Positions 1 through 64,000 of a stretch of 64,000 nucleotides of DNA are shown here, one piece after another; position 1 is the first letter of the stretch; the number at the start of each line of letters is the position of its first letter. The position numbers and the translations under genes are program-made. Source of the stretch: Bacteroidales bacterium (lineage in GTDB: Bacteria; Bacteroidota; Bacteroidia; Bacteroidales; BM520); assembly GCA_028707815.1 (NCBI GenBank), contig JAQWAE010000010.1:1173-65172 (forward strand), read 5' to 3'. Under the pieces are notes generated by a model. The model did not search any database and was not told the DNA's origin. It saw nothing but the letters and a program-made list of their open reading frames with translations.

Positions 1-3000
1 CAGTCGGTTCAATATTAAAATACAAATTACGTCTGATATTAAGATCTTGTGTATTAACTGTAGTATTAGAATAAAGGTTGTCAACAGTTAATCCGCCTGT
101 AATCAAAGCATTACCTTGTCCATAAACAGCATATTCAGTAGAAGCTGAGCCATAATAACCTAAAGCACCGAACACGCCGGATTTACGAGCGCCGTAAACG
201 GCAGCGTTGTCGTTAGCTGCTTTATAATAACCTAAAGCGCCTTTAATTTCCATTGTTCCTGCAGGAGCATATCGACCTGCAACAGCAGCTTTTTGTGTAC
301 CATCATTACCTGCTATAACAGCTTGGAAATCTGTTGTGTTAGCTGTGAGAATAGAAGTATTGGCATTTGTAATGTCACCATCAACATAGATAGCTGTTTG
401 ACCGGCTGTTAAATCACCACCGAGAACCATGAAAGGTTTATCTTTAGCTAATTCAATCTTGTTACCTCTGTTATAAGCATCTTGCAAATCGAAAGTATCA
501 ATTTGGTTTTGAAGTTCTGTGTCAGCTGCGATACGTGCTGCTTCTTCTGCATCAATATTTGCTTGAAGAGTTTCATCTGCTAAAATACGTGCTGCTTCTT
601 CTGCATCAATATTTGCTTGAAGAGTTTCATCTGCTAAAATACGTGCTGCTGCTTCTGCATCAATATTTGCTTGAAGAGTTTCATCTGCTAAGATACGTGC
701 TGCTTCTTCTGCATCAATATTTGCTTGAAGAGTTTCATCTGCTAAGATACGTGCTGCTGCTTCTGCATCAATATTTGCTTGAAGAGTTTCATCTGCTAAG
801 ATACGTGCTGCTGCTTCTGCATCAATATTTGCTTGAAGAGTTTCATCTGCTAAGATACGTGCTGCTTCTTCTGCATCAATATTTGCTTGAAGATTTTCAT
901 CTGCTAAGATACGTGCTGCTGCTTCTAATTCATCTGCTAAAATACGTGCTGCTGCTTCTGCATCGATATTCTTTTGGAGAATTGTATCACGTTGTTTGCT
1001 TTCGTATTCAACTCTATTGATTTCGGTTGTTAAGAGACCTTGAACTTCCTGTAAATAAGAAGCTGTAGCAATTGCATTGGTTGGGAAATAAATAGTAGCT
1101 GCATCAGCAACAGATGAAGCCACATCATTTATTAATTGAGCATTTGGAAAATATACACCGGTATTAGCGTAAACTTCACCATCAAAGTTAGCTTTTGCAG
1201 TAACCTGAAGTTGATTTGTAACAGTTTGACCGTTAATTTTTGCATTACCTACAGAATAAACGCCATAAGGTGTTCCATCAACAATAGCACCTAAAGCTGC
1301 ATATACTGTTTTAGTTGCGCCTAACACACCTGCATAATCAAAATTAGCAGGATTTACCAGACTTGTACTTCTGGCACCTAAATAAGCTGCAACGCTATTA
1401 ACACCATTATTAGCTTCTGCAGAAATAATAGATGCAGAACCACCGTCTAATGTACCTTCTACATAGAAAGCAGCTTTACCGTCACTGATGTCGCCACCAA
1501 CGATATTCAAAGTTTTGGTTTCACCTGCTTTAGCACCGTCGTCTAAAACGATAGTATTACCTCTGTCATAAGCATATTGAAGATCGATACCTTCTACAAC
1601 ACCTGTTAAAGTTGTAAGATCACCTTCTACAGTTGTTAATCTTCCGTCAATTGCAGTAATTTGACCTTGGAGAACTGCATCTCCTTCGATGCGTGCTTCT
1701 TCTTCTGCATCAATATTTGCTTGAAGAGTCTCATCTGCTAAAATACGTGCTGCTTCTTCTGCATCAATATTTGCTTGAAGAGTTTCATCTGCTAAAATAC
1801 GTGCTGCTTCTTCTGCATCAATATTTGCTTGAAGAGTTTCATCTGCTAAAATACGTGCTGCTTCTTCTGCATCAATATTTGCTTGAAGAGTTTCATCTGC
1901 TGCGATACGTGCTGCTGCTTCTGCAGCAATATTTTCTTGAAGAATATTAGTAATATTCTTAACTGCTGTAGCAGAAACGAGTTTATTATCTTCAACTGTC
2001 GGTATGTCAGCAACGTTAGTATAAACGCCGGTACCGCTAATAGTAGCGTTAAATGTAACAGGAGCACTTTCGGTAAATGTAACCGGTTTAATGAAGTTAG
2101 CTTCATCACGATTAGCATAGAAAGAATAATCTGTTCCGTTTTCACCTGCATATAAGTTAGAAGCATAGAGGTTAGCTGCTGTTCTTACATCACCTGCAAA
2201 ATAAGATTCACCTTTAACGGTTAAGATAGTACCGGAAGCATTATCGTTACCTACGGTTAAAGTTTGAGTAATATTGCCGGAAACTGCAGTAATGTTACCA
2301 TTGGTTATTGTAACGTTTCTGCCACCTGCGTTAGTAAATTTAGCATCGCCATAGAAATAACCTGCATAAGTAGTGCTATTTTCATCTTTATAACCTAAAG
2401 CACCTTTAACAGCACCTGTTATACCTTCAACTGCGCCGTTACCTGCTGTCATATCACCTGCGTCTGTAACAACTAAGCCAAGACCGTTAACTGTAATGTC
2501 ATTACCTCTGTTATAAGCATATTGAAGATCGATACCTCCAACTGTGTTTGTTAAGTTAGCAAGACCTGATTGGAGATTATCAATTTCACCTTCTGCTGTT
2601 GTAACTCTACCTTCAAGAGCGTTGAAAGTAGCATTAGTTACAAAATTATCATCAACATAATTTGTTAAATCTGTTAATTTTCCATCTACTTCATCTTTAG
2701 TATAATAGTTATCTAAAGCACCAACAGTAACATAACCTGCCAATAAATCATCAACTTGAACAGCTGTATAATAATCATCTAAAGTAGCTGTAGTAACATA
2801 ACCTTCCAATAAAGTATTAACTTGGCCCATAGTATAATAATTATCTAACAAACCGTTCATATTACTAATTTCGCTTTCGAGAACACTCTTAAGGTTTTCG
2901 AGAGCAGCAACGGTAGGAATAGTTTGGGTAAGATCCCATGTAGCATTTTCCACAGGATAAACATTGGTAACATACTGTACCATATCGTTACCAAGTTTCA

Positions 3001-3628
3001 AAGAAACGACTTCAGCTGAGTTAGCTTTGAGAGTTCCGTTAATAGCGTAAAGGCTGCCATCGAGAGCGATGTTTTTATTAACGTAGAGTCCGCCGTAAGG
3101 GATACGGAGAGCACCTGCTGTATAATCTTCACTTGTAGGATTAGCAGTACCATTAACAACTAAAGAATTTTTTGCTGTAATAGTATTAGCAACTATAGCA
3201 TCAAAATCTGTTAAATTTAAAGCAACAACTTCGCCATTAACAGTAAGTTTTTTCGTTTCGTTGTTCCAAACCACGTTCATTGCTTTTTCAGCAAAAGGAA
3301 CGGCATTTAAAGCTTGGGTAGCAACAATTTCGGTTGCATCGTCAAATGTCATTTTAACGTAAACGACATCACCCGGTTGCAATGTGGTAAAGTTAACATT
3401 GTTACAAATAACTGCGTTAACAACACCCTCCACGTCTGTAAACGTGGTAGCAGTGTAAGTGGTGCCATCCATGGACCATTCTACTGCTGTTACCGCGGCA
3501 TCACTTTTGTAAGCTGCCTGGTAATTCAATCCTGCGCTTTGAGCAAAAGCACTTAAACCCATTCCTGCTATCAAAATTATAGCTAAAGAGAAACGAGTTA
3601 ACGAATTCAGTAAATCTTTTCTTTTCAT
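1..3628 (-). CDS. Large secreted repeat-rich surface protein, N-terminal part only (gene runs off the window start). Architecture is tail-fibre or fibrous-adhesin-like.
   Basis: ATG at 3628-3626 gives MKRKDLLNSLTRFSLAIILIAGMGLSAFAQS, a signal peptide. I checked the same frame by hand at 1619-1693 (RIEGDAVLQGQITAIDGRLTTVEGD) and at 533-589 (RILADETLQANIDAEEAAR). No competing long ORF lies in 2170-3310. It is probably absent from the ORF track because no stop lies in the window. Confidence 0.75.
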   Translation of the reverse strand, partial: MKRKDLLNSLTRFSLAIILIAGMGLSAFAQSAGLNYQAAYKSDAAVTAVEWSMDGTTYTATTFTDVEGVVNAVICNNVNFTTLQPGDVVYVKMTFDDATEIVATQALNAVPFAEKAMNVVWNNETKKLTVNGEVVALNLTDFDAIVANTITAKNSLVVNGTANPTSEDYTAGALRIPYGGLYVNKNIALDGSLYAINGTLKANSAEVVSLKLGNDMVQYVTNVYPVENATWDLTQTIPTVAALENLKSVLESEISNMNGLLDNYYTMGQVNTLLEGYVTTATLDDYYTAVQVDDLLAGYVTVGALDNYYTKDEVDGKLTDLTNYVDDNFVTNATFNALEGRVTTAEGEIDNLQSGLANLTNTVGGIDLQYAYNRGNDITVNGLGLVVTDAGDMTAGNGAVEGITGAVKGALGYKDENSTTYAGYFYGDAKFTNAGGRNVTITNGNITAVSGNITQTLTVGNDNASGTILTVKGESYFAGDVRTAANLYASNLYAGENGTDYSFYANRDEANFIKPVTFTESAPVTFNATISGTGVYTNVADIPTVEDNKLVSATAVKNITNILQENIAAEAAARIAADETLQANIDAEEAARILADETLQANIDAEEAARILADETLQANIDAEEAARILADETLQANIDAEEEARIEGDAVLQGQITAIDGRLTTVEGDLTTLTGVVEGIDLQYAYDRGNTIVLDDGAKAGETKTLNIVGGDISDGKAAFYVEGTLDGGSASIISAEANNGVNSVAAYLGARSTSLVNPANFDYAGVLGATKTVYAALGAIVDGTPYGVYSVGNAKINGQTVTNQLQVTAKANFDGEVYANTGVYFPNAQLINDVASSVADAATIYFPTNAIATASYLQEVQGLLTTEINRVEYESKQRDTILQKNIDAEAAARILADELEAAARILADENLQANIDAEEAARILADETLQANIDAEAAARILADETLQANIDAEAAARILADETLQANIDAEEAARILADETLQANIDAEAAARILADETLQANIDAEEAARILADETLQANIDAEEAARIAADTELQNQIDTFDLQDAYNRGNKIELAKDKPFMVLGGDLTAGQTAIYVDGDITNANTSILTANTTDFQAVIAGNDGTQKAAVAGRYAPAGTMEIKGALGYYKAANDNAAVYGARKSGVFGALGYYGSASTEYAVYGQGNALITGGLTVDNLYSNTTVNTQDLNIRRNLYFNIEPT
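520..990 (-). repeat. Tandem array of about 8.5 units of a 54-bp repeat. It encodes the 18-aa unit ILADETLQANIDAE(E/A)AAR inside the surface-protein gene.
   Basis: The string atacgtgctgc recurs at 532, 586, 640, 694 and onward (period 54). Units differ mainly at gcttcttc versus gctgcttc (Glu/Ala) and at a silent a/g. One shortened unit sits near 910-945. Confidence 0.9.
1690..1945 (-). repeat. Second tandem array (about 4.7 units) of the same 54-bp / 18-aa repeat in the same gene
   Basis: Units are nearly identical in sequence to the 520-990 array, with the same period and frame. Confidence 0.9.
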
Positions 3629-3901
3629 GATTTAATTTTTTTGGTTTAATAATAATTTAATTGTTTTTTAATTTTAAATTTATTTCATAATTAATTAATG
3701 CAGGTTTTACCCTGCCGTGAAAACTAATAAAAAGCGTTACGTTTTAGCAAATGATGATTTATTACATAAAACTCATAATAGTTTAAAATACAAAACACCG
3801 AAATGTTCTTTCAAACAATCATTACTTTTTATCTCAACTATTTTAAAATCAGCTACAAAGAACTGTTAGTAGACTTTCAATTTGCGTTATTTTTTACTCT
3901 A

Positions 3902-3909
3902 CAAAGATA
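3902..3909 (-). promoter_or_regulatory. Candidate Bacteroidota -7 box (TAtcTTTG on the minus strand) far upstream of the surface-protein gene
   Basis: The plus strand reads CAAAGATA. It lies about 270 nt upstream of the ATG at 3628. T8, T8 and T7 tracts sit just upstream at 3932-3980. Confidence 0.3.
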
Positions 3910-4176
3910 AACTAAAAAATTATAATGACAATTTTTTTTCATCATTTTTTTTCTAATTTTATCATATATATTCTTTTTTTAAATATTTATTTTATATCAC
4001 ATTGATTTTCAATAACTTGCAAAAACGCCCTCTTTTATTTTCCAGCCAACCGACAGTTTATTAACAAATATTGACAACAATACAAATTGCTGATTTACAG
4101 CTGTTTAACATTTGTTAATAACAAGTTTTTAACATCAAGCGGTTGAAAACTAAAACACATCTTTTAAAAACACACC

Positions 4177-5802
4177 TTATATATTATTATGTTCACTACG
4201 ATAATATTTAATCTTAGGCTCGGTACCCGAAGGGCGAACCGACAGTTTAGTACCGTCTTCAAGGAAAAACTGCAACACATCAGAAACAGGCATATCTATA
4301 TCTTTAACTGTACCATCTACATAATTAGTTGCCTTAAGCATTTGATAATCACGTATTTCAACAACTTTTTTACCTTCCATTTCCTTAGGCGGGTTATTGC
4401 GATAATCTGCCATCATAGCCTTTATTTCAGCTGCGCCGTCTTTACCTTTTTTAACTACCGAGGTCATACTTTCCGTATAACGTCCAAATTTGTCATATAT
4501 AGCTTCAAGCATATCTAGCAGGCTCATATTTTTATCTTTAGCCCAAGCCGCAGCTTCAGCGAGGAGGCAAGAAGACATAATAGAATCTTTATCTCTCACA
4601 AAATCGCCACATAAATAGCCATAGCTTTCCTCTCCGCCGACAAGGAATTTCATTTTCCCTTCATATTTCCGTATTACAGATGCAATATATTTAAAACCCG
4701 TCAAGCACTCAAACACCTCTATACCTTCAGATTTTGCGATGTCGTTTAGCAGGTCGGTAGTAACGATAGTTTTTACTATGTAATAAGGTAAAGTATTAGG
4801 TTTTCTATTTTTGATAATATAATAAAAGAGAATAGCGGCGGTTTGGTTGCCGTTAAGTAGTTGGTATTCGCCTGTTTTATTTTTAACAGCCAATCCGATT
4901 CTGTCGGCATCGGGGTCAGTAGCGATAATAAAATCGGCATTTACTTTTTTAGCGAGGCGAATAGCATATTCGAAAGCCGTACCTTCTTCGGGGTTAGGAG
5001 ATTTCACTGTGGGGAAATTTCCGTCAGGCACGCATTGTTCTTCCACGAGGGAAATATTTTTAAAGCCGTACATTGCAAGGGCTTTCGGCACCAATTTAAT
5101 ACCGGTACCGTGTAGAGGCGTATAGACGATAGACATATTGCCGTTACGTTCCACTGCATCTCTATGCAACGACAGTTCGTATACCTTATTTAAATATACG
5201 TTATCTATATTTTCACCTATTATATTAATAAGGTCTTTATTTCTTTTAAAATTTACGGAAGTTATAGATTTAATATTATTAACCTCCTCAATAATTTTAA
5301 CGTCGTGGGGAGCTATAATCTGGGCACCGTCTTCCCAATACACTTTATATCCGTTATATTCTTTCGGATTATGGGAAGCAGTAACCACCACACCGGTTTG
5401 GCATTTAAGATAGCGTACTGCAAAAGAGAGTTCCGGTGTTGGTCGCATATCATCGAACAGATATACTTTAATACCGTTAGCCGACAAAACATCGGCTGTA
5501 ATATTGGCAAACAGGGTGCTATTATTACGGCTGTCGTGAGCTATAGCTGCGGAAATTTGTCGGTTGGGGAAACATTTTTTCAGATAATTAGCCAATCCTT
5601 GGGTTGCCATGCCCACAGTATATTTATTCATTCTGTTTGTACCGACGCCCATAATACCGCGTAAACCGCCGGTACCAAATTCAAGATTACGATAAAAAGC
5701 ATCTACGAGTTCATCATTATTTTTGTCGATAAGAGTTTGCACCTCTTTTCTTGTCTCGTCGTCAAATTCGGGAGACAACCATTGTTTTGCATTTTCAATC
5801 AT
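4177..5802 (-). CDS. Phosphoglucomutase/phosphomannomutase family (alpha-D-phosphohexomutase)
   Basis: It has the active-site loop GVVVTASHNPKEYNGYKVY and the C-terminal phosphate-binding loop RPSGTEPKIKYY. The N-terminus FGTGGLRG is typical of PgcA-type enzymes. Confidence 0.9.
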   Translation of the reverse strand: MIENAKQWLSPEFDDETRKEVQTLIDKNNDELVDAFYRNLEFGTGGLRGIMGVGTNRMNKYTVGMATQGLANYLKKCFPNRQISAAIAHDSRNNSTLFANITADVLSANGIKVYLFDDMRPTPELSFAVRYLKCQTGVVVTASHNPKEYNGYKVYWEDGAQIIAPHDVKIIEEVNNIKSITSVNFKRNKDLINIIGENIDNVYLNKVYELSLHRDAVERNGNMSIVYTPLHGTGIKLVPKALAMYGFKNISLVEEQCVPDGNFPTVKSPNPEEGTAFEYAIRLAKKVNADFIIATDPDADRIGLAVKNKTGEYQLLNGNQTAAILFYYIIKNRKPNTLPYYIVKTIVTTDLLNDIAKSEGIEVFECLTGFKYIASVIRKYEGKMKFLVGGEESYGYLCGDFVRDKDSIMSSCLLAEAAAWAKDKNMSLLDMLEAIYDKFGRYTESMTSVVKKGKDGAAEIKAMMADYRNNPPKEMEGKKVVEIRDYQMLKATNYVDGTVKDIDMPVSDVLQFFLEDGTKLSVRPSGTEPKIKYYRSEHNNI

Positions 5803-5831
5803 AAATGAAAAAATTATTATTAACGGGAGCG

Positions 5832-6683
5832 TTAATCTTCGCCAAGTATATCAGCCAAGCATAAGTTTATCCTACTTTCAATAGGTTTTATACCTACGTT
5901 GTACATACGTTCCACTTTAGAAGTATCAAGTACGCTATACAAAGGGCGTTTTGCTTCTTGCGGATAAGACTGTACCTCCTTAATTGTGCAGGAGCATTTC
6001 AATCTTTCTTTCACGAGCATTGCAAGTTGCGCCCAACTCATGGCGTGTTTATTTGCAAAATTAAGAACAACAGGCTCATAACCTTCTTTTCCTATCAATC
6101 TGACGATAAGATTAGCCAAATCAGGCGCATACGTGAAGCGGGATATCTGCGTATTTACGACAGATATTTCGCTTTGTGTAAGCATTTTTTCGGCAATATT
6201 TTTGACAAAATTACTTCCAAACTCCGAAACCAAGCCTGAAACACGAATAATAAAGCCGGAGGTTTTGCATGTTCTTATAGCTTCCTCACCCTTAAGTTTA
6301 GTTATACCATAATAATTAATCGGATTAGGAACAACTGTTTCTGTATAAGGAGTTGTCGTTTCACCATCAAAAACATAGTCGGTAGAAATATGAAACAGCA
6401 CTTTACCTTTACTTTTTACAACTTCAGCAATTACAGCAGGTGCTTCTACATTAATTTTATAGCAAATATCTTTATCGTTTTCAGCTGCATCAACAGCAGT
6501 ATAAGCTGCACAATTAACAACTATGTCAAAATTTGTTTTATAAAGATAATCAGACAAAGCTTGTTTGTCACAAAAATCAATATCATCTTTATCGACAAAC
6601 GTCCAAGAATATATATAATTCTTAGCAATTTTCCTAAACGAAGAGCCCAATTGCCCATTAGCACCAAAAACCAGAATATTCAT
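5832..6683 (-). CDS. rfbD: dTDP-4-dehydrorhamnose reductase
   Basis: It has the Rossmann motif MNILVFGANGQLG, STDYVFDG, and a YxxxK motif (YGITKLKGE). I prefer the start at 6683 because a -7 box at 6700-6707 lies inside the longer ORF, which starts at 6722. Confidence 0.85.
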   Translation of the reverse strand: MNILVFGANGQLGSSFRKIAKNYIYSWTFVDKDDIDFCDKQALSDYLYKTNFDIVVNCAAYTAVDAAENDKDICYKINVEAPAVIAEVVKSKGKVLFHISTDYVFDGETTTPYTETVVPNPINYYGITKLKGEEAIRTCKTSGFIIRVSGLVSEFGSNFVKNIAEKMLTQSEISVVNTQISRFTYAPDLANLIVRLIGKEGYEPVVLNFANKHAMSWAQLAMLVKERLKCSCTIKEVQSYPQEAKRPLYSVLDTSKVERMYNVGIKPIESRINLCLADILGED

Positions 6684-6699
6684 TAAAAATAATTTTCCG

Positions 6700-6707
6700 C
6701 AAAGATA
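6700..6707 (-). promoter_or_regulatory. Bacteroidota-type -7 promoter box (TAtcTTTG) for rfbD
   Basis: The plus strand reads CAAAGATA, 17 nt upstream of the ATG at 6683. Confidence 0.5.
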
Positions 6708-6771
6708 TAATATTTTTTTCAATTACAAAAAATTAACAATGATTTTTTCAACAAAAAGTTTAGAGAAAGGA

Positions 6772-6790
6772 GGGCGTATAGCATACGCCC
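6772..6790. repeat. GC-rich palindrome GGGCGTAT-agc-ATACGCCC (module copy M1)
   Basis: Perfect 8-bp arms with a 3-nt loop. Related copies lie at 8644-8664 and 9722-9744. Confidence 0.85.
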
Positions 6791-6831
6791 CGTTTAATTC
6801 GTTTCTACCGAGCTTATGTTCGTCCGGCAGG

Positions 6832-6944
6832 TCAATTATCCATTGTTCATTATCCATTATCCATTATCCATTGTTCATTATCCATTATCCATTGTTCATT
6901 ATCCATTATCCATTATCCATTGTTCATTATCCATTATTCATTGC
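6832..6944. repeat. Heptanucleotide tandem repeat (about 16 units of CCATTAT / CCATTGT / TCATTAT) in the divergent rfbD / AAA-ATPase intergenic region
   Basis: Read directly as tcaattat ccattgt tcattat ccattat ccattat ccattgt and onward. This explains the artefactual IIHYPLF ORF at 6739..6969. Confidence 0.9.
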
Positions 6945-7065
6945 CCGTCAACGCTTTAACACAAATTAACCATTCGGTATGGTAACGTTTTTCTGTTTTT
7001 TACGATATATATGAAAGAAAATAATTTCATATTTATATTTAATAACATAAAAACATTACCTTTGC

Positions 7066-8640
7066 ATGGAAATAAATGACGAAGACGTGAAATATCCGGT
7101 TGGAATACAGAATTTTGAGAGTCTATTAAGAGACGACTATGTTTATGTTGATAAAACAGCATTAATATATCGGCTTGCAAACACAGGCAGGTATTATTTT
7201 CTCAGTCGTCCGCGGCGTTTTGGCAAGAGCCTGCTGTTGTCTACCTTAGAAGCCTATTTCAGCGGCATGAAAAAGCTTTTCAAAGGGCTTGCAATAGAAA
7301 CGCTTGAAACGAAATGGACTGTGTATCCGGTGTTGTATCTGGATTTAAATACAGGAAAATATGACCAAAAAGAAAAACTTGACGAAGTTTTAGATAATTA
7401 CTTAACGTATTGGGAATCGTTATATGGAACATCTTCATCTGAATACAGTCTTGAAATACGTTTTAAAGAAATTATTAAGCTAGCCTACGAAAAAACCGGT
7501 CAGCAGGTAGTCGTCCTTGTAGATGAATACGATAAACCACTGCTTCAAGCAATCACGAATAAGGATTTACAGACAGAATATCGTAACACTTTAAAAGCAT
7601 TTTATTCCGTCCTCAAAACGCATGACAAATATATCAAATTTGCATTCATTACCGGTGTCACAAAATTCAGTAAAATCAGCATTTTCAGCGACTTGAATAA
7701 TCTTATGGATATTTCTATGGACAAACGTTATCAGACGATTTGCGGCATAACCGAAGCCGAAATACACGAGTATTTTGAAGAATCACTGCACGAGGTCGCC
7801 GAAGAAAATAAAATGTCTTATGAAGAGACTTGTGCACAGTTACAACTAATGTATGACGGTTATCATTTTGTGGAAGATGGGATAGGTATTTATAATCCGT
7901 TTAGTTTACTTCTAACCTTACGGACTCAAAAATTTGGCAGCTACTGGTTTGAAACCGGCACGCCGTCATTCCTCGTGGAACTGCTTAGAAAAGACGATTA
8001 TTCATTGCCCAAACTTACCGAAGAAGAAGCGACCGGAGATGTCCTTTACAGCATTGATTCGCTGTCACTGAGTCCGATACCGATAATGTATCAGAGCGGT
8101 TATCTGACAATAAAGGGTTATGATAAACGTTTTAAAATTTATAAACTTGGTTTTCCCAATAAAGAAGTAGAAGAAGGTTTTATTAAATATATTGTGCCGT
8201 TTTATGTTCATATTAAAAGGAATGAGATGTCTTCATTCTTTGTCATCAATTTTATTAAGGATGTGGAAAGTGGTAAACCGGAAGACTTTATGAAGCGCAT
8301 GTCGGCATTAATGTCCGATACGGATTACAAGATAGTCGGCAATTCGGAGTTGTATTTTCAGAATGTGTTCTATCTGATAATGAAGATGATGGGCTTTTAC
8401 ACTACTGTCGAGCGACCAACAAGCGAGAGCCGTATGGACATGATTATCAAGACGAAAGACTACATTTACATCCTCGAATTTAAGTTAGACGGCAATGCTG
8501 AAGATGCTCTTCGCCAGATAGAAGAGAAGGGTTATGCGAAGCCTTTTGCCATGGACAGCCGCAAGTTGTTCAAGATAGGCGTAAATTTCGATACGAAGAA
8601 ACGCTGTATCGGCGAGTGGAAAATGGTTGAAAAGTCATAG
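7066..8640 (+). CDS. AAA-ATPase-like domain protein with a C-terminal PD-(D/E)XK nuclease-like domain (family common in Bacteroidales)
   Basis: The N-terminus YPVGIQNFESLLRDDYVYVDKTALI plus the Walker A-like RPRRFGKSLL and VLVDEYDKPL is the characteristic AAA-ATPase_like signature. The C-terminal RMDMII..YILEFKLDG resembles a PD-(D/E)XK core. Confidence 0.8.
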   Translation: MEINDEDVKYPVGIQNFESLLRDDYVYVDKTALIYRLANTGRYYFLSRPRRFGKSLLLSTLEAYFSGMKKLFKGLAIETLETKWTVYPVLYLDLNTGKYDQKEKLDEVLDNYLTYWESLYGTSSSEYSLEIRFKEIIKLAYEKTGQQVVVLVDEYDKPLLQAITNKDLQTEYRNTLKAFYSVLKTHDKYIKFAFITGVTKFSKISIFSDLNNLMDISMDKRYQTICGITEAEIHEYFEESLHEVAEENKMSYEETCAQLQLMYDGYHFVEDGIGIYNPFSLLLTLRTQKFGSYWFETGTPSFLVELLRKDDYSLPKLTEEEATGDVLYSIDSLSLSPIPIMYQSGYLTIKGYDKRFKIYKLGFPNKEVEEGFIKYIVPFYVHIKRNEMSSFFVINFIKDVESGKPEDFMKRMSALMSDTDYKIVGNSELYFQNVFYLIMKMMGFYTTVERPTSESRMDMIIKTKDYIYILEFKLDGNAEDALRQIEEKGYAKPFAMDSRKLFKIGVNFDTKKRCIGEWKMVEKS

Positions 8641-8643
8641 ACA

Positions 8644-8688
8644 GGGGCGTATCGCATACGCCCCTACATACGCCATTATTCATTATCC
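8644..8688. repeat. Palindrome GGGGCGTAT-cgc-ATACGCCCC followed by catacgcc and 2-3 heptamers (module copy M2, same orientation as M1)
   Basis: The 9-bp arms lie at 8644-8652 and 8656-8664, followed by ccattat tcattat cc. The module sits between the convergent stops at 8640 and 8676 and overlaps the last codons of the TPR gene. Confidence 0.85.
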
Positions 8689-9674
8689 AGCAGCGGATAA
8701 TCAGGAACATGCGAGCGTAACAAGTTATAGCATACGTTTGCACTGTCGGTATTGCCGGATAGTTCGGCACAATATCCGAGATTGTATAGAGCATCATTAA
8801 AACCTTCATCAAGTTGATAAGCCTTATTGAACCATACGGCAGCTGAGTCGAATTGTAATTTTTCCGTCAAATAAATATATCCGATATTAAAAGCCGCTAT
8901 TTTATTATTTTTATCTGAATTAAAAGACGAAACGAAAAGAGGAAAAGCTTTTTCATAATCTTCTTTTAGCTGAAAATAAACGCCGTATAAAAACAATGCT
9001 TTGGAGTTATTTTTATCTATAGTCAACACATTATCGAGGTATTGTGGAACCAAATCGGAGTTTAAATCCATATATACGACAGCTAATTGGAGATAAGCCG
9101 GAATAAAATTATTATCTACCTGAGTAGCGGATTGGAAATCAGCGATGGCGGCAGTAGTATCGTTTTGCAGCATAGCCATTTGTCCGAGTACAAAATAAGA
9201 CTGTGGATTATTCGGATTTAGTTTAATAGATTTTCTAAGGTAGCCGTCCGCCAAAACAAACTCTCCGACTAAGAAATAGTGTTTACCCTTAGCATAACAC
9301 ACTGTATAATCTTGATTATCAATATTTTCTGCTTTATTCAAGGCAAATTGGGCTTCATTAGTTTTTCCGAGTACAAAATATATATCTGAGAGCAGCAGCA
9401 AGTCGGGTATATTATCGCCATTAATTTGCAGAGCATTTGATATATCATAGAAAGCGTCAATAAATTTTGCATTATCATAATATTTAGCTGCGCGCAAAGA
9501 ATACCATTTACCATTTAGAGAATCTCTTTGTATCAGGCTGTCAAGTTGTTGCACTGAAAGACTTTGTTGCTGATTATCAGCAGTTTCAGTATGAGCAGAG
9601 TTATTTTGTATATTATTGCAGGCTGATAACAGGACGGCAATGACGAGTGGAATAAAAAATAGGCGACAGGGCAT
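8676..9674 (-). CDS. TPR-repeat lipoprotein
   Basis: It has a signal peptide with a lipobox (VIAVLLSAC) and multiple 34-aa TPR-like units (for example AKYYDNAKFIDAFYDISNALQING). Confidence 0.75.
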   Translation of the reverse strand: MPCRLFFIPLVIAVLLSACNNIQNNSAHTETADNQQQSLSVQQLDSLIQRDSLNGKWYSLRAAKYYDNAKFIDAFYDISNALQINGDNIPDLLLLSDIYFVLGKTNEAQFALNKAENIDNQDYTVCYAKGKHYFLVGEFVLADGYLRKSIKLNPNNPQSYFVLGQMAMLQNDTTAAIADFQSATQVDNNFIPAYLQLAVVYMDLNSDLVPQYLDNVLTIDKNNSKALFLYGVYFQLKEDYEKAFPLFVSSFNSDKNNKIAAFNIGYIYLTEKLQFDSAAVWFNKAYQLDEGFNDALYNLGYCAELSGNTDSANVCYNLLRSHVPDYPLLDNE

Positions 9675-9707
9675 GAGTAATGTTTAATGTTTATGTTTAT
9701 TTTAGTA

Positions 9708-9744
9708 ATGGCGTATGCGATAAGGGCGTATGCGATACGCCCTT
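9708..9744. repeat. Inverted copy (M3) of the palindrome module: AAGGGCGTAT-gcg-ATACGCCCTT with a 13-nt direct duplication ggcgtatgcgata
   Basis: The 10-bp arms lie at 9722-9731 and 9735-9744 and begin 2 nt after the recA stop (9747-9749). Its reverse complement aligns with M2, including the catacgccatta tail. Confidence 0.85.
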
Positions 9745-9746
9745 AC

Positions 9747-10748
9747 TTACTCGGGTACAATTTCTTTCAATTTAGCTTCGAGTTCGGCGACTAAGTCGGG
9801 GTTATCGGCAAGTATTTGGATAACGGCATCTCTGCCCTGTCCTAATTTAGTATCGCCGAAGCTGAACCACGAGCCGCTTTTTTTGATGAAGTTATTAAGT
9901 ACGGCGATATCAAGGAGTTCGCCCATACGGGAGATACCTTTACCGAAAAGCACGTCAAACTCTGCGACTTTGAAAGGTGGAGCCACTTTATTTTTAACCA
10001 CTTTAACTTTCACGCGATTACCAATTACGTTATCGCCGTCTTTAATTTGGGATACTTTTCTGATGTCAAGTCGTACAGATGCGTAGAATTTCAGGGCGTT
10101 ACCGCCGGTAGTAGTTTCGGGGTTACCGAACATGATGCCTATTTTTTCTCTAAGTTGGTTAATAAACACGCAGCAGCAGCCTGTTTTAGAGATAGTTGCT
10201 GTCAATTTACGTAAAGCTTGAGACATCAGGCGGGCGTGTAGTCCGAGTTTATTTTCGCCCATTTCGCCTTCTATTTCGCTTTTAGGTGTCAGTGCAGCAA
10301 CCGAGTCGATAACTATAATATCTATTGAACCTGAGCGAATTAAGGCATCAGCTATTTCGAGGGCTTGTTCGCCGCAATCCGGTTGGGAGACTAAAAGATT
10401 TTCGATGTCGACACCAAGTTTTTGGGCATAAAATCTATCAAAAGCGTGTTCGGCATCAATAAAAGCGGCGATGCCGCCTGCCATCTGAGCTTGAGCTATT
10501 GCGTGTAAAGCTAAAGTTGTTTTACCTGAAGATTCCGGTCCATAGATTTCGATAACACGCCCTTTAGGATAGCCATTAACGCCGAGTGCCATATCCAAAC
10601 CTATTGACCCTGATGGGATTACCGGTATTTTTTCGACTACGGCATCGCCTAATTTCATCACGGAACCTTTTCCGTAAGTTTTCTCGATTCTATCGAGAGT
10701 AAGCTGTAAAGCTTTTAATTTGTCTGAATTATTTTCTGTATCTTTCAT
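9747..10748 (-). CDS. recA: Recombinase A
   Basis: It has the Walker A motif [12 protein letters not shown], plus FIDAEHA and IVIDSVAAL, and full-length RecA-like sequence. Confidence 0.97.
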
Positions 10749-10816
10749 ATAACATATATTTCCTATATATCAAAAACAAGACGAAATGTCCTGTTTTTTT
10801 TGAAAAAAATTTTCTA

Positions 10817-10824
10817 CAAATGTA
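10817..10824 (-). promoter_or_regulatory. Candidate -7 box (TAcaTTTG) for recA
   Basis: The plus strand reads CAAATGTA, about 70 nt upstream of the recA ATG. Confidence 0.4.
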
Positions 10825-10886
10825 ATAAAAAAATCCGATTAGCGGCAAAGTGATAAAAAAAATAATCCGGTATGGTCAATGGGAAG

Positions 10887-11113
10887 ATTAATTAGCATTG
10901 CGAAAATACAAAAAAGAATTGAGAATTTCTTATTTTACTTTTTATGATTAAAAAAGTAACAAAAAAGTCTTCTGCATTGTTGCTTTGCAACAATTTTGGG
11001 TTTGTCTTATCAGCTTATAAATTTCCTGACATTGTCCCGAATTGGTTGCATGTTTATAATTGGTAAACAATAATTTTGTCATAACCATGCTTTGTTCCGC
11101 GGGGGGACAATAG
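10887..11113. repeat. Dispersed structured intergenic repeat, copy 1 (about 227 bp)
   Basis: By eye it aligns with few mismatches and a few indels to 17515-17770. Shared hairpins are ttactttt..aaaagtaa and attgttgc-ttt-gcaacaat. Confidence 0.8.
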
Positions 11114-11135
11114 TTCGGCAGCCGGTAATTTGACA

Positions 11136-11789
11136 CTACACAACGGGGTGATTCACAGCGAAATAATCACAAGCTGAAGATACTGAGCAATTCCGGCAAT
11201 TAGGGGAAGAAGCCTTACAGCAGTATCGACCATGTAATAACAGCCAATGATGGGCATTTGGTATAACTTCGTCAGGGAATAAGGCTGTCAGTTGTTCTTC
11301 GGTTTTCAGAGGTGTTTTGGCATTAGCGATGCCTATACGGTTAGCCACACGAAACACGTGGGTATCAACTGCAAAATAAGGCATGCCGAAAGCGACAGAG
11401 CAGATGACATTAGCAGTTTTACGACCTATGCCTGGGAGGGTACAAAGTTGATCTCTGTCATTAGGAAGAGTGCCGTTATAATCTTTAACGACTGTTTTAG
11501 CGAGGTTGATTAGATTTTTAGACTTGTTATTCGGATAAGTACATGATTTAATAAGCTGAAACACATCATTTTGAGATGCTGATGCGAGGGCAAAAAAATC
11601 GGTATATTTATCGAACAGTGGTGGTGTAATAATATTGACCCGCTTATCGGTACACTGAGCGGAGAGTACGACAGCAACAGTAAGTTGATATATATCAAGA
11701 TAACTTAGTTCACTTTTCGGGTTTGGCATTGTACAAGAAAAGTAATCTATTAAAAGAGCAACTTTTTGCTGAACGGTTTGTTTATGCAT
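11136..11789 (-). CDS. nth: Endonuclease III (DNA glycosylase / AP lyase)
   Basis: It has the HhH-GPD motif LPGIGRKTANV, a catalytic Asp region (VDTHVFRV) and a C-terminal 4Fe-4S cluster loop CKASSPNCRNCSVSSAC. Confidence 0.92.
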   Translation of the reverse strand: MHKQTVQQKVALLIDYFSCTMPNPKSELSYLDIYQLTVAVVLSAQCTDKRVNIITPPLFDKYTDFFALASASQNDVFQLIKSCTYPNNKSKNLINLAKTVVKDYNGTLPNDRDQLCTLPGIGRKTANVICSVAFGMPYFAVDTHVFRVANRIGIANAKTPLKTEEQLTALFPDEVIPNAHHWLLLHGRYCCKASSPNCRNCSVSSACDYFAVNHPVV

Positions 11790-12279
11790 AGCTTTATAAA
11801 GTAGAATTTCTCAATTGCATTAATTGAGCAGATAGAAACAAGATTCTGAGAGGTTTCTAATCAGCAATTGACAGCGGGCGAAAACAAAGACATTAGTCAC
11901 GGCATCTTTGCTGACGTGAGTTGTATTTTTAACGCTTTGACGTAATTGGCTTTCATGGCATTTACAATCATCTGTAATAAATAAATGTTTTTTCAGGCGT
12001 AAATTTTTCTTCATACAATAAAATTAATTAGAACTTTTAGAAAGAAACGTAATAATACTAATTAAAATTGCATATCAGAAGAAAAAAAACGAACGAACCA
12101 ACGGTATATTAAAACAGACACAAAAACCTTATATAGATTAAGGTATGAGAATAACTCACATGCAGGAGAATGTTCCCGACACTCCGCATTAAATCTCATT
12201 CATATAGACATGCCGTCCAAATTGCAACAAACGACATGATGTAAAATAAAACGTTACGACATCGAACGACACCAAGCAA

Positions 12280-12870
12280 TTAATTATTCCACACAGATAT
12301 TTTACGCTCGTCTATAATTTTTCGCATATTGATGATTGCATATCTCATTCGACCGAGTGCTGTATTAATACTCACATCTGTCAATGCTGCAATATCTTTA
12401 AAGCTCATATTACAATAATGTCTTAATTTAACGACTTCCGACTGTTCTACAGGTAACATTTCCACGAGTTTCATCATTTGGTCTTCGGATTGCAACCGTA
12501 TCATACTACTTTCGGTAGAATCTACAAAGCATTCGGAACTATCTGCCAATTTTTCGACAGGGACTTCTACGTCAACGCCGGACCTTTTATCCTTCCTATA
12601 GTAATCTATAATAAGATTATGAGCAATTCTGTTTATCCATCTGATAAACTTACCTTCTTCTTTATACACTCCAACTTTTAGAGTTTGGACAACCTTAATA
12701 AAGGTTTCCTGAAAAATGTCATCAGCCAAGAAGTCATCTTTCACCACCATCAAAATATAGGAATAGACCTTACTTTTATAACGGTTAATTAAGACTTCGA
12801 CACTATGCACATCGCCTGCGGCATAACGTGCAATTAACTCATCATCAGAAAATTTTTTATAAACATCCAT
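12280..12870 (-). CDS. ECF-type sigma-70 family RNA polymerase sigma factor
   Basis: Region 2 is DDIFQETFIKV..WINRIAHNLIIDYYRK and the region 4 HTH is MSFKDIAALTDVSINTALGRMRYA. The start could be 12891 or 12870. Confidence 0.85.
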   Translation of the reverse strand: MDVYKKFSDDELIARYAAGDVHSVEVLINRYKSKVYSYILMVVKDDFLADDIFQETFIKVVQTLKVGVYKEEGKFIRWINRIAHNLIIDYYRKDKRSGVDVEVPVEKLADSSECFVDSTESSMIRLQSEDQMMKLVEMLPVEQSEVVKLRHYCNMSFKDIAALTDVSINTALGRMRYAIINMRKIIDERKISVWNN

Positions 12871-13181
12871 CGATTTTACAATTAAAAACAATTGTAATCT
12901 TTTTTTCTATAATCCTCCTTTTTAGGTTCAACAATCATTTTACAAAAACAATAACGCATTTTATTAGTCTTCACGCAGCAAAAGTAATAAAAATTTTTGT
13001 ATTCTCTTTATCTTATGCGATTTTTTTTGTTTATTCTTTTTAACAATTTTTTTAACAACGCTAACACTGGTATTCATTTGATTATCAACGATATAAACGT
13101 TGTTTTTGCTCATTTTAGCACAATATTAAAATCACTGATTACAAATTTTTTGTAATAATCGATTTAAAAACGGCAAAAACG

Positions 13182-14393
13182 TCACTCAAAATTAATAGAT
13201 TTAACAGGATTAACATTTGAAATAAATTTTACCGGCAGCATCATCATAGTGATACAAGTTAGCAAAGTAAGCAAATTTACGAGGCAAAAGTCTAAAAAGT
13301 TTATCTGCACAGGCACTGTACTGACGTAATAAGTTTCTTGCGGCAAAGAGATAATGCCCCATTTAATTTGGATAAAAGACAATGTCAGTGCGATAGCATC
13401 TCCGATAATGACACCTATAATTGTAAGGTATGCCGATTTATACAGAAATATTTTTTGTAATCCTGTATTTCGCATGCCAACAGCTTTCAGGATACCTATC
13501 ATAGAAGTTTTTTCAATAATAATAATCAGCATAACAGATATCATAGTTATGATGCATACGACAATCATAACGGTCAGCAAAACAGCCACGTTAACATCTT
13601 GGAGGTCTAACCAGTCAAATACTTGCGGATTAACATCATACATAGTTTGCACGTTGCAATAATATGGCAGCATAGTAGTTATAGTTTTTGAGACATTTTC
13701 AATTTTAGGCAGGGAAGACACGAAAACCTCGTAGCCGCCGACTGTATTATCCTGCCATTTATTCAATTTTCTGACATGATTAATATCAACGAGGACGAAC
13801 ATTTTATCATAATCTGAGAATCCGGATTCGTATATTGCTGAGACGACAAATTTTCGTGCAAGAGGTTGTTGATTTTGGAGAAAATAAGCTTCTATTTTAT
13901 CATAGAGGTGAATATTCAGTTTATCGGCGATTATTTTTGACACAACGACAGAATCGTTTAAAGAGGAATTGAAGGAAGGGAAGTTACCTTCTATAATTTT
14001 ACCGGAGAAGCAGGAGCGGCAGAAGTCGGAGCCTACACCTTTAAACATTACGCCCTCTATAATATCATTTGTTTTAATAACGCCGGTGATATTTGCGAAA
14101 GACTGTAAAAACGATACGCCCGGGACATTACGAATTGCGTTCAAAGTATCCGGTGACAAAAAGATATTTTCGGTAGTCCACGCATCGGTATAGCCGGATA
14201 TTTGTACATTACCGACAAAACCTGACACTTTATATTCTATTTGGTGTTTAAATCCTCTGATAATAAACAGTGAAAGCAGCATTACCACCACACCCACAGC
14301 CACAGTACCTACGGCAATTTTCAAAACATTAGCCGAATAATTTTTTTTATTACCGGTAATAATTCGTTTTGAGATAAATAAATAAGGGTTCAT
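13182..14393 (-). CDS. FtsX-like ABC transporter permease (LolC/LolE-like)
   Basis: It has an N-terminal TM helix, a MacB-type periplasmic domain and a C-terminal FtsX 3-TM bundle (IGILKAVGMRN). The start at the internal Met MNPYLFISKRI is preferred. Confidence 0.8.
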   Translation of the reverse strand: MNPYLFISKRIITGNKKNYSANVLKIAVGTVAVGVVVMLLSLFIIRGFKHQIEYKVSGFVGNVQISGYTDAWTTENIFLSPDTLNAIRNVPGVSFLQSFANITGVIKTNDIIEGVMFKGVGSDFCRSCFSGKIIEGNFPSFNSSLNDSVVVSKIIADKLNIHLYDKIEAYFLQNQQPLARKFVVSAIYESGFSDYDKMFVLVDINHVRKLNKWQDNTVGGYEVFVSSLPKIENVSKTITTMLPYYCNVQTMYDVNPQVFDWLDLQDVNVAVLLTVMIVVCIITMISVMLIIIIEKTSMIGILKAVGMRNTGLQKIFLYKSAYLTIIGVIIGDAIALTLSFIQIKWGIISLPQETYYVSTVPVQINFLDFCLVNLLTLLTCITMMMLPVKFISNVNPVKSINFE

Positions 14394-14465
14394 AAGATGT
14401 ACTAATATATATAAGGTATAATTTCGGCATAATTGCTTTGCTGCCATATATTATATAAGGATAAA

Positions 14466-15653
14466 TCAATCATACAAAAGATATTTCTTTCGAATCAATA
14501 AAAAATCATTTATGTCGTTCTGCCATGAACTTCGGATTTGTTCTTCGGTAAGACCGGCTTCTATTTGTGTTCTCAGTTGGTCGGTGCCGGCAAGTTTATC
14601 GAAGAATGGTATAAAGAATGTGCTTTTATCTTTCAATTTATTATAGCATTTTATGATAATATCAACATTAATTTTGTCTTGAAACTCGGTATCTTTCTCA
14701 TAATCAAAGGCATAGCCATAGCACAATTGGTTCATAAGTTTAGGATTTGGTGCGGCGGTAACAGATTTCGGAGTAAAAGATATTTCGCCGTCATCGATAT
14801 CTGGGTATCCTATAACTTCGAATGGTGTATTGGTGCCTCTACCCACCGACATGCAAGTACCTTCAAAGAAGCAGAGGCTTGGGTACAATTTGACGGCGTT
14901 CATATTTGGCAGATTAGGCGAAGGGTTTACGGGTAATTTATATTTAGTTTTATGTGTATAATTAAGTAGAGGTATCACTGTAAGGTTAAGTTGTTTTGAT
15001 GAATTGGGCAACCAATGTTCACCATTTACCATGAGGGCATATTCGCCGATAGTCATGCCATAGACAGCGGGTATACGGTACATTCCTACGAAAGACGCAT
15101 AATCTTTATGAAGTGTCGGACCATCTATAAAAGAGGCATTAGGGTTAGGTCTGTCGAGTACGACAAGTGGTATATTAAGTTCTTGGCATGCTTCCATCAC
15201 ATAAGCGAGGGTAGATATATAAGTATAGAAGCGTGTACCTACGTCTTGCAGATCAAAGATAACGATATCAACATTGGAGAGTTGTGTTTTTGAAGGTTTT
15301 TTATTTACGCCGTAGAGGGAGCATATTTTCAGGTTTGTTTTAGGGTCTATAGAATTTTTCACGGCGTCGCCGGCAGCTGTTTCACCGCGGAAGCCGTGTT
15401 CGGGGCTAAAAATTGTCTGTATATTAAATCCCGAAAGGAGTAAAGAATCTACGAGGTGGGTATGATTTATAAGGGAGGTATGATTAACGACAAGTCCGAT
15501 TTTTTTATTTTGGCACAGATGAAAATACAAGTCGGTTCTTTCGGCACCAACCACAACATTTGGTTGAGCTGCCAAAAGAACCGGCAGTACAAGTAATAAA
15601 ATAAGAAGACAATATTTTAATAATACTTTCAACTCATACAAACATTTATTCAA
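14466..15653 (-). CDS. DUF1343 family protein (NamZ-like exo-beta-N-acetylmuramidase)
   Basis: It has a signal peptide followed by IGLVVNHTS, FSPEHGFRG and DLQDVGTRFYTY, all typical of DUF1343. Confidence 0.8.
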   Translation of the reverse strand: MNKCLYELKVLLKYCLLILLLVLPVLLAAQPNVVVGAERTDLYFHLCQNKKIGLVVNHTSLINHTHLVDSLLLSGFNIQTIFSPEHGFRGETAAGDAVKNSIDPKTNLKICSLYGVNKKPSKTQLSNVDIVIFDLQDVGTRFYTYISTLAYVMEACQELNIPLVVLDRPNPNASFIDGPTLHKDYASFVGMYRIPAVYGMTIGEYALMVNGEHWLPNSSKQLNLTVIPLLNYTHKTKYKLPVNPSPNLPNMNAVKLYPSLCFFEGTCMSVGRGTNTPFEVIGYPDIDDGEISFTPKSVTAAPNPKLMNQLCYGYAFDYEKDTEFQDKINVDIIIKCYNKLKDKSTFFIPFFDKLAGTDQLRTQIEAGLTEEQIRSSWQNDINDFLLIRKKYLLYD

Positions 15654-16848
15654 TAGTTCTACCCGGATAAACTTTGAGAGCTGCTTTCAGGCAGTCCATA
15701 GCTTTTGCGAGGTCATTAACATTAAGGACATAGCTTATTCTGACTTCGTTTTTCCCTGATTCGGGTGTTGAATAGAAGCCGGTAGCCGGGGCGACCATAA
15801 CAGTTTCGCCATTAATTTGGAAATCTTCGAGCAGCCATTTAGCGAATTTATCGGCATCATCGATAGGCAATTTAGCGACTATATAAAAAGCGCCTTTAGG
15901 TTTAGGGCAGAAAGCGCCCTTCATATTATTAATAGCTTCATAGACAACATTTCTGCGGGCATCATATTCTTTAAGTACGGCATCAAAATACTCCGGTTTC
16001 ACAAATTGGCAAGCTTCTGCGGCAACTTGTCCAAAAGAAGGGGGACTGAGGCGGGCTTGAGCGAATTTGATAGCAGCTTTAATAACATCTTTATTTTTAG
16101 ACACCATACAGCCTACGCGAAAGCCACAAGCGGAGTAGCGTTTAGACACGCTGTCGAACAAGATGACATTATTTTCCAAGCCGGGCAGGTTCATGACAGA
16201 GTAATGTTTTTCGCCATCATAGCAAAATTCTCTATAAACTTCATCGGCAAAAATAAACAGGTCATATTTAAGAGCTAATTTTGCAAGTATTTCCAATTCT
16301 TCTTTAGAGTATAAGTATCCTGTGGGGTTATTAGGATTACAAATCATAATAGCCTTTGTTTTGGGAGTTATAACTTTTTCAAAATCAGCGGCGGGAGGCA
16401 GAGCGAAACCTGTTTCTATTTTTGAGACGATAGGTACGACTTTTATGCCGGAGCTATTTGCGAAGCCGTTGTAATTAGCATAAAAAGGTTCCGGTATAAT
16501 AATTTCGTCTTCATCGTCCAAGCAAGTTTGCATTGCGAACATGATAGCTTCGGAAGCACCTTCAGTAACAATGATGTCGTCGACAGTAACATCAATATTT
16601 ATTGACTTATAATAATCTACGAGTACTTTTCTATAAGATTCATTGCCGGCGGAGTTGCTATATGCGATAACTTTTTCATTATAATTTTTGAGTGCGTCAA
16701 GCATTACCTGCGGGGTAGCGATGTCAGGTTGACCGATATTCAGGTGATAAACTTTTACTCCACGTTTTTTAGCTGCGTCAGCGAATGGGACGAGTTTACG
16801 TATAGGAGATGCCGGCATTATTTCGGCTTTTTTTGATATTTTAGGCAT
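15646..16848 (-). CDS. PLP-dependent aminotransferase, class I/II (aspartate/alanine aminotransferase-like)
   Basis: It has LNIGQPD and NPNNPTG, plus the PLP-lysine motif SVSKRYSACGFRVG. It overlaps the downstream gene by 8 nt. Confidence 0.88.
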   Translation of the reverse strand: MPKISKKAEIMPASPIRKLVPFADAAKKRGVKVYHLNIGQPDIATPQVMLDALKNYNEKVIAYSNSAGNESYRKVLVDYYKSINIDVTVDDIIVTEGASEAIMFAMQTCLDDEDEIIIPEPFYANYNGFANSSGIKVVPIVSKIETGFALPPAADFEKVITPKTKAIMICNPNNPTGYLYSKEELEILAKLALKYDLFIFADEVYREFCYDGEKHYSVMNLPGLENNVILFDSVSKRYSACGFRVGCMVSKNKDVIKAAIKFAQARLSPPSFGQVAAEACQFVKPEYFDAVLKEYDARRNVVYEAINNMKGAFCPKPKGAFYIVAKLPIDDADKFAKWLLEDFQINGETVMVAPATGFYSTPESGKNEVRISYVLNVNDLAKAMDCLKAALKVYPGRTIE

Positions 16849-16859
16849 GATATTAAAGA

Positions 16860-17330
16860 TTATTGTTGATTAGGAGCTGCTACAGGAGAGGCAGAAGCGT
16901 CTATATTTTTCTCTATTGCACTTTCGGCTGTTTGTTTAAGCACTTCGCCTTTAATTCTCAGCACGACCGGGCTGTTAGAAGCATTAGAGGTGATAGTGAT
17001 AGTTTTGTTGATTTGACCTATTCTTTTAGTAGAATATTTAACTTTGATTTCGCTGGATTTTCCGGGCAATATCGGGGTTCTTGACCATGATGGGACGGTG
17101 CAGCCGCAAGAAGACTTTGCATTTGTTAAAATTAAAGGTTCTTTACCTGTATTAGTTACTGTAAACACACATTCTCCATCGCTATTTTCCATGATTTTGC
17201 CATAATCGTGAACGACTTTATCAAACTCCATATAAGGGGCATGAGAATTAGCTGATTCGTTTGCTTCCTGAGCGAATGTAAGTGTTGATATTAAACACAT
17301 TACAAACAAAAATACAATTGACTTTTTCAT
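16860..17330 (-). CDS. DUF1573 domain secreted protein
   Basis: It has a signal peptide and the SSCGCTVPSW motif characteristic of DUF1573. Confidence 0.75.
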   Translation of the reverse strand: MKKSIVFLFVMCLISTLTFAQEANESANSHAPYMEFDKVVHDYGKIMENSDGECVFTVTNTGKEPLILTNAKSSCGCTVPSWSRTPILPGKSSEIKVKYSTKRIGQINKTITITSNASNSPVVLRIKGEVLKQTAESAIEKNIDASASPVAAPNQQ

Positions 17331-17445
17331 CTTATAAAAATTTAATTATAATTTCAATTTATGGTGACTGTTATATAACAATGCCACCTTTATTGGTACT
17401 AATTAGCAGGTTGTATGTATCAACAACGATGCCAAAAAGGTGTTG

Positions 17446-17453
17446 CAAAGTTA
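17446..17453 (-). promoter_or_regulatory. Candidate -7 box (TAacTTTG) for the DUF1573 gene
   Basis: The plus strand reads CAAAGTTA, about 115 nt upstream of the ATG at 17330. Confidence 0.35.
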
Positions 17454-17514
17454 TAAAAAAAAAGAGAGAACGAGCGCATTTTAGTAAAAGAAATGCAAGA
17501 AATTATATTTCGTA

Positions 17515-17770
17515 GATTCATTAGCATTGCGAAAGTACAATAAAGATTTCTTCCTTTACTTTTTTATGATTAGAAAAGTAACAAAAAAGTCTTCCGTTGT
17601 GTCAAAACCACATCAGCCAAGGCGGGTCTGCATTGTTGCTTTGCAACAATTTTGGGTTTGCCTTATCAGTTTATAAATTCTCTGACATGACCCCGAAAGG
17701 GTCACATGTTTGTAATTGGTAAACAGCAATTTTGCCATAAACATGTTTTATCATGTAGGGACAAAAATAG
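17515..17770. repeat. Dispersed structured intergenic repeat, copy 2 (about 255 bp, carries an insertion of about 37 bp relative to copy 1)
   Basis: It aligns to 10887-11113. The extra segment is cgttgtgtcaaaaccacatcagccaaggcgggt. The third hairpin tgaccc-cgaaa-gggtca is intact here and degenerate in copy 1. Confidence 0.8.
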
Positions 17771-17814
17771 CGTGGTTGCAGAGACAACAGCATGCTGTGT
17801 TTATACAACCACGC
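17761..17814 (-). terminator. Intrinsic-terminator-like hairpin after the EF-G paralog
   Basis: A 9-bp stem gcgtggttg / caaccacgc (17770-17778 and 17806-17814) encloses the palindrome acagcatgctgt. On the minus strand it is followed by TATTTTTGT. Confidence 0.55.
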
Positions 17815-17887
17815 CAATAAGTTCTGTCATGCCAATAAACATTAAACGCATAGGCGTTAAAAGTTTTGGTTGGCAGCAACAATATTT

Positions 17888-20023
17888 TTATTCTTCTTCG
17901 CCTTGTTGTTCGGCGTATTCTTTTAGCAGGCGGTCTTGAACATCTGTCGGCACTTGACGATATTCGTTAAATTTCAGTGAATATGTAGCGCGTCCTGATG
18001 TCAAGGAGCTTAAAGTTGTTGCGTATCTGTTCATTTCAGCCAATGGAACTTGTGCGCGGATTTTCTGGAAACGACCTTCAGGGTCCATACCCATAACAAT
18101 ACCTCTACGATTTTGCAAGTCGGTCATAACGCCGCCCATCATATCTTCAGGTACTAACACTTCAACATCATAAACAGGTTCCATAATTTTTGGTCCTGCG
18201 TTTTTGAAAGCTTCTCTGAAGGCATTACGACCTGCGAGTTTAAATGCCATTTCGTTTGAATCAACAGGGTGCATTTTACCGTCATAGACATAAACCACGA
18301 TGTCACGAGCATAGGAGCCGGTTAGCGGACCTTGTTCCATACGTTCCATGATACCTTTTAATATTGCCGGCATAAAGCGGGCATCGATAGAGCCACCAAC
18401 AATACAATTGTGGAACATCAATCTGCCGCCCCAATCTAATTTATATTCGTCGGTTCCTCTTACAGGGAACTCTGTTGGGAATGTATATCCTTCAACATAA
18501 GGTTGTACCATCAAATGTACTTCACCAAACTGGCCGGCACCGCCGGATTGTTTTTTGTGACGATAGTTAGCTTTTGCAGTCTTAGTGATAGTTTCTCTGT
18601 ACGGTATTTTGCATGGGAAAAGTTCGATATCTATTTTGTTGATGTTGTTGAGATACCATTTCATTGTGTTGATGTGTAATTCGCCTAAACCGCTTACCAC
18701 CATCTGACGTAGCTCACGGCTGAAGCCGGCTTTTAATGTCGGGTCTGTTTTTTGTAAATCGTTTAAGGCTACGCCTAATTTTTCATCATCGCTACTATTT
18801 GCTGCTTTTATTGATGTAAAATATATTGGTTCCGGTATTTCAAACGGGGCGACTGTTCCTATATTTGACTTTGGACTTGCGAGTGTCTGATTTGTTCTAG
18901 AATCTCTAAGTTTTATAGTTGCTGCTATATCTCCTGCAACAACTTTTGCAACTTTTTGTCTATTTTTTCCGGCGACAACGTTAATTTGAGAAATTTTTTC
19001 CTTACCTTCGTTATTGGTGTTTACCAGTTCCATACCCTCTGATATTTCGCCACCGTATACTCTGAAATACGAAACTTCTCCCAGATGTGATTCTATGGAA
19101 GTTTTAAAAATATATGCGCAAGTAGGGTCTGTAGCTTTTGACGACAATGTTACATCCGCTGATGTAACGACAGGATTACCTTCATCAGGAGAAATTATGT
19201 TGTTGATTGCAAAATCAAGTAAGTAATCGACTCCCATATTTTGTTTTGCAGAGACGCATATCAACGGGAACAAATCACGATTTTTAATACTTAATTTAAG
19301 ACCTTTGGCAATATCTTCCGGAGAGAGCGTACCTTCTTCAAAGAATTTTTCCATAAGGGCTTCATCGCCTTCTGCGGCAGCTTCAACGAGGAAAGCTTTT
19401 AATTCTTCTGCTTTGGCAGCATTATCGCCTGTTAATTCTTCTACTGTAGCTAAGCCGCCGTCTTTGCCATATTTTAATAATTTATTGGAAAGGACATCTG
19501 CTATAGCATTGAAGCCAACACCTGCATTTACAGGAAATTGGAATGGTACTACTTTATTTCCAAAATCTTCTTTAAGTTCACGAAGCACTTCTTCATAATT
19601 AGCTTTTTCATGGTCTAACTGATTAACCACCAAAACTACCGGTGCACCGGTTTTAGAAAGCATCCTCCATTGCATTTCTGTACCGACTTCTATACCTTCT
19701 TGGGCATTGATAAGCATAAAGGCTGCGTCTGTAACTTTAGTAGACGCATATATTTCGCCCATATAATCAACAAAACCCGGGTTGTCGATAAAATTAATCT
19801 TATGATCTTTATACTCTGCATATAAAACAGTAGAACTTACAGAATTTAATTTTGCTAATTCTATTTCATGGTAATCGGAAACAGTATTTTTATCTTCAAT
19901 TGTTCCCCTGCGAGTAATAACACCACCTAATAATAACATGCTTTCTGACAAAGTGGTCTTTCCTGACTTAGCACCACCAACGATGTTGATGTTGCGTATC
20001 TTAGTAGTTTCGTAAACTTTCAT
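17888..20023 (-). CDS. Elongation factor G paralog with degenerate GTPase motifs
   Basis: It has the full EF-G five-domain length (711 aa) and EF-G-like domains II-V. G1 is GGAKSGKTT, G3 is DNPGF (canonical DTPGH) and G4 is NQLD (canonical NKxD). Confidence 0.85.
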   Translation of the reverse strand: MKVYETTKIRNINIVGGAKSGKTTLSESMLLLGGVITRRGTIEDKNTVSDYHEIELAKLNSVSSTVLYAEYKDHKINFIDNPGFVDYMGEIYASTKVTDAAFMLINAQEGIEVGTEMQWRMLSKTGAPVVLVVNQLDHEKANYEEVLRELKEDFGNKVVPFQFPVNAGVGFNAIADVLSNKLLKYGKDGGLATVEELTGDNAAKAEELKAFLVEAAAEGDEALMEKFFEEGTLSPEDIAKGLKLSIKNRDLFPLICVSAKQNMGVDYLLDFAINNIISPDEGNPVVTSADVTLSSKATDPTCAYIFKTSIESHLGEVSYFRVYGGEISEGMELVNTNNEGKEKISQINVVAGKNRQKVAKVVAGDIAATIKLRDSRTNQTLASPKSNIGTVAPFEIPEPIYFTSIKAANSSDDEKLGVALNDLQKTDPTLKAGFSRELRQMVVSGLGELHINTMKWYLNNINKIDIELFPCKIPYRETITKTAKANYRHKKQSGGAGQFGEVHLMVQPYVEGYTFPTEFPVRGTDEYKLDWGGRLMFHNCIVGGSIDARFMPAILKGIMERMEQGPLTGSYARDIVVYVYDGKMHPVDSNEMAFKLAGRNAFREAFKNAGPKIMEPVYDVEVLVPEDMMGGVMTDLQNRRGIVMGMDPEGRFQKIRAQVPLAEMNRYATTLSSLTSGRATYSLKFNEYRQVPTDVQDRLLKEYAEQQGEEE

Positions 20024-20063
20024 TCTTTTTTTTATTTAATTAAATGCTATTTTTTTTGGGTTG

Positions 20064-20071
20064 CAAATGTA
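20064..20071 (-). promoter_or_regulatory. Candidate -7 box (TAcaTTTG) for the EF-G paralog
   Basis: The plus strand reads CAAATGTA, 41 nt upstream of the ATG at 20023. Confidence 0.4.
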
Positions 20072-20118
20072 AATAAAAAAAGTGATAAAGTTAATATTTT
20101 GGTATAATAATTTTGATT

Positions 20119-20325
20119 TTAGAGTTTTTTTGTGTCTTGATTTCCATCTTCATCAACTTCTTCTTCACCTTCTTTCATTCCTTCTTTGAAATTTTTGACA
20201 CCCTTGCCTAATCCTTTCATTAATTCCGGGATTTTTTTACCGCCGAAAAGTATTAATATTATTAAAACAATGAGGGCTATTTCCCATCCGCCAAGAAATC
20301 CTAATATTGTTGCTGTTGTTGACAT
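20119..20325 (-). CDS. tatA: Twin-arginine translocase subunit TatA/E
   Basis: It is 68 aa, with a single TM helix followed by the hinge and amphipathic helix [24 protein letters not shown]. Confidence 0.9.
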
Positions 20326-20341
20326 AATTTATTTATTTTTG

Positions 20342-20349
20342 CAAAGATA
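20342..20349 (-). promoter_or_regulatory. -7 promoter box (TAtcTTTG) for tatA
   Basis: The plus strand reads CAAAGATA, 17 nt upstream of the ATG at 20325. Confidence 0.5.
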
Positions 20350-20440
20350 TAATTTTTTAATAAGATGCAAAATAATTTTAGCGTTATCAACTTCTTATTT
20401 TAATATGATAATATATTTATAACCGCTAATTTATATAGAT

Positions 20441-21151
20441 ATGGAGCAACAAGATAAAAAGACATTGATAAAAGCAATGATATTTCCGATATTGTTTGTT
20501 TTGATTTTACTCGTAGTTGAAATTATTATAACTGTCGCCAACTTAGATCCTTCGGATTTTGGTATTAAGCCATTAAGTGCCAATGGATTACTCGGCATAT
20601 TGTCTGCTCCGTTGATACATTCCGGTTTTAAACATCTTATTTCAAATTGTGTACCTTTGCTGATACTCGGAACAGGATTATTTTATTTTTATAAAGACAT
20701 TGCATATAAAGTATTTTTTGCTTCGTATTTTTTAGTTGGTATATTGATATGGCTTATGGCAAGAGGACCGGCTGCTCATATTGGTGCGAGCGGCATCGTC
20801 TATTCTTTAATCGCCTTTCATCTCGTAAGCGCATTGCTCAGGAGGCGTAAAGATTTAGCTGCATACTCTTTAATTGTGATTTTTTTGTACGGAAGTTTTA
20901 TATGGGGTTTCTTTCCCGAATTTTTTCCCGATACTAATATAAGTTGGCAGGGACACCTATCCGGAGTTATGGTTGGCATGATACTCGGTTTCTATTTTAA
21001 AGATAAGGGACCGCAGCACGAAACATATATTTGGGAAGAAGATGAAGATGAGGACAATGAAAACGACATTTCTATATCCGATGCCAAACCTGATACGAAA
21101 TCCGATACAAAACCGGTTGATGATGCCGACCGGCGAGACAGTATATTGTAA
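20441..21151 (+). CDS. Rhomboid family intramembrane serine protease
   Basis: It is a polytopic membrane protein with the catalytic GASGIVYSL (GxSG) and a downstream HLSGVMVG histidine helix. The C-terminal tail is acidic and low-complexity. Confidence 0.85.
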   Translation: MEQQDKKTLIKAMIFPILFVLILLVVEIIITVANLDPSDFGIKPLSANGLLGILSAPLIHSGFKHLISNCVPLLILGTGLFYFYKDIAYKVFFASYFLVGILIWLMARGPAAHIGASGIVYSLIAFHLVSALLRRRKDLAAYSLIVIFLYGSFIWGFFPEFFPDTNISWQGHLSGVMVGMILGFYFKDKGPQHETYIWEEDEDEDNENDISISDAKPDTKSDTKPVDDADRRDSIL

Positions 21152-21228
21152 ATTTAGGGCTTGAATCTACCCACGATTAATGTTTAAAAATATCTTCCCT
21201 GTTCATGATAAATATTAATTAAAACAAG

Positions 21229-21236
21229 TACTTTTG
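21229..21236 (+). promoter_or_regulatory. -7 promoter box TActTTTG upstream of the S9 peptidase gene
   Basis: It matches the consensus TAnnTTTG and lies 28 nt upstream of the ATG at 21264. Confidence 0.45.
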
Positions 21237-21263
21237 CAATGAAAATCACTAACATTTTTTATC

Positions 21264-23777
21264 ATGAAAAAAATTTTATTATCTCTTATCATCAGTTTGT
21301 TAATACTTTCGGAATTTTCACAATCAATTATTATTGAGCAATATAAAATTGCGGGACCCTACTCTATTTATGAGCCGTTTATAATAGACAGCATTAATCC
21401 GAAGGGCGAAAAATTCAGTGATAAAAAGTTGTTACAAACGCCTATATCGTTTAATAAAGCCATGCAAAACGGCAAGATTGCAGAAGCTGACAGTTCCGGT
21501 AAAATAGTTTTAGATAAAATTTCCGGTGAAAACATCTTTTATTTACTGTCATTTCATATAAATCCAAAGCGATTTACAAAAGGGACATTAAACGTAAGCG
21601 GTTCCGGAATTTTTGAAGTATATATCAACGGCGAATCAAAGAAAGACAAGACAAAAAACGACACATTGCAAAACGTTAAGGTAGATCTATCGTTACAACC
21701 AAATGATTATGAGATAATTATAAAATATGTAATTACCGATGATGCGAAAGATGAGATGTCATTTTCTGCATTTCTTGACATTGATGAAGCAGAAAAAGTA
21801 TCCATAAGTTCAGATTTTCAAAGGTATTACACTATTTACAATCTTCAAGACAGCAAAAATCTGCGCGGGGTTTCCATTTCTTCCGGCGGCAGATACGCAT
21901 TAGTTCAATTTTCGGAGCGTGTTGCCGAAAAGAACGAATATTACACGCGACTGATTGATTTAAAAGAAGACAAGATTTTGTATAAAGATAATGATGTTTT
22001 AAACAGTGCAAGTTGGCTACCGAATAGAGAGAAGCTGTATTTCACACGCGAAGGGATGGAAGGTCGCGAGTTGGTATTTCTTGACCCTGTTAATTTTGAA
22101 GAATCTATTATAGAGACACAACTTCCTGAAGGTTCTTTTGATATTACGCCTGACGAGAAGAAGTTAATTTTCAGCATTAAGGAGGAAAGTCCTAAAAGCG
22201 AAAAAGATTTGAAAAGAATTTTAGACCCGAGCGACCGGCAGGAAAATTGGCGGAGTCGTTATAACATATCAATATATGACCTTGAGAGCGGCATTTTAGA
22301 ATCTATTACTTTCGGACATACTTCAGCGTGGGTCAACGACATCAGCAAAGACAGCAAATACATTTTATTTTCTACGAGTAACGTAGATTACACCAAGCGT
22401 CCGTTTTCGACAACCAATTTGTACAGATATGACATATCGAGCCGTACAATCGACACCATATTATATGATGCGACATACGTTGATGGAGGAACATTTTCGC
22501 CGGATGGGAAGCAGTTGCTTTTAATAGGTGGACCTGAGGCTTTTGATAAAACGGGGTTGAATATTGGTGACGAAGTTATAGGCAACTCCTATGATAATCA
22601 ACTATTTATATTTGATTTAGAGAAAAAGACGGTGCGTGCGATAACAAAAGATTTTAATCCGTCAATAACATCAGCAGTATGGAGCAGTTATAACAACAAG
22701 ATATATGTATTAGCAGAAGACTGTGATTATCAGCGGATTTACTCTATGGACACTAGGACCAACCGATTTGAGTTATTTAATATTCCGGAAGACTTAATAA
22801 AGTCGTTTTCGATATCGACAGGCAGTTCTGTTTTACTATGTTATGGTCAGAGTGTTTCTAATGCAGACAGGTTGTACAGTTATAATTTAAAGAGCAAAGA
22901 GGTCAAGTGTTTATACGATTTATCTACGGAGAAGACGAGGGGTTTAATTTTAGGAGAGACGGGAGATTGGAATTTTACTTCGAGTGATGGTACGACAATC
23001 ACGGGGCGTTTTTATTTACCGCCTGATTTCGACAGCACGAAAAAATATCCTATGCTTGTATATTATTATGGAGGCACGTCACCGACGACGCGGGCGATGG
23101 AGTTTACATATTCGATGCATTTATTTGCGAGTCAGGGATATGTAGTATACACGCTAAATCCGAGTGGGACGACAGGTTTCGGGCAGGAGTTCAGTGCGCG
23201 TCACGTCAATGCGTGGGGCAAGCGTACTGCAGATGAGATTATCTTGGGTACAAAACTGTTTTATCGGGAACACAGCTACATCGACAGCACGAAAGTAGGA
23301 TGTTTTGGTGCGAGCTACGGCGGCTTTATGACGCAATATCTTCAAACACAGACAGATATATTTGCGGCAGCAGTCAGTCATGCCGGCATAAGTTCTATAA
23401 CAAGTTATTGGGGCGAAGGTTATTGGGGTATCGGCTATTGCTCTGTTGCGAATGCAGACAGTTATCCATGGAATAATCCGGAATTATTTGTAGAACAAAG
23501 TCCGTTGTTCAATGCCGACAAGATTAAAACGCCGCTATTGTTATTACACGGCAACAAAGACACCAATGTTCCGATAGGCGAAAGCATACAGATGTACAAC
23601 GCATTAAAAATCCTCGGTCGTCCGGTAGAGTTTATAATAGTAGACGGAGAAAATCACGGTATAAGTGAATACAACAAACGTATAAAGTGGCATCAAACTA
23701 TGTCGGCGTGGTTTTCAAAATGGCTGATGGGCGATAATTCGTGGTGGGAAGCAATGTATTCCGACTTAAATTTGTAG
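21264..23777 (+). CDS. S9 family serine peptidase (prolyl oligopeptidase / acylaminoacyl peptidase-like) with an N-terminal beta-propeller region
   Basis: It has a signal peptide. The C-terminal alpha/beta hydrolase carries the nucleophile motif GASYGGFM and the LLLLHGNKDTNVP and ENHG triad context. Confidence 0.88.
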   Translation: MKKILLSLIISLLILSEFSQSIIIEQYKIAGPYSIYEPFIIDSINPKGEKFSDKKLLQTPISFNKAMQNGKIAEADSSGKIVLDKISGENIFYLLSFHINPKRFTKGTLNVSGSGIFEVYINGESKKDKTKNDTLQNVKVDLSLQPNDYEIIIKYVITDDAKDEMSFSAFLDIDEAEKVSISSDFQRYYTIYNLQDSKNLRGVSISSGGRYALVQFSERVAEKNEYYTRLIDLKEDKILYKDNDVLNSASWLPNREKLYFTREGMEGRELVFLDPVNFEESIIETQLPEGSFDITPDEKKLIFSIKEESPKSEKDLKRILDPSDRQENWRSRYNISIYDLESGILESITFGHTSAWVNDISKDSKYILFSTSNVDYTKRPFSTTNLYRYDISSRTIDTILYDATYVDGGTFSPDGKQLLLIGGPEAFDKTGLNIGDEVIGNSYDNQLFIFDLEKKTVRAITKDFNPSITSAVWSSYNNKIYVLAEDCDYQRIYSMDTRTNRFELFNIPEDLIKSFSISTGSSVLLCYGQSVSNADRLYSYNLKSKEVKCLYDLSTEKTRGLILGETGDWNFTSSDGTTITGRFYLPPDFDSTKKYPMLVYYYGGTSPTTRAMEFTYSMHLFASQGYVVYTLNPSGTTGFGQEFSARHVNAWGKRTADEIILGTKLFYREHSYIDSTKVGCFGASYGGFMTQYLQTQTDIFAAAVSHAGISSITSYWGEGYWGIGYCSVANADSYPWNNPELFVEQSPLFNADKIKTPLLLLHGNKDTNVPIGESIQMYNALKILGRPVEFIIVDGENHGISEYNKRIKWHQTMSAWFSKWLMGDNSWWEAMYSDLNL

Positions 23778-23797
23778 AACAATAAATATTTATAGTT

Positions 23798-26458
23798 ATG
23801 GTAACATCATATCGCATACGGGCAAATTATCCCGATTATTTTATAGTAAAACTATATGTTGACATGGGACGTTCTGTTTTTGAGAAAGAGAAAGAATACG
23901 AAGGCAACAAACCAGGAACAGTCATATACACTTATAGATTAGAAGATGGCACAACGGTAACGGCAGAAATAGCTCCGCGTTGGTATGATATTTTTTATCT
24001 TTTAAATAACGATTATGATAAATCGAAGCATTATATTGATTTATTGATACAAGAGCAAGAATATGACAGTTCAACGGCGGCGGAATTAGAAGGATTACGC
24101 ATAGAGATGTATGACAGATGTACTAATTACATAAAAGAACATCCGTTATATGATGACGATTTAGTTGTAACGACTTTAACTGAGCAGGATTTCACCAAAG
24201 AATTTATCAGTCACAAGGGCAATGTTTTATTGGCGTTGACGAAGTTATGTTATCCTGTGCCCGATTTTTGTATTCTTTCGGCTAAAGCATATCAGCAGGA
24301 GGATCAATCAGAATTATTAAAAAAGGCGATATATAATCTTGAGGTTATGACTGAGTCGTTTTTAGGTTCTGCCACCAAGCCGTTAATTTTTGCTTTGAGG
24401 AGTGCGATGCCGCAATACATACCCGGATTGATGCCCACTTTATTAAATGTCGGTGTTACAAGCAATGTTCACAATGGTTTGATAAAGATATATGATGAAA
24501 ACATGGCTAACAGAATATATCTCAACACATTACATGGGATATTTGATATTTTATCCATAGACATTACAGAAAAGAAGAAGGACATAGAATTAAATATTGC
24601 AGAGCAACGCCAACGAATAAAAGCTATGGAGAAAAACATCCATAAATGCAATGGTGGTTCACAAATAATAGAAGATGCTTTTGCTCAAGTATTAGCCTAC
24701 GTCAATTACATCAGAGATTTCTATAAAAACAATCAGGATTTATTATCAACATTTATGCAGGGCAAGATAGCATATCCGGCTTTGATAATGCAGAAGATGG
24801 TATGGACAATAGGTAACGACTATTCATATCCGGGAGTTTTATACAGCAGGCATAGTAGGACAGGATTAGGTTGTCAGATAGAGAGTTACAGAAATATTTT
24901 CGGTGAGGAGATAATGACCGGCGACATTCAATCAAATGATATTGAATTTTTCGACAGAGAAGAAGTCAAGGATAGTTATCCTGCGATATATCACTTTGCT
25001 CCGTTATTACCAAACTTAGAGCGCCGTTTTAAGTCACCTGTGACTATTGAATTTGGGGTAGAGACAAGGCAAAACATAACAGAGAAGCAAAATGTAGCGA
25101 GTTTATTTGCGGTTTTACAACTTAATGAATCAGAGCTTACTGGCAGAGCCGCTCTATTATCATCAATAAACATGTACGAAAAAGAGTTTATTGGCAAAGA
25201 AGATGTAGTTGCATTAGTAAGACCATATCATTTACGTCAGATTTTTTCTGACAGCATAGACAGCGAATCTATGAATCAATTAGTTTTTTTCTCTAAGGCA
25301 GTAAATGTATTACCGAGGACGGCAGTAACGGTAAGGATATATTTCAACACAGCTAATGCGACAAATGCCAAGCAGTTAGGAGTTCCCGTATGTCTTTGCA
25401 AAGAAAGATTTTTACCGGAAGACACTATAATTTTAAGTGAGATGGATGCCATTTTGAGTATGACGCCGGCGGCGATACATGTTGTCACAGCTTGTCGCGG
25501 TTATGGTATTCCTGCATTTTTAAATTTAGAATCTTTTGGAGTTAGTTTATCAGACAATAAATTAATCAACAAAGATGGTTTAGAGATAAAAGAAGGTGAT
25601 TGGATTACGTTATCAAGCAGGCAACAAACGATATTCATAGGGAAGGCGAATTACAAGCCGGCAAGATTTATGGATTATTTAAACGGCAAGCAATTTTTGA
25701 TGGATGAAAAAGAAGAAAAAGTTTTTATTTTTCTGAAAGAAGCTTATCAGAAGTATAATCAGATAGTTACATCAACAAAGGTAAATTACATCACAGACGT
25801 TAACACTCTGACACGATTAATAAAATACGACTTACAAGATCATCCGGAGACAGCTGCAGAGATAGCGAACAATTGGTTTGCGGGCAACAGCGCGAAATAT
25901 TTAAGGCAGGTTCTTGAAAGCAAAATGGGTTCTCATCAAGACCAGTCAAGAGTGTTCAATTTATTGGACAACGGCAAGAAGATTGAGTTTTTTAAGAATG
26001 CCGTGGCAGTAAGTACAGAAGAGCAATTATCAGGATTAACAGCCGGTGCGTTTATATTAGGGCGTTTTATTGCGCAGCCTCTGCCAAGTACTTTCTGGGA
26101 GGCTTTTGATGATAAAGAGATAGCTTTTATGCTCAACGAGTATGTTTTATATGAAAAATACATCCAAGTTCTCAATGAGGTTGGAGAGACTAAACTGACA
26201 AAAGTCCATTCAAAGATAGTATCAGAAGGTCTTACAAATTGGGAGCTTAACAATTTCAGCATAGAAGATTTTTTATCATTAAAAAAGACAAATCCCAATT
26301 GGAATAAAATAGCGGAAGATGCGAAGCATCTTCTTGCGCCGCAAAAGAATACAGGAATGTTAATCGAGAAACTATCTTGTCCATACAAAGATTTATTTGA
26401 CATGTCCAAGTCATGGAATGTAGAGATGTTAAAAAAGGCAGGTATATATGAGTGGTAA
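23798..26458 (+). CDS. PPDK-like protein: ATP-grasp nucleotide-binding domain plus PEP-utilizer phosphohistidine swivel domain. The PEP/pyruvate TIM barrel is replaced by an unassigned helical region of about 270 aa.
   Basis: SHKGNVLLALTKLCYPVPDF resembles GGKGxNLAEM..G.PVPPGF. FALRSAMPQYIPGLMPTLLNVG resembles SVRSGA..SMPGMMDTxLNLG. MTPAAIHVVTACRGYGIPAF resembles GGMTSHAAVVARGMGxxCV, and anchoring on RGxG aligns the His. IKEGDWITLSS resembles (L)KEGDxISxDG. I found no GIGLxRTEHMF-type barrel motif. Confidence 0.7.
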   Translation: MVTSYRIRANYPDYFIVKLYVDMGRSVFEKEKEYEGNKPGTVIYTYRLEDGTTVTAEIAPRWYDIFYLLNNDYDKSKHYIDLLIQEQEYDSSTAAELEGLRIEMYDRCTNYIKEHPLYDDDLVVTTLTEQDFTKEFISHKGNVLLALTKLCYPVPDFCILSAKAYQQEDQSELLKKAIYNLEVMTESFLGSATKPLIFALRSAMPQYIPGLMPTLLNVGVTSNVHNGLIKIYDENMANRIYLNTLHGIFDILSIDITEKKKDIELNIAEQRQRIKAMEKNIHKCNGGSQIIEDAFAQVLAYVNYIRDFYKNNQDLLSTFMQGKIAYPALIMQKMVWTIGNDYSYPGVLYSRHSRTGLGCQIESYRNIFGEEIMTGDIQSNDIEFFDREEVKDSYPAIYHFAPLLPNLERRFKSPVTIEFGVETRQNITEKQNVASLFAVLQLNESELTGRAALLSSINMYEKEFIGKEDVVALVRPYHLRQIFSDSIDSESMNQLVFFSKAVNVLPRTAVTVRIYFNTANATNAKQLGVPVCLCKERFLPEDTIILSEMDAILSMTPAAIHVVTACRGYGIPAFLNLESFGVSLSDNKLINKDGLEIKEGDWITLSSRQQTIFIGKANYKPARFMDYLNGKQFLMDEKEEKVFIFLKEAYQKYNQIVTSTKVNYITDVNTLTRLIKYDLQDHPETAAEIANNWFAGNSAKYLRQVLESKMGSHQDQSRVFNLLDNGKKIEFFKNAVAVSTEEQLSGLTAGAFILGRFIAQPLPSTFWEAFDDKEIAFMLNEYVLYEKYIQVLNEVGETKLTKVHSKIVSEGLTNWELNNFSIEDFLSLKKTNPNWNKIAEDAKHLLAPQKNTGMLIEKLSCPYKDLFDMSKSWNVEMLKKAGIYEW

Positions 26459-27383
26459 TCAGCAGAATATTAAAGCGCCTTACATTTTTGACATTAAAAG
26501 ATATTCCATAAATGACGGACCGGGCATACGCACGACAGTTTTTTTCAAAGGTTGTAAATTAGACTGTATTTGGTGTCATAATCCGGAGGGCAAAAGCACT
26601 TTGCAGGAGAAAATGTATACTGTCAACAAGTGTATCAGATGTTTAAGATGTGTCAGCATTTGTCCGGAGAAAGCTTTAGTCACTTCTGAAACAGGAATTG
26701 TATTAGACAACAATTTATGCAAGATGTGCGGCAGATGTGTAGCGGCATGTCCTACAAAAGCCATGGAGTTTGTAGGCAACAAATTTAGCATTGATTATTT
26801 AGTAGAAGAGATAAAAAAGGACATTCCATTTTATGACAAATCAGGTGGCGGAATGACTGTAAGTGGCGGAGACCCGATACTTTATGTTGATTTTTTAAAA
26901 GAGTTATTAATCAGATGCGGTGAAGAAAAGATTCATCGGGCGATAGATACGACTATATTAGCAAGTCCGCAAACAATAAAAGAGCTGTCGGAGCATTGCG
27001 AGTTATTTTTAATAGATTTAAAGATGATGGATGCCGACAAGCACAAAAAACACACAGGAGTTTCCAATGTAGCCATATTATCTAACATCAAGTTATTGGC
27101 AGACAGCGGAATAGACTTTATCATCAGGATACCTCTTATCAAAGGTGTCAATGCTGACAGCGAAAATCTGACAGAGTCGGCAAAATTCTTATCCTCATTA
27201 CCGTGGCGGTTAAAGAAAGTCAACTTGCTACCCTACCACGACATTGGCAAGGGGAAACATCAGCGGTTGCAGACTACATATAATGCGGAAAAAATAGTTA
27301 TGATGTCACCAAGTGCCGAAGAGATTGAACAGGCTATCGGCATTTTCGGCAGTTATGGAATAACGGCGGTACAAGGGGGATAG
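26448..27383 (+). CDS. Glycyl-radical-enzyme activating protein family radical SAM enzyme (PFL-AE type with a two-ferredoxin insert)
   Basis: It has DGPGIRTTVFFKGCKLDCIWCHNPE (CX3CX2C), two 4Fe-4S ferredoxin motifs (CIRCLRCVSICP and CKMCGRCVAACP), a GGGMTVSGGDP SAM-binding motif, and DTT / DLK motifs. Its ATG at 26448 overlaps the upstream stop (26456-26458). Confidence 0.88.
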   Translation: MSGNQQNIKAPYIFDIKRYSINDGPGIRTTVFFKGCKLDCIWCHNPEGKSTLQEKMYTVNKCIRCLRCVSICPEKALVTSETGIVLDNNLCKMCGRCVAACPTKAMEFVGNKFSIDYLVEEIKKDIPFYDKSGGGMTVSGGDPILYVDFLKELLIRCGEEKIHRAIDTTILASPQTIKELSEHCELFLIDLKMMDADKHKKHTGVSNVAILSNIKLLADSGIDFIIRIPLIKGVNADSENLTESAKFLSSLPWRLKKVNLLPYHDIGKGKHQRLQTTYNAEKIVMMSPSAEEIEQAIGIFGSYGITAVQGG

Positions 27384-27386
27384 GAG

Positions 27387-28217
27387 TTAATATTTGAAGC
27401 TCGCTGCTGCCCAATTGTTTCTATTGATAACGTGGTCAAAAGTGAGACCATTTTTCAGAGCGCATTCCTTAATAGCCTCAACATCAAAATCATAGAAGCC
27501 ACTCATTATCAAGATGCCGCCTTTTTCAAGGACATTTACATATTGTGGCATGTCTTCAAGTAAAATATTTCTATTGATATTAGCAATTATGATATCGAAC
27601 TTAATATCTTTAAGCAAGGCGGCATCACCCAAAAAAGTTTCAATAATGTCGGCATTATTTCTTTGGACATTTTCCAAAGTATTTTCGTAAGCCCATTCGT
27701 CATTATCGATAGCCCAGACTTTAGTTGCGCCTTTTTTTACAGCGAGGATAGCGAGAACGCCGGTTCCGCAGCCCATATCCAAAACAGCCTTATCTTTGCA
27801 ATCTATATTCAGCAACTCGGAGATAATCTGGTAAGTTGTCTCATGATGAGCCGTACCAAACGACATCTTAGGCTGTATAACGATGTCATAATCAACGCCT
27901 TCTATATTTTTGTGAAATGGAGCATGTACGTAGCATTTGTTGTCAACAAGCACCGGCTCATAATTTTCTTCCCATTTTTCGTTCCAATCTTCGTCAGGAC
28001 AATCAATATATGTATATGAAAACGGAATTGTATCTTTCAGCTGTTCTTTTAAGTCGACAATAGCCTCTTCAGAGAAAAGTTCAGTTTTCACATAAGCCTT
28101 TAAGACTGTCGGCTCTTCGTTCATAAAGCTCTCATAATCAAGTTCTGCCAAAAAAGCAACAAGGATGTCGCTATCATCTTCTTTGTTTACAACACAAGTT
28201 AGTTCAGTATATTTCAT
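27387..28217 (-). CDS. prmA: Ribosomal protein L11 methyltransferase
   Basis: It has FGTAHHETT and the SAM-binding DMGCGTGVLAI. The ATG at 28217 is preferred over the GTG at 28223. Confidence 0.88.
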   Translation of the reverse strand: MKYTELTCVVNKEDDSDILVAFLAELDYESFMNEEPTVLKAYVKTELFSEEAIVDLKEQLKDTIPFSYTYIDCPDEDWNEKWEENYEPVLVDNKCYVHAPFHKNIEGVDYDIVIQPKMSFGTAHHETTYQIISELLNIDCKDKAVLDMGCGTGVLAILAVKKGATKVWAIDNDEWAYENTLENVQRNNADIIETFLGDAALLKDIKFDIIIANINRNILLEDMPQYVNVLEKGGILIMSGFYDFDVEAIKECALKNGLTFDHVINRNNWAAASFKY

Positions 28218-28240
28218 ATTCACATATTTTATTGATGCAG

Positions 28241-28248
28241 CAAAGGTA
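28241..28248 (-). promoter_or_regulatory. -7 box (TAccTTTG) for prmA
   Basis: The plus strand reads CAAAGGTA, 24 nt upstream of the ATG at 28217. Confidence 0.45.
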
Positions 28249-28290
28249 TATTAATTTTTTGAAAAACAAATTGCAATAGAAAGTTTTGTA

Positions 28291-28298
28291 TAACTTTG
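28291..28298 (+). promoter_or_regulatory. -7 box TAacTTTG for the isochorismatase-family gene
   Basis: It matches the consensus and lies 51 nt upstream of the ATG at 28349. A 7-bp hairpin catctgt..acagatg lies in the putative leader. Confidence 0.4.
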
Positions 28299-28348
28299 CA
28301 GACATAAACGGCATCTGTAAAAGACACAGATGTTTTAATTTTTAAAAC

Positions 28349-28894
28349 ATGACAAGAAGAAAGATTTTATTAGCTGTTGACTTGCAAAAAGATTTTATAG
28401 ACGGTGCGCTCACAGTTCCTGATGCTTACAAAGTAATTCCTATCATCAACGACATAAAAAAGAACTTTGACTTAGTATATTTCACTCTTGACTGGCATCC
28501 TGCCGACCATTGTTCTTTCAAGTCACATGGTGGTCCGTGGAACACGCACTGTGTTCATCATACGGCGGGAGCATGTTTACCTGACAGTGTTTTTGAGGGT
28601 CTCAAAGAAAATCAAATACGTTTTATCTTAAAAGACAGCATATCCGATAGAATGGAATATGGTGCATTTTCTGAAATTACGCCTCAGATAGAGAGTCTCT
28701 TTACTAAAGATGATGAAGTTGTTGTATGTGGAATAGCGGCAGAGTATTGCGTTTTAGAGACACTTAAAAATCTGTTCAGGCTCAGCTGTAAAATCGGCTT
28801 CACGGTAAAGGTATTTCTCAAAGGCACAGCACGCTTTGACAGCTACGACACCGTCTTGGCGTTTATGAAAGAGAACGGCATTGAGGAGTATTAG
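28349..28894 (+). CDS. Isochorismatase-family hydrolase (nicotinamidase/pyrazinamidase-like)
   Basis: It has the catalytic Asp context LLAVDLQKDF and the Cys nucleophile context VVVCGIAAEYCV. The metal-binding DWHP..H region is typical of PncA. Confidence 0.75.
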   Translation: MTRRKILLAVDLQKDFIDGALTVPDAYKVIPIINDIKKNFDLVYFTLDWHPADHCSFKSHGGPWNTHCVHHTAGACLPDSVFEGLKENQIRFILKDSISDRMEYGAFSEITPQIESLFTKDDEVVVCGIAAEYCVLETLKNLFRLSCKIGFTVKVFLKGTARFDSYDTVLAFMKENGIEEY

Positions 28895-30009
28895 AGATTC
28901 ATACAATACAGATAATCTTTCGATAATATTTCCGCACATTTTTGAGCTATATTTTTAATTGCAGCAAATCCCTTTTCTCGAGGGATACGAATACTTTCGC
29001 CTACTATAAGCATATCTTCTACACTTGGATTTCCATGATTGTTTACAGTAGTGGCATGTTCTCCATTATATCCTTTACTGCATAGGGTTAAATCGTAAGC
29101 AGGAGCTAATCCCCAAACGCCGTCTCGACAAACAAAGCTGAAGTTTTTCGCATGGTCATCTTTATTATCTGAGAGTACATTAAATACCATACGACTAAAC
29201 ACCTCATCAACTTGTTTCGGGTCTTGTGTCAGATAACCTGTAATATGGAGCAAAGTTCTATAATCCATTGCAGGATAAGATATTGATTCATTCAAGATAG
29301 CAGCAGCGGTAGCTACGTGCAACCGCTCACCGTTTTCAATATCAAAGCGTTTGCTTGCAAAATATTTTCTGTCCATCAGTTTAAAGTCCGGTACGGTAAT
29401 ACCACATTGACGAGCTAATTCATTATATTTGTATTCCATTGTTCCCATATTTAATGGGTCGTAAGTATGTCTAAATTTCACTATCCAATCGCCATCAGCA
29501 TCTTGGAACAGGCATTTAGGACAACAGCCGCCGGAATTACCGCTGTTATAATATAAAATATCTTCGCCATTATCTACCTTTTCCGACAAAACATCTAAAG
29601 CCATTTGCTGCAAAGTATCGAGTTCAAGCGGTGCTGTTTCTTCATCAAAATGGACTTCAGGAAGATAGCACAAAGCCCCCATGCCGGAAGTACCGACAAT
29701 ACTCAGTCGTTGCAGCGGTGTCAGTTCAATCTCGCCTATACCCTGTTTTCTCAGCATCCTATTTAAAAGATAACGTCCATAACCATCCGGCAGACTATCT
29801 TCAAAAATGCCGAAATTTCCTTCAAAAGGCTCCGGCTTGGCAATAAACAAATCAGATTTCAACGGCAGCTCTAAAGGAGAGATAGAAAATCCGTCTGACA
29901 GCCATTCTTTATCATATTGAAAAACGCATAATCTATTATCAGGCGTCATGCTAAGGGACCCAACCGGACGATTATGATATGTAACAGACAATTTATTTAT
30001 TGATTTCAT
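28891..30009 (-). CDS. hipA: HipA-family serine/threonine kinase toxin (type II toxin-antitoxin)
   Basis: It has the N-terminal HipA coupling domain (LSVTYHNRPVGSLS..VFQYDKEW) and the catalytic loop DNKDDHAKNFSF. Confidence 0.85.
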   Translation of the reverse strand: MKSINKLSVTYHNRPVGSLSMTPDNRLCVFQYDKEWLSDGFSISPLELPLKSDLFIAKPEPFEGNFGIFEDSLPDGYGRYLLNRMLRKQGIGEIELTPLQRLSIVGTSGMGALCYLPEVHFDEETAPLELDTLQQMALDVLSEKVDNGEDILYYNSGNSGGCCPKCLFQDADGDWIVKFRHTYDPLNMGTMEYKYNELARQCGITVPDFKLMDRKYFASKRFDIENGERLHVATAAAILNESISYPAMDYRTLLHITGYLTQDPKQVDEVFSRMVFNVLSDNKDDHAKNFSFVCRDGVWGLAPAYDLTLCSKGYNGEHATTVNNHGNPSVEDMLIVGESIRIPREKGFAAIKNIAQKCAEILSKDYLYCMNL

Positions 30010-30343
30010 TGCGTCCTTTTTTTCTATTTTTATTTTTATTAATAGTTTCGAGTTCCTCCATAGTATCGAAGAGAGGTTGTGAAAGCAAAACTTTTATATC
30101 TTTGGCATAGCCTAATGCTTTTGCGAGTGCTACAAATGACGACAAAGAGATAGTATGTTTCTGTTCAAATTTGGCGATTGTAGGCGTAGGCACTCCGCTA
30201 AGCGTGGTAAGAGCTTCGCGGGAAAGTCCTTTTTCCAACCTGCGTTTTCTAACATTATCGGCAAGTATTGCCAACAACTCTTCCGGCGTATCCATATCCA
30301 AATTATAAAGCAATGGCATATTATTGTATTTAATAAATGACAA
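29993..30343 (-). CDS. hipB: XRE-family helix-turn-helix protein, HipB-like antitoxin
   Basis: The HTH is LSREALTTLSGVPTPTIAKFEQ. It overlaps hipA by 17 nt and has a basic C-terminal tail. The start may be an internal Met (MPLLY or MDTPEE). Confidence 0.75.
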   Translation of the reverse strand: MSFIKYNNMPLLYNLDMDTPEELLAILADNVRKRRLEKGLSREALTTLSGVPTPTIAKFEQKHTISLSSFVALAKALGYAKDIKVLLSQPLFDTMEELETINKNKNRKKGRNEINK

Positions 30344-30378
30344 AATTATGTTTTTTGAATATTATAATATTCAATATG

Positions 30379-30386
30379 CAAAGATA
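30379..30386 (-). promoter_or_regulatory. -7 box (TAtcTTTG) for the hipBA pair
   Basis: The plus strand reads CAAAGATA, 36 nt upstream of the ORF start at 30343. Confidence 0.45.
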
Positions 30387-30413
30387 ATAAAATAATGGAA
30401 AAAGGGAAGCCCA

Positions 30414-30971
30414 TCAGCGTTTAATTTCCTCTAACAGCTCGTCATACCATTGTTTTCCAAATTTTCTGATGAGTGGTTCTTTCAGAAATTCATAAAGTTT
30501 GATATTTTTTGTATGTCCGAATGTAGCAGCATCTTTACAGACGCTCCATTTATCATAATTAAGAGCGATTACATCTTGATATTTAGAAAGTCTGATAGGA
30601 TACAGATGGCAGGATATAGGTTTGTTGTGCGGTATAACTCCTTGATTATAAGCTTTTTCGATGGCACACTTAGCAATTCCGTCTTCGTAGCAAATAAAAG
30701 CGCAGTCTTTATCGTCTATCAGAGGCGTAACGTACTCACCCTCAACGCCATAGTCGAATACGCCCATAGATTTCACTACATCTATTCCTTTTGCTGTCAT
30801 AAACGGCATTATTTCGTCTATATAATCTTCGATTTGGGAGACTTCCTCTTCTTCTAACGGAGCGCCCACGTCGCCTTCGATGCAGCAGCGTCCTTTACAG
30901 CAAGTTAAATCGCAGCAAAAATCCACATTTTTTATATCATCAGACAACAAGCAATTTTGGACAACTAACAT
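30414..30971 (-). CDS. Cys-rich DUF3109-like protein
   Basis: Its size is about 185 aa. The N-terminal FCCDLTCCKGRCCIEGDVGAPLEEEE cysteine cluster is as I recall it from Bacteroidota DUF3109 proteins. Confidence 0.6.
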   Translation of the reverse strand: MLVVQNCLLSDDIKNVDFCCDLTCCKGRCCIEGDVGAPLEEEEVSQIEDYIDEIMPFMTAKGIDVVKSMGVFDYGVEGEYVTPLIDDKDCAFICYEDGIAKCAIEKAYNQGVIPHNKPISCHLYPIRLSKYQDVIALNYDKWSVCKDAATFGHTKNIKLYEFLKEPLIRKFGKQWYDELLEEIKR

Positions 30972-30982
30972 AACAATATCGA

Positions 30983-32248
30983 TTATAGTTCAAAGAATAA
31001 TTTATGAGCGGCTTTTGAAGCCATTTTCATGATTTCGTCTTCACCGGGGACGTGTTTATTTTCCATCAGGACTTTACCGTTACAGATAACTGTATCAACA
31101 TCATTACCGTTAGCGGCATAAACCAAATTAGAGATAAAATTAAAATTCGGGGTAAATGCGGGGCTGTTAAGGTCTACCAATACCAAGTCGGCGAGACAAC
31201 CTTCCTGCACTTTACCTATATTTTGCCTCAGAATTTTGCCTCCGTTGACGGTAGCGCATTTAAACATTTCCTTTGCGGTGGTTGCGGTAGGGTCGTTTCT
31301 CCATGCCTTTCCGATTAGGGAAGCTATTTTCACAGCCTCAATCATATCCAAATTATTTGATGAAGAGCAGCCATCAGTACCTATACCTACGGTAATGCCC
31401 TTATCTTTCATTTCGTGATATTTAAAGCGGTAGCCGGAAGCGAGTTTAAGGTTAGAGTTAGGATTATGTACTACTTTCACATCATTAGCGGCAAGCATGT
31501 CAATTTCCTCATCATCTACCCATATACCGTGAGCTATTATCACACGTGGTGACAAGATGCCGATACTATTCAAGTATCTTATCGGAGTCATTCCGAAACT
31601 TTTGATGCTGTTATTACATTCCGTTTGAGTTTCAGCGGCATGAATATGAATCAGGAGGTCGTTAGCTTTTGAGAAGTCGTCAATCCATTGGAGTATTTTT
31701 TTAGAGACAGTATAGATAGCATGAGGACCGAGGGCGAAGGTCGTCAGTGCCGAATAATTTTTTCTGTTACAGAAAGATTTTTCCACATTATCAACAACAG
31801 TTTTCACTGATTGAGAATTAGAGGCATCAAGTGTGACGGAAGAGAGAGTTGCACGCAAGCCCATGTCGGCGACAGCTTCTGCCACGGCATCTATTCGCCA
31901 ATACATGTCATTAAAGCATGTTGTTCCGGATTTAATCATTTCGAGGCAGGCAAGTTTTGCGCCCCAATATACAATTTCGTCTGTTAACTTTGCTTCGTAA
32001 GGCCATATTTTATCGGAGAGCCAACTTTCAAGTTCCATATCATCGCCCCAACCTCTAAAAACAGTCATAGCGGAATGTGTATGACAATTCACCAAACCGG
32101 CAATTACCGCCTTATTTGTACCGTCAATAACTTTATCAGGGAAAACATCAAGAGCTATATTTTCGCCCATTTTTTTTATAATATTACCTTCAATCAAGAT
32201 GTCGGTAATTTTTTCTTTAAAGAAAACGTTTTTAATTAAGATATTCAT
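30983..32248 (-). CDS. mtaD: Amidohydrolase, 5-methylthioadenosine/S-adenosylhomocysteine deaminase-like
   Basis: The metal ligands are NCHTHSAMT, HIHAAET, HGIW and GTDG. The length is 421 aa. Confidence 0.8.
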   Translation of the reverse strand: MNILIKNVFFKEKITDILIEGNIIKKMGENIALDVFPDKVIDGTNKAVIAGLVNCHTHSAMTVFRGWGDDMELESWLSDKIWPYEAKLTDEIVYWGAKLACLEMIKSGTTCFNDMYWRIDAVAEAVADMGLRATLSSVTLDASNSQSVKTVVDNVEKSFCNRKNYSALTTFALGPHAIYTVSKKILQWIDDFSKANDLLIHIHAAETQTECNNSIKSFGMTPIRYLNSIGILSPRVIIAHGIWVDDEEIDMLAANDVKVVHNPNSNLKLASGYRFKYHEMKDKGITVGIGTDGCSSSNNLDMIEAVKIASLIGKAWRNDPTATTAKEMFKCATVNGGKILRQNIGKVQEGCLADLVLVDLNSPAFTPNFNFISNLVYAANGNDVDTVICNGKVLMENKHVPGEDEIMKMASKAAHKLFFEL

Positions 32249-32250
32249 AA

Positions 32251-33006
32251 TCAGGATCTTCCTTCTTCATTTAAAATTTTCGTTTTATGACGGATTGTTC
32301 TCAAAACCAAAGCTAAAAGTACTGTAAAAGCGGTTATATAAACAGATAATCTATTCAAAGTATTAAGAGAGAAAGTTTTATACAAGAACAGATATCTCAA
32401 CAAATCGACGAACATAAAGCTGATAGCGAGAGCCATTACAGAGGAGTACTCTCTGCGTATCACTGATTTGATAGAGAACTTCACATTAGATTTTCTCACA
32501 TTTTTAAATGACGGGATAAAAGCGGAAGTACATTTAGCCCATTTCACAAATTGTTCGCCGAATTTTCTTTGCAGGTAGCGTTCTTCGGAGAACATAATTC
32601 TCTCATAATAGACAAAGAATAGCAGTGAGCCGACTACGACAACAAATATGCTGCCGGTAAATATCATCACGCCGAGCCACATAAGATAATTTGCCAAATA
32701 CAGTGGGTGTCTTACTATTGAATAGATACCGGTAGTATTCAGGGAGTCGGCACATTGTCCGGATCGATTTCTACCGGAAGTACCCTTTGGAGTTGTTCCG
32801 ACAGTATAAGCTCTGATAATTTCGCCCAAGCAGCTAAAAAACAAAGCCAAGACGACTATCAAAGTAAATGTTTTATCGTTTATATAATATTTAAAATCAG
32901 ACATATACATAGCCGGCACTGCTATCAGGAACAATGCTACAGGTATATATCCGCGATATTTAAAAAGAAGATTACCTCTTTGTTCAAATGTATCAATTAA
33001 AGCCAT
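32251..33006 (-). CDS. Membrane methyltransferase-family protein (isoprenylcysteine carboxyl / phospholipid methyltransferase-like)
   Basis: It has multiple TM helices and the GIYSIVRHPLYLANYLMWLG motif. The start at 33006 (MALIDTF) removes the overlap with the upstream gene. Confidence 0.7.
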   Translation of the reverse strand: MALIDTFEQRGNLLFKYRGYIPVALFLIAVPAMYMSDFKYYINDKTFTLIVVLALFFSCLGEIIRAYTVGTTPKGTSGRNRSGQCADSLNTTGIYSIVRHPLYLANYLMWLGVMIFTGSIFVVVVGSLLFFVYYERIMFSEERYLQRKFGEQFVKWAKCTSAFIPSFKNVRKSNVKFSIKSVIRREYSSVMALAISFMFVDLLRYLFLYKTFSLNTLNRLSVYITAFTVLLALVLRTIRHKTKILNEEGRS

Positions 33007-33007
33007 A

Positions 33008-35452
33008 CTAATATTTAACAGACAGTTTAAAATTAGGCATAATCCGTGTAAGATAATTAGGCACGCCGTGTTTAATTCCCGACACATCAGTAACCCAAGT
33101 ATAAGAAATAGTATTTTGTATATCTAACAGGTTAAGTATTTCAAAAGTAAGAGCGACATCTTGGAAATTATTCAAGAAGTTCCATTTCGATTTAACCACA
33201 TCGCTGACTACTTGCCACGAGAAGCCGATGTCTACACGGCGATACATTGGATATCTTTTGACCGGCGAAGTCATTGTAGTCACAGGCAAACCTGAGCCTA
33301 TTGTCAGATTAAGCTGCATCTTAAATTGCGGATAATTAGGAATATAATCCTGAAGGAAGATAGAGAAGTTCACCAATTGGTCGGTCGGTCGGGGAAAGTA
33401 TTCGCCGCCTTTGTATCTTTCTTCGGTTTTCATTATAGAAAGACTTATCCACGAATCCACGCCACGCACCAACTCGCCGGTAAGTTTCATGTCAATTCCC
33501 GCAGCATAGCCCTGAGTAGTTTGTTGCGGATAATATTGAATCATCACATTATCAATAGTATATGGTATTAGGTTGTCAAGATATTTATAATAAGTTTCGG
33601 CAATAAACTTAAAAGGGCGGTTCCAGATATAGAGGTTCCAATCGAGGGCTGCAACAAAATGAATAGATATTTGAGATTTTATATCTGTATGCAGAATGCC
33701 ATTTTCATCACGCATTTCTCTATAAGAAGGTGTTTGGTTATAATAACCTGTAGAAAACTTAAAGAGCATGTCGTATTTCCACTTTGGATTAACCGAGAAA
33801 GTCAGTCGCGGGCTAAAAGTAAGTTCATTATTAACATCATAATAAGAAGACCTGAGTCCATATATAATATAAAAGTCGGCATTATCGCCTTCAATCAGCC
33901 AAGAATCTTGCAGATAAGCAGACATTTTATTAGATTGTAAATAATTTGTTGCTTTAGCTTGAGAATAAAGTTCAAAAGTAAAATCGGGTTGCAGTTCCGG
34001 CACGGTATAGCCTATAGAATCGGGAGTTGTTGGCACGGAGAAGCCGGCGGAGTCGTTATATTCCCATCTGTTAAGTACATCAAAGATGTCATCAAATCTA
34101 TATTGCAAGCCCCATTGAATATTATGATTTTCGACTTGGGACGAGCCTTTTAAATCGGCGATATATATATTAGAAGTATATTTATTTCGGGCATGAGAAA
34201 GATAAGCACCTTCGCCCATTCGTTCTGCGACATTGCCGACATTATCGCTTCCTATATTGTTTTCTAACAATGATATATAATATTGTCCGAGTATATCATA
34301 ATTTTCCTGTTCTATACTTTGGTAAGCGGAAGCAGTAATACTAATATTAGTTTTATCATTAGGTTTATAGTTTAGAGAGAGAGCGCCGAGACCGCTATTG
34401 AAGATGTCATCTTCGAAGCCGTCCATATAAACTGTTAAGCTATAAGCCTCCATAAGACCGCCGTATTTTGTTTCGCGGGTTTCGGGTACAAATCTATAAA
34501 GATTACGGGAATAGTTAGCGAGCAAAGAGAGTTCCCATTTTTTATTAAAACTGTAAGACAATAAAGATTGGAAATCGGAGAAAGAAGGTTTATACGTACC
34601 TTTTGTATCCATGCCGCCCAAGAGATAGGTATTAGTTTTTTGTCTAAATCCGGCGAGATAGGTAAAATTACCGGCTTTACCTTCGACATTAGCTGATGCG
34701 GAGAGCAAGCTGAGCGAAGCAGAAGCATGAAATTCCGTAGGTTTTTTATATGTTATATCTAAAACTGACGACATTTTATCGCCGTAGCGGGCTTCAAAGC
34801 CGCCGGCGGAGAAAGAAATTGAAGACACTAAATCGGAATTAACGAAGCTAAGACCTTCTTGTTGTCCGGAGCGTGTCAGAAAAGGTCTAAACACCTCTAT
34901 ACCATTGACATACACAATATTTTCATCGAAGTTGCCGCCTCTCACAGAATATTGTGAGCTGAGTTCATTAGAAGAAGCCACGCCGGGAAGAGTTTTAATT
35001 AACGCTCCAATATCATTAGAAACGCTAGGCAACAGCTGTGCTGCTTTAGGGTCTATTCTGCTAAAGGAGGTACTTCTCACCAAATTATCTTCGATGACAA
35101 CGGTAGACAAATCCGTAGAAGAAGGAAGCAGGACAAAGTCGACACGTTTTCTATCAATATTTTCCAAAGATACTGTTTTTACTTCATCTTTATAGCCCAT
35201 ATAAGAAGCGGTGATAGTTACATGTTTTTTACCTTTCAGAGGTATTGTGTAATATCCTGTAGCGTCTGTAGTAGTTCCGGAGATGCCGTCATCAAGGACG
35301 ACATTTACAAATTCGAGAGGCTGATTATTTTCGTCATTTACAGTACCGAAGACAACGCAAGTCTGCGCTTTTGCAAAGCTGCACAGCAGCGGTGTAAAAA
35401 CAATAAATAAGAAAAGTCTTCGTATTATTTTATTTTTCAATCCATTCATCAT
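33008..35452 (-). CDS. TonB-dependent-receptor-like outer membrane protein with an N-terminal carboxypeptidase-regulatory-like domain
   Basis: It has a signal peptide, a CarboxypepD_reg-like region (VVFGTVNDENNQPLEFVNVVL..GYYTIPL), a plug-like region (LPGV..SVRGG) and a long beta-barrel ending in an aromatic residue. Confidence 0.8.
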   Translation of the reverse strand: MMNGLKNKIIRRLFLFIVFTPLLCSFAKAQTCVVFGTVNDENNQPLEFVNVVLDDGISGTTTDATGYYTIPLKGKKHVTITASYMGYKDEVKTVSLENIDRKRVDFVLLPSSTDLSTVVIEDNLVRSTSFSRIDPKAAQLLPSVSNDIGALIKTLPGVASSNELSSQYSVRGGNFDENIVYVNGIEVFRPFLTRSGQQEGLSFVNSDLVSSISFSAGGFEARYGDKMSSVLDITYKKPTEFHASASLSLLSASANVEGKAGNFTYLAGFRQKTNTYLLGGMDTKGTYKPSFSDFQSLLSYSFNKKWELSLLANYSRNLYRFVPETRETKYGGLMEAYSLTVYMDGFEDDIFNSGLGALSLNYKPNDKTNISITASAYQSIEQENYDILGQYYISLLENNIGSDNVGNVAERMGEGAYLSHARNKYTSNIYIADLKGSSQVENHNIQWGLQYRFDDIFDVLNRWEYNDSAGFSVPTTPDSIGYTVPELQPDFTFELYSQAKATNYLQSNKMSAYLQDSWLIEGDNADFYIIYGLRSSYYDVNNELTFSPRLTFSVNPKWKYDMLFKFSTGYYNQTPSYREMRDENGILHTDIKSQISIHFVAALDWNLYIWNRPFKFIAETYYKYLDNLIPYTIDNVMIQYYPQQTTQGYAAGIDMKLTGELVRGVDSWISLSIMKTEERYKGGEYFPRPTDQLVNFSIFLQDYIPNYPQFKMQLNLTIGSGLPVTTMTSPVKRYPMYRRVDIGFSWQVVSDVVKSKWNFLNNFQDVALTFEILNLLDIQNTISYTWVTDVSGIKHGVPNYLTRIMPNFKLSVKY

Positions 35453-36152
35453 AATCCCAGCGTTTAGTATCAGCTTCTTTTTGTCGTTTAATTTCTTCTT
35501 GCAGTTTTTTATCTGTTTTAAACTTTCCTTCTTTCCAAGCCTTAATAAACTGAGCCCAAGCGAAGACGTTCAGCAGGTTATTGGGTGGAATTTGTCCGGC
35601 ATAATACAATTTATTAGTTTTATCATTGACAAATTGTCGGTAGTTAACGCTTGCATCAGCACCGGAAATTCTTGCCGCTTCTTTAAGTTTTGCTCGCTCG
35701 ATATTTTTCTTTGCGATAGTAATGTCGTCATCAGGGATATCAAGGTTAACAAAGACATCTTTAAAATCTTCTTTTGACGGCCACGGATATATTACGGATT
35801 CGCTAAGGTTGATTGTATCATAAGACATAAGTTGTATTAAGGAATAGCGGTTATCGTTTATAGTATCGGGGATTACATAAGATACAGGTTTAAATCCGAC
35901 TGCGGTAAAGCAGACTGTATCAAGTGGTTGAGCCACAAAGGAGAAAAAGCCGTAATAATCAGCGACTGTACCTCTGTAATTACGCGCACGGCTATTGATA
36001 ATTATTATATTAGTAAAAGACACGGGGTTCAGGCTGTCGGCAGTAACAACAACGCCGGAGAATTGAATGAGGTTATTATCAACATCTTGCGCCATTACAT
36101 GCGAGCATGCAAACAAAAATAATGCTATACAAATCAGTATTATATTTCTCAT
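35430..36152 (-). CDS. Carboxypeptidase-regulatory-like domain protein
   Basis: It has a signal peptide, then FSGVVVTADSLNPVSFTNIII..GFFSF. It overlaps the downstream receptor gene by 23 nt. Confidence 0.65.
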   Translation of the reverse strand: MRNIILICIALFLFACSHVMAQDVDNNLIQFSGVVVTADSLNPVSFTNIIIINSRARNYRGTVADYYGFFSFVAQPLDTVCFTAVGFKPVSYVIPDTINDNRYSLIQLMSYDTINLSESVIYPWPSKEDFKDVFVNLDIPDDDITIAKKNIERAKLKEAARISGADASVNYRQFVNDKTNKLYYAGQIPPNNLLNVFAWAQFIKAWKEGKFKTDKKLQEEIKRQKEADTKRWDYDEWIEK

Positions 36153-36250
36153 AGCGAAGTTACAGTCACTTAATTTACTTATATGTAACGTTTAATTAAT
36201 TTAAAATATTAGAGATAATAAAAATTTATATTGGCGATTATTAACACGAC

Positions 36251-36296
36251 AATTGCGTATACGTAGCGACCATTGGGTCAAGACGCACACGCAATT
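36251..36296 (-). terminator. Long hairpin downstream of yebC
   Basis: The 14-nt arms aattgcgtatacgt / acgcacacgcaatt have two mismatches. These become G-U pairs only in the minus-strand transcript. A T-rich run follows on the minus strand. Confidence 0.45.
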
Positions 36297-36318
36297 AACA
36301 TTTTAGAAAGATAAATCA

Positions 36319-37059
36319 TTAGTCCATTTCGTCCATTAGCTCTTCCGGTATTTCCATATTATGGAATACGTCTACGACATCGTCGTCATCGTCGAGCATA
36401 TCGATAAGTTTAAGGACAGAGCGGGCTTGTTCAACGCCGATTTTCTCGGTAGTTTTAGGTATTCTTTGTATTTCGGCGCTTGTAGGTTCGATATTAAGTT
36501 CGGCTAATTTAGCCACCATGTTGCCATAATCCTCGAAACTTGTTGTAATAGTTACAACACCGTCTTCCACATCATAATCTTCGGCACCGGCATCAATAAC
36601 TTCGAGTTCAAAGTCTTCATTTACATCACTTTCGTTTACTGTAAAGATAGCTTTTCTATCGAACAAGAAAGCCAATGAGCCATTTTTACCTAAGCTACCG
36701 TTAAATTTATTAAACAAGGAGCGGACATTAGCAATTGTACGTTGCAAATTATCGGTAGTACAATCCACGAAAACGGCTATTCCGTGAGGACCGTAGCCTT
36801 CGTAAGACACCTCTGCAAAACTTGCAGTATCTTTATCTTTACCTTTACTGATGGCGCGGGTAATATTATCTTTAGGCATACTGACACCTTTTGCATTAGC
36901 AATAGCCATTCTCAGGCGCGGGTTCGCATCCGGATCGGCACCACTTTCTTTTACTGCAACTGTTATTTCTTTGATAATCTTGGAGAACATTTTCGAGCGT
37001 TTAGCATCGTTTGCTCCTTTTTTTCTTTTAATTGTTGACCACTTATTATGTCCTGACAT
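36319..37059 (-). CDS. yebC: YebC/PmpR family DNA-binding transcriptional regulator
   Basis: It has the MSGHNKWSTIKRKKGANDAKRSK N-terminus and full-length family resemblance. Confidence 0.92.
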   Translation of the reverse strand: MSGHNKWSTIKRKKGANDAKRSKMFSKIIKEITVAVKESGADPDANPRLRMAIANAKGVSMPKDNITRAISKGKDKDTASFAEVSYEGYGPHGIAVFVDCTTDNLQRTIANVRSLFNKFNGSLGKNGSLAFLFDRKAIFTVNESDVNEDFELEVIDAGAEDYDVEDGVVTITTSFEDYGNMVAKLAELNIEPTSAEIQRIPKTTEKIGVEQARSVLKLIDMLDDDDDVVDVFHNMEIPEELMDEMD

Positions 37060-37090
37060 ATTGTATAATTTTAAATTAACTAAAATATAA

Positions 37091-38020
37091 TTATTTCAAA
37101 ATGAAGTGTGTTTGTCCTATTTCAAGCGTTTCAGTAAATAAATTCACGTAATAAGTCCCTTCCGGAAGTGATTCTGAAAGGTCTGTTTTCTCCCATTCAA
37201 CACAAATATCATCTATCATATTGCCGTCATAATCAATAGATTGTTTAACAGTATACTGCAAGATGTTGCCATTAAAATCGAAGGATTTTGCATCGTCAGA
37301 TGTGTCACAAATTATTGCGCCATCGGGCATCGCTATTCTTACGTAAACATTTATGTTACCCGGTTCAATGATTTTATTTTCCATCAGAGAGAAGCACACT
37401 CGTATTAAATTTGTACGTTTTGCCTTATCGGTTTCGCGCTCTTTTGTACCTGTAAGATGAAAGCTGTTTGCGCTTACATCAAAAGCTGCTATTGTAGAAG
37501 CTGTTTCTATCTTCTTGGTTAATTGCTCTTTCTCCTTCATCAGCACAACATTTTTCTTCCTTTCGACCTGAATGTCGTTTTTAATCTGAGTATTTTCTTC
37601 CCGTAAAGAAGCATTAACTTGATAAAGAGAATCCATCTGACCTATATAAGACTTAGAGATAGCTTGCAATTGGTTAAATTTCTTTTTTATCTTTTTATAT
37701 TCCCATTCATAATTCAGCAAGCGTTTAATCTCTGTCGCTTCGGCATTAATGACACTGTCTTTTTCTGCCAATTGCTGAGATAGTTCGCCATAGCTGACTT
37801 TAATTTGTTCATGTTCTGACATCAGTGAATCCAATTCGCCAATCAGTTCCATCTTTTGAAATTCTTTATCAGCAAGTAAAGAATCGTATCTTGATTTAGT
37901 CGTTGTCAGGTTGATTATCAAAAAAACGACAACAGCAGCCAAAACTGTTATTGTTGTATAGAATACAATTTTTTTAGTCTTTGACTGCTGTACTTGATTA
38001 GTATTTTTCACTTCTTCCAT
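37091..38020 (-). CDS. Membrane-anchored coiled-coil protein of unknown function
   Basis: It has an N-terminal TM helix (VFYTTITVLAAVVVFLIINL), a long heptad-rich segment and a beta-rich C-terminus. Confidence 0.6.
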   Translation of the reverse strand: MEEVKNTNQVQQSKTKKIVFYTTITVLAAVVVFLIINLTTTKSRYDSLLADKEFQKMELIGELDSLMSEHEQIKVSYGELSQQLAEKDSVINAEATEIKRLLNYEWEYKKIKKKFNQLQAISKSYIGQMDSLYQVNASLREENTQIKNDIQVERKKNVVLMKEKEQLTKKIETASTIAAFDVSANSFHLTGTKERETDKAKRTNLIRVCFSLMENKIIEPGNINVYVRIAMPDGAIICDTSDDAKSFDFNGNILQYTVKQSIDYDGNMIDDICVEWEKTDLSESLPEGTYYVNLFTETLEIGQTHFILK

Positions 38021-38032
38021 AATGATGATTTT

Positions 38033-38344
38033 TTATGCTTGACCTGTTGGTCCGCCGAAAGGTATTGACAATTGGTCTTTACTTTCCGTATCAGCCACTT
38101 TACCGAACTTAGCTTCGTATCTTTGCATATTATCTTGCAAGGCTCTCATCAATCTTTTAGCGTGTTGAGGTGTCAGCACTATTCTTGATTTAACTTTAGC
38201 TTTAGGCATGCCGGGCATCATTTTCAGGAAGTCTATAATAAACTCTGTACTTGAATGCGTGATTATTGCCAAATTGGAATATATACCGTCAGCCATTTCA
38301 TCGCTGAGTTCTATATTTAACTTATTATCAGTATTTTCTCCCAT
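38033..38344 (-). CDS. DUF3467 family protein
   Basis: It has LNIELSDEMADGIYSNLAIITHSSTEFIIDF. Its position immediately after rpoC is typical of Bacteroidota. Confidence 0.75.
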   Translation of the reverse strand: MGENTDNKLNIELSDEMADGIYSNLAIITHSSTEFIIDFLKMMPGMPKAKVKSRIVLTPQHAKRLMRALQDNMQRYEAKFGKVADTESKDQLSIPFGGPTGQA

Positions 38345-38358
38345 AATTCATCGTTTTA

Positions 38359-41300
38359 TTATTCATAAGATTCATAAATTTCATCAACATCTTCCTTAGC
38401 GGTAACTATGATGTCGTTATACTTACGTAACCCTGTACCTGCGGGTATTTTGCCACCTACGATAACATTTTCTTTCATGCCAAGCAAGTAATCGCTTTTA
38501 GCTCTGATAGAAGCATCTGTAAGAACTTTTGTTGTCTCTTGGAACGAAGCCGCTGATATCCAGCTACTTGTTTGCAAGGAAGCGCGTGTAATACCTTGAA
38601 GTACTTGTTTTGCTGTTGCCGGTTTAGTCATTCGCGACTGCATCAACTTTTTATCTCTTCTCTTCAATTTTGAATTTTCTTCTCTGAAAAGTCTTGCACT
38701 GACAATTTGACCAACTTTATATTCTTCAGAATCGCCTACATCTTCGATAATATGTTTACCGTAAATCCAGTCATTTTCCTCATTAAAGTCAATACGATTT
38801 ATCAAGTCGCCTTCTAAGAACTTAGTATCGCCCGGATCATCGACTTCGACTTTACGCATCATCTGTCGGACTATAACTTCAAAGTGTTTATTATTAATCT
38901 TTACACTTTGCAGACGGTATACTTCCTGAATTTCATTCACGATATATTCTTGAACTTTTGTCGGACCTTTTATGGCGAGGATGTCAGACGGTGTCATAAC
39001 ACCTTCTGAAAGTGGTGTACCTGCTTTAACATAATCTTTTTCCTGAGCCAGAATTTGTTTGGAAGTTGGAATTAGATATTTCTTTTGTTCGCCGGTTTTA
39101 GAAGTTATGATAACCTCTCTATTACCACGTTTAGGCTTATTACTGAAAGTAACAACGCCGTCTATTTCCGATACTATTGCAGGTTCTGACGGGTTACGGG
39201 CTTCAAAGAGTTCAGTTACACGTGGCAAACCACCGGTAATATCGCTTGCTTTACCCATAATTCTCGGAATCTTGACAAGTATGTCGCCGGCTTTTATAAT
39301 GCTGCCATCTTCAACAGCAATACGCGCACCCACAGGTAAATCGAAGCCTTTAATAAAATCACCTTCTGCATTAGTGATATTGATAATAGGAGCTTTCAAC
39401 TTTTGTTTGCTTTCGATAATAACTTTATCTGTAAAGCCTGTTTGTTCATCAGTTTCGGAACGATAAGTAATACCTTCGATAACTGCTTCAAATTTAACTT
39501 TACCGGATACATCAGAAATAATTGCCGAGTTATAAGCATCCCATTCACAAATCAAGTCGCCTTTTTTCACAACCTGACCTGTTTTAAAATACAACTTAGA
39601 GCCGTAAGGGATAAAAGCTGAAGTAAGGACGATGCCGGTATTTTCGTTAATGATTTTCATTTCGGCTGAACGACCGATTACTACATCATACTTAGTATTT
39701 TCATCTTTTTCATAGTGAACATATCTAAGTTCATCAAATTCGAGGAGACCGTCGAACTTAGCTATTATTGAGCTTTCACTTGCGACATTACTTGCGGTAC
39801 CACCGACGTGGAATGTACGCAATGTCAGCTGTGTACCAGGTTCACCAATGGATTGAGCTGCTATAACGCCGACAGCTTCACCGATTTGAACCATTTTCGC
39901 CGTAGCGAGATTTCTGCCATAGCATTTAGCACAAACTCCGCGTTTAGACTCACAAGTCAATACTGAACGTATTTCTACACTTTCGATACCTGATTTTTCT
40001 ATTTCCAAAGCCTCTTTATCTTTGATTTCTTCTCCGGCTGCTATTATCAACTCTCCTGTTTCGGGGTGATATACGTCATGTAATGTAACACGACCGATAA
40101 TTCTATCAGACAATGTTTCAATAATCTGTTCATTCTTTTTCAGTGCTGTAACAGTAAGACCTCTAAGGGTACCGCAGTCATCTTCTGTGATAATTGCATC
40201 GTGAGCAACATCAACTAAACGACGTGTCAGATAACCGGCATCTGCAGTTTTCAAAGCTGTATCTGCCAAACCTTTACGAGCGCCGTGAGTAGATATAAAG
40301 TATTCAAGTACAGACAAACCTTCTTTAAAGTTCGACAAAATCGGGTTTTCGATAATCTCGCCACCCGCAGTTGTCGATTTCTGAGGTTTCTGCATCAAGC
40401 CTCTCAACCCTGACAGCTGACGAATCTGGTCCTTAGAACCACGAGCACCGGACTCAATCATCATCCATACAGGATTAAAACCTTGTCTGTCACTACTGAT
40501 AGTCTTAACTAACTCATCTGTGAGGTGTGTTGTCACACTACCCCAAACATCAATAACTTTATTATATCTTTCTGTATTAGTGATAAAACCGTTATTATAA
40601 TCATCGGTAATTCTGTCAACCTCTTCGTTAGCAGCCGCAATAATTGCCGGTTTGCTTTTAGGAATAATAATATCTCCCAAGTTAAACGAAAGCCCACCAA
40701 CGAAAGCCATGTGATAACCAAGATTTTTAATGTCATCAAGGAATTGTGCCGTTCTTGCTACGCTTGTTTTTTTAAGCACATCACTAATAATATCTCTAAG
40801 ATGTTTCTTTATCAACAGAGCATTAATATAAGGATAGTTTTCAGGTGTAAGCTGATTAAACAACACTCTACCTACGGTAGTATCTATCAATTCATATTTT
40901 TGAGTTTCAACATTTTTGACTTTGACCTTTATGCAAGCATGCAAATCTACTTTTTTCTCATTATATGCTATAATAACTTCTTCCGATGAATAGAAAGTAA
41001 AACCTTCGCCTTTGATAGGTTCTTCAGGTGTACTGTGTTTTTCCTTAGTCATATAGTAAAGACCGAGTACCATATCCTGAGAAGGCACTGTTATAGGAGC
41101 ACCGTTTGAAGGGTTAAGGATATTATGTGAAGCGAGCATCAGCAGTTGAGCTTCAAGTATGGCAGCATTTCCGAGAGGCACGTGTACTGCCATCTGGTCA
41201 CCATCGAAGTCGGCGTTGAAAGCCGTACATGCCAATGGGTGCAATTGAATTGCTTTACCCTCGATTAATTTAGGCTGAAATGCTTGAATACCAAGACGGT

Positions 41301-42642
41301 GCAATGTTGGAGCACGGTTCAGCAATATTGGGTGTCCTTTAAGTATATTTTCAAGGATTTCCCATACAACAGGGTCTTTTCTATCTACAATTTTCTTTGC
41401 AGATTTTACTGTTTTTACTATGCCTCTTTCTATTAACTTCCTGATGATAAATGGTTTATATAATTCTGATGCCATTTCTTTAGGAAGTCCGCATTCATTC
41501 ATTTTAAGTTCAGGACCTACAACAATAACAGAACGACCGGAATAGTCTACACGTTTACCGAGCAAGTTTTGACGGAAACGACCTTGTTTACCTTTCAAGC
41601 TGTCGCTCAAAGATTTTAGAGCATTATTAGATTCTGTTCTAACGCTATTAGATTTACGAGAGTTGTCTAATAAAGAATCTACTGCTTCTTGCAACATACG
41701 TTTTTCGTTACGCATGATGACATCAGGAGCTTTAATTTCTATCAATCTTTTCAAGCGATTATTACGGATGATAACTCTTCTATATAAATCATTAAGGTCA
41801 GAGGTTGCGAATCTGCCGCCATCAAGTGGGACGAGAGGTCTCAGTTCCGGTGGTATTACAGGCACTACTTTAATAATCATCCATTCCGGACGATTGTCAA
41901 GTTTAGCATTAGCTTCTCTAAAAGCCTCAAAGACGTGTAATCTTTTCAGTGCATCTGCCTTTCTTTGTTGTGATGTTTCGGTATCGGCAGCGTGGCGCAA
42001 TTTAAAAGACTCGGCATCCAAATCTAAATTTTTTAGCAAATCATATATTGCGTCAGCACCCATTTTAGCAACAAACTTATTAGGGTCGGTATCTTCAAGA
42101 TACTGATTATCCGGCGGAAGGTCTTTAGTTATATTATAATATTCTTCTTCCGTAAGGAAGTCCATATATTTTCCACCGTTTTCAAAGCCCATTGTTGCAA
42201 CTATACCCGGGTTTATGACAACATATTTTTCATAATATATGATGCTGTCAAGTTTTTTAGTTTGCAAGCCAAGCAGAGCACCTATTTTATTAGGTATAGA
42301 GCGGAAGTACCAAATATGAGCTACAGGAACTACTAATTGTATATGTCCCATTCTGTCACGACGTACTTTTTTCTCGGCGACTTCAACGCCACAGCGGTCA
42401 CAAACAATACCTTTATATCTGATTCTCTTATATTTACCGCAATGGCATTCCCAGTCTTTCACCGGACCGAATATTCTTTCGCAGAACAAACCATCTTGTT
42501 CGGGCTTGTACGTTCTGTAGTTTATAGTTTCCGGTTTTATAACTTCACCATGCGAGCGTTCCAATATAGATTCGGGTGATGCTAAACTTATTGTTATAGA
42601 TTTAAACTCATTAACGAGTTGATTGTCACTTTTGCGAGCCAT
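38359..42642 (-). CDS. rpoC: DNA-directed RNA polymerase subunit beta'
   Basis: It has the NADFDGDQM catalytic motif, a zinc-binding [14 protein letters not shown] and a length of 1427 aa. Confidence 0.98.
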
Positions 42643-42662
42643 TTAATATCAATTTTAGCGAT

Positions 42663-45600
42663 TTACAAATTATCAAAAGTAATATTCAGTCCCAGACATC
42701 TAAGTTCATGTACAAGAACGTTGAAAGACTCCGGCAAGCCGGGCTTCGGCATAACATCACCTTTAACTATAGCTTCGTATGCTTTTGCTCTACCTTGTAC
42801 GTCATCAGATTTTACTGTCAAAATCTCTTGCAGAATATTTGATGCTCCGAAAGCTTCAAGAGCCCAAACTTCCATCTCTCCAAAACGTTGACCTCCAAAT
42901 TGAGCTTTACCGCCAAGAGGTTGTTGAGTAATCATAGAGTAAGGACCTATAGAACGTGCGTGCATCTTATCATCAACCATGTGATGAAGTTTTATCATAT
43001 AGATATAGCCTACTGTTGCAGGTTGGTCAAAGCGCTCACCGGTACCACCATCATAAAGATATACTTTACCGTTTTCAGGCAGACCTGCTTTTTTCATATA
43101 GTCATTAACTTCATCAAGTTCTGCACCATCAAAAATAGGTGTCGCAAATTTTAAGCCCAACTCATGACCTGCCCAGCCTAAAACAGTTTCATAGATCTGT
43201 CCAAGGTTCATACGAGAAGGAACACCCAACGGATTCAAAACTATATCTACAGGTGTACCATCTTCCAAGAACGGCATATCTTCTTCTCGAACTATCCTTG
43301 AAACTATACCTTTATTACCGTGACGACCAGCCATCTTATCTCCAACTCTCAATTTACGTTTCTTGGCAACATAAACTTTTGCAAGTTGAACTATATCACT
43401 TGGTAACTCATCGCCCACAGAAGCAACAAATTTTTCACGATTATACTTCCCAAGAAGTTCTTTATATTTCTGATTATAATTATAAATCAACTGTTTGACT
43501 AGCTCATTCTTATTATCATCACTTGTCCAACGATTTGGATTAACAACAGTATAATTGACTGAAGCTAAATTCTTAAGATTGAATTTAATCTTTCGTGGTA
43601 TGACTTCTTCATTATAATTATTATAAACGCCCTGACAAGTTTTTCCCAAGACAAAATTAGCCATTTTGCCGACCATTTGTTCGTTAAGATTTTCGATGTC
43701 AGCGGCAAAACGTGCATCAATAGCGGCAAGCATTTCCATTTCCTTACCTCTTGTCTTACGATTTTTTATGGCTTTTGAGAACAACTTCTTGTCAATAACA
43801 ACGCCCTTCATTGAGGGAGGTGCCTTAAGAGAAGCATCTTTCACATCGCCGGCTTTATCTCCGAAGATGGCGCGGAGCAATTTCTCCTCCGGTGTCGGGT
43901 CACTTTCACCCTTAGGGGTGATTTTACCTATAAGTATATCACCTTCAACCACTTCTGCACCAACTCTAATCAAGCCGTTCTCATCAAGGTCTTTAATGGC
44001 ATCAGTACTTACATTGGGAATATCATTAGTTAACTCTTCTATTCCGCGTTTTGTATCACGCACTTCAAGAGTAAATTCTTCTATATGTACAGAAGTAAAT
44101 ATATCTTCTTTAAGAACTCTTTCCGAAATAACGATTGCATCTTCATAATTATAACCTTTCCAAGGCATAAATGCCACTTTAAGGTTTCTACCTAATGCAA
44201 GTTCGCCATCTTGAGTTCCGTAGCCCTCACAAAGAGCATCACCTTTTTCTACTTTTTGTCCTTTTCTGACTATAGGACGTAAATTGATAGAAGTACTTTG
44301 ATTAGTACGTTGAAATTTAGTAAGATTATATGTTTTGACCGGACCATCGAAGTTAATCATATCTTCCAATTCGGTTCTTTCATACTTCACAACGATTGTT
44401 TTACTGTCAACATAAGTTACTTCGCCGTTACCTTCAGCAGATACAAGTACTCGAGAATCGCGAGCTACTGAACGTTCTATGCCTGTACCGACTATTGGTG
44501 CTTCGGGATTTAGCAAAGGCACTGCTTGACGCATCATGTTAGACCCCATCAAAGCACGGTTAGCATCGTCATGTTCGAGGAAAGGAATTAAAGAAGCTGC
44601 AATAGAAGATATTTGATTTGGTGCAACATCTATCAAAGATATTTGGTCTTTGCTGACTATTGGGTAGTCGGCTTGATACCTTGCTTTTAATTTATCTTCC
44701 AAAATATTGCCTTCTTCATCAATAGGAGTTTTTGCTTGTGCTATAATTTTATCTTCTTCTTCTTCAACGCTCATATACTGTATTGGTCTTTCGAGACATA
44801 CGCGACCGTTTTCGACTTTCAGATAAGGTGTTTCAATAAAGCCAAGTCTGTTGATACGGGCGTAAACGCACAAAGAAGAAATCAATCCGATATTAGGACC
44901 TTCAGGAGTTTCTATTGTACACAGACGACCGTAGTGAGTATAGTGAACATCACGGACTTCGAAGCCGGCGTGTTCGCGTGTCAGACCGCCGGGTCCGAGA
45001 GCAGAAATTCTACGTTTATGTGTTAGTTCTGAAAGCGGATTGGTTTGATCCATAAACTGTGACAGCTGATTTGTGCCGAAGAAAGAGTTGATGACAGAAG
45101 AAAGGGTTTTTGCGTTGATAAGTTCCGTAGGACTGAACACTTCATTATCCCTGACGTTCATACGCTCTTTAATTGTCCTTGTCATTCTAAGGAGACCAAC
45201 GCTGAATTGATTAGCTAATTGTTCGCCTACAGTTCTGATACGACGATTACTAAGGTGGTCTATATCATCAACATCCGCTTTAGAATTAATAAGTTCTATT
45301 AAGTAATTGATTATCGAAATAATATCCTCTTTAGTCAGGATACGTGTTTCGATAGGTATTTTAAGATTAAGTTTTTTGTTTATTTTGTACCTGCCAACTT
45401 CGGCGAGGTCATATCTTTTATCGGAGAAAAATAATTTTTCTATAACGCTGCGAGCTGTTTCTTCATCAGGAGGTTCAGCATTACGCAATTGGCGGTATAT
45501 AAATTCGATAGCTTCTTTTTCCGAATTAGCTGTGTCTTTTTGCAGTGTGTTGAAGATAACCGAATAATCATTGGCATCAGCTTGTTCTTTATGTATAAGA

Positions 45601-46475
45601 ATTGTTTTGACACCTGCATTGATTATCATATCAATATGTTCATTTTGCAGAACGGTTTCGCGTTCTATGATAACGTCTGTACGTTCTATAGATACCACTT
45701 CGCCTGTATCTTCGTCTACGAAGTCCTCGACCCAGGGGCTGACAACGCGGGCGGCTAATTTTCTGCCTATGACACGTTTAAGCCCGGCTTTTGTCACTTT
45801 AATTTCTTCAGCGAGGTCAAAAGCATCGAGAATATCTTTATCTGTTTCATAGCCGATAGCACGTAATAAAGTTGTCACGGGCAACTTTTTCTTTCTATCA
45901 ATATAGGCATACATAACGTTATTGATGTCGGTAGTAAATTCCATCCACGAACCTTTGAATGGTATAATACGAGCCGAGTATAATTGGGTACCGTTAACGT
46001 GGTAATGTGTTCCGAAAAATACGCCCGGGGAGCGATACAATTGAGAAACCACAATACGTTCGGCACCATTTATACAGAAGGTGCCTCTTGGGGTCATATA
46101 AGGTATCATACCTAAATAGACATCTTGGACAACTGTTTTAAAATCCTCGTGTTCTTCATCGGTACAATATAATTTCAACTTAGCCTTAAGGGGAACACTA
46201 TACGTCAGACCTCTCTCGAAGCATTCTTCTATTGAATATCTTGGAGGGTCAACATAATAATCAATAAACTCTAAAACAAAATTGTTCCTCGCATCATTTA
46301 TCGGGAAATTTTCGGCAAAAACTTTATATAATCCTTCATTCTGCCTGTTCTCAGGATTGCAATTAAGCTGGAAAAAGTCCTGAAAAGATTTCAACTGAAT
46401 ATCAAGGAAATCCGGATATTCCGCTTTAATTTTGGTTTTACCAAAATTAATTCTATTTGCATTTTTGGTAGCCAA
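42663..46475 (-). CDS. rpoB: DNA-directed RNA polymerase subunit beta
   Basis: It is 1270 aa with conserved blocks ([18 protein letters not shown]-like [22 protein letters not shown]). Confidence 0.98.
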
Positions 46476-46495
46476 TGTATATTGGATTTAGGTTA

Positions 46496-46568
46496 AAAAA
46501 AGAAAAAGAACAAATAAAAACAAGGAATAGACACACCATGATTATAGCATGGCGTTTGTCTATTCCTT
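46496..46568 (-). terminator. rplL-rpoB intergenic attenuator or terminator hairpin
   Basis: A 12-bp stem aaggaatagaca / tgtctattcctt (46522-46533 and 46557-46568) has an inner ccatg..catgg helix. On the minus strand it is followed by GTTTTTATTTGTTCTTTTTCTTTTTTT. Confidence 0.65.
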
Positions 46569-46586
46569 ATATTGATAACGTAAAAG

Positions 46587-46964
46587 TTATTTAACTTCTA
46601 TTTCAGCGCCTGCTTCTGTTAATGCAGCTCTGAGGTGTTCAGCTTCATCTTTAGAAGCACCTTCTTTTAATGGTGCCGGTGCGGAATCAACGAGAGCTTT
46701 TGCTTCTTTAAGTCCTAAGCCGGTAAGTTCTTTAACGAGTTTCACAACATCGAGTTTTTTAGGTCCTGCATTTTTGATGATAACGTCAAATTCAGTTTTT
46801 TCTTCAACTGCTTGAGCACCTTCAGCTGCTGGAGCTGCTGCAACAGCCACTGCTGCGGCTGCCGGTTCGATACCATACTCATTTTTAAGAATCTCTGCAA
46901 GTTCATTAACCTCTTTTACGGTTAAATTTACTAACTGTTCTGCAAATGCTTTTAAGTCTGCCAT
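46587..46964 (-). CDS. rplL: 50S ribosomal protein L7/L12
   Basis: It is 125 aa with an Ala-rich hinge and a conserved C-terminal domain ([19 protein letters not shown]). Confidence 0.97.
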
Positions 46965-47014
46965 TTTGTTTATTTTTTTAATTATTTAATACTATATTTT
47001 TTATTGAAAATAAT

Positions 47015-47536
47015 TTATTCCGATTTTTCGGACAAAGTTTTTAGGACACCTGATATTTTCTGTCCACCCGACTGCAAAGCTGAAATAACATTTCTTGCAG
47101 GAGATTGGAGTAAAAATACGATATCACCGATGAGTTCATTTTTAGACTTAATGTCACACAAAGCCTGAAGCATATTGTCACCTACGTAAACACATTCTTC
47201 TATATAAGCACCTTTAAGAATAGGCTTGTTAGAAGATTTTCTGGCTTCTTTGATAAGTTTAGCCGGCAGGTTGCTGCTTTCAGCCGTCATAATAGCTGTG
47301 TGACCTTTCAGAACGTGCATCAAGTCTCCAAAATTCACGTTAGAATTTTCCATTGCTTTTCTAAGCAATGCGTTTTTCACAACCATTAATTTGACATCAC
47401 GTTTAAAACATAAGCGACGCAATTCGCTTGTTGCTGTTGCATTAAGGTCACCAATATCTGCTAAATATATAACATGTTCCGTATTAAGCATATCGGTGAG
47501 TTTGGTTATAAAACCGTCTTTATTTTCTTTTTTCAT
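47015..47536 (-). CDS. rplJ: 50S ribosomal protein L10
   Basis: It is supported by its size, its position between rplA and rplL, and L10-like sequence. Confidence 0.93.
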   Translation of the reverse strand: MKKENKDGFITKLTDMLNTEHVIYLADIGDLNATATSELRRLCFKRDVKLMVVKNALLRKAMENSNVNFGDLMHVLKGHTAIMTAESSNLPAKLIKEARKSSNKPILKGAYIEECVYVGDNMLQALCDIKSKNELIGDIVFLLQSPARNVISALQSGGQKISGVLKTLSEKSE

Positions 47537-47564
47537 CTCTCACTAAATTTTAATTTAATACGAA

Positions 47565-48260
47565 TTATATGGTAATTGACTTAACGTCAACTTTTACGCC
47601 AGGGCTCATTGTACTTGATACGAATACGCTTTTCATATAAGTTCCCTTAGCTGCGGAAGGTTTCAACTTCAATATAGTAGTTAAAACTTCGCGTGCATTT
47701 TCAATAAGTTTCTCTTTATCGAAAGATACTTTGCCTACTGCTGCGTGGATAATACCGAATTTGTCAACTTTAAAGTCAATTTTACCGGCTTTTACCTCTT
47801 TCACAGCATTAGCTATGTCCATGGTTACGGTACCTGTTTTAGGGTTAGGCATTAAGCCGCGGGGACCTAATATACGTCCTAAAGCACCAACTTTGGGCAT
47901 TACGCTGGGCATGGTAATCACAACATCAACATCAGTCCATCCTTCTTTGATTTTCTGAATATATTCATCGAGTCCGACATAGTCGGCACCTGCTGATTTG
48001 GCTTCTTCTTCTTTCTCAGGAGTACACAAAACGAGTACTCTCTTTGTCTTTCCTGTTCCGTGAGGAAGGGTGACTGTACCTCTAACCATCTGATTAGCTT
48101 TACGCGGGTCAACTCCTAATCTTACATCCACATCAAAAGAAGCGTCAAATTTTGTATAGGTAATATTTTTTACTACCTCAACAGCCTCGTTCAAAGAATA
48201 TGCTTTTTGTTGATCATATTTCGAAAGAGCTTCTTGCTTTTTCTTTGCTATTTTAGCCAT
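47565..48260 (-). CDS. rplA: 50S ribosomal protein L1
   Basis: It has [26 protein letters not shown], typical of L1. Confidence 0.97.
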
Positions 48261-48288
48261 TCTTAGAAATTTTTAAAATTCGACTTTA

Positions 48289-48732
48289 TTATTTGGCAAA
48301 CGGGTTATCTCCTTTAACAGTAACGCCCATACTGCGGGCAGTACCGGCAACCATCTTCATTCCTGATTCAATTGTGAAAGCATTAAGGTCGGGCATCTTA
48401 TCTGTTGCTATCGCCTGTACTTGTTCCCAAGTCAAGCTGCCGACTTTCTTTCTGTTAGGTTCTGCCGAACCTTTTTTGATTTTTGCAACTTCCAGCACTT
48501 GAACGGCAACCGGAGGGGTCTTTACTATAAAAGAGAATGACTTGTCTTTAAAAACGGTTATTATCACAGGTAAAACCTTACCGGCTTTATCTTGTGTCCT
48601 ACCGTTAAACTGCTTGCAAAATTCCATAATATTAACACCCTTGGAACCCAATGCAGGACCTATAGGTGGTGATGGATTTGCAGCACCTCCTTTAATTTGT
48701 AATTTAATGTAGCCGCTAATTTCTTTTGCCAT
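48289..48732 (-). CDS. rplK: 50S ribosomal protein L11
   Basis: It has [34 protein letters not shown], typical of L11. Confidence 0.97.
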
Positions 48733-48801
48733 TTTTAAAAAATTTTTATTATTTAGAAATCTGTTTGGAATTCAGGACAACGCAAAAAGCCAAAAGTCTC
48801 A

Positions 48802-49350
48802 CTATTCTTTTGCCACCTGCATAAATCCTAACTCCAGCGGAGTTTTTCTGCCAAAGATTTTCACCATCACTTTCAGCTTTTTCTTCTCACTATTAATTTC
48901 TTCTATCACGCCGCTGAAACTATTGAAGGGACCATCTGTGACAGTAACCGTCTCACCTACGATAAATGGAACGCTGACATCTTCGCCAAGCTCTGCGAGC
49001 TCATCGACTCTGCCAAGCAATCTGTTTACTTCGGCGGGGCGGAGCGGTTCAGGATGATCTTTGGTACCAACGAAACCTAAAACATCCGGTATGTTCTGTA
49101 TATAGCCCATAACACGCAAATTAAGATATGCCTCTATTAACACATAACCTGAAAAGAAGTTGCGCTCTTTGATAATTTTCTTCCCGTTTCTGATTTGATA
49201 TACTTTTTCCGTAGGAATAAGCACTTGTAAAATCATTTCACGCATATCATCACGCCTCGCCAAATCTGTATCAAGGTAATGTTTAACACGCTTCTCTTTG
49301 CCACTTATAGCCTTAACAACGTACCAATTTTTTACAGGTTTTTCATCCAT
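48802..49350 (-). CDS. nusG: Transcription termination/antitermination factor NusG
   Basis: It has the NGN domain ([14 protein letters not shown]) and a KOW motif ([21 protein letters not shown]). Confidence 0.95.
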
Positions 49351-49361
49351 ACCTAATAAGA

Positions 49362-49568
49362 TTATGCTAAACCATAAAACAGCTCGAGTAAATTCTTAAA
49401 AGAAAGATCCATCAAGAACACCACTAACGCGATGATAAGGGAAGCAATGGATACTACTACTGCGCTGCTTTGTAGTTCTTGCCATGTTGGCCATGTCGTT
49501 TTGAATTTCAATTCTTCATAGCAACCGACAATATATCTAACAATTTTGTTATCACTAAATTTTGCCAT
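49362..49568 (-). CDS. secE: Preprotein translocase subunit SecE
   Basis: It is 68 aa with a single C-terminal TM helix, in the canonical position between tRNA-Trp and nusG. Confidence 0.88.
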
Positions 49569-49589
49569 CTTTTATTTGTATTTGATAAG

Positions 49590-49662
49590 CACGGGTGGTA
49601 AGACTCGAACTCACAACCTATGGTTTTGGAGACCACCACTCTACCAATTGAGCTACACCCGT
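49590..49662 (-). tRNA. tRNA-Trp (anticodon CCA)
   Basis: I folded the cloverleaf by hand. The acceptor is ACGGGTG / CACCCGT, the anticodon loop is CTCCAAA and the T-loop is TTCGAGT. Confidence 0.9.
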
Positions 49663-49734
49663 TTTTAGAAGTATCATAGATAAAGATACCCCGGCAGAGC
49701 CGGAATATCTTCTTCCACAATACTTATTATCATA

Positions 49735-50922
49735 TTAATCCAATATTTCTACTACCTGACCTGCACCAACGGTTCTACCACCTTCACGGATAGCAAAACG
49801 TAAGTTAAGATCCATTGCGATTTCACTAATCAATTCGACTTCTACAGACAAGTTATCGCCGGGCATTACCATTTCTATTCCTTCAGGAAGGATGATTTCG
49901 CCAGTAACGTCAGTTGTTCTAAAATAGAACTGAGGACGATAATGGTTATGGAAAGGAGTATGACGACCGCCTTCTTCTTTCTTAAGAATATAAACCTGAC
50001 CTTTAAAATGTTTGTGAGGATGAACTGAGTTAGGAGCTGCTACGACCATACCACGACGGATTTCGTCTTTATCGATACCTCTTAACAAAAGACCTGCGTT
50101 ATCACCTGCTTCACCACGGTCCAAAATTTTACGGAACATCTCAACACCGGTAACAACTGATTTCAGTTTTTCTGCGCCAAGACCTATAATATCTACGGGT
50201 TCACCGGTTTTGATTACGCCGGATTCGATTCTTCCGGTAGCAACTGTACCACGACCTGTAATTGAGAATACGTCTTCAACAGGCATAAGGAATGGTTTAT
50301 CAACGTCTCTGACAGGCAATGGTATCCACTCGTCACAAGCATCAATTAATTCTTTAATTTTTTCAACCCATTTTGGCTCTTGGTTTAATCCACCTAATGC
50401 AGAACCGCGGATGATAGGAGTATTATCACCATCATATCCATAGAAAGAGAGGAGGTCTCTGATTTCCATTTCGACTAATTCCAACAATTCTTCATCGTCT
50501 ACCAAGTCAACTTTATTCATAAAAACAACCATTTTTGGCACACCTACCTGATGAGCTAAAAGGATATGTTCACGGGTTTGAGGCATAGGACCATCAGTTG
50601 CAGCGACAACTAAAATAGCACCGTCCATTTGAGCAGCACCGGTTACCATGTTTTTAACATAGTCGGCGTGACCGGGACAGTCAACGTGTGCGTAGTGTCT
50701 GTTTGCTGATTGATACTCTACGTGAGAGGTATTAATGGTAATACCTCTTTCTTTTTCTTCAGGAGCGTTATCGATAGAATCAAATGATTTGAATTCTGCC
50801 AACCCTTCGTCTTGTAATGTTAATGTAATAGCTGCAGTCAAAGTTGTTTTACCATGATCTACGTGTCCAATCGTACCAATGTTTACGTGTGGTTTAGTAC
50901 GTACAAATGTTTCTTTTGCCAT
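49735..50922 (-). CDS. tuf: Elongation factor Tu
   Basis: It has [17 protein letters not shown] and NKVD, and a length of 395 aa. Confidence 0.99.
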
Positions 50923-50976
50923 TTTATTTCAATATTTAAGTTTTGTGGATCTTTTATTTTTTTTAATTCAGTTTTG

Positions 50977-51048
50977 AGCCGTTGATGAGAGTTGAACTCA
51001 TGACCTCTTCCTTACCAAGGAAGCGCTCTACCACTGAGCTACAACGGC
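50977..51048 (-). tRNA. tRNA-Thr (anticodon GGT)
   Basis: The acceptor is GCCGTTG / CAACGGC, the anticodon loop is TTGGTAA and the T-loop is TTCAACT. Confidence 0.9.
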
Positions 51049-51053
51049 ATTTG

Positions 51054-51126
51054 AGCGAGAAACGGGACTCGAACCCGCCACCTACAGCTTGGAAGGCTGT
51101 CGCTCTACCGGATGAGCTACTCCCGC
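51054..51126 (-). tRNA. tRNA-Gly (anticodon TCC)
   Basis: The acceptor is GCGGGAG / TTCTCGC (two G-U pairs), the anticodon loop is CTTCCAA and the T-loop is TTCGAGT. Confidence 0.88.
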
Positions 51127-51169
51127 TTTCATACAAAAAGAATGAGTAAAAAAATTACTCATTCTTCGG

Positions 51170-51251
51170 TGGGGAGAGGTGGATTCGAACCACCGTAGGC
51201 TTAGCCAACAGATTTACAGTCTGCCCCATTTGACCGCTCTGGTATCTCCCC
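51170..51251 (-). tRNA. tRNA-Tyr (anticodon GTA), long variable arm
   Basis: The acceptor is GGGGAGA / TCTCCCC, the anticodon loop is CTGTAAA, the variable arm is GGCTAAGCCTAC and the T-loop is TTCGAAT. Confidence 0.9.
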
Positions 51252-51265
51252 TAAGCTCACTTTAG

Positions 51266-51338
51266 AGCCGATGGACGGGCTCGAACCGCCGACCGGCTGA
51301 TTACAAATCAGCTGCTCTACCAACTGAGCTACATCGGC
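51266..51338 (-). tRNA. tRNA-Thr (anticodon TGT)
   Basis: The acceptor is GCCGATG / CATCGGC, the anticodon loop is TTTGTAA and the T-loop is TTCGAGC. Confidence 0.9.
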
Positions 51339-51393
51339 AACATGTCAATCACTGCATCTTATGCAGTCTCATTTTCCTTTCAAAATGAGACTG

Positions 51394-51401
51394 CAAAGAT
51401 A
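51394..51401 (-). promoter_or_regulatory. Candidate -7 box (TAtcTTTG) upstream of the tRNA-tuf operon
   Basis: The plus strand reads CAAAGATA, about 55 nt upstream of the tRNA-Thr(TGT) 5' end. It abuts a 13-bp hairpin. Confidence 0.4.
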
Positions 51402-51446
51402 CAACTTATTTTTTACTGTACAAGTTTTTTTGAAAAAAATTTCAAA

Positions 51447-51743
51447 TTATTTTCCAATAATCTTGTCTTTCCTCTTAACTACTTGTCTTCTAATAGCTTC
51501 CACACAATCGTCAATGCCTTCCTCAAAAGTATCACATTGCTTTTTGGCAAATAAATCGTCCCCCGGAACCGTTAATCTCACCTCCGTAATCTTATTTGCC
51601 ACCTTTTCTTTCGCATCTATCCTCAAAGTTACATCAGCACCCTGAACTTTGTCATACAGTGGCATCAATTTAGTGACCTTCTTTTCTATAATCTCTTCGA
51701 GCTTGGCATCTGCCTTAAATCCTACCGAATTAATGTTAATCAT
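51447..51743 (-). CDS. hpf: Ribosome hibernation promoting factor / RaiA family (short form)
   Basis: It is 98 aa and begins MININSVGFKADAKLEEIIEKKVTKL, typical of the sigma-54 modulation / S30EA family. Confidence 0.85.
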   Translation of the reverse strand: MININSVGFKADAKLEEIIEKKVTKLMPLYDKVQGADVTLRIDAKEKVANKITEVRLTVPGDDLFAKKQCDTFEEGIDDCVEAIRRQVVKRKDKIIGK

Positions 51744-51775
51744 AACTTTTCCTTTCTTTAATGTTAATACTATTT

Positions 51776-52684
51776 TTATGCACGCGGATGCGCACTTTTA
51801 TATACTTCTTTCATCTTCTCTATCGTGTTGTGAGTGTAAATTTGTGTCGCCGCTAAACTTGAATGACCCAACAACTCTTTCACGGAATTTATATCTGCAC
51901 CTTTGTTCAACAATAACGTTGCAAAGGTATGTCTTAATATATGCGGACTCTTTTTTGTTTGTGTCGTAACTAATTTTAACGCTTCATGAACTATTCTGTA
52001 TATCATCATCGAATAAGGATGCCCGCCTCTATTACTTAATATCAAATAATTATCACCTCTTCTATCCTTAAATTCCAAGTCTCTTACCTCTATATATTTA
52101 TATACCTCTTTTATTATATAAGGTGTCAGCGGTATTATTCTTTCTTTGCTCCTTTTCCCGAAAACCTTCACATTACCTGCTTCTTTATCAAAAGAAGCAT
52201 CTCTCAACGAAACCAATTCAGAGCATCTAATACCTGTCCCTGCTAAAAGTACAATCACCAACCTGTCTCGAACACCCTCAAAATCATCGGCATACTCAAA
52301 TTCCTCAAGCAACTTCTCCAACTCCTGACTGTTAATATATTCAGGTAGATTTTTATCTTTCTTCAAACTTATAATCTCCGTAGCAGGATTTTTATCTATC
52401 AACTTTTTACGTATGGCATACCTATACAATGCCTTAACAGCCGACATTTTCCTATTTACACTTGTCTTTGCTAAATCTGCCTCCACCAAACTAACCATCC
52501 ATGAACGTATCATCTCACTCGTTACTAAATCCATACACTCAATTTCATATTGCTCTTTTATATAAGTCGAAAACTCCGACAAATCGCACTTATATGCTTT
52601 GACTGTATGTAGAGATGCCCTTTTTTCAAAAGAAATATAGTTCAAAAAAAGCTCTATGCCATTAATTAACAACATGTTACTCAT
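51776..52684 (-). CDS. Tyrosine recombinase, XerC/XerD-like
   Basis: It has an N-terminal SAM-like core-binding domain (FLNYISFEKRASLHTVKAYKCDL). The catalytic residues are R (GTGIRCSEL), HILRHTFAT and GHSSLAATQIYTH. The start at 52684 (MSNMLLING) is preferred. Confidence 0.85.
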   Translation of the reverse strand: MSNMLLINGIELFLNYISFEKRASLHTVKAYKCDLSEFSTYIKEQYEIECMDLVTSEMIRSWMVSLVEADLAKTSVNRKMSAVKALYRYAIRKKLIDKNPATEIISLKKDKNLPEYINSQELEKLLEEFEYADDFEGVRDRLVIVLLAGTGIRCSELVSLRDASFDKEAGNVKVFGKRSKERIIPLTPYIIKEVYKYIEVRDLEFKDRRGDNYLILSNRGGHPYSMMIYRIVHEALKLVTTQTKKSPHILRHTFATLLLNKGADINSVKELLGHSSLAATQIYTHNTIEKMKEVYKSAHPRA

Positions 52685-52770
52685 AAAAACAAAATTCCGA
52701 CAAATTTTCGATAAAGATATAGAAAATTTGTCGGAATCCAAATTTTTGCCGCAAAATTTTAAAAAAAAAT

Positions 52771-52968
52771 TTATGCGTTTTCCTGCATGGTTCTCAAATG
52801 CTGTACATAAGCAGCTTTGATCATCCGTTCACGTTTTACTACTGAAGGTTTTGTGAATTTTTGACGTGCTCTTAATTCTTTCACAACGCCGGTTTTTTCA
52901 AACTTCCTTTTCAACTTCTTTAAAGCCTTGTCAATGTTTTCACCTTCTTTTACAGGAACAAAAATCAT
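52771..52968 (-). CDS. rpsU: 30S ribosomal protein S21
   Basis: It is a 65-aa basic protein with KALKKLKRKFEKTGVVKELRARQKFTKPS. Confidence 0.93.
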   Translation of the reverse strand: MIFVPVKEGENIDKALKKLKRKFEKTGVVKELRARQKFTKPSVVKRERMIKAAYVQHLRTMQENA

Positions 52969-53018
52969 AATAAATACCCTCTTTCTTTTGAATTAATAAT
53001 CTTGAAATTTTGAGGTTG

Positions 53019-53026
53019 CAAAGATA
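53019..53026 (-). promoter_or_regulatory. -7 box (TAtcTTTG) for rpsU
   Basis: The plus strand reads CAAAGATA, 51 nt upstream of the ATG at 52968. Confidence 0.45.
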
Positions 53027-53060
53027 GTACTTTTTTTTTAATTGTAATATGTTTTGTAAT

Positions 53061-56036
53061 TTATTCTTTCACAATCTTCTCTACAACAACAACCTTCCCT
53101 TTTATGATTGACATAAAATAAACACCTTGCCTCAACTCCGAAACATTGAGTTCACAATTGGAAACATCTTGCACTTTTTTTGTCAGCACTTTTTTGCCGC
53201 TAATATCATAAATATCGATTTCAGCTGCTCCGACTTCACCGGTAGCAATATTCAGAATCGACTTCACCGGATTTGGATACACGTTTATTGTCATGCCAAC
53301 CACATTATCAATACCAACCACATTGAAAGTCAATATTTCCGAGTTTTCCGACTCTTGTCCTGCTTTATCTACGGTAGTAGCATAAACGCTATATTCAACA
53401 TCATGCACAATTTCAAGTATCAGTTGTGTTCCGTTTACCTGATAAATTTCTTTACTGCCGTCAGCCATCTCGACTGAAACGTTGAAATAATCTAAATCAT
53501 TAATGTCCGGCATATCCCAAGAGATAGCGACATAGCTTCTTTGTCCGAGGAAATCATCGACACGCAAATTTGTCGGTGGTGGCGGGACCTCATCTTCTGC
53601 ATAGAAAGTGATAGTGCCATAGCCTGTCGGGATAAAAGTCTCGGTATTATCGCAGGGCCACAGTCCGTCGTAATTTCCCATGGCAGCATTTCTGACATAG
53701 TAGTACAGACCACTCATATTCTGTTCATTAGGTGTTATTTCATAAGTTTCTCCTCCTATTGGCAGAGCGAACTCCATAACTACATGTCCTGTTGCATCAG
53801 AGGCTTCAAATTCAGTATTTTCCAAAGTAATTGTAGTACCCACACTTTGATTATCGTAAATTGGTCTATACCTTATAGTATTAGGACCGCCTTCGACATA
53901 GTCCATCCAGTAATTGCCTTCGCTGTCATCACCTTGAGGCTCATAAGTACCGTCATTATTATCATCCATATAAAAAGCCACTCTGTCGTTAGTATTCAAT
54001 TGATTATCATTTTCATTGACAGAAGCGACATACAATTTTTCGCCGCAGACTTTAAAATAGAGTTTCACGCTTCCAACGGGCTGACTGCCACCATCTATAC
54101 CTAAAAAATCTGAAGATTCCACTTCATAAGCGTCATTCCACTCGCCTTCCGACATAACTCCGTCTATTACAGGAGCTTCGCCATCAAAAGCATCTATGGC
54201 ATAAGTTATAAAATGCGTTGAGGTATAGCCCAGAGCCACATTTGAATACGGTGATTCCACATTATCATTGATAATAGCGGTAACGGCGTAATAATACTCA
54301 TAAGTTGGAACAGCTGTTTCGTCATAGAACTCGGTTACTCCGGCTTCTACCGTTCCGATAGCAGTTGTAAACGGGTCTTGTTCATACCTTTTTCTATATA
54401 TATTATAGCCATCATTATTATCTGCGAGTTCGCTCCAAGAAAGTTTGACAAACACGTCAATACCCTGAGTAGCGAACAAGTCGGTGATAAAATTGCCTGT
54501 TGGTTGAAGTTCGGCGGAAATAGTGGTTGTATTGTCGGCTGTGATAGTCACATTATCAATTATCTGAGGATAATATCCTGTTTTTGAGACTGTTACTGTA
54601 TATGTACCTGCCGGAATATACTTAACGATAAACTCGCCATTTTCATCGGAATAGTCGAAATAATCATCGATGCCATTGACAGAGATTACGGCTTTACTAT
54701 TGTCATCAGTACCAACGAGGTTGACTGTTCCATCTAAGGTTCCGGAGTTATTAGGTTTTGGGACGAAGTAATAAGCCTGACCGCCGTAGCCCATTTCGCG
54801 TGGGTGAACGCCCTTTCCGGCGGCGATACCGCATGAGCCATCAGGGGCAATGTCGATAAATTCGAAAACACCGGTTGTTGATAATTCGGCTATAGGCACA
54901 GCACTTTGTCTACGGAAAATAAGCAAATCGGCAGAAGAATTGTTTATAGGACCGTAAGTTGCGCAAGCTATCAAACTGCCATCATCGGTAATAGAGATAT
55001 TTGGAACTTCGTCACCACAATCGTGGTAAGCCCAGAGCGGTTCAGCAGAATAATTGTTGAACACATAAACAGATCCCATATAGCCATTTGTGATAAATCC
55101 GAGAGTTCCGACAGCGATAGTTGAGCCGTCAGCGGAGATGTCTACCCCGCAGCCCCAAGTAGAAGAGGAGTTTTCGTGTTGTACGCTTGCTTTCCAAACC
55201 AACCGGTATTCACCGTCTTCATATTTATACAGAGAAGCGAAGCCGCTGAAGTCGGCATAAGCGAGATATTCGCCGCCGGAGCTGAAAGCCGGAGGTGCGG
55301 TCGGCGAATTATTATAATAATACAAATTCTGAAGAATGTCGCCGGTTACAGGATTTACAATCAACGCAGCTCGCATTGTCGCTGCCACACAAACAACCAA
55401 ATGTTCGTTACCATCAGAAACATTCATTTCAACTATACCATTTTCCGTAGTAAAAGACCAAACCGGTGTTGTCATATTATTAAGCAGATATGCTTCTGCA
55501 TAGTTGGCTCCATTTCTATCATTTACACCTATATATATGCCTGTTCCATCAGGATATGGAGTTATAACCGCAATATTTCCCACCATATCTTGTTCCAGAA
55601 TAAGATTTCCTGTTGACGGGTCAATAACATAAAGCATATTCCCATCGGCGACTGCGACTAAAGTGCCGGCTTCATTGGCAAAAGCATCCGTAAAATCGGC
55701 AAAAGTTTCAAATTCCCATTCAGGAGTGGAAGTCTCACCATATTGAGCAATTCTCGAATCATTAAGCTGCCAATTGACGACATTTTTAGAGGTAATATTA
55801 GAAAAATACACATTTTGACCGATAGCATAAGGTTCGTGCATTTCCCAGATGACATTGAGGTTATCTGTTACCTCATTTACAGATTTAGAATTAGCAAAGT
55901 TGCCGTATTCTTTTTCATACGTGACACCATTTTCAGCATTTGTAACAGTTTTCACTGCAAGATTTTTTTGTGCAACAGCGTTGATACCAAAAATCATCAA
56001 CAAAGCACAAATTGCAAAAGATAAAAATTTTTTCAT
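53061..56036 (-). CDS. Large multidomain secreted protein with a T9SS C-terminal sorting domain
   Basis: It has a signal peptide (MKKFLSFAICALLMIFGINAVAQ) and a propeller-like N-terminal region. It also has a carboxypeptidase-regulatory-like domain (GTLDGTVNL..GEFIVKYIPAGTYTVTVSKTGYY) and an FN3-like segment. The C-terminus INVYPNPVKSILNI..GVYFMSI is T9SS type A. Confidence 0.8.
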   Translation of the reverse strand: MKKFLSFAICALLMIFGINAVAQKNLAVKTVTNAENGVTYEKEYGNFANSKSVNEVTDNLNVIWEMHEPYAIGQNVYFSNITSKNVVNWQLNDSRIAQYGETSTPEWEFETFADFTDAFANEAGTLVAVADGNMLYVIDPSTGNLILEQDMVGNIAVITPYPDGTGIYIGVNDRNGANYAEAYLLNNMTTPVWSFTTENGIVEMNVSDGNEHLVVCVAATMRAALIVNPVTGDILQNLYYYNNSPTAPPAFSSGGEYLAYADFSGFASLYKYEDGEYRLVWKASVQHENSSSTWGCGVDISADGSTIAVGTLGFITNGYMGSVYVFNNYSAEPLWAYHDCGDEVPNISITDDGSLIACATYGPINNSSADLLIFRRQSAVPIAELSTTGVFEFIDIAPDGSCGIAAGKGVHPREMGYGGQAYYFVPKPNNSGTLDGTVNLVGTDDNSKAVISVNGIDDYFDYSDENGEFIVKYIPAGTYTVTVSKTGYYPQIIDNVTITADNTTTISAELQPTGNFITDLFATQGIDVFVKLSWSELADNNDGYNIYRKRYEQDPFTTAIGTVEAGVTEFYDETAVPTYEYYYAVTAIINDNVESPYSNVALGYTSTHFITYAIDAFDGEAPVIDGVMSEGEWNDAYEVESSDFLGIDGGSQPVGSVKLYFKVCGEKLYVASVNENDNQLNTNDRVAFYMDDNNDGTYEPQGDDSEGNYWMDYVEGGPNTIRYRPIYDNQSVGTTITLENTEFEASDATGHVVMEFALPIGGETYEITPNEQNMSGLYYYVRNAAMGNYDGLWPCDNTETFIPTGYGTITFYAEDEVPPPPTNLRVDDFLGQRSYVAISWDMPDINDLDYFNVSVEMADGSKEIYQVNGTQLILEIVHDVEYSVYATTVDKAGQESENSEILTFNVVGIDNVVGMTINVYPNPVKSILNIATGEVGAAEIDIYDISGKKVLTKKVQDVSNCELNVSELRQGVYFMSIIKGKVVVVEKIVKE

Positions 56037-56080
56037 AGTAAATTATTTATGTTATATAATTATGTTTCAGACATTTGCAA

Positions 56081-56827
56081 TTACTTCATCCCTCTTTCAA
56101 GTTTTATTTTATCATAAGCTTCTTTTATTTTTTGAAATTTAGCTTGAGCTTCTTTTTGAGCATTTTCTCCGAGATGAGCAACTTTATCGGGGTGATTTTT
56201 CACGGCTAACCTTCTATATGCTTTTTTCACATCTTCATCAGAAGCATCGGGAGTAATTTCGAGGATGGTATAATAGTCATCATTTTTATCGAGGAACATA
56301 GCCTTAATAGAATTATAATCCTGAGTAGAGATACGGAAATAAGTGGCTATAACTTCAATAAGGTCGAGTTCGGCTTTACTAATACTTTTATCGGCAGAGG
56401 CGATGCCAAACAGATACTGCAAAAGTAGAAGTTTAGATGCCTTGTCCATATATCTATTTATCTGATTAGCAACCTCATAGATGTTATACTCCTGTTTAAG
56501 GACGTTTTTCAATATTTTGATATATGCCTCTGCTTTCTCTGCGCCGAATTGTTGCAGGAACCATTTTTTAACAAAATCGAGTTCAGATTTCATCACAGCT
56601 CCATCTGCTTTCATCATTGCAGCAGTAAGGACTATAAGGCTCATTTCGAAGTCGCCCTGTTGAGTTTGAGTTTTATCGGCATAAACAGTTTCGGTTCCAT
56701 TTCCGGAAGCCATATTATTTTTAACATTATCTACAATAGAGCCAATTGCAACTCCCAAAATAGCTCCAAGCGGACCTCCGAGAGCCCAGCCGATGCCACC
56801 ACCTATTATCTTACCTAAAAAACCCAT
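56081..56827 (-). CDS. DjlA-like co-chaperone: N-terminal Gly-rich TM segment, TerB-like domain, C-terminal J domain
   Basis: The J domain is [31 protein letters not shown] (HPD motif). The N-terminus is [26 protein letters not shown] longer ORF starts at 56866. Confidence 0.8.
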
Positions 56828-56944
56828 AAAATTATTTTTTGCAAAAATAAGACAACATTTTTTCATTTACAATTTTTTTTTATAACTTTGTTTGCTGATT
56901 TTTCAGCCTTAAGATTTGTATGTATAATTAAAAAAAATAAAAAC

Positions 56945-59518
56945 ATGAAAAGATTATTATTATTCTTATCCTTAATTATTGTTTCTATTTCAATGTTTTC
57001 GCAGAAGAATGTTCTAATAGAAGAAGTTACCGGAACGTGGTGTCAATATTGTCCGCGTGGATTTTATTACAGTGATTCATTAACAACAGAATACGACAAT
57101 GTTATTGCCGTCAGCGTACACTTAAATGATGTCATGAAAGATGATGAATACGCTGCTGCGGTACCGAATATCAGTGCTCCGAGTGCAAATTTCAATCGCA
57201 ATTATATGTCTATTGTACCGGAGTCGTGGTTTGGCACTTATACACAAGAGATGCAAATACAGCCGAAAGTCGACATGGAGATAGCGGCAGAATACGATGA
57301 GTCCACGAAACTGATTACAGCCACTGTTGAATTGACGGCATTAGAGAACATATCCGGAGATTACAGGATAGTCGGGATAATAACAGAAGACGGTGTTACA
57401 GGACCTGCGCCTGCTTATAATCAATCGAACATATACAGTAACGGGCAATACGGCTATGTCGGCGGTTATGAAAACCTGCCGAACCCCATACCGGCGCAAA
57501 GGATAGCTTACGACCATGTAGGCAGAAAATTGTTAGGCGGATACAACGGCTTCGAGAACTCTTTCCCCACAAGTTTACTTGCAGGGCAATCGCACAGTTA
57601 CAGCATTGAGTATACACTTCCTGACGATTATGACTATAATTATGTCAGGGTTATTGCTGCTCTTATCAAACAAAGTGATGGTAAAATCGACAATGCCTGC
57701 AAGAGTTTATATCTAAATGGCAACAACAACGCTGCTCCATTATTTACTTCAACAGAAAAGACCGAGAGTTATGTCAATCTCAACTACATATACAACATAT
57801 ACGTTCATGACCCGGACAATAAAGATTTAACCATTACAGCCTCAACGCTACCTTCGTGGTTAACTTTTGAGCAAATAGACAACAAGTCGGCTATTATTTA
57901 TGGTGTTCCGACTGCAGTCGGTGACAATGGTGTTGTCATTGAAGTTACTGACGGTGCGCTAAGTACTACACAAGCATTTTTCATCAGTGTTGGCGAACCT
58001 TTGGAAGGTGAGTGGAAGTTGTTAGGCGACAGAGGTATAACCGAGGAAAGTTGTTATGTTTTGGATGCCTGTGCCGATGAAGCCGGCAACCTTTACGCCT
58101 TAATCCGCGAGAACAGTTTACTCACCGTATATTGTAATTATTTTGATGAACAAGGTTGGGTTGAAATAGGAGCTTCGACAACAACCATTACCATAGCCGG
58201 TGGTATTGCCATAAATTCTGAAGGAGAGATTTTTGTGACATTTGTAGGCAACAACGACCAAATTAAAGTTCAGAAATTAGTTCAATCGGAATGGGTTAAT
58301 GTAGGAACACAATCTTTCACAGGTGCAACTCCCGACATAGCCATCGCCGGTGATGACGTAATTTACATAGTATTTATGGATTTTAGCTCCGATTATCACG
58401 GAGCCGTCTATAGATATGAAAATGAGGCGTGGACTGCGGTAGGCACCAACGGACAATATAGCACAGCCGTCACAACATGGTATTAAATAGAAACTTATGA
58501 CAACAAACCATACGTTCTTTATACAGATTTTGAAAACTCTAACTATGTAAGTGTCTCGCGTTTTGACGGCAACACATGGAATGTAGTCGGCTACAATCCT
58601 GTTTCTACAACTTATGGCTCTTATTATTATCAAGAATTTGCTTTTGATAGTGAAGGTAACATTTACGTAGCTTTCTGTACTTTTTCCGACTTTCATTTGG
58701 CAACATACAAATATAATGGAACGGAATGGATTAGTTTAGGAGAAAATGTTACTGAAAACGCCGTTAGTTTCTTAGACTTAGACTTAAATGAAGATGAATT
58801 ACCGGTAATTTCATATTGTGATAATACGTTAAGCAACTACATAAGTACAATAGAATATAAAGACGGCGAATGGATACACATTGGACAAGAGGGCTTTTCT
58901 GTTGGAGCAAGTTCCTATCTCGAACAAGTCATCATTGACAACACCCCTTTCGTAATCTTTATGGACGTAGAGATAGACAACAGAGCTTCGTGCATGTATT
59001 ATGAAAAAGTAGCAGCATTATATCCGCCAACAAATTTTGCAGCTACTTTATTTAACGACAACTGTGTCAATTTATCGTGGAATTTGCCTGTACAGGGAAC
59101 ACCCGTCAGCTACAACATCTATCGCAATGATGCTCTTTTACAGAACGTTAGCGAAATGGAATACAACGACAATTCAGTGCCGATAGGCGTATATCGTTAC
59201 ACTATCACTGCCGTTTACGAAGCCGGAGAATCTACGCCGGAAGGTCCGATAACCATAGAAATAATTTTAGGTACTGATGAAGTGGATAGTCAAGACATAT
59301 TTAAAATATATCCGACTATGGTTTCAGATGCTGTCACCATAGAAACTACTGTCAGCGGAAAATTGGAAATTTTATCTGTCAACGGAGAAATTATTAAAAG
59401 CCAAAATTATAAATCCGGAACAAGCAGTTTAAATATAAGTAGCTTAAAATCAGGAATGTATATTATCAGATTTAACTATGACAAAGGTGTTTTTATCAAC
59501 AAAATCATAAAAAAATAA
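56945..59518 (+). pseudogene. T9SS-sorted secreted protein gene interrupted by one in-frame TAA (58484-58486). The track shows it as two ORFs, 56888..58486 and 58697..59518.
   Basis: Both track ORFs are in the same frame (start coordinate = 2 mod 3). Translating 58487-58696 by hand gives an open, repeat-consistent sequence (IETYDNKPYVLYTDFENSNYVSVSRFDGNTWNVVGYNPVS..). The signal peptide MKRLLLFLSLIIVSISMFSQ is only at the N-terminus. The T9SS C-terminal domain (FKIYPTMVSDAVTIE..GMYIIRF) is only at the C-terminus. Confidence 0.75.
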
Positions 59519-59562
59519 GCAATAATCTTTAGCCGTTCACGTTAATAAAAAAATCGTTTTTT

Positions 59563-62500
59563 ATGTTAAGTATTCGTTCAACATTACTTTTTATCTTATT
59601 GGCAGTGTGTATTAATATTAATGTTAAAGCACAATTATACATCAACGAGATAATGCCATGTAATGTTTCATCTATACTTGATGACACAGAAAATTACAGC
59701 GGTTGGCTTGAAGTATACAATGCAGGAGGCAGTGCTGTAACTCTCACCGGATATTATTTTACGGACATTTTAACTAATTTGACTCAATATAAAATAGTTG
59801 CTGACGTAACGATAGCTGCAGGCGGTTATTCTACTTTTTGGTTTGGTAGAAATTCTTTAAGTTCAAATCATGTAGATTTCAAATTAAAGCCTGAAGGAGG
59901 ATTAATAGTATTAGTTAATTCTTCGCAGCAAGTAGTTTCGCAGATGCTTTATCCGGCGCAGTATCCCGACATATCGTACGGTTGTACTTCAGACGGTGGA
60001 AGCACAAGCAACTATTTTGTATCACACAGCTTTGGTGTCACCAACAACAACTCGCAGACGGCAGACAGTCCCTGCGCCGCGCCAAGTTTTTCGCTCGAAG
60101 GCGGCTTTTACTCATCAACAGTCTATATATCAATGAGTTGTTCTATATCTGGAGCAAATATTTACTATACACTTGATGGTTCTGAGCCAACAGAAGCAAG
60201 CACGGCTTATTCTTCGCCAATAACAGTAACCTCCGGTATCCGCACAATACGCGCAAGAACATTTGCCGGCGGCTATCTGCCAAGCGACATTGTAACTCAG
60301 ACGTTTTTTATAAACTCACGACAGCCCGAAATACACGCTATATCAATAGTTACCGATGATGACAATCTTGTCAACCTCAACGGAGACATTGACAGACCGG
60401 TTAATATTGAATTGTATTATGATGGCACCCAGCAGCTAAATAAACGACTTGACATTTCATCTGAAACCGATTTAGCCGACAATCCGACAGTAAAAGCCAT
60501 CAAACTCATTGCCGACAAAAAGTACGGCAGCAACCGTATTCTTTACGAATTTTTTGCCTCGAAGCCCGGAAGAAGATATAAAAGTTTATTACTCAGAAAT
60601 TCAGGTCAAGACTCTCAACACTCGATGTTGTTAGACGGCATGAGCCAAACACTTGCCACGGCATTAGTTGACATTGATTGCCAAGGTTATTTGCCGGCAA
60701 CTGTTTACATCAACGGTAATTATTGTGGCATGATTAACATACGAGAAAGGAACAACCGCTATTTTGCAGACTCTAACTATGGTATAGACGAAGAAAGTCT
60801 TTACTTTGTCGAAATTCCATACGCCGGCGCAACTTATCTCGAAGGTCTGACAGGCTCTGTTGATGAATTTGAATCTATGTATGATTATATTACCGGCAAC
60901 AACATGAGCAACAGCTCTAATTATCAACAGGCATGCCAATTAATAGACATAGACGCTTTCATCAATTACACCGTTTTACAGCTTTTCGTTTACAGTCTTG
61001 AAGACTGGCCTACAAACAATTACAAAGCATATAAAACTATTACGGACGGAAAATGGCGGTGGATTACCATAGACCTCGACTTGGGATTTAACATTGACAA
61101 CCTAAATGCAGACGCAATATCCGAATTATTAAACGGCACTTCGTGGCATTCCGAACTTGTAAACTCTTTATTACAAAACGCAGATTTCAAGCAACAGTTT
61201 ATCGACATGTTCAGCGTATACCTCGGTAGCATTTTTTCATCGGACAATATAGACAAAGTTGTAGAAGAAACGGCGGGCGTTATAAGAGACGAGTTTGATT
61301 ATCATGCTCAATATCAATCTTTTACAAACAACTTTGAAACTTATATCTCTAATTTTAAAACTTTTGGTTCTCAAAGAGCCGACAAGGTATACAGTCATCT
61401 TCAATCTCAATTTTCGCTTGGCTCACCAAAAAGCATTACAATTACTACAAATTTAGAAGATTACTATAATCAACAAGATGAATTACAAGGTATTAGGATT
61501 TTCATCAACGGCATTGCCGTACCGACCAACACTTTCTCCGGCAAATACTATCAAAATTCAACTGTAAGCCTGTCGGCGGTTGCTCCTAAGGGCTACACTT
61601 TCAATAATTGGACAGATGTGTCGGGAAATATTGTTTCTACTAATGCTGATTATGAATTTACGATTACCCAAGATGTCAACTTGACAGCAAACTTTAAGTC
61701 ATCTGAAAATTACAGTTTATACAAGCTATATATCAATGAGGTATGCGCTTCGAACAGTATTTTCATTGACAACTATGATGGTCGTGATGATTGGATTGAG
61801 ATATACAACGGCAGCAATTTCGCCATTGACCTTGGTGGCATGTATATCAGTGACGACAGAGAAGATTTAACCAAGTGTCAGATTCCGGAAGGTTATTCTG
61901 ATGAGACTACGATAGAGCCATACAGTTACAAGATTATCTGGGCGGATTCGGAGCCGGAACAGGGACCGCTGCATGCAGAGTTCAACCTGTCTTCTACGAA
62001 AGCTGAAACCGTGAGCTTGTCGATGGCAATAAACGGCAGTTTAAAAGTCATTGACAGTCTGACGTACGCATTGGGAGCAAACACTTTCGGACGTTTTCCC
62101 GATGGAAGCACGAAGCTTTATTCTTTCTACAACGCCTCATTCGGCAACATGAATATTTCAAATTCCGCAGACGAATTTTGTTGCACCGACACCTATTTTC
62201 CCAATAACAACGGCGAACCATATATGTCGCTCAGCAACTACATTTTAGACTTTGGCACTGATGAGCGAGTATTAGGTCTGTATATCAACAACTTAAGCAA
62301 CAGCGAAACTTTGAATTGGGTTAGTAGCGGCAACAGCGAAAGTTACGAGTTGTCTGCAACATCAGGCACAATTTCGCCACAAGGCAGAGAATATGTAGAA
62401 ATCACCATCGACAGAGAAAATTTCTCAGATGATTTGAATGAAGTCGTTTATTTCACCGGTGGCGATATAACCTTAGGATTGACCATAATAGCGACTAATG

Positions 62501-62763
62501 AAATCATAGGAATAGAAGAAAACGAAATAGAAAACATCAAGATTTATCCAAATCCGGCAGACGACTATTTTTACATCCAAATACCTGTAGATGAAAATCT
62601 TACTATGCAAACATATAATTTGATGGGAAGATTGATGAAGGAAACTAAATTCAATGAAGGAGGAATATATAGAGAAGACATCAGCAATTTACGTTCCGGC
62701 ATATATATAATAAAATTAACATCTACGACTATTTCAAGAAGTATAAAGCTGATAATCAAATAA
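59563..62763 (+). CDS. CotH kinase family protein with lamin-tail (LTD) domains and a T9SS C-terminal sorting domain
   Basis: It has two LTD-like segments (LYINEIMPCN..WLEVYNAG..LTGYYFTD and LYINEVCASN..WIEIYNGS..LGGMYISDD) and a CotH core (LLLRNSGQDSQHSML, VYINGNYCGMINIRER, WRWITIDLDLGF). The C-terminus is IKIYPNPADDYFYIQ..GIYIIKL. Confidence 0.82.
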   Translation: MLSIRSTLLFILLAVCININVKAQLYINEIMPCNVSSILDDTENYSGWLEVYNAGGSAVTLTGYYFTDILTNLTQYKIVADVTIAAGGYSTFWFGRNSLSSNHVDFKLKPEGGLIVLVNSSQQVVSQMLYPAQYPDISYGCTSDGGSTSNYFVSHSFGVTNNNSQTADSPCAAPSFSLEGGFYSSTVYISMSCSISGANIYYTLDGSEPTEASTAYSSPITVTSGIRTIRARTFAGGYLPSDIVTQTFFINSRQPEIHAISIVTDDDNLVNLNGDIDRPVNIELYYDGTQQLNKRLDISSETDLADNPTVKAIKLIADKKYGSNRILYEFFASKPGRRYKSLLLRNSGQDSQHSMLLDGMSQTLATALVDIDCQGYLPATVYINGNYCGMINIRERNNRYFADSNYGIDEESLYFVEIPYAGATYLEGLTGSVDEFESMYDYITGNNMSNSSNYQQACQLIDIDAFINYTVLQLFVYSLEDWPTNNYKAYKTITDGKWRWITIDLDLGFNIDNLNADAISELLNGTSWHSELVNSLLQNADFKQQFIDMFSVYLGSIFSSDNIDKVVEETAGVIRDEFDYHAQYQSFTNNFETYISNFKTFGSQRADKVYSHLQSQFSLGSPKSITITTNLEDYYNQQDELQGIRIFINGIAVPTNTFSGKYYQNSTVSLSAVAPKGYTFNNWTDVSGNIVSTNADYEFTITQDVNLTANFKSSENYSLYKLYINEVCASNSIFIDNYDGRDDWIEIYNGSNFAIDLGGMYISDDREDLTKCQIPEGYSDETTIEPYSYKIIWADSEPEQGPLHAEFNLSSTKAETVSLSMAINGSLKVIDSLTYALGANTFGRFPDGSTKLYSFYNASFGNMNISNSADEFCCTDTYFPNNNGEPYMSLSNYILDFGTDERVLGLYINNLSNSETLNWVSSGNSESYELSATSGTISPQGREYVEITIDRENFSDDLNEVVYFTGGDITLGLTIIATNEIIGIEENEIENIKIYPNPADDYFYIQIPVDENLTMQTYNLMGRLMKETKFNEGGIYREDISNLRSGIYIIKLTSTTISRSIKLIIK

Positions 62764-62772
62764 TTACAAAAT

Positions 62773-63489
62773 ATGAAAACAAAAACAATTGTTTTTTTAA
62801 TTCTATCGGTACTTTCCGCAATATTAGTATCCTGCAACGTTGGCGAGGGCGAAGGCGGGACGGGTTCTGTTGAAGGTTATGTAAAATTAGTTTTACACCC
62901 AGACGACAACTACTCATTAAATGCAGATACTGTAGCTGCAAGTAAAACTGATGTCTTTATCAAATATGGTGACAATGATTACTTTGATGATGATATAGAA
63001 ACTGATGAGACAGGTTTTTACCGTTTCAAATATTTACGTCCCGGAGAATATACGGTATTTGCCTACTCAAAATTACCCGATGACAACAAAGTAGCTGTAA
63101 GTGAGACCATTAACATCACAAGAGGAGAAGAAGGTATTGTCGGCGACATTTACATTCATGACGGCAAATCATACAACACATCATTAATCAAGGGATATGT
63201 ATATGCCACTTATTACGACAAAGGAGATGTTGTAGGCATAGGTTGGGCTTATGAACAAAGAGTTTACATAAAACGTCAGGGTGAAGATTTCTATTTTGAT
63301 GACGTAAGAGTTAGCTCAGACGGCGTTTTTATATTTCAAAAATTAGAAGTCGGGATTTATGAAATTTACACCATTTCGTATGACCCTGACACAGAAGTTC
63401 CGTCAATTGTATCAAAAACGATAGAAGTAACCGAGCCGGAGCAAATATACGAAATAGAAGAAATATTTTATATAAACATCATAGTATAA
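62773..63489 (+). CDS. Lipoprotein with a carboxypeptidase-regulatory-like beta-sandwich
   Basis: It has a lipobox (LSAILVSCN) and ETGFYRFKYLRPGEYTVFAYS. It starts 9 nt after the CotH gene. Confidence 0.6.
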   Translation: MKTKTIVFLILSVLSAILVSCNVGEGEGGTGSVEGYVKLVLHPDDNYSLNADTVAASKTDVFIKYGDNDYFDDDIETDETGFYRFKYLRPGEYTVFAYSKLPDDNKVAVSETINITRGEEGIVGDIYIHDGKSYNTSLIKGYVYATYYDKGDVVGIGWAYEQRVYIKRQGEDFYFDDVRVSSDGVFIFQKLEVGIYEIYTISYDPDTEVPSIVSKTIEVTEPEQIYEIEEIFYINIIV

Positions 63490-63574
63490 CATCAACAGTA
63501 GAAAAATTTATGTGACAGATGTTGTAAAATAAATCTGTCTAAGAGTTCAATATATTTGTAAAAATAAAACACGT

Positions 63575-64000
63575 ATGAAACGAATTAATCATCTGTTACT
63601 AATCTTTATAGCGATAGTAACAACTTTACCGGCTTTTTCGCAGGAAGCCTCACAATCGACGTTAGACAAAAGAGAGCGTAAAAGAAATATGACAGTAAAA
63701 GAGTGGAATACAAATGTAGGAAAAGAAGTTCCATTTTTAGACCACGTAACGACTTATAACGGTTACGGGCAAAAAATTGAGGAGATAGAATACGCCACTT
63801 ACGGACAGAAATCCCGAATAACCTTTGAGTATCAAGATTCTACGAGCAAGTGCATCCGCGAGGTCGAATACAACGACAGAGATAAAGTTGTACGTATCCG
63901 CAAGATAGAATATTACGAAGACGGCACAAAAAAGAAACAATACAATTACTATCCCAACGGTAAATTAGAATCGGTAAAAGACTACGAATATATCTTTAAA
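63575..64000 (+). CDS. Secreted protein of unknown function, N-terminal part only (runs off the window end)
   Basis: The ATG at 63575 gives MKRINHLLLIFIAIVTTLPAFSQEA (signal peptide). The frame stays open to 64000. It has repeated short beta-hairpin-like Y/E/K-rich units (..IEYATYGQKSRITFEY..VRIRKIEYYEDG..) and is preceded by TAtaTTTG at about 63551. Confidence 0.6.
   Translation, partial: MKRINHLLLIFIAIVTTLPAFSQEASQSTLDKRERKRNMTVKEWNTNVGKEVPFLDHVTTYNGYGQKIEEIEYATYGQKSRITFEYQDSTSKCIREVEYNDRDKVVRIRKIEYYEDGTKKKQYNYYPNGKLESVKDYEYIFK

Follow-up and report, generated by a model that had tools for sequence, protein, structure and literature searches.

Pyruvate phosphate dikinase (PPDK), as known from Clostridium symbiosum (1DIK/1KBL), has an ATP-grasp domain, helical insert included, and a swivel domain that are homologous to those of the 886-aa protein analyzed here, and the N-to-C domain order is shared. 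The 886-aa protein differs in carrying an all-alpha domain in place of the TIM barrel and an additional N-terminal domain of about 130 aa. A PPDK derivative without the PEP/pyruvate domain has been described in Mycobacterium tuberculosis: VadK (Rv1127c) is a histidine kinase that has lost this domain and autophosphorylates with ATP and Mg2+ (PMC13400623). The ATP-binding and His domains of PPDK are kept in both VadK and the 886-aa protein, but VadK is simply truncated, whereas the 886-aa protein has a conserved helical domain for the barrel and the added N-terminal domain. Rifampin phosphotransferase (5HV1), PEP synthase (2OLS), the hydroxyphenylethanone kinase HpeHI (9GOJ), and glucan water dikinase share the design principle of the 886-aa protein: an ATP-grasp domain combined with a mobile phosphohistidine carrier and with an acceptor-binding domain that can be exchanged. 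Their acceptor domains are unlike that of the 886-aa protein, which follows the PPDK domain order, whereas the order in rifampin phosphotransferase differs.

The trans-4-hydroxy-L-proline dehydratase HypD, a glycyl radical enzyme (GRE), is common in gut Bacteroidetes (PMC6219649). Its activating enzyme, HypD-AE, shares with the 311-aa protein encoded next to the PPDK-like gene the CX3CX2C motif, the insert with two ferredoxin clusters, and similarity over the full length. The 311-aa protein differs from HypD-AE in having a PPDK-like gene upstream and no adjacent GRE, GGD for GGE, and Lys for the invariant Pro in CX3CX2C.

Both genes lie in the window, i.e., the whole 64-kb stretch of Bacteroidales DNA that was analyzed (Table 1).

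Table 1. Positions in the window of the two genes, their domains, and the flanking genes
Feature	Coordinates	Strand	Basis
S9-family peptidase gene (837 aa)	21264..23777	+	Tricorn_N and Peptidase_S9 matches
PPDK-like protein gene (886 aa)	23798..26458	+	ORF; unannotated family, Bacteroidales
N-terminal domain (residues 1-132), not in PPDK	23798..24193	+	PPDK alignment begins at ~133-140
ATP-grasp nucleotide-binding domain and linker helices (residues about 133-495)	24194..25282	+	Aligned to PPDK 20-~390
Swivel phosphohistidine domain (residues about 496-620)	25283..25657	+	PPDK alignment, Foldseek
C-terminal all-alpha domain (residues 621-886), replacing the PEP/pyruvate TIM barrel	25658..26455	+	AF2, Foldseek
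Overlap of PPDK-like stop region with activase start (11 nt)	26448..26458	+	ATG 26448, TAA 26456-26458
GRE activating enzyme, HypD-activase type (311 aa)	26448..27383	+	TIGR02494, NF043069, Cys ligands
prmA (ribosomal protein L11 methyltransferase), convergent	27387..28223	-	PF06325 PrmA

Domains and family of the PPDK-like protein

The 886-aa protein was matched by the NCBIfam PPDK model TIGR01828 (E 1.2e-34), in which positions 14-517 out of 865 align with its residues 133-629, and the family profile retrieved PPDK from the PDB (1dik/2dik, E 5e-29; query 140-619 against PPDK 20-515). In Foldseek, the full-length AF2 model was matched best by PPDK 1kbl (E 1e-23), with rifampin phosphotransferase, PEP synthase, and HpeI (5hv1, 2ols, and 9goj) ranking after the PPDKs (PMC4844700, PMC12167813). 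As judged from its sequence, the protein is a PPDK homologue solely across the ATP-grasp and phosphohistidine swivel domains. With the model for short PPDKs of the VadK type, NF004531, it reached 73.7 bits (cutoff, 456), and since this is lower than its score with the PPDK model, it is a derivative independent of VadK.

In the ATP-grasp domain, the Lys22/Arg92/Glu323/Gln335 nucleotide-binding site of PPDK is present as K140, R201, E418, and Q441, all four invariant in 25 family members of 22-50% identity, and G101 is kept as G210. Two further PPDK residues are altered, D321 to T416 and R337 to N443. The swivel domain has a predicted phosphohistidine, His561 (codon 25478-25480), where the C. 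symbiosum enzyme has its catalytic His455 (PAAIHVVTACRGYG aligned with GMTSHAAVVARGMG). The stretch PAAIHVVTACRGYGIPA in this domain is invariant within the close family, and His561 is invariant in the wide family (22-50% identity) as well. The regulatory Thr453 of PPDK is replaced by Ala, and the full-length AF2 model has low confidence near the His loop (residues 536-576).

Beyond the His domain, the protein runs on for 265 conserved residues. AF2 modeled the C-terminal domain (620-886) with helices only and 0 beta strands (pLDDT 86.7, pTM 0.79), and Foldseek against the PDB gave no known fold (best E 0.26, TM <=0.31). G711, H713, G755, and Y788 are invariant in this domain across the wide family. 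The ~130 extra N-terminal residues contain the conserved motifs IRASYPNY, GNKPGTVIY, and PPRWYD, and were modeled by AF2 as a small alpha/beta unit with long helices (pLDDT about 80-90). Searching the PDB and Pfam with profiles gave nothing significant for either terminal domain, and the complete protein had zero Pfam matches, PF02896 included. A new helical domain has taken the place of the TIM barrel, and the N-terminal domain is likewise a new addition. The preliminary description of the locus had recognized the PPDK match through the nucleotide-binding and swivel domains, placed a His on the catalytic phosphohistidine, and proposed that the barrel had been replaced by helical sequence; the profile matches, the alignment of His561, and the AF2 model bear out all of this.

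The family is widespread, unannotated, and derived from PPDK. It comprises 770 homologues (clusters), the 120 listed being about 860-910 aa long, and has >250 species-level matches in GTDB. Homologues are named 'hypothetical' in every source giving a name and carry no Pfam domains, and the family has no Pfam or NCBIfam model of its own. At JGI, the 886-aa protein is labeled 'pyruvate, orthophosphate dikinase'. In distant members of the family, the gene is clustered with permuted enolase-like genes. A 1550-aa member (P0260), considered as a GRE fusion, was ruled out as such: it consists of the PPDK-like architecture duplicated in tandem.

The protein would act by a dikinase or phosphohistidine-relay mechanism, as in PPDK, PEP synthase, rifampin phosphotransferase, or VadK. 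The ATP-grasp domain would transfer a phosphoryl group from ATP to His561, and the swivel domain would then ferry it to the helical C-terminal domain, with its Gly711-x-His713, Gly755, and Tyr788, where some protein or small molecule may act as its acceptor. Because of the changes of D321 to Thr and R337 to Asn, ATP-dependent autophosphorylation is inferred short of certainty. The activase would have no part in this phosphotransfer.

The activase and the search for a glycyl radical enzyme

The 311-aa protein scored 324 bits with TIGR02494 (cutoff, 174) and retains all twelve cysteines that serve as cluster ligands: C36/C40/C43 in CX3CX2C, and C62/C65/C68/C72 and C91/C94/C97/C101 in the two CX2CX2CX3C clusters. 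The best specific model was that of the HypD activase, NF043069, at 347 bits, below its cutoff of 425. Three homologous Bacteroidales activases, two of them adjacent to hypD, scored 328-338 bits with this model, so the cutoff leaves out this whole clade. Homologues of 53-59% identity were encoded directly downstream of a PFL-like/Gly_radical protein of 786-813 aa in all four clusters examined, and the two GREs tested from such positions passed the HypD model NF043068 (1167 and 1151 bits; cutoff, 1100). On this evidence, the 311-aa protein is an ordinary GRE activase, probably of the HypD type.

Compared with its homologues, the activase has a 9-residue N-terminal extension and no lineage-specific insertion. 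Of 60 positions that are invariant in 119 homologues, 5 are changed in the activase (GGE to GGD among them), as are seven positions conserved in >=95%, including E142D (GGE motif) and P37K (within CX3CX2C); among the 119 homologues, the median number of such changes is 0 and the maximum 6. The deviating positions could reflect drift toward another role or toward decay.

A GRE was searched for in several ways. With HypD as the query, tblastn of the 64-kb window gave nothing below E = 1, and the R[VIT]xG[FYW] glycine-loop motif was absent from every window ORF of >=200 aa. The 10 kb past the right end of the window had no GRE either, which leaves the activase with no adjacent GRE and about 73 kb of contig free of one.

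Gene order at the junction and in related genomes

The 11-nt overlap and the intact activase ORF were found in every assembly examined: the junction was identical in at least five MAGs at NCBI as well as in conspecific assemblies from ENA, JGI, and Logan, by which an assembly chimera is ruled out. No alternative ATG, GTG, or TTG start precedes the conserved 'IFDIKRY' of the activase. The S9-family peptidase gene stops 20 nt upstream of the PPDK-like start and probably shares a transcription unit with it, and the convergent prmA limits the unit 3 nt beyond the activase stop. There is no plus-strand terminator-like site among the peptidase, PPDK-like, and activase genes; the counts in the promoter/terminator scan equaled the shuffle expectation, and the scan is thus uninformative. 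Given the overlap and the lack of a terminator between them, the PPDK-like and activase genes are likely co-transcribed in the source species, and possibly translationally coupled.

Gene neighborhoods were compared in 80 species-level Bacteroidales relatives having the PPDK-like gene at 49-60% identity, using flanks of ±10 kb where the contig permitted and tblastn with a positive control. An activase was within 10 kb of the PPDK-like gene in 0 of the 80 species, and the 80 loci had neither a GRE near the gene nor a conserved neighbor of any kind. The neighbors were housekeeping genes (e.g., ruvX, def, dapF, ligA, ilvE, and dnaX), with synteny confined to subclades. The pair was seen in assemblies of the source species only. 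A reconstruction of the insertion by synteny gave no result, as no neighbor gene from the window was syntenic in any related locus, and the literature search returned no paper describing the pairing.

The observations of the preliminary description on the junction thus stand, namely the 11-nt overlap, a bona fide activase with CX3CX2C and both ferredoxin clusters, and a window free of GREs. Its proposal that the activase acts on or with the PPDK-like protein, or is controlled by it, finds no support in the 80 relatives or in the homologous activases encoded beside GREs. It had also named absence of the pair from related genomes as one half of what would refute this proposal, and this absence was found.

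Weighing the readings of the locus

The two genes are best regarded, with a probability of roughly 0.65, as functionally unrelated and juxtaposed by a species-specific rearrangement, one encoding a normal HypD-type activase and the other a PPDK-derived relay protein. Because the adjacency is confined to one species, chance juxtaposition, with no new two-protein system, is the most likely explanation; gene overlap in one MAG lineage should be taken with caution as weak functional evidence. The activase would use SAM and a [4Fe-4S] cluster to install a glycyl radical on a canonical GRE, which would no longer be its upstream neighbor and, we assume, would be encoded elsewhere in the genome. The alternative that a HypD-like GRE was lost, the activase persisting without a substrate as the downstream, co-transcribed neighbor of the PPDK-like gene until its eventual decay, is distinctly less probable. 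It would account for the missing GRE, both in about 73 kb of contig and at the upstream position occupied in all four relatives, and for a number of conserved-position changes above the maximum in the homologues. However, the ORF is intact in all assemblies with its twelve ligand cysteines, the deviating residues are mostly conservative changes, and the sequence, being the most divergent of the set, would be expected to have a high count. Adjacency of GREs and their cognate activases is also not universal.

That an activase deprived of its GRE was captured through translational coupling by the PPDK-like protein, to act on or with it or under its control, is highly improbable and, since the two genes do not co-occur in the relatives, already largely refuted. 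The overlap is stable in at least five MAGs, a GRE is absent nearby, and the 886-aa protein sits exactly where a canonical operon has its GRE and is roughly as large. Against this, the family does without a nearby activase in 80/80 related species and hence needs none, and the activase is of the typical HypD type. Moreover, PFL-like and Gly_radical domains are both absent from the 886-aa protein, as is an RVxG[FYW] loop. This protein was also considered as a GRE itself and rejected, having no match to PF02901 or PF01228 and no tblastn similarity to HypD. 'CRGYG' and 'LGRF' were rejected as cryptic glycyl-radical loops, since RGYG is the RGMG inherited from every PPDK and the 80 species have no activase within 10 kb of the gene. 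If true, such capture would be a new kind of enzyme partnership, of radical SAM enzyme and dikinase, without described precedent. A reading of the 886-aa protein as an ordinary PPDK, its PEP/pyruvate barrel diverged past recognition, has a probability close to nil. The protein resembles PPDK in length (PPDK has about 874 aa) and in domain order, and the JGI label agrees, but the similar length is owed to the extra N-terminal residues. The diverged but complete barrel, which the preliminary description had named as a possible refutation of its proposal, was not borne out: the C-terminal 267 residues, modeled with high confidence, have no beta/alpha alternation, and Foldseek finds neither a TIM barrel nor another significant match. 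PF02896 was in no family member scanned but in the true PPDKs of the same search, and the TIGR01828 score of 119.5 bits falls far below the curated cutoff of 843.

The likelier novelty lies in the PPDK-like protein and not in a radical SAM/dikinase partnership. Based on the enolase-like gene clustering of distant members, the family may tentatively be viewed as a new dikinase class with a novel acceptor domain at the PEP/2-phosphoglycerate node, although this is rather doubtful at present. The family represents a second, independent route by which PPDK lost its pyruvate barrel and gained new domains, and extends the theme opened recently by VadK of M. tuberculosis. The PPDK-like proteins are core genes in uncultured rumen and gut Bacteroidales; the enolase-like neighbors of distant members provide a concrete first hypothesis on function, and the phospho-acceptor, if found, could close a gap in how central metabolism or its regulation is understood in these bacteria.

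Gene arrangement at the locus

The pyruvate phosphate dikinase (PPDK)-like protein and the glycyl radical enzyme (GRE) activase are encoded by ORFs that overlap by 11 nt, and re-derivation of both ORFs returned the same coordinates and overlap as in the preliminary description. The window belongs to contig JAQVUV010000006.1 (Bacteroidales MAG GCA_028699335.1). The positions of these and the other features are listed in the table below. Since no + strand terminator-like site was found between the S9 peptidase, PPDK-like and activase genes, the three could plausibly form a single transcript. Elsewhere in the window, a HipA-like kinase (Couple_hipA and HipA_C matches) is preceded by an overlapping HTH_3 gene, and the two look like a HipBA-type toxin-antitoxin pair. 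The isolated gene for an EF-G-family GTPase, beside tatA and a rhomboid gene, is distant from the region of rpoB/rpoC and the ribosomal proteins, and its product looks like a paralogue of EF-G. Downstream of a gene for a secreted LTD/CotH/Por_Secre_tail protein come two ORFs without assignment and then VTC, DUF4956 and DUF2490 genes; this CotH-VTC cluster extends beyond the window end.

Coordinates of the features in the window and in the related loci (local coordinates where a locus is named)
Feature	Position	Strand	Remark
EF-G-family GTPase	17888-20023	-	711 aa
S9-family peptidase with Tricorn_N	21264-23777	+	stop 20 nt 5' of PPDK-like gene
PPDK-like gene	23798-26458	+	886 aa
Activase gene	26448-27383	+	311 aa
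prmA			convergent; its end 3 nt past activase gene
HipA-like kinase	28891-30343	-	372 aa
Secreted LTD/CotH/Por_Secre_tail protein	59563-62763	+	1066 aa
Continuation of CotH-VTC cluster	L090:13211-16642		stretch continuing the contig past the window
S9/DPP-IV or M24 Xaa-Pro peptidases	L085:11888-14278; L086:11635-14049; L096:5014-6387		near hypD-activase pairs of relatives
Distant PPDK-like subfamily with enolase-like genes	L092:241-5454; L093:5532-15487; L094:5489-13994		clusters

The activase and its juxtaposition to the PPDK-like gene

The activase passed the GRE activase model TIGR02494 (324 bits, cutoff 174) and retained every cluster cysteine, which bears out its original identification. 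The best specific model was that of the activase of trans-4-hydroxyproline dehydratase (HypD), a GRE, with 347 bits (cutoff 425); this score is typical of the clade, because three comparable activases, two of them adjoining hypD, scored 328-338 bits. The nearest relatives (53-59% identity) were from Parabacteroides, Massilibacteroides, Tannerellaceae and Bacteroides, and in all four clusters examined the relative was located directly downstream of a PFL-like/Gly_radical protein of 786-813 aa. Two of these upstream GREs were tested, and both passed the HypD equivalog model (1167 and 1151 bits, cutoff 1100). HypD is common in gut Bacteroidetes (PMC6219649). Peptidases of the S9/DPP-IV or M24 Xaa-Pro type were seen near the hypD-activase pairs of relatives; together with the Tricorn_N/S9 peptidase gene that precedes the PPDK-like gene in the window, they may preserve a slight hint that the activase has a proline/hydroxyproline-peptide context.

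As described from the sequence, no GRE was present: a HypD search of the window gave no match, none was found in the following 10 kb of the contig, and the PPDK-like protein itself carries neither a GRE domain nor a glycine loop. A displaced hypD-like gene elsewhere in the genome is the most likely partner; the main rival is that the GRE was lost and the activase left as an orphan. The activase deviates from 119 homologues in five of 60 invariant columns (P37K, E125D, V136M, E142D and L170I). E142D turns the GGE SAM-binding motif into GGD, and P37K, inside CX3CX2C, changes GCPLxC to GCKLDC at a Pro invariant in the 119 homologues. The five deviations fit the place of the activase as the most divergent sequence of the set and are not evidence of decay.

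The preliminary description had proposed that the activase acts on, with or under the control of the PPDK-like protein, and had named absence of the pairing from related genomes, together with an orphan GRE elsewhere, as evidence against this. Neighbourhoods (up to 10 kb per side) were collected for 80 species-level loci encoding a PPDK-like protein of 49-60% identity. With the window as a positive control, tblastn with the activase gave no match at any of the 80 loci, so functional coupling is not supported; tblastn with HypD gave none either. When the flanking ORFs were clustered de novo, the most frequent neighbour of the PPDK-like gene occurred in at most 32 of the 80 loci. Recurrent neighbours were housekeeping genes (ruvX, def, a TPR lipoprotein gene, dapF, ligA, ilvE and dnaX), syntenic within subclades only, and the window's own neighbour genes showed no synteny in any related locus. 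The PPDK-like family is clearly independent of any activase.

Every assembly in which the pair was seen belongs to this one species (at least five NCBI MAGs as well as ENA, JGI and Logan contigs), and the context was always identical, which rules out an assembly chimera; the pairing is therefore real but young. Roughly 60 contigs of the species carry the activase. The pairing most plausibly arose by accident in this species alone, with a HypD-type activase coming to lie beside a gene of an uncharacterised family derived from PPDK. That the activase works with the PPDK-like protein is very improbable.

The PPDK-derived family

The PPDK-like protein had no Pfam matches, and its NCBIfam matches were to PPDK models only, all below threshold: TIGR01828 with 119.5 bits (cutoff 843; residues 133-629 on profile positions 14-517 of 865) and NF004531 with 73.7 bits. 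A profile built from 16 family members matched all solved PPDKs (E ~1e-23 to 5e-29), aligning residues 140-619 with PPDK 20-515. In the numbering of C. symbiosum PPDK, retained residues were K22 (K140), R92 (R201), G101 (G210), E323 (E418), Q335 (Q441), H455 (H561) and R461 (R567); D321, R337 and T453 were replaced by T416, N443 and A559. The register first proposed for the catalytic His was correct, because H455 maps to H561.

The AF2 model of the full-length protein (pLDDT 73) retrieved PPDKs first in Foldseek (E ~1e-17 to 1e-23), followed by rifampin phosphotransferase, PEP synthase and HpeI. Modelled alone from a 67-sequence alignment, residues 620-886 consisted of helices only (pLDDT 86.7, pTM 0.79); the best Foldseek E-value for this model against the PDB was 0.26 (TM at most 0.31), and profile searches with residues 620-886 and 1-132 against PDB and Pfam gave no matches. 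These results rule out a diverged but complete PEP/pyruvate barrel at residues 620-886 and show that the TIM barrel has been replaced, not diverged. The N-terminal domain (residues 1-132) is also new relative to PPDK. PPDK-like homology lacking the barrel, with a helical C-terminal part, had been noted before and is upheld by the TIGR01828 span and the AF2 model.

A word-indexed search with the protein returned 770 clusters; the best 120 were ~860-910 aa long with no precomputed Pfam domain, and the named ones among them were 'hypothetical' Bacteroidales MAG proteins. Among GTDB species representatives, 253 stretches coded for a relative, and an exhaustive search of 50%-identity representatives gave 73 matches with E < 1e-30, true PPDKs not appearing before ~1e-19. 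Residues invariant in 25 full-length members (22-50% identity) include K140, G141, R201, P209, G210, T214, E418, Q441, H478, Q481 and H561 in the PPDK-homologous part, and G711, H713, G755 and Y788 in the C-terminal domain. Conservation thus extends over the nucleotide/Mg site, the carrier His and, in the new domain, a few polar residues, a pattern that would be expected for an active phosphotransfer enzyme with an altered acceptor site. In one relative of 1550 aa from the search of representatives (P0260), the entire architecture is duplicated in tandem; the carrier His is present in both halves and the RGYG motif is lost from both.

A distant subfamily (22-27% identity to the window protein) is represented in one MAG each of Hodarchaeota and Saganbacteria and in further bacteria. 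In all three contexts examined, its gene adjoins genes for atypical enolase-like proteins (510-1201 aa), and in three of the four such proteins scanned the domain order is Enolase_C before Enolase_N, suggestive of a circular permutation. A second neighbour, an unassigned protein of ~260-307 aa, is fused to the enolase-like protein in L094; PGK and GAPDH, a canonical enolase, and citrate synthase were each encoded in one context. No enolase-like link was seen at P0393, a fourth and more distant relative (30% identity to the subfamily query), and no enolase-like gene near the Bacteroidales members. These contexts weakly suggest a role at the PEP/2-phosphoglycerate node, for this subfamily only.

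VadK (Rv1127c) of M. tuberculosis, which likewise derives from PPDK and lacks the PEP/pyruvate domain, autophosphorylates in an ATP/Mg2+-dependent manner and controls the methylcitrate cycle (PMC13400623). The window protein carries extra domains, and its score on the VadK-type model is below that on the PPDK model, so it is an independent derivative of PPDK. The family is uncharacterised and represents a new variation on a familiar theme, the ATP-grasp/His-swivel dikinases, of moderate interest in itself.
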